Source: Ionaspis alba (Eukaryota). Taken from it: a stretch of DNA of 24,356 nt. A program made the translations under genes and the position numbers. The stretch lies in the NCBI GenBank assembly GCA_964255285.1, contig CAXUUL010000006.1, positions 62,001-86,356 on the forward strand, in the 5' to 3' direction. Below the pieces are notes generated by a model. It was given only the letters and a program-made list of their open reading frames with translations, was not told where the DNA came from and ran no database searches. Positions within the stretch are counted from its first letter, which is position 1. Each line of letters starts with the position of its first letter. Below, one piece after another: positions 1-24,356 of this stretch.

Positions 1-250
1 CTCATTACCTCGACCGCTGACCCTCGAGTCGACGAGAACTCAACGTCCCATACCTCAAGACCGCTCGGTCCGTTATTACCATCATCTGCAGGTGAACCCT
101 CTTGCTAGCAGGCAATACAGGCAAACCGAAGCACCTACCACGCATTTGTGCTATCGCTGAGAACTTCCATTCAGACTGCTGCGGGCTCCATTCTGGAGGA
201 TCACCGGACCTCATACCTCTTGCAAAATTCTGACGAAAGTTCGAAGTTTC

Positions 251-262
251 ATGCCACCATAG
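251..262 (+). promoter_or_regulatory. Minimal uORF (ATG CCA CCA TAG), the only ATG on the + strand in positions 1-810
   Basis: Read directly from the sequence. It is functional only if transcription of the GID7-like gene starts upstream of 251. Confidence 0.3.
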
Positions 263-810
263 TCGCTATCCGACTCGTGGACCAAAGGCGCTGGCTTCTA
301 GAGCCTAATCTCTAGAGGCTCCCCAGACACTTTGCGAAACTATCGTAGCTCGTTGCTGAGTTATCTCGGCTTTGAGCTCAAAGCATAATCGGCGGCCAGC
401 CCGCTGCCATCGTCCTGGCAGACGAGGGCCCCCCATCTATTCACACCCCCATCGCTCCCGACTCCCCAACCACCTCGATCACCCCACAAGCTTCTATTGC
501 CACACCAAACTCAGCACCCCTCTTGTCATCTATACAGGTAGTTGACGATCTTTCAGCACACCCAGCAGGAGTCCTACAGCAGTCCTTGGATTACTCGCCA
601 TCAAACTCCGCCTCTCCTTTCCAATCTATAATCCGACCCACCAGGCGACGACGTCGAAGATCATCTTCTGAGCCGACGGAGCCAGAGGATTCAATCGAAC
701 CAAGAAGGCCGTCTGGCACGGCGGGAGAAGACGATCCACAAAGAGGTACACGGGGGCTTGATCTGGGTACTCGAAGAGGGAGGCCTTCCTCGCCAAAGCG
801 CCCACGCCTT

Positions 811-3007
811 ATGAGCAAAGACATGCGTTTAGATTCCGACAATTCAAACTCAACTTCGAACGGTACACGGTATCATGCAAATGGGGCTTCACCATCCCTC
901 TTCGGAAAGGGGTCAACACCAGCTGCTACCAACGGATATGCACATACGAATGGCCATGCCTCACCCTACACAAATGGGTCTTCTTCGGTGACAGCGAATC
1001 CAAAGCCACCAACGTATTACGGACATGACCGGGAAGAGGTTGTCCGCTTGCTAATACAGGGCTTGAGCGATTTAGGCTATCAAGGGGCAGCCAATCAATT
1101 AGTTCAGGACAGTGGCTTCGAACTTGAAAGTCCCACGGTGGCGGCATTCCGACATGCCATCCTTGAAGGCGAATGGTCGGAAGCAGAGTCGTTATTGTTT
1201 GGTTCATCTTGTCCCGAAGACGGTGGCGGTGTTAGCATTAGTAATGGGCACACAACCCGTAACGATGGCCTTGTCTTGGCACAAGGGGTTGACAAAGATG
1301 AATTGAAGTTTCGGTTGAGGAGACAGAAGTACTTGGAGTTGCTTGAGCTACGGGATCATGGTGGAGCCTTGATGGTGTTACGGCAGGAGCTGACCCCTTT
1401 ACATCAAGATGTTGGCCAACTCCACGTGCTTTCTGGGTTAGTCCTTCCACCGGACCCTTACAAAGTCTCACTTTGGTTTTTTGTCCCTGCTAACAAAATT
1501 AACACACTAGTCTCATGGTTTGCCAGTCCGCTGACGAGTTGAAAACACAAGCTGGCTGGGATGGAGCCCACGGATCATCGAGGAAGACTTTGCTGTCAGA
1601 GATGTCAAGTTTGTAGAAGAATCTTTCTCCTCTAATAAGTGTCTAATAACTATCTTCAGAGTCGATATCACCATCTGTCATGATTCCTGATCACAGATTG
1701 GCTGTCCTGTTAGATCAAGTCAAGCAGAATCAGATCTCCAGATGTCTCTATCACAATCCTACCACATCGTCGTCGCTATTCTCAGACCACATCTGTGACC
1801 GGACTCAGTTTCCAGATCAGACCATTCTAGAGCTCAAGCAAGCCGACGAGGTCTGGTTTCTTGAATTTTCGCACGACGGGAAAATGCTAGCGACAAGCGG
1901 CCAAGACCATGTTGTAACTATTTACGACACTTCAAACTTCCAGATCGTGCACACGCTGACGGAACATTCTGATCCTGTTGCGTACTTGGCGTGGAGTCCC
2001 GATGATTCCAAGTTGATCACTTGTTCTCATGATCGGACTGCCAAAGTATGGGATGTAGCTGTGCGTTCAGCCCTGAATACAGATTTCCTTTTGTTATCTA
2101 TGCTAATGCCTATACAGTCTGGTCATTCCATTTTGAAAATCAATAACTTCAATGAACCGGTCACCTCTGCTGCTTGGGCTCCGGACGGTCAGACGTTTGT
2201 TACAGGATCCCTCGACATACAATCACAACTGTGCAGCTGGGATTTGCAAAGTGGCCGGAAACTCTATACATGGTCGAGTAATTACAGAGCGAATGACCTT
2301 GCCATATCCCGTGATGGACGTCGACTTATCACCATCTCGTCGGAGAAACAGATTTTCGTCTACAACCTTATTACCAGGGAAGAGGAATATTGTCTGAGGC
2401 TGAAGACTAAGATGACGTGTATCAGCATCAGTCGAGACTCCAAATACATGCTTGTTAACATGGCCGACAACGAGCTACAAATCTTTGAGATAGACACTGC
2501 CGAGATTGTCCGAAGATTCATAGGCCAGAAGCAGGGCGAATATGTGATCCGAAGTACCTTCGGTGGGACGGACGAGAATCTCATTATCAGTGGAAGTGAA
2601 GGTAGGAGAAACACTAGATTCTTTTTAGGGCTAATACTAACACAACTCTTAGATGGACACGTATACATCTGGCACAAAGAAAATGGCAGTCTGATCGAAA
2701 CTCTCCCTGGGCATGGCAGCGGTTGCGTTAATGACGTAGCATGGAACCCCGCAAACCCTGGCATGTTTGCATCCGCTGGCGACGACAAGAAAGTCCGGAT
2801 GTAAGTTCATTCGTTGTTTATATAAGCTGCAACCTCAAAATTGATCCTCCCACATGGGTCACGGGTCTTGCTATCTGGAGGCTAAGATATCACAGATGGT
2901 CCAGAGATACCTCACCCAACTCGAATAGGCGCCGCATCAGCACTCACGAGCCACGTCGTGTTCACTTTGCGCGATCCTCCTGGGAAAGTTCAACGACACT
3001 AATCTGA
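811..3007 (+). CDS. GID7: GID/CTLH E3 ligase WD40 subunit (Gid7/WDR26-like): LisH-CTLH plus WD40 repeats. 622 aa from the first ATG; ~754 aa if initiated at CTG 415
   Basis: Exons 811-1436, 1511-1608, 1660-2060, 2118-2601, 2653-2800, 2896-3007 (1869 nt, in frame); all introns GT..AG with CTAAC/CTAAT/CTAAG branch-like sites. LisH-like 'REEVVRLLIQGLSDLGY..AANQLVQDSG', CTLH 'FRHAILEGEWSEAE...RQKYLELLE', 'MIPDHRLAVLLDQ...CLYHN', WD repeats 'EVWFLEFSHDGKMLATSGQD', 'GQKQGEYVIRSTFGG', 'VNDVAWNP..PGMFASAGDDKKVRIW'. The true start is uncertain (see findings). Confidence 0.88.
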
Positions 3008-4330
3008 CCGCATGCTGTCTCGCTGATATGTCTCTCGGTCAATACTGGCACAATACAAAGGCAGTTTCGGGGCATTGATATGGCGAAACTGGAACAGTTA
3101 CGAGTGATGCTTTCCTTTCACAGCAATCGTTGTGGCGCTGGAGGATGATTGTCATGTTGGGCTTCGTGACAGCTTGAATTGCATTGGTATTGCTCTCGGC
3201 ACGGCTCACTGCATTAGAGATGGAGCTGAGCATAGATTGCCGTCTACTCTACTTTTCTGTCTTATTTTTCTGCCTCAACTTCGTCGGGTGGTGATGAGAT
3301 GCATGGGCTTGGCGTACGAGTTTTGGGCCGCGATGGGGGAAGTATTTTAGGCAGATTTATCATGCTAGAACACAGTCTCGATACTCGATATGTCTCCTGC
3401 TGTGCCACTGTAGCGAAAATATCTGTACCGAAATCAAGTGCCCAGGCCCAAGGGCAACGAGAGAACATCTTGATTGTCAGGACGGGTTCAAGGTAGATGG
3501 TATCAAGAAACCTAGATCGAAATGAAATAGGCATAAGTCATAATCCTGAATCTTTGGCGTTCCTGGCCTTCTCCTTCAAACTCAGACCAGTGGCTTGTCA
3601 TCCTGCATGAGACGCGTTACGACTAGAGTGAGAGTGTCGTGCGAGGAGTACCGGGAAATCATAGCATCAAGAGCCCTACCATTTGGATTGTTTGCCCTGT
3701 CAATTTTCTGCCCAACAAGTCCCGCAAACTCGTCGAGGATTTGGAATGATTATGCGCGCTTCACTGTCCATTCACGCGCAATAGGAAGAGCCATCACTTC
3801 TCAGCAATTTCATCTTGCGCGGTCAGGGCAAACTCCTTTCTAAACATGATTGTAGAAGCAGACACTCGCCCGAAGGAACCTACCCTTCGCGTGACAGTCC
3901 GTGAAAAGGGCCTTGACCGGCTGGCAGGCGTACGTGGTGACGAGTACTATCACGAGTGGGAAGGATGCGTTAGTATTGGGAAGAGGGTGGGAGAACTGTT
4001 GAGGAGGCAGCAGGAACGAGAAAGTTCATGTACGATCAGACATGTACAAAACAATCGATCCGAGCAAAGCACCGAACTGCAATTCAGAAGAATGGATAGA
4101 TAATAGCTGTCATTTATCTCCATGCCCCCGAGGGCAACCTATTTCTTCCCTGTTCGAGTTCAGACTTATGCCACTAACGAATTGTGGCTAGGCTCATTCC
4201 TTTCATGGATATTTAATGCATTCAGCGGATAATCCTCTTGCTATCCAGAATAAACAAGACAATGCATTCGAAACGGTAACTTACACACAGACGCAGCTCC
4301 GAGTCCTATTTTAGACCGTCGACCTTACCC

Positions 4331-7300
4331 CTAGCAGCCAAAGTTCCAAGTCGCCTCGACCCCATCTTCAAACTCTTGAGCCTCACTAAAATCACTTGGC
4401 TGACGGCTCCGTACTCCGTGGTCCTCCCCGTCCTTATCGCAACGGCAGGCCTCTTCTCTACATTCACAGACACCACATTCCTCATCAAGTCCTAGATTTT
4501 CGATCTCTGATTCTCCAATGCTGTCCACACCGTCCGTACCCTCGCTATATCTCTTTTGCCGCGTTTCTAGCTGCAATACTTCCCATAGCCCAAGTCGCTC
4601 CTCTGCTTCGAGCTTCCAATCTCGCTGATCATTGTTGTCAGAATTGATTTGATTAGAGGACCGATGAAGGGCATCCCAGAGCTGGGCCTGTTCGAGTTTC
4701 ATATTGTGGTCGATGTTTTCGGGTTCTCTCAAGTGTGGGAACTTGCAATGAGGGTAAGGTGAAAAAACAGTCAGTTGATCGCACGAGTCAGAGGCGACAG
4801 CGGGATTGGAGAGTGTTGAAACGCTTGGCGGATGGGCGTGATCGGCTCCCGTGCCGTGTGGGTGGACATCTTCACGAAAGAACTCGTAGAGCTGTAGAAG
4901 GACGCTGGGGTCATCCTGGCTGGCAGCACTGGAGTAGCGAAGTGGCTGATCGCTATGTCTACTTACGGTGAGATGCGTTTGGGCTGTTGGTATCTTGGCT
5001 GCCCCTGTGCCGGTGGAATTGTCGTCGGAAATATCGTCCTTGCAATCGTAACAGCCAGAATCTATTTTGCGCTCTTTAAACGATGCTTCATTCTCCTTCT
5101 GAGACTCGCTGCTTCCTTGTCTCTCTGTGATAATTTGGATTTCCGAATCTGACGTTGACACATCCGTTTCTGTGGGAGAAGCCAGAGGAGTTGGGGGAAG
5201 CCCTTGGAAGGTAGGGAATAGGTTGTCGGTGTGGGCCGAGTCGTCTCTCAAACTTCTTAACACGGAATAGCGGTTGTTCAAGCGTGTGATATGTGGGGGT
5301 CCATTGGGTAGCACCATGGGCGACGTGGATCCTCCCTTCCCTTGGGCTTTCGAAGACTCGTCAGCTTCACTGGGATCTGAGGATCTGGGAGAACCTTTAG
5401 CAGATGAGGTTTGCCAGATCACAGCATCATGGTTATGTGAGCTTTCCGGAAAGGCTGAAAGCCGTGGTCTACGAAGTCGCGTTGGCAACATAGTTTCTTG
5501 ATTGTGCAGCGCGCTCGTCGTCGTGTGCCATTCGTCCTGCAGGGGTCGGTCCAGAAAATGTTGTCCCTGATGAAGGGTGTGTAGCTCCTGCACCATACGA
5601 TGCAGCTCGGGCGAAGAGTGATGCAAACTGCGGCGACGCTCGCTGCGCTCATGCTGGTCAAAGAAATCTTCGTCAAAAAGTTTCGAATCTTGCCAGTGAA
5701 ACTCATCGTGATTGTCTCTCTCAAACCATTCATGGTCATCGATGCTTCGCGGAGCGCTGCGACTAGAAGCTCGAGTATTGCCGGAAAGAGAATCGGGAGT
5801 GTCTCTTTCAGTGCGACGCCTCTTACTGAGGCTTTTAGACTTGCGATAATCACTATCAGGAACATGAGAGTCCTCGCTGCATTTGCTCGAGACTCCACGG
5901 GAACGACGAGAAAGACTGCCAATGCCTGGCCTATGGGAAACATTTTGAGATGCATCGCTCGTCGCTCCACTCATGCGAGATGTATGTCTGAAGCCAATGC
6001 CAGATGCCGTTGTGTCAGCATTGGAGTCGACCGCATCGCTAAGGCCGTTCCATCTCTCAACAGCGGTGCGATTTGGATTGTAGGGCTGCCATGCCTGAGC
6101 TGATGCATTCAGGTGGAAAACCTGCACATCTTGTTGAACCTCTCCCGTACCAAACAGTTCATGGATATACTTCGGATGTTTGTGAGACATGTCATTGGTG
6201 TGATAAGGGAGATGGGCAGTAAAAATCTTTTTCACGTCATAGTCGTTCGGAGTATATTCTTGGGGCAATGGGTGTCCATGGTCGGGCAAAGATTTCTCTC
6301 CGAGAATATCTGTTTCCTTCTCCATCAAAACATCCTCTATCGGACTCCTGGAACTAGAAGGAACATGGAAGCTTTTGCGCGCGTACCAAGGAATGACTTT
6401 CAATGATACCCGTCCCCGAGCAGAACGCCTCAATGAGATCGAAGTGGTAGAATGATGTTCTGTAACACTGGCTTTAATCTCAATGCGGAGCAAGTTTACC
6501 ACGGCGTACGGTCCTTCACGACCATAATTGATGACTTCTCCAAGATGTCCTGATCTGCCGCGGCACTCCGAGAACAAAGGAATAGTACCCTTGAACCCGG
6601 ATATTGATTCGTCCCATTTGAGCCACGGCTGTGGCGATACAACTGTGTAGGAGACCCCTGCAAGTATTTCCTTGTTACTCGGACCACAATGATAGCGAGG
6701 TATGAGGCGAATCTCGGTACCTTCACGTGGCAATACGTCAATATCAGGAAACGAGATGTAGTCCGGAGCCGGCACTACGTTAGCAACTGAGGGTGGGATT
6801 GTTTCAGAGAAGGGATCGAATCCTGGACGTAACTCGACTCTTACTGCTGTATCCACGGCAGACTCTGACGCTAATTGCTCGAAACTATCGAGCGACAGGA
6901 GAAATAAGAGCACCAACTCCATCATAGCCTCCAAAGATCTTGTGTTGAGCAGGGCCAAACGCATCTTGCCAAACATTCGGTAAATCAGGTCACACACAGA
7001 GAACTTGATCAAATGAGTCTCCTCGGCATCCTGGAAAGGATAAAATCTCTGGCGAGCTGCTGTGTCTAGTCCATGAAGCTGAGTTGCGAGTAAGTCTTCC
7101 AAGCAAGGTATGAGTAATTTATGCATGTCCTGAATCACCATCGCATCCTCAAGCATCAGACCAGTCCAGACAGTAGATGTGCCTAAATGCTCGATTGGGG
7201 AGCCTCGCCGGAGATATTCCAGATCGACGATTTGGCTATTGGCCCTGTAAGGATTGAAGGGCTTTAATATGGGTTTGTAGACATCAAAGCACGTAGAAAT

Positions 7301-7984
7301 GCCGTAATCGAGGCCTCTGATGCTGATATTGTGCGGCATTGAGGGTGGTGGCGGATCGTTGGTCAAGTATCTCAGGGAAGTCCTGGTCTTGCGGGGGTGG
7401 AGTATGGGACCCGTCTCGTAACGAGGTGATTTGGCAAGTATCTGGTGGCATTAGCTATCAGACTCGGCGACGATGACAAACAAACCCACTGTTGTAGGGG
7501 AGCGATCGTGGGGGACGCCAATGGCAGGTATCCATGGAGATTCCGGTGATGTCACTGCTGCTTGGGCCACGCTGGATGACTTGACGAAGCCACGGCCTGT
7601 TTTATTGTAGTCGACTGAGAAAAAATTCCTCGCATCGTCCACATAGTCCCCAGGACAGAGATGGCGGACTCCCCCGCCATTTGATGGACTTACAGCGATA
7701 GGGGTTTGGGCCTCTGGTCTAGTAGGGGACAGGTTACAGTTGGTCTCTGAAGTGTTTCGATCAACGGATGAAAGGCTATCATGTGGGGACGACTCAGTAT
7801 CTTGGGCGCACGTTACTTCGTCGATGACTGGAGCTTGCTGAGATCTGTTCTCCGAAAAAGCATTATTCGAAATGTTGCTTAGGACTCGTCGAGGCGTGCT
7901 AGTATTCTGTGTTAGTCACAAAACATCTTCCTACAATCGGAATTGAGCGTACATCAGCACGTCTGGGGTTTTCGTAGAAGCCAT
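4331..7984 (-). CDS. Uncharacterised ~1183-aa protein; largely low-complexity, with a central Ig/cadherin-like (Axl2/He_PIG-like) motif and candidate degrons
   Basis: Model: exon 1 7984-7953 (MASTKTPDVLI), intron 7952-7899 (GTACGC..ACTAAC..TAG), exon 2 7898-7490, intron 7489-7442 (GTGGGT..GCTAAT..CAG), exon 3 7441-4331 (1037 codons, includes the 1011-aa ORF). Total 3552 nt, in frame. No family recognised overall. Confidence 0.75.
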
Positions 7985-8258
7985 GTCTCCAATGCTGCGT
8001 TTGAGAATGTAAATAGTAATGCTGGGTACTGATACCGCCTGAGGGATTGACGATGGCCGTGGATATAGACAAGAAAGCAGACGTGTGCTGGATAGAAGAT
8101 TGGTAAATGTCGAGAGAAGAGAGTAGGAGTACAAGAAAGGCAAGTAAAGCTTTGGACAGGGAAGGTACTAATAACACCGATAGCAGAATTTGGCAAGCAC
8201 TCCTCTCGAAAAAAAGAGCTCGATTATGTCTCCAAATGACATGCTGTATCAGTGACTT

Positions 8259-9738
8259 TTATATTGCGTCCATACTAGCTCTAGTACTCAGCTGCTCATT
8301 CTTGTTGCCAAGCTTAGATATCTGCAAAAACACATCGACGCCATATCCTTCCATGTTGTGTAGCTCTAAGCTCCCGGCCCAATATTCTGCGTACACTCTG
8401 CTCATCGGTAGTCCCATTCCCAACCGCAAATTAGGGGGTCGAGAGGTCAGAGAGCTAAGGGAGCTGTGTTGAGAACGCTTGCCGCTGGTTGTACCTGGCT
8501 GTCCACGTCCGCTATCAGAAGACTGCAATTCTTGCATTGTAGCAGCCATCTTGGGTACTTGCAATAGATTCTTGAGCCGTGCTTCGCTGCGAGGTCCCTT
8601 ACTAAAAGACCAAAGGTACGGAAGTATCTCCCTAGGAACCCCACCCCCTTCATCAGATATCCGAATAATCACATGTTGAGGTGCCTCGCAAACAAGAACC
8701 TCGATGGGTGGCGGAGGTCCTGGTAGATTGGTCCAACGCTCCATAACGGCCTGCATAGAATTACGAAGTAGTTCGCCGACGATATATTCGAGATGACTTA
8801 GGATGTATGGAAAGGTCGCTTCCAGATGTCCGTCGAGTTTGATCTCAGGCAAGAGGCGCTGTGTGCCAAATGCTTCTTTCGCCAAACGCTGTGCTAATCG
8901 GCCACAGCCCTCCACGACCTCGCGTGCATTACACCGCAGGAACACTTCTCCTACAAAGTCTGCATTAGCTTCAGCCTGACTAGCAGTATTTGGAAAATGC
9001 CAAGGCGAGGCATAGGTCTCGGTCAAGGCAAGATGTTGTTCGGCGATGACCCGGCGAGAAATCCGCTGCCATATATCAGCCACATTACTCAGGTTCGGAG
9101 CATAAGACCCACGGATCGTAGGAGTGTGTTCATAAACTGATCCATCTCATCCGGCCGCATCAGATCCTGACACTCCAGTACCCCCATTGCCAAGCTGGGA
9201 ATAACGGTCAAGTGCTCTTTCAGTGTACCGCTAATGATGGCACAATATCTGTCATTGTCTTCAACTGTTCTGATCTCCCGCACCCTTCTCAATGTTTCAA
9301 ATGCCTTGTAGTAGAGCTCGTAGACATGTGAGATGTGGGGATTCGTGACCACAACATATGGAAGAGTTTGCATGTCCCGAAGGCGATGGGCCAGCCTGTA
9401 AATGATGAGACATAAGCCCGAAAGACTTGGGGCTGCGACGAATACCTCGTAGGTAGTTCTGTTCGGACATAATTGGCAGAGCTGATGAGTCGACTTTCTG
9501 TCAAAGTTCGTCCAAAGAATGTCAGTTGACGCAGACTGATAGGTCTGGCTTCTTTCTGCACCCATCTGCATTTAGGTATTAGAAGAAGCCATCGTAATTT
9601 TCTTGACTGAATGCCAACGTACTCATCCAGTATTGCTGCTGGCCGCCATGGAGGAGTCGCTGCCGTCAACCATCTTGCTTCACTGTGGAGAAATGCCCAG
9701 GCGATTGGCTGTATGCGCCTGGGTGATCGAAGCAGCAT
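8259..9738 (-). CDS. Mitochondrial alpha-ketoacid dehydrogenase kinase (PDK/BCKDK family, GHKL ATPase), 441 aa
   Basis: Exons 9738-9623, 9565-9446, 9395-9113, 9065-8259 (1326 nt). Arg-rich presequence-like N-terminus MLLRSPRRIQ; 'RPISLRQLTFFGR', 'ELPTRLAHRLRDMQTLP', 'SRISRRVIAEQHLAL'; N-box 'ELLRNSMQA', G1 'RISDEGGG', G2 'GMGLPMSRVYAEYWAGSL'. Substrate (PDH vs BCKDH) cannot be assigned from sequence. Confidence 0.92.
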
Positions 9739-9988
9739 ATCAATACTTCCATACGTATGGCGAGACAATTGAGCGCTCAAAGTAGAGCTGCCATAGACAG
9801 AGCCAGTTGATGAAACTCCTCGTGGGCCGTTTAGCAGATTCGAGCAGCGGTAGAATAAATTTCGTCGCGGAGACGGTGGTCTGAGGGACGGGCTTTTGCC
9901 CCGCAATGTCACACGGTGGAATTTCGCGGACAGCTAAACAATAATCTAAGACCATACTTCTGACGCTGACCTACGACTCCATGCTCAA

Positions 9989-9995
9989 TGACTCA
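9989..9995. promoter_or_regulatory. TGACTCA, consensus Gcn4/CpcA (AP-1-like) bZIP site in the divergent kinase/USP7 promoter
   Basis: Exact match ATGACTCAA at 9988-9996, about 250 nt upstream of the kinase ATG. A single 7-mer can occur by chance. Confidence 0.35.
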
Positions 9996-10083
9996 AAGAG
10001 AACTGTCTGGCTCAATACATGGCTCTGCGATCAATGTTCATACCGCCTTTGATATCGAGTGAGTAAGAAGTCTACCATACCAA

Positions 10084-10097
10084 TGACGCGTGCGTCA
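10084..10097. promoter_or_regulatory. Dyad TGACGC-GT-GCGTCA containing an MCB core (ACGCGT)
   Basis: Perfect 6-bp inverted repeat with a 2-nt spacer, near the middle of the 637-nt divergent intergenic region. Confidence 0.3.
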
Positions 10098-10375
10098 CTT
10101 CTGGCCAAAACTTCACTGAAAGCAGACTAATCTTCCAATTATCAGCGCCAACCTATCTTCCTATATTGTCGCGTCTGCTCTGTAACTTTCTACCGTCGAG
10201 TCGACCAGCCTTAATCTTTAGGTAGCGGGAGAGCTTGTTTCTCGCATACCACAAACCATCACTCTTCACACCAGAACGCCACCAATCCAGGTTACTACAG
10301 TCCTCCACTATCTATAATCTTCAAAGGCTTCCAATAATCCCGTTATTTGATAGCTTGGGGAACGCTACCTCAAAA

Positions 10376-14312
<3,937 letters not shown>

Positions 14313-14420
14313 CGGAGACACAAGAAAGGGCATGGGGGCGTACTGTTACTTGCTCGCTCGGTGTTGACGTGGATGCTTGGTTGGGGAGCTCAGGAAATTG
14401 CCAGATTTTGGATGATACAC

Positions 14421-14431
14421 TTTTTTTTTTT
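14421..14431 (+). repeat. T11 homopolymer in the USP7 3' region
   Basis: Eleven consecutive T, read directly. Confidence 0.8.
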
Positions 14432-14685
14432 CCACGTGCGTTGTAATAATGCTTAGAACATGTTTCGGGCGTGTGTACGGCGGCAGGTATTTCATCTTCA
14501 ATGTATATTCATCTGCTTGCAAAGCTGGACATTTATACAAAGGGCAATGTTTGCGAGACACCAAAAAGTTTGGCCGAGGGGAGAGCGCCAAGCACCTATG
14601 ACGTCCGAACAGGCACTTCGAAATCTCTGAGGGAGCAGACCCATAGATCGATCTAGTAATTCACGACATACTTGGAGTAGAATTG

Positions 14686-16521
14686 ATGGCATGCCGGTTG
14701 CGCTGTTCCTTATCTTGCCGTGGCGAATCCTTGAAATGGCACTCCGCATGTCGCCCGGCATGGCTGTCAGTTGCTCCACCAAAGGCGCAAGTCCGGTGGA
14801 GTTCTGCTACGACAGAACCCCATCAGCCCAATGCTAGTGGAGGCGTCAATGGGAGTCCCAGCCCACAGAAACAAATTAAATTCACATCTGACTCGTATGT
14901 TCGATGCAATCGTTGTTAAGGCTTCGTTTGTCTGACTTCTATCGTCAGATATCCAGATATCAAGCGGGATAGCAGATTTGCGGAGGTGGTGCTCAGTTCG
15001 ACTCTCGTGACCTACTATTTATGCTAAAGCTCTTGCCACAGCTCACTACCGAACATGTTAAGCATTTCAGATCGATTCTCGGAAGTGACTCCGCCGTTAT
15101 CGATGGTGTCTCAGCCGATGCAACAGACGACTTGGAAGCCTTTAACAGCGATTGGATGCGCAAGTACAAAGGGCACACAAAAATGGTAGTCAAGCCGGGC
15201 ACTACAGAGGACGTTAGTAAAGTGCTGAAATACTGCAATGATAACATGCTTGCGGTGGTGCCTCAGGGCGGAAACTCAGGGCTTGTGGGAGGTTCAGTAC
15301 CGGTGTTTGATGAGATTGTGATCAGCACTTCGAGGATGAACAACATTCGGTCGTTTGACGAAGTTTCAGGAACACTGGTTGTTGATGCCGGATGTATACT
15401 TGAAATTGTGGATCACTTCTTGGCAGAGAAGGATCACATCTTCCCTCTGGATCTCGGGGCTAAGGGGTCATGCCAGATCGGAGGCAACGTTGCTACGAAC
15501 GCGGGTGGCCTACGTTTGTTGCGATATGGAAGCTTGCACGGGAACGTACTCGGTATCGAGGCCGTGCTACCCGATGGTACAATCGTAGATGATCTGTCGA
15601 CGTTGAGGAAAAACAATACTGGGTACGACCTTAAGCAGCTATTTATCGGTGGCGAAGGTACAATTGGTATAATCACAGGTGTTTCCATACTGTGCCCTCA
15701 GCGCTCAAAAGCGGTCAACGTTGCCTTCTTCGGGCTAGAGTCCTTTGATAAGGTGCAGAAGGCTTTCCGAGAAGCCAAAGGGCAGCTTTCAGAGATTCTC
15801 TCCGCATTCGAATTGATGGACGGGCAAAGTCAGGATCTTGTCCATAGAGTCACGAACAATAAAAGACCACTAGAAGGGCAACATCCTTTCTACTGTCTTA
15901 TTGAAACGAGTGGATCGAATACAGAGCACGACAGCGAGAAGCTGGAAAAATTTCTCGAACATGTCATGGGCGAGGACATTGTGTCAGACGGTGTTCTGGC
16001 TCAGGATGAGACACAAGCTAAAGCGCTCTGGGGCTGGCGAGAAGGTGTGCCTGAATGCCTAGGTCATTGGGGCGGCGTATACAAGTACGACGTCTCGATA
16101 CCCATCGCAGAACTATACTCGCTCGTCGAAGATACGCGAGAACGGCTCGAATCAGCTGGGCTCATTGGCGACACGGAAGATCATCCTGTGGTTGACATCG
16201 TTGGGTACGGGCACATGGGTGACTCGAATCTACATCTCAATGTTGCAACGAGACGATTTGACAAGGAGGTCGAGAAGACGCTGGAGCCATTTGTGTACGA
16301 GTGGATTGCGAAGAGGAAGGGAAGCATTAGTGCTGAGCATGGGCTTGGGCTGGCTAAAAAGGCGTTCGTTGGGTATAGCCGGAGTGAGACGATGATTCGC
16401 TTGATGAAGCAGATCAAGCAGCTCTATGATCCGGTAAGATGATTTAATTTCGTTCTTGGAGCAAAGATTAATGCTGACCATGAGACAGAACGGAATCCTG
16501 AACCCTTACAAGTACATATAG
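14686..16521 (+). CDS. DLD2: Mitochondrial D-2-hydroxyglutarate dehydrogenase/transhydrogenase (Dld2/D2HGDH type; FAD-binding oxidoreductase type 4), 556 aa
   Basis: Exons 14686-14894, 14949-14985, 15042-16433, 16489-16521 (1671 nt). Arg-rich presequence-like N-terminus; 'AVVPQGGNSGLVGGSVPVFDE', 'FPLDLGAKGSCQIGGNVATNAGGLRLLRYGSLHG', 'LRKNNTGYDLKQLFIG', 'GYGHMGDSNLHLN', 'GSISAEHGLG', C-terminal 'YDPNGILNPYKYI'. Confidence 0.94.
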
Positions 16522-17391
16522 ATGTCGAGGGACAGACTATAATGCATATATTCAATGAAATCCCTGCCTATTCTCTGTCACATACTGTGGTTTATATAGC
16601 AAAGTACCTCAGCAATACTCACTGATGCTTGTATAGGTCTGCGAATATTCTGTAGGTGAATATTCTCTTGACGCACAAGGATCCGGAACGTTAACAGGTT
16701 AATAAAAATTTCTTTTGGGAGAACTTGCGAGATTGCCGATACGGACCATAGAAGCGTTCCAAGGGTACTCTCAAGACCTTGAAATTGGTATTGCCAACCG
16801 GAGAAAGCAGAGGCCTCGACGGGCTTCTCTAGCTTCAAGGAATGGGTGCGAGATCCAGGTAATGAAGAGGAAGTTGGAAGGCTTCCCAAAGCCTGAAAAT
16901 GCAAGGCTCGTCGCCATGATGAAATGGTACTCTACTCTGTACATGGACTTTTCGTGGCGGTTCAATACCAAAGTTCCTAGCCGTCCTCGCGTTTGAATAC
17001 CGCGTAATACAAGCCTGGTATGAGGCTGGAGTCCACTTTCCACGGCAAGGCGAAGAATCAGACATAAGTGTCAGCTTTGTGCAGTCAATGAGCCGGAGTT
17101 CGCGTGAGCATGCCGCCAATGACCATGTCAATTGTGTAATACCAGGAGAGATCTTCCAACAAGCATTCTCTAGGGAGAAGATAGGTTAGCTAGAAGCTGG
17201 CTTGCGAAATGGCTGAGGTACAAGCACCTAAGGTCGGCCTGTATGGAAATAGGATTTGAAGTCCAGCAATATTAGCCCAACAAGCAGAACCAGCAATTAT
17301 ATCAACACAACGACGATGGTGGACCAAAAACCAGACGGGTCCCAAAGCTGTGAGAATTCCTTTCATCCATTCCATCTGCAATCAGACTGCA

Positions 17392-17898
17392 CTAACAAGC
17401 AAACCCACAGTCCCAGTCTGACGTCGCTGACTTCTGCGCCATTTCCCTGAGGAGATTCCGGAAGTCCCAGGCACCAACCGAACATCTTTCCGCGCCCCAT
17501 TCATCGTCTGCCAGCTTGAAATGGAGATTTAAGTCCTTCGGACTTACGTAGACCCCCATCGGGCTGCCAAGCTGGCAGAAAGCCCAGATCGGCGCGCCAA
17601 CTTTGTCCACCGAGTAGTCGTACTCGGCGTGCTCCACCAGTCCAATCAACGACTGGTCGTTGTCGTAAATGCTAATGTCGATGAAGCCACGCATTCCACC
17701 ATCCGCATAGTGGTGCACATGGACACCACACCGTCCGTGCTGTGGGTCCTTGACCAATTTTGAGTCCTCTGGGACGACTAGGGGCAAGGCGGCAGTCAAG
17801 GCCACTGGGGCAGCGGCGGCGAAGGGCAAGACCAAGACGAGCGAGAGGAGAGCAAGAAAGAGCGCGAACAGGAAGGTGGTGAGCGGCATTCCGGTCAT
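17392..17898 (-). CDS. Small secreted cysteine-containing protein of unknown function, 168 aa, intronless
   Basis: ATG-initiated ORF with a strongly hydrophobic N-terminus ending in an AAA-AP cleavage-like site, 5 Cys in the mature part, and C-terminus 'RCSVGAWD...DWDCGFAC'. Confidence 0.78.
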   Translation of the reverse strand: MTGMPLTTFLFALFLALLSLVLVLPFAAAAPVALTAALPLVVPEDSKLVKDPQHGRCGVHVHHYADGGMRGFIDISIYDNDQSLIGLVEHAEYDYSVDKVGAPIWAFCQLGSPMGVYVSPKDLNLHFKLADDEWGAERCSVGAWDFRNLLREMAQKSATSDWDCGFAC

Positions 17899-18110
17899 TT
17901 TCGAAGCGGGGAAGAAGGCGTAGGGGTGCAGTCAAGAAGGAAGTCGAGATTATCTGGGTCGGAAGAAGTTTGAGGAAGAGAAGGTGAAAGGTAACAGGTG
18001 GATGTGAACCCGATGGTGGGCGATCTATAAAATTAAGTTGAGCTGTAGCGCTGGGAGACTGGATTACTCTTTGCTCATAACTGGGGGAGAAACGAGACTT
18101 CTCCAGCTTC

Positions 18111-18117
18111 ATATATA
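18111..18117 (-). promoter_or_regulatory. Candidate TATA element (TATATAT) for the secreted-protein gene
   Basis: About 213 nt upstream of ATG 17898, followed on the - strand by a CT-rich tract (~17900-17990) typical of fungal leaders. Confidence 0.3.
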
Positions 18118-18878
18118 GATTTTCAGGCCGGTCTTTCAAAAGATCTGTGATAGCTCGAGCCTTGAACAAACTTTGATCAATGTGAGACTTTTTTTACTTG
18201 GAACTACACGTCAAAAGCCTGGGCGATGACTTTGCAGGAGTCACTTACCCACATCGGGCGTGAGCCACCGTGGTTGCTCCACCTGGAACATGCTTAGTGC
18301 AGCTAAGCAAAGGTACTCTCGGACATCACTTCTACAATGACCGGTCTCAAAATGACCAGATACTTGATGCCAAAGCCATAGTGTTTACAAAACAATTAGA
18401 TTGATGGCTGGCTGCCTTCAAGGCCGTTCTGTCTAGAACACGGGTCGAGAATGGGCAAACGCATAGGGCCAATATCTGTCCACATCACTGCTGAAACTTC
18501 TCTGCACCAAACAAGCTTAACGACAGACTCAGACGATGTAGATCCGACATCACGGGAGCTAGACCTATAGAACGGACGAGGTAGAGTGGTTGACCTATAG
18601 ACATGCTTCATAGCGGATTTCTGGCCGGGGGTGCTAGACATATTGACAAGAGCTTGTACGACCTGTTATGGTCGTTGGAGAAAGTGGATAACACCAGAGC
18701 TGCATGATCTACAGACGCCGAACGAACTGAGAGAGCAAGAGACCTTGTTCCAAAACCTGTACTCGTAAAGCTCAGATACACGTCCCGAGATATTCTCCTA
18801 TATGTTTCACGTAGCCTCGACAATTCCCCGTACTCCGCGCCTGTCCCAATCCCAGCCATATTACCCACCGCGTGAACA

Positions 18879-21800
18879 TCACAGTTCTTCTTCTTCGTTA
18901 AGCAGTTCCTCCAGCACCGAGTCCTGCATCTCCATCTTCTCCTCCTTGATCACGTCCTCCATCCTTGTTTCGCCTCCAGACATCTGTGCAGGAGCTTCCG
19001 CCTCTCCCTCTTCCATAACAGTCATATCCTCACTCGTAGGACTCCTCTGTTCAACCCCAGTGTCACCAATCGCTTTACTCAGGGCAGTCTGTAACTTTGC
19101 CAAGGCATTTTTGGAAGGCATGTCTACTGCCACTCTACTATCGACAGCTTCCATGACAAGGTTAGAGACGAGTTGCAGCTTTTCCGTGGATGAGTTGGAG
19201 GTGATATAAAGCTTGCCGAGCGTGGAGATCAACACCTTTTTCTCTTCTTCTGTGGATTTCTGTTAGTGCTGCAATAGATCTCATCAAATCAAGCGCTTAC
19301 TCGTGCATCCATAACCGATGATCTTCTCTAAAAGGCTCTCGGCAAGCTCGAGATGAATATCCCCATTCACAGGCAGTGCTTCCTTCTTTCCAGCTTCATC
19401 CCAGCTGACTGATGCGGAATCCTGGACGATGAGTTTTCTGGCATCTGTCCAATCCACAAGCATGTTTGCGACCACAGTCATACCAACCATTTCCTCATCC
19501 TCGTCAAGCTCCTCGCCCATGCCTACAAGGCTATGCATCACGGAAGGCACCACTCTGCTCATTCTCTCCATGTTCTCTCTGCGGCTGTGACAGTACACAG
19601 GTAAGAAGTAGCTCAAAGCCTGTCGCGTCGCCGCATTATCCTTAGTGGCAGGTTCGAAGAAACACATGACAAGCTGTTTGAGGAGGTCTTCGTCGGAGAT
19701 GACAGTCGTGAGCATTAGCTTGCAAAGAGCAATTGTAGCTGCTGATTGGACTTCTGGAGCATGGTTCGCTTTAAGTCCTTTCGAGAAGACCTTGAACACC
19801 GGCTTCTGGAGGGATCCTTCAGCGTCGGATGTGGATAGAAGACTCGGGTGTGTCGTGAGAATGTCAGATAGTACATGGATGGCGGTTACCTGAAGGACGT
19901 CGTGGCCCTTGTTGAAACAGTGCAGGAAAAGGGAGAGGTTTTCCTCTGATAGAGTCTGATAGATAGGACATTAGCACCTATCGAAGATAAACCGACCAAA
20001 GCATTCGTGTAGCTCATACCTTGTCTAGAAGACAACATAATCCGAGACAGAGTAGACCTTGCTCCCTGATTGGAGCCTCATGACTCCTCACGGCTGGTAC
20101 AACCAGGTTATTCAGCATGGTTACTAGGTGCACATTGTCCTGCAGCTTGTCTCCAATATTTTGCAACATGTATTGCGCTATGTGGAGGCACTTCATGTTT
20201 ACCATTATTTCTCTGATGGCTTTTTCTTCATCCTGCTCCTCGTTCTCTAGCAGCAGCTTCTTGCTTGGCTTCTCTTTTGTCGGTGTTGTGTCGGTGAGCT
20301 CCGAGTGAGCAGAATGAAAGCTTTCGTCCTCGTCCTCTGGCAATGGCTCGTCCACTACGATCGTGTCATGGACTTCGGCGACTGCTTCAAGGACCACGCC
20401 ACAGAACTCCCGCTCCCCCACCGAATCTCCGCCGCATAGCATTCGAAGGACTTCAATTACCAGCTTGGTGGCTTCCTCCGGTAGCTCTGCTATCGCCAAT
20501 GTTTCACGGAGAAGGGCAAACATTTTTCGGCGCCCAACTTCATCAGTATAATCAAGAGTTCTTGCTATGTGGAGAAGTTGCTCCACTATGAACTCTTGCT
20601 CGACGGCGTCTTCGTGTCCTTCAACCCCATCTCCGGCATTTATACTTCGCAGCCGGTCGATAAGATCATTTGTGTACCTTTGAATTATAAACGCCAGTTT
20701 TGTGACTTCAGGCATCTTCTCCTCTATCAGTGCTTCATATTTGCCCTGGCTTCCTTGTCTGTAGAAGTCATTCAGGCTTCTGGCTAAAAAGACGCTTTCC
20801 GCGGTCAAATTTTCCCAAAATGGGTCCTCGAAACTAACAGCTTCCCGATAATCCGGACGTCCATCCCAGAATTCTTGCATCGCTTCCAATGCTATTCCAC
20901 TTTCAACCCCAGAATTGAGCACGTCGATGCGTTCGAGCAATTCAGTCAAAGCTTCAACGCTGGGCGCTGTAGATTCTTTCTGTCCTTGAGCTTCTATAGC
21001 AGTGCTCGTTCCAGCGCAGTCTTCTATCCAGCGCTCTCGAAATAGTTTAGCTGTAGCTTTACGCACATTTTCATCACGATCCCTTAGACCCCATCGTAGC
21101 AATTTCTCCCGCATTGAGAGAGAGAGATGTCGGAAGTCTCCGAGCGCAGGCAGCAAGCGAGAGTAAAGAGCTCTTCTCGTCCCAGGATCCACATCTCTAG
21201 CTCGTTCCAACAAGTATGGTAGGGTCGTAGGGGTCAGAGGGAGATTGAGCAGCAATGACCGGCGTACGTCTGCACTGGGATCGTTTTGTAGAATGTCAAC
21301 AAGTTTTTCCACAATTCCGCTGGCATCGTCGCTGTCGCTTTGATCATCGTCTTGACCCTGATCGCCTTCGTTGCCAGCGAGTCGACCAAGTCCCAGGACA
21401 GCCTGCACCCGAACCATTGGCTCCTTGTCCCGAATGCGCCTCAAGAGACCCATGCGTATCAGATGATAGTATTCATCATCAATCGATTCAAGAGAGTTGA
21501 CTATGTGGGAAGTGATTTGGGTGGCACGGTATCGCACTGTCTTCTCTTTCGAAACCAACAGAGGCAGAAGCACGGAGAGAATGTGGGAAGTAAGACGCGT
21601 ACTTGGGGTCTCAGGGAACGCTTGCGTCTCATCCAAAGCTTCTTCCGGTACGAGTGCGATGTCTGTGGCACGTCAAAATCTGATGAGAAGCCATGAATAA
21701 TAGTGTGAGCACCAACCTTTCTCACTGGCATGTTGAAGGAACAGTCCTAGAAATCGGACAATGCGATCACCAACACCTTCACTTTTCTTGACAGCCATCA

Positions 21801-22125
21801 GATGTATAACACATCTTGCCATCTCAACGTTAAAATCGTCCTCACCAAACCCATCTAGCCTCCTCTTCCCTAGTTCCGTGGGCTCGTAGCAGCATGCTTC
21901 CTGGATCTTTCTCAGGCTGACCACAAGCTTGCGATGACCAGGTGTGGTCTTTTGTGCATCGCTAAAAATATCGCAGATCTTGGTTCTTAAGGTCGTTGCC
22001 GGTCCTTCGTCCGGCACGATGACATTTGATGGAGCAGTTGATGCACGTGAATTCAAGGATGGTACTGATGATTTGCGCGAGACTCGGGAAGCGGTAGACG
22101 TCCGCGTTGAAACTCGACCAGGCAT
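18879..22125 (-). CDS. YCG1: Condensin HEAT-repeat subunit Ycg1/Cnd3 (CAP-G), 1025 aa
   Basis: Exons 22125-21717, 21662-20020, 19955-19301, 19249-18879 (3078 nt, in frame). 'IFSDAQKTTPGHRKLVVSLRKIQ', 'KEKTVRYRATQ', 'RIRDKEPMVRVQAV', 'QNDPSADVRRSLL', 'LLERARDVD', 'WGLRDRD', 'LDYTDEVGRRKM', 'LVVPAVRSHEAPIREQGLLCLGLCCLLDK', 'RQALSYFLPVYCHS'. Confidence 0.93.
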
Positions 22126-22234
22126 CTTGACTGTGACCGATGCTCAGTGTTTAGCTAAGTACTGCGGAGCTGCTGTTCAACAGTAAGATCAGAGATGAAG
22201 ATGTTGCTCTTGTGCCGTCGCCGCCAAGCCCAAA

Positions 22235-22243
22235 GTAAACAAA
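22235..22243. promoter_or_regulatory. Forkhead (Fkh-type) consensus site GTAAACAAA, 110 nt upstream of the condensin ATG
   Basis: Exact 9-mer match within the 308-nt divergent ycg1/cysB intergenic region. Confidence 0.45.
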
Positions 22244-22433
22244 GACATTCCCGCCTAGGCTACGAGTAGCAGAGCATTACAGGGATCCTGCGGCATCCGA
22301 GCATGGCGCCATCCTGCATCATCAAAGTGTATGGATAAATAATATCTTAGTGCTCGTTGCCCATCTGAGCTCTTATACCATTGCATTCATCGATTTTTCT
22401 AACGGTAATGGGGCTATAGAGTTGAAGCAGACC

Positions 22434-23644
22434 ATGTTCCGGCAGAGCGTACGGCGTTTTGCTACCACAGCCTATAGAGCCGCGGAAACTCTCTCTCAAA
22501 TGGAAGCTCCCAATGCTTATGGCATCAGCGTGTCAAAAGCCCAAGGCCACGTCAACGGCTTTGTCGGAGGTATATCGCGCAGATAATCCAAAGCCTTGAC
22601 ATTCTCTCCAAGGTTCTGACAGGACTGACACTCGAGGTTTCCGCAGCAATCGGCAACACACCCCTCATCCGCCTTTCGCGCCTGTCTCAAGAAACCGGCT
22701 GTGAAATACTCGGAAAGGCGGAATTCCAGAATCCAGGTGGCAGCGTCAAAGATCGTGCTGCGCTCTACGTAGTCTTGGATGCTGAAGAGCGAGGCCTCCT
22801 TCGTCCTGGCGGTACTGTTATAGAGGGTACCGCGGGAAATACTGGCATAGGACTCGCACATGTATGCCGCTCCAAAGGCTACAACCTTATAATTTTTATG
22901 CCGAATACGCAATCGCAAGCGAAAGTGGATCTACTGCGGCTACTTGGAGCCACGGTATACCCGGTGCCAGCAGTCCCCTTCGAGGACCCGCAAAACTACA
23001 ATCATCAGGCGAAACGGCATGCAGAGAGTCTGGAAAACGCAGTATGGACGAATCAGTTTGATAATGTGGCTAACAGGCGTGCGCATATCGAGACTACTGG
23101 TCCTGAAATCTGGTATCAAACAAAAGGAAAGCTGGACGCCTTCACGTGCGCGACTGGGACAGGAGGTACGCTTGCCGGCGTGACGAGGTATTTGAAGACA
23201 GCGTCGGAGGGGCGAGTAAAAACATACTTGGCAGATCCACCCGGGAGCGTGCTGCACTCGTATATCACTTCTGGCGGCAAGTTGACGGAGCGGACTGGCT
23301 CGAGTATTACGGAAGGCATCGGGCAGGGGCGGGTGACGGACAACCTCAAGCCAGATATCGACCTTGTGGACGGAGCGCTGCATATCAGTGATGAGAAAAG
23401 TATCGAGATGGTTTATCGCTGCTTGGACGAAGAAGGACTGTACTTGGGAGCAAGCTCGTGCTTGAATGTCGTAGCAGCAAAAGAAGTGGCTGAGAAGCTG
23501 GGTAAGGGGCACACAGTCGTGACGATACTATGCGATGGAGCCTATCGGTACGCGGATCGACTTTTCTCGAGAAAGTGGTTGGAAGTGAAAAAGTTGGTCA
23601 AGGCAATACCACCCCATTTGGAAAAGTACATAGTGTTACAATAG
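22434..23644 (+). CDS. cysB: Mitochondrial cysteine synthase (PLP-dependent; CysB/Cys11 type), 377 aa
   Basis: Exons 22434-22569 and 22647-23644 (1134 nt). Presequence [17 protein letters not shown]; '[10 protein letters not shown]', PLP-lysine motif '[16 protein letters not shown]', '[12 protein letters not shown]', '[21 protein letters not shown]', '[11 protein letters not shown]', 'ITEGIG', 'VVTILCD'. Confidence 0.95.
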
Positions 23645-24356
23645 ACAAAAATTATGGCAAAAGTCCACACCTAGTATTCCTCAACCCCATCACGTTGGCC
23701 CAATCTGGACGTCATTTCGTACCTTCAAGTTCCCAGCTTCCCTATTGTATCTCACAATGTTCACACCCGCTTCCAACCGAGCCAACGCCTAAATATGATG
23801 TCTGAGACACTTTGAGGCATCCCTTCTTCCGAGTTCATTCGAACTATAGCAATCCGCAATCTGTCCTGCAATACCCTCCTCTTCTCTTTAGTCGTTTTAC
23901 CACGATCAAACGATACGTAAAGCCTCTTGGTACTCCCGCCACCGAGCCTGCCGACAGGTCTCAACAGTCAATTCCAACCTCTTTGACTCGCTCCTCCTGC
24001 TTGCTCGGGCTCCACGGCGACATGTACAAATCGGGCCTTATGCTCAGAAAGAACGAGACTACGCAGTGGCCAATACTGTACCATAACGAGTCGGACCATC
24101 AGCAGTCTGGTGTTCGTCCGCCGAACCGGAGCGAAAGGGTGGCAGGACAACAGGTGTCACCGATCAATTGGAAGGGTACTTGGTCCTTCGCGTGCCTGCA
24201 GCCCAGAGTAGCATCGATTGTGGAATAGTGCGGTCGGCTTGCTCTGAAGTGGTTGACGATGTGGGATTCTGAGAATCGGCCGTTTCCAAAGGATGGCGGT
24301 GGAGGAAAGCACTATGTTCCCTTCTGTGCTGCAATTCCTCGCACAAGGCATTTCAG

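Follow-up and report, generated by a model that had tools for sequence, protein, structure and literature searches.

Translation of the GID7 gene of Ionaspis alba very probably begins at a CUG codon located 132 codons upstream of the first AUG, as indicated by comparison with related fungal sequences. Two proteins, one long and one short, are likely produced, and standard annotation misses this. The gene lies on the forward (+) strand of a stretch of 24,356 nt, here termed the window, and all features described below are found on this strand. The explanation as a whole, comprising a long form of GID7 initiated at CUG 415 and a short form initiated at an AUG, is regarded as the best one with good confidence. 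It supports the core claim of an earlier note on this DNA, namely a non-AUG extension of GID7/WDR26 combined with leaky scanning to an AUG.

GID/CTLH is a conserved ubiquitin ligase with metabolic and developmental roles, in which WDR26/Gid7 sets the supramolecular form and some of the substrate recognition. The gene encodes this GID7/WDR26 subunit in six exons (415-3007). Exon 1 (415-1436) contains the N-terminal extension as well as the LisH and probable CTLH region, and is followed by exon 2 (1511-1608) and exon 3 (1660-2060). The WD40 propeller is assigned to exon 4 (2118-2601), which precedes exon 5 (2653-2800) and exon 6 (2896-3007) with the stop codon TGA at 3005-3007. The five introns are located at 1437-1510 (GTTAGT..TAG), 1609-1659 (GTTTGT..CAG), 2061-2117 (GTGCGT..CAG), 2602-2652 (GTAGGA..TAG), and 2801-2895 (GTAAGT..CAG). 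A WDR26-type LisH motif was detected in 415-1434 (PF23627 LisH_WDR26, 56.3 bits against a cut-off of 27), while the CTLH-containing domain PF21889 scored 24.2 bits, below its cut-off of 27, in a search of exon 1 alone. The propeller shares 64% identity with residues 412-790 of the Icmadophila protein P0004 (tblastn, over 1506-2801), and WD40 families were detected by Pfam in the orthologue P0002. In the AlphaFold model, the first 210 or so residues are without secondary structure (pLDDT 36-57). Past this point it contains confident helices at residues 219-352, covering the LisH and probable CTLH region.

The reading frame of GID7 is limited at its 5' end by an in-frame TGA (373-375), located 14 codons ahead of CTG 415 and present at the homologous place in the related loci L005, L010, L015, and L017. 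From there the frame is open over 376-1542, and its first ATG is found only at 811, 145 codons past the stop and 132 past the CTG. The TGA, the opening of the frame at 376, the ATG at 811, and the two near-cognate sites GCC-ATC-G at 409 and GTC-CTG-G at 415 had all been reported in the earlier note at precisely these positions. Its observation of a single + strand ATG in the first 810 nt is equally accurate. This ATG, at 251, opens a tiny putative uORF (251-262, ATG CCA CCA TAG, encoding MPP and a stop) in a weak context (T at -3), 164 nt 5' of the CTG. Related loci also carry short uORFs at comparable places, and lineage-specific leader uORFs include one encoding a conserved 24-codon peptide as well as 4-codon uORFs.

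The ATG-free run of 560 nt (251-811) is the longest on both strands of the 24,356-nt window, with runners-up of 327 and 317 nt. The expectation of roughly a dozen ATGs by chance, given previously, was an overestimate, since base composition predicts 8.8 for 1-810 and 5.8 for 254-810. Dinucleotide shuffles of 254-810 contained a mean of 3.86 ATGs, and none in 0.4% of 1000 shuffles; for 415-810 the mean was 2.39, with 4.9% lacking any ATG. The scarcity of ATG in the window is suggestive by itself. Together with the comparison with other fungi, it is judged decisive.

The N-terminal extension (415-810, 132 codons) is devoid of ATG in every frame and rich in serine, proline, and arginine; it has a pI of 9.9 and is predicted to be disordered. 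Orthologues from Xylographa, Icmadophila, Sticta, Pycnora, Teloschistes, Candelaria, Diplocarpon, Sclerotinia, Alternaria, and others can be aligned through 376-810. The motifs VLAD[ED], D.P.TP, RRRRR, and KR.R are conserved across 25 aligned proteins. The extension of the window alone shares 45% identity with that of Xylographa pallens P0002 (E 3e-12), and its pairwise BLAST comparison with Alternaria P0064 is not significant. Across classes, the likeness detectable by alignment is therefore one of motifs and architecture only. In all 19 computable pairs, the dN/dS of the extension was between 0.33 and 0.77.

Of the 80 related metagenome loci compared, which are not independent trials and whose taxonomy is given by the nearest named protein only, at 44-100% identity, 66 have the upstream frame open. 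All 66 contain the N-terminal motif [V/D][L/V]A[D/N], which was chosen by eye at the protein level for 30 loci. Among the exceptions, L060, L061, and L063 (3 of the 80 loci) have a short upstream frame without the extension, and L034 has no recognisable start site. No in-frame ATG was found between the upstream stop and the start site in any of 67 sequences (the 66 loci and the window), nor ahead of the conserved Met, about 60-70 residues before LisH, in the 66 open-frame loci. Stops or frameshifts in the orthologous region, named previously as an observation that would speak against the extension, are likewise absent from all 66 loci carrying the site. Two sequencing runs matched to the window yielded DNA contigs only: one set is identical to it and may be its source, and the other represents the same organism at low depth plus a single contig of a relative; no TSS, splice junction, or usable divergence came from either.

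The clearance of ATG extends to all frames. In the extensions of 42 cluster representatives, the stretch from CUG to AUG contains 4 ATGs, compared with 72.8±6.3 after dinucleotide shuffling (minimum 57 among 200 shuffles). By position relative to the CTG, the ratio of observed to expected ATG is 1.1-1.7 beyond -550, drops to 0.05 immediately 5' of the CTG, stays at 0.0 between 0 and +250, and rises to 1.4-2.7 directly past the AUG. At the level of comparative analysis, these data establish the extension as conserved coding sequence.

The proposed start of the long form, CTG 415-417, is found in the context ATCGTC CTG GCA, with G at both -3 and +4. For the comparison, the start site was located from its motif in the protein, and the codons were inspected only afterwards. 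Of the 67 sequences, the window included, 63 have CTG at the homologous position and 4 have GTG, and after clustering at 60% identity CTG is retained in 38 and GTG in 4 of 42 clusters. The GTG codons belong to Sordariomycete-like loci. Position -3 is G in 64 sequences and A in 3, and position +4 is G in 67/67. Elsewhere in these exons, CTG accounts for only 22% of leucine codons. In 11 loci (L018, L021, L022, L035, L039, L050, L058, L059, L066, L067, and L076) an in-frame stop precedes the site by just 3-7 codons, while L010, L012, L019, and L025 contain no near-cognate codon between the stop and a conserved block immediately before the CTG. The conserved CTG/GTG codon and its fixed context across 67 sequences thus lead to CTG 415 as the proposed start. 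Of the two candidate codons put forward in the earlier note, only this one stands; ATC 409 was dropped, as relatives read TTC, GTC, ATC, CTC, GAA, or TCC in its place. The alignment that had been suggested as a check has yielded an open frame, ATG depletion, a fixed CTG/GTG, and a dN/dS below 1. Judged by their nearest named relatives, the loci concerned represent at least five classes of Pezizomycotina, and the CUG/GUG codon persists throughout, together with its context at -3 and +4, the bounding stops, and the stretch free of AUG. The gene displays a stop-bounded frame without AUG, coding conservation, and a near-cognate codon in good context at the 5' edge of this conservation, which are among the criteria of Ivanov et al. 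2011.

Part of the leader directly upstream of the CTG (345-414) is also conserved, and its elements GCGG (392-395) and CCGC (401-404) are invariant in 8/8 lichen-fungus sequences. No covariation was seen in 345-414, and this segment is probably not coding, but instead provides start-codon context or forms a small hairpin. The block GG.PA directly 5' of the CTG is conserved with variation at some third positions and could be coding in some lineages. A hairpin presenting the CUG in its loop (UCGUC-CUGGCN-GACGA) can be drawn for the lichen-fungus sequences; it is not retained in other classes and was rejected.

Two in-frame AUGs are available for the short form. The first, at 811-813, is in a weak context (C at -3) and occurs in the lichen-fungus group only. 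The second, at 823-825, begins the sequence MRLD, has G at -3, and probably serves as the main start for the short isoform. The corresponding Met150 is invariant in 25/25 aligned proteins, and the AUG of this M[RK] motif is preceded by a purine at -3 in 52/52 sequences that have it. The AUG assigned to the short form previously, 811, does exist, yet the conserved one is 823. An extension cleared of AUG in all frames and a downstream AUG conserved in good context are the features looked for in leaky scanning. In the proposed mechanism, scanning ribosomes would traverse the AUG-poor leader, and some would initiate at CUG 415 (GUC CUG G). This would yield a protein of 754 residues (83 kDa), whose first 132 residues are predicted to be disordered and rich in serine, proline, and arginine, and include RRRRRR and KRPR. 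Ribosomes passing the CUG would travel 396 nt before encountering an AUG in whichever frame, and would then start at the weak AUG 811 or the conserved AUG 823, giving 622 or 618 residues (69 kDa). This short form would be devoid of either basic cluster. We infer that both forms are made in Ionaspis alba, in some ratio to each other.

Public GID7 models disagree on the start of the protein, as would be expected if no AUG were present there. Short forms account for 30 among the 120 models listed. In the extended models with a recognised site (n=52), between 7 and 623 residues are placed ahead of this site, and some of these models are fusions to an upstream glycoside hydrolase gene. The models of three Xylographa species have three unrelated N-termini. 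In 10 of the 52 extended models, a Met is placed just 7-18 residues ahead of the site, e.g., in P0030 (MGGSPAAFVLADE), P0055, P0005, and P0064; these upstream Mets are taken from the protein models. If the corresponding AUGs are real, translation begins slightly further upstream in those species. Most public fungal GID7 models would thus be wrong at the N-terminus, and the 120 listed include short forms, invented exons, and fusions to a neighbouring gene.

A related alternative for the window itself is a start of the long form at ATA 385 or ATC 388 (A at -3, G at +4), instead of or in addition to the CUG, which would add 9-10 residues (IIGGQPAAIV) before LADE. In the alignment, the Met annotated for Candelaria P0030 falls opposite ATC 388 (MGGSPAAF versus IGGQPAAI), the GG.PA block is kept in lichen-fungus and Leotiomycete-like sequences, and ATH codons occupy the position of ATC 388 in L001, L005, L015, and L041. 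However, the codon is not conserved, being GAC in L010, TTC in L012, and GGA in L017. The stops of the 11 loci listed above fall within or past the GG.PA block, and the four loci free of near-cognate codons offer no such start up to this block, which makes initiation at 385 or 388 improbable. An upstream exon containing an AUG could also be spliced in just before VLADE, leaving the CTG as an ordinary leucine codon. Several public models (P0001-P0003) are drawn in this way, and several loci offer candidate acceptor AG dinucleotides 5' of the CTG. The 6 nt preceding GTC CTG, though, contain no conserved acceptor-like AG, and L047 lacks the AG of its relative L050. The upstream peptides of the three Xylographa models are mutually unrelated, and the only GT adjoining the lone upstream ATG 251, GTCGCT, is unlike the five intron donors of the gene. 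Furthermore, the depletion of ATG over hundreds of nucleotides 5' of the CTG (observed/expected 0.05-0.9, from -500 to -1) agrees with a scanned leader rather than with an intron. Ordinary leucine coding also fails to explain why 38 out of 38 leucine clusters use CTG, why the switch is to GTG, and why -3 and +4 are fixed, so that a spliced AUG exon is regarded as very improbable. Splicing within the extension, as in a 19-nt intron at 538-556 or at the other splice sites named previously, is not needed, because the extension of the window is collinear with those of its orthologues. As a further possibility, 376-810 may be an untranslated leader in which avoidance of upstream AUGs and chance account for the open frame and the missing ATGs. 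A rough estimate from composition gives a chance of about 1% for 145 stop-free codons, and the 4.9% of ATG-free shuffles of 415-810 are compatible with this reading. It is opposed by the frame, the motifs, and the dN/dS below 1 kept over 66 loci and many named species, as well as by the identity of 45% to the Xylographa extension, and is considered extremely improbable.

With the CUG-initiated long form retained as the preferred reading, the function of its two basic clusters has to be considered. The first, RRRRRR (643-660), is followed by SSS, and 49 of 61 distinct sequences have at least four consecutive R/K in the earlier part of the extension. The second, KRPR (796-807), lies within PKRPRL (793-810) directly 5' of the AUGs; both clusters are found where they had been described. 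Residues K141, R142, and R144 of KRPR are invariant in 25/25 sequences, and 59 of 61 distinct sequences have K[KR]x[KR] or a four-basic cluster among the final 25 residues of the extension. The classical monopartite nuclear localisation signal (NLS) has the consensus K-K/R-x-K/R, which KRPR fits. We infer from these patterns that the clusters act as nuclear import signals, in which case the CUG:AUG ratio would set the nuclear share of the ligase. The idea of a partition between nucleus and cytosol, as suggested earlier, fits the sequence. The clusters may instead serve as an auto-inhibitory pseudo-substrate for the propeller, or as a nucleolar or nucleic-acid-binding patch. Human WDR26 is described as recognising a basic motif of NMNAT1 that overlaps the NLS of this protein (PMC7616709), which favours such a role, as do the conservation of both clusters and their joint loss in the short form. 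Against this stands the match of KRPR to the NLS pattern, and a role other than import is judged rather unlikely.

The CUG start would be hidden in hundreds of fungal genomes, and a probable proteoform of 83 kDa that carries both basic clusters, absent from annotation, has presumably been overlooked in fungal GID experiments. A full-text literature search, with subscription-only papers outside its scope, returned no paper describing a non-AUG start of fungal GID7. Non-AUG extensions of WDR26 are reported by Ivanov et al. 2011 for vertebrates (ACG/CUG) and Drosophila (AUU) (PMC3105428), so the human example given in the earlier note was correct. The same report cites a western blot of human WDR26 with a commercial antibody, in which two bands about 10 kDa apart were seen, and judges the vertebrate and fly extensions to be mutually independent (PMC3105428). 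WDR26 is also listed among the genes without an annotated near-cognate proteoform in GENCODE v35 (PMC9789052). Compared with these accounts of WDR26, the fungal gene belongs to the same family and shares the conserved AUG-less extension, the near-cognate start, here proposed, and the probable short form from a downstream AUG. It differs in its occurrence in Pezizomycotina, in its S/P/R-rich extension with RRRRR and KR.R, and in its CUG start, which is GUG in Sordariomycete-like loci.

As WDR26 of vertebrates and flies likewise uses non-AUG starts, tractable fungi such as Neurospora and Aspergillus are suited to asking why this protein has two N-termini. A speculative and on balance unlikely extension of the argument is that GID7/WDR26 has been selected in fungi, flies, and vertebrates for two proteoforms per mRNA, either as an ancient opisthokont trait or through three convergent inventions, with a CUG:AUG ratio that may itself be regulated in Pezizomycotina. 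If true, leader uORFs could tie the choice of start to eIF2 status, and nutrient stress would retune the amount of GID ligase carrying the basic extension. This extension could then send the ligase to the nucleus or act as a pseudo-substrate for the basic-motif pocket of the propeller.

Two further fungal systems are comparable, as far as they are described in the respective reports. In Neurospora crassa, translation of cpc-1 can start at near-cognate codons, giving N-terminal extensions that are conserved across Pezizomycotina (Ivanov et al. 2017, PMC5487733). Both genes are fungal and combine a long conserved in-frame region 5' of the AUG with near-cognate codons and leader uORFs. While cpc-1 has several candidate near-cognates and uORF-controlled reinitiation, GID7 has a single invariant CUG/GUG, with an extension purged of AUG in every frame. 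In Cryptococcus, aminoacyl-tRNA synthetases are initiated at near-cognate codons, and leaky scanning results in dual isoforms (Wallace et al. 2020, PMC7049704). As in these synthetases, a weak upstream start in GID7 would give a longer form with a targeting signal, here putative, and a downstream AUG a shorter one. The Cryptococcus extensions carry mitochondrial presequences, whereas the GID7 extension contains basic clusters resembling nuclear signals.

The GID7/WDR26 gene lies on the + strand of the window, of which about the first 3,400 nt were examined, and, when modelled from CTG 415, consists of six exons (415–1436, 1511–1608, 1660–2060, 2118–2601, 2653–2800, and 2896–3007), separated by five GT..AG introns of 74, 51, 57, 51, and 95 nt. 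Translated 415–1434 matches the Pfam family LisH_WDR26 with 56.3 bits (cut-off 27) and a CTLH-containing family with 24.2 bits, slightly below the cut-off of 27, and the WD40 part is 64% identical to the Icmadophila protein model P0004. The predicted protein comprises 754 residues (83.2 kDa) from CTG 415, 622 residues (69.0 kDa) from ATG 811, and 618 residues (68.6 kDa) from ATG 823.

An earlier note had proposed a non-AUG start at ATC 409 or CTG 415, giving an N-terminal extension with nuclear localisation signals (NLS). The underlying features are present where it placed them: the frame is open from 376 to 1542, directly after TGA 373–375, with ATG 811 as its first ATG; the sole + strand ATG within 1–810 is at 251 (ATG CCA CCA TAG); and RRRRRR (643–660), PKRPRL (793–810), GCC-ATC-G (409), and GTC-CTG-G (415) were all located. 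Its expectation of about a dozen ATGs in 1–810 was too high, as base composition predicts 8.8. The ATG-free run of 560 nt is the longest on either strand of the 24,356 nt, followed by runs of 327 and 317 nt. Dinucleotide shuffles of 254–810 contain a mean of 3.86 ATGs, with 0.4% of 1000 shuffles lacking any; for 415–810 the mean is 2.39, and 4.9% lack any. Taken without relatives, the ATG and open-frame signal of the window is at most suggestive.

Translated 376–1434 was searched against 5.8 billion proteins, considering longer proteins only, and 120 of 160 matches were listed. The top matches are lichen-forming fungi (three Xylographa species, Icmadophila, Sticta, Pycnora, Teloschistes, and Candelaria), which span 96–99% of the query and thus include the region 5' of 811. 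An alignment of 25 sequences shares [V/D]LAD[E/D] at the 5' edge of the extension, followed by D.P.TP, an arginine run (RRRRR), and KR.R, in which K141, R142, and R144 are invariant. M150, corresponding to ATG 823 ("MRLD"), is also invariant and lies four codons past the first ATG of the window, the Met at 811 being conserved within the lichen-fungus group only. Compared by itself, the extension shares 45% identity with Xylographa pallens (E 3e-12), and similarity to Alternaria is reduced to the motifs. The extension is predicted to be a disordered tail bearing short conserved motifs, because these motifs are conserved and AlphaFold on the alignment gives a pLDDT of 36–57 without secondary structure to about residue 210, after which the LisH-CTLH helices are confident. 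The dN/dS over the extension is 0.33–0.77 in all 19 computable pairs, one more pair being saturated, which fits a region that is constrained yet disordered. On this sequence evidence, the extension is coding.

JGI metagenome contigs were scanned with the alignment; 595 stretches matched, of which 149 code for a relative; the 80 best of these were kept as loci. By nearest named protein only (44–100% identity), they resemble five classes: Lecanoromycetes, Leotiomycetes (Diplocarpon, Pseudogymnoascus), Dothideomycetes (Alternaria, Paraphoma, Lindgomyces, Meristemomyces, Zasmidium), Eurotiomycetes (Helicocarpus, Polytolypa), and Sordariomycetes (Colletotrichum). In all loci with enough upstream sequence, the GID7 frame is open after a stop, and the first in-frame Met follows 100–250 codons on. 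The 5' motif was found first at the protein level, and its codons were read only afterwards. The site, i.e., the Leu/Val codon of [V/D][L/V]A[D/N], is present in 66 of the 80 loci. Together with the window, this gives 67 sequences, 63 with CTG and four, all Colletotrichum-like (L065, L070, L071, L072), with GTG; CTG 415 is the homologue of this codon. The base at −3 is G in 64 sequences and A in three, that at +4 is G in all 67, and in none of them does an in-frame ATG separate the site from the upstream stop. Clustering at 60% extension identity leaves 42 clusters (CTG 38, GTG 4), and CTG makes up only 22% of the Leu codons elsewhere in the same exons. The in-frame stop lies 3 to 172 codons 5' of the site. 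Where it is just 3–7 codons away (L066/67, L039, L050/58/59, L076, L018, L021/22/35), CTG is the sole predicted start available.

Ten of the 14 loci without the site are contigs ending within or past the extension (L011, L023, L033, L055, L064, L069, L073, L074, L077, L078), and in L034 the frame is open, yet the motif is not recognisable. The remaining three (L060, L061, L063), GID7-like loci with about 50% identity to Pyrenophora and Zopfia proteins, have an upstream frame of only 27 codons and no extension; they may represent a lineage that has lost it or have an intron at that place. A contig from sequencing run X2 agrees with the window for just some 24 nt at the CTG core (window 410–433) and diverges beyond. 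Its 30 loose letters before 410 translate as FPAVKPQL, resembling the Xylographa models, so a related fungus is present in this run.

Depletion of ATG is pronounced across these relatives. Between the site and the first in-frame ATG (237–426 nt), the 42 cluster representatives contain four ATGs in any frame, compared with 72.8±6.3 expected from dinucleotide shuffles (minimum 57 in 200). The 50 distinct sequences contain seven versus 152 expected by composition, all seven being a single conserved +1-frame ATG of a Leotiomycete-like group. In the representatives, the observed/expected ratio is 1.1–1.7 further 5' than −550. Over −500 to −1 it declines (0.9 to 0.05), the interval 0 to +250 has a ratio of 0.0, and directly past the first AUG the ratio reaches 1.4–2.7. 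Such a profile would be expected of a scanned AUG-poor leader that leads to a weak start and then to a region through which ribosomes have to pass freely on their way to the AUG, and is unlike that of an intron. All 52 sequences possessing the conserved "M[RK]" AUG have a purine at its −3 position; in 15 lichen-fungus-like sequences, including the window, it is preceded by a few codons by an additional AUG whose −3 base is C. The +1-frame ATG (L024, L025, L029, L030, L038, L039, L043) lies 47–56 nt 5' of the main AUG and opens an ORF whose length is one codon in L025, seven in L039, and 19 in the other five loci. Judged by the flanking bases, the 19-codon ORF terminates at a TAG that stands one nt ahead of the main AUG, an arrangement in which termination-reinitiation would be possible.

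Other start codons find less agreement among relatives. The codon at ATC 409 varies (TTC, GTC, ATC, CTC, GAA, TCC), and ATA 385/ATC 388 likewise lack conservation (GAC in L010, TTC in L012, GGA in L017). Some initiation slightly 5' of the site may occur in some lineages, a minor rival. Two observations lend it some weight: ATC 388 aligns with the Met annotated in Candelaria P0030, and, among the 52 public models that are extended and have a recognised site (protein models only), 10 place a Met 7–18 residues 5' of it. However, L010, L012, L019, and L025 lack any near-cognate codon from the stop to the conserved block before CTG. This block, GCGG-N5-CCGC, is invariant in all eight lichen-fungus sequences; coding sequence is a less likely explanation for it than initiation context or a small hairpin. 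Alternatively, an upstream AUG exon could be spliced into the frame just before CTG. Against this, AG is conserved nowhere in the 6 nt preceding GTC CTG, L047 lacks the AG present in L050, the three Xylographa models place three unrelated N-termini before a common TGSEVFPAVKPQLFVLADE, and ATG depletion extends hundreds of nt 5' of CTG. The observed features are real, and the comparison supports the earlier note's reading, with CTG 415 and the conserved AUG 823 as the putative first and second starts.

The leaders contain short uORFs: MPP* at 251–262 (+) of the window, 164 nt 5' of CTG, and a 4-codon uORF (ATG, three codons, and stop) about 100 nt 5' of CTG in Pleosporales-like loci (L014, L021, L022, L026, L031, L035, L051). 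These suggest that transcription of the leaders begins at least as far 5' as this, and reinitiation may be used. L019, L025, L030, and L041 share a conserved 24-codon uORF 237–314 nt 5' of CTG (good start context with −3 = A, ending ...[IV]H[AI]P[SI]D*), which looks like a conserved-peptide uORF of Leotiomycete-like GID7 leaders. In L066 and L067, the 6-codon MLGPEQ* lies in the GID7 frame 27 nt 5' of CTG, with its TGA two codons before CTG. As a candidate hairpin (window 392–404), GCGG-N5-CCGC shows no covariation among the eight lichen-fungus sequences; a further candidate at 410–425, UCGUC[CUGGCA]GACGA, holds the CUG within its loop. A third, about 21–38 nt 5' of CTG in Pleosporales-like L021, L022, L035, and L051, changes from CCCGC-N7-GCGGG to CCTGC-N7-GCAGG in L051, one compensatory change.

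Among the 120 listed public models, 30 are short forms, 52 are extended with a recognised site preceded by 7 to 623 residues, 26 have no recognised motif, and 12 lack the LisH anchor. Such disagreement is expected where no AUG exists. In many Dothideomycete models (P0032, P0040, P0048, P0051, P0058, P0060, P0061, P0074, P0081, P0084, P0090, P0094, P0100; 1192–1538 aa), GID7 is joined to an upstream gene of glycoside hydrolase family 1 (PF00232), probably because gene predictors extend upstream in search of an ATG. The site without AUG causes systematic mis-annotation of the gene.

Of the 61 distinct sequences, 59 have a K[KR]x[KR] or four-basic cluster within the final 25 residues of the extension, and 49 have an earlier run of at least four R/K. 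Both clusters lie inside the extension, and the short form would therefore have neither. KRPR matches the classical monopartite NLS consensus, and a nuclear long form alongside an NLS-less short form would be a reasonable reading. PMC7616709 describes recognition by human WDR26 of a basic motif in NMNAT1 that overlaps its NLS; the clusters could therefore conceivably act as an internal pseudo-substrate rather than as an NLS.

A description of a non-AUG start in fungal GID7 was not found in the literature search. In the portions available, Ivanov et al. 2017 covers cpc-1 only, and Wallace et al. 2020 reports leaky scanning and near-cognate starts in Cryptococcus with WD40 proteins unmentioned. 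In a 2022 study (PMC9789052), WDR26 is among the genes for which GENCODE v35 has no annotated near-cognate proteoform. According to Ivanov et al. 2011 (PMC3105428), vertebrate WDR26 has a conserved ACG/CUG-initiated extension, with two bands cited from a commercial-antibody western blot, and the AUU-initiated extension of Drosophila WDR26 was judged independent of it. The non-AUG start thus recurs in animal WDR26, in the same gene family as fungal GID7, and it is this recurrence, together with the systematic mis-annotation and the breadth across Pezizomycotina, that makes the finding notable.
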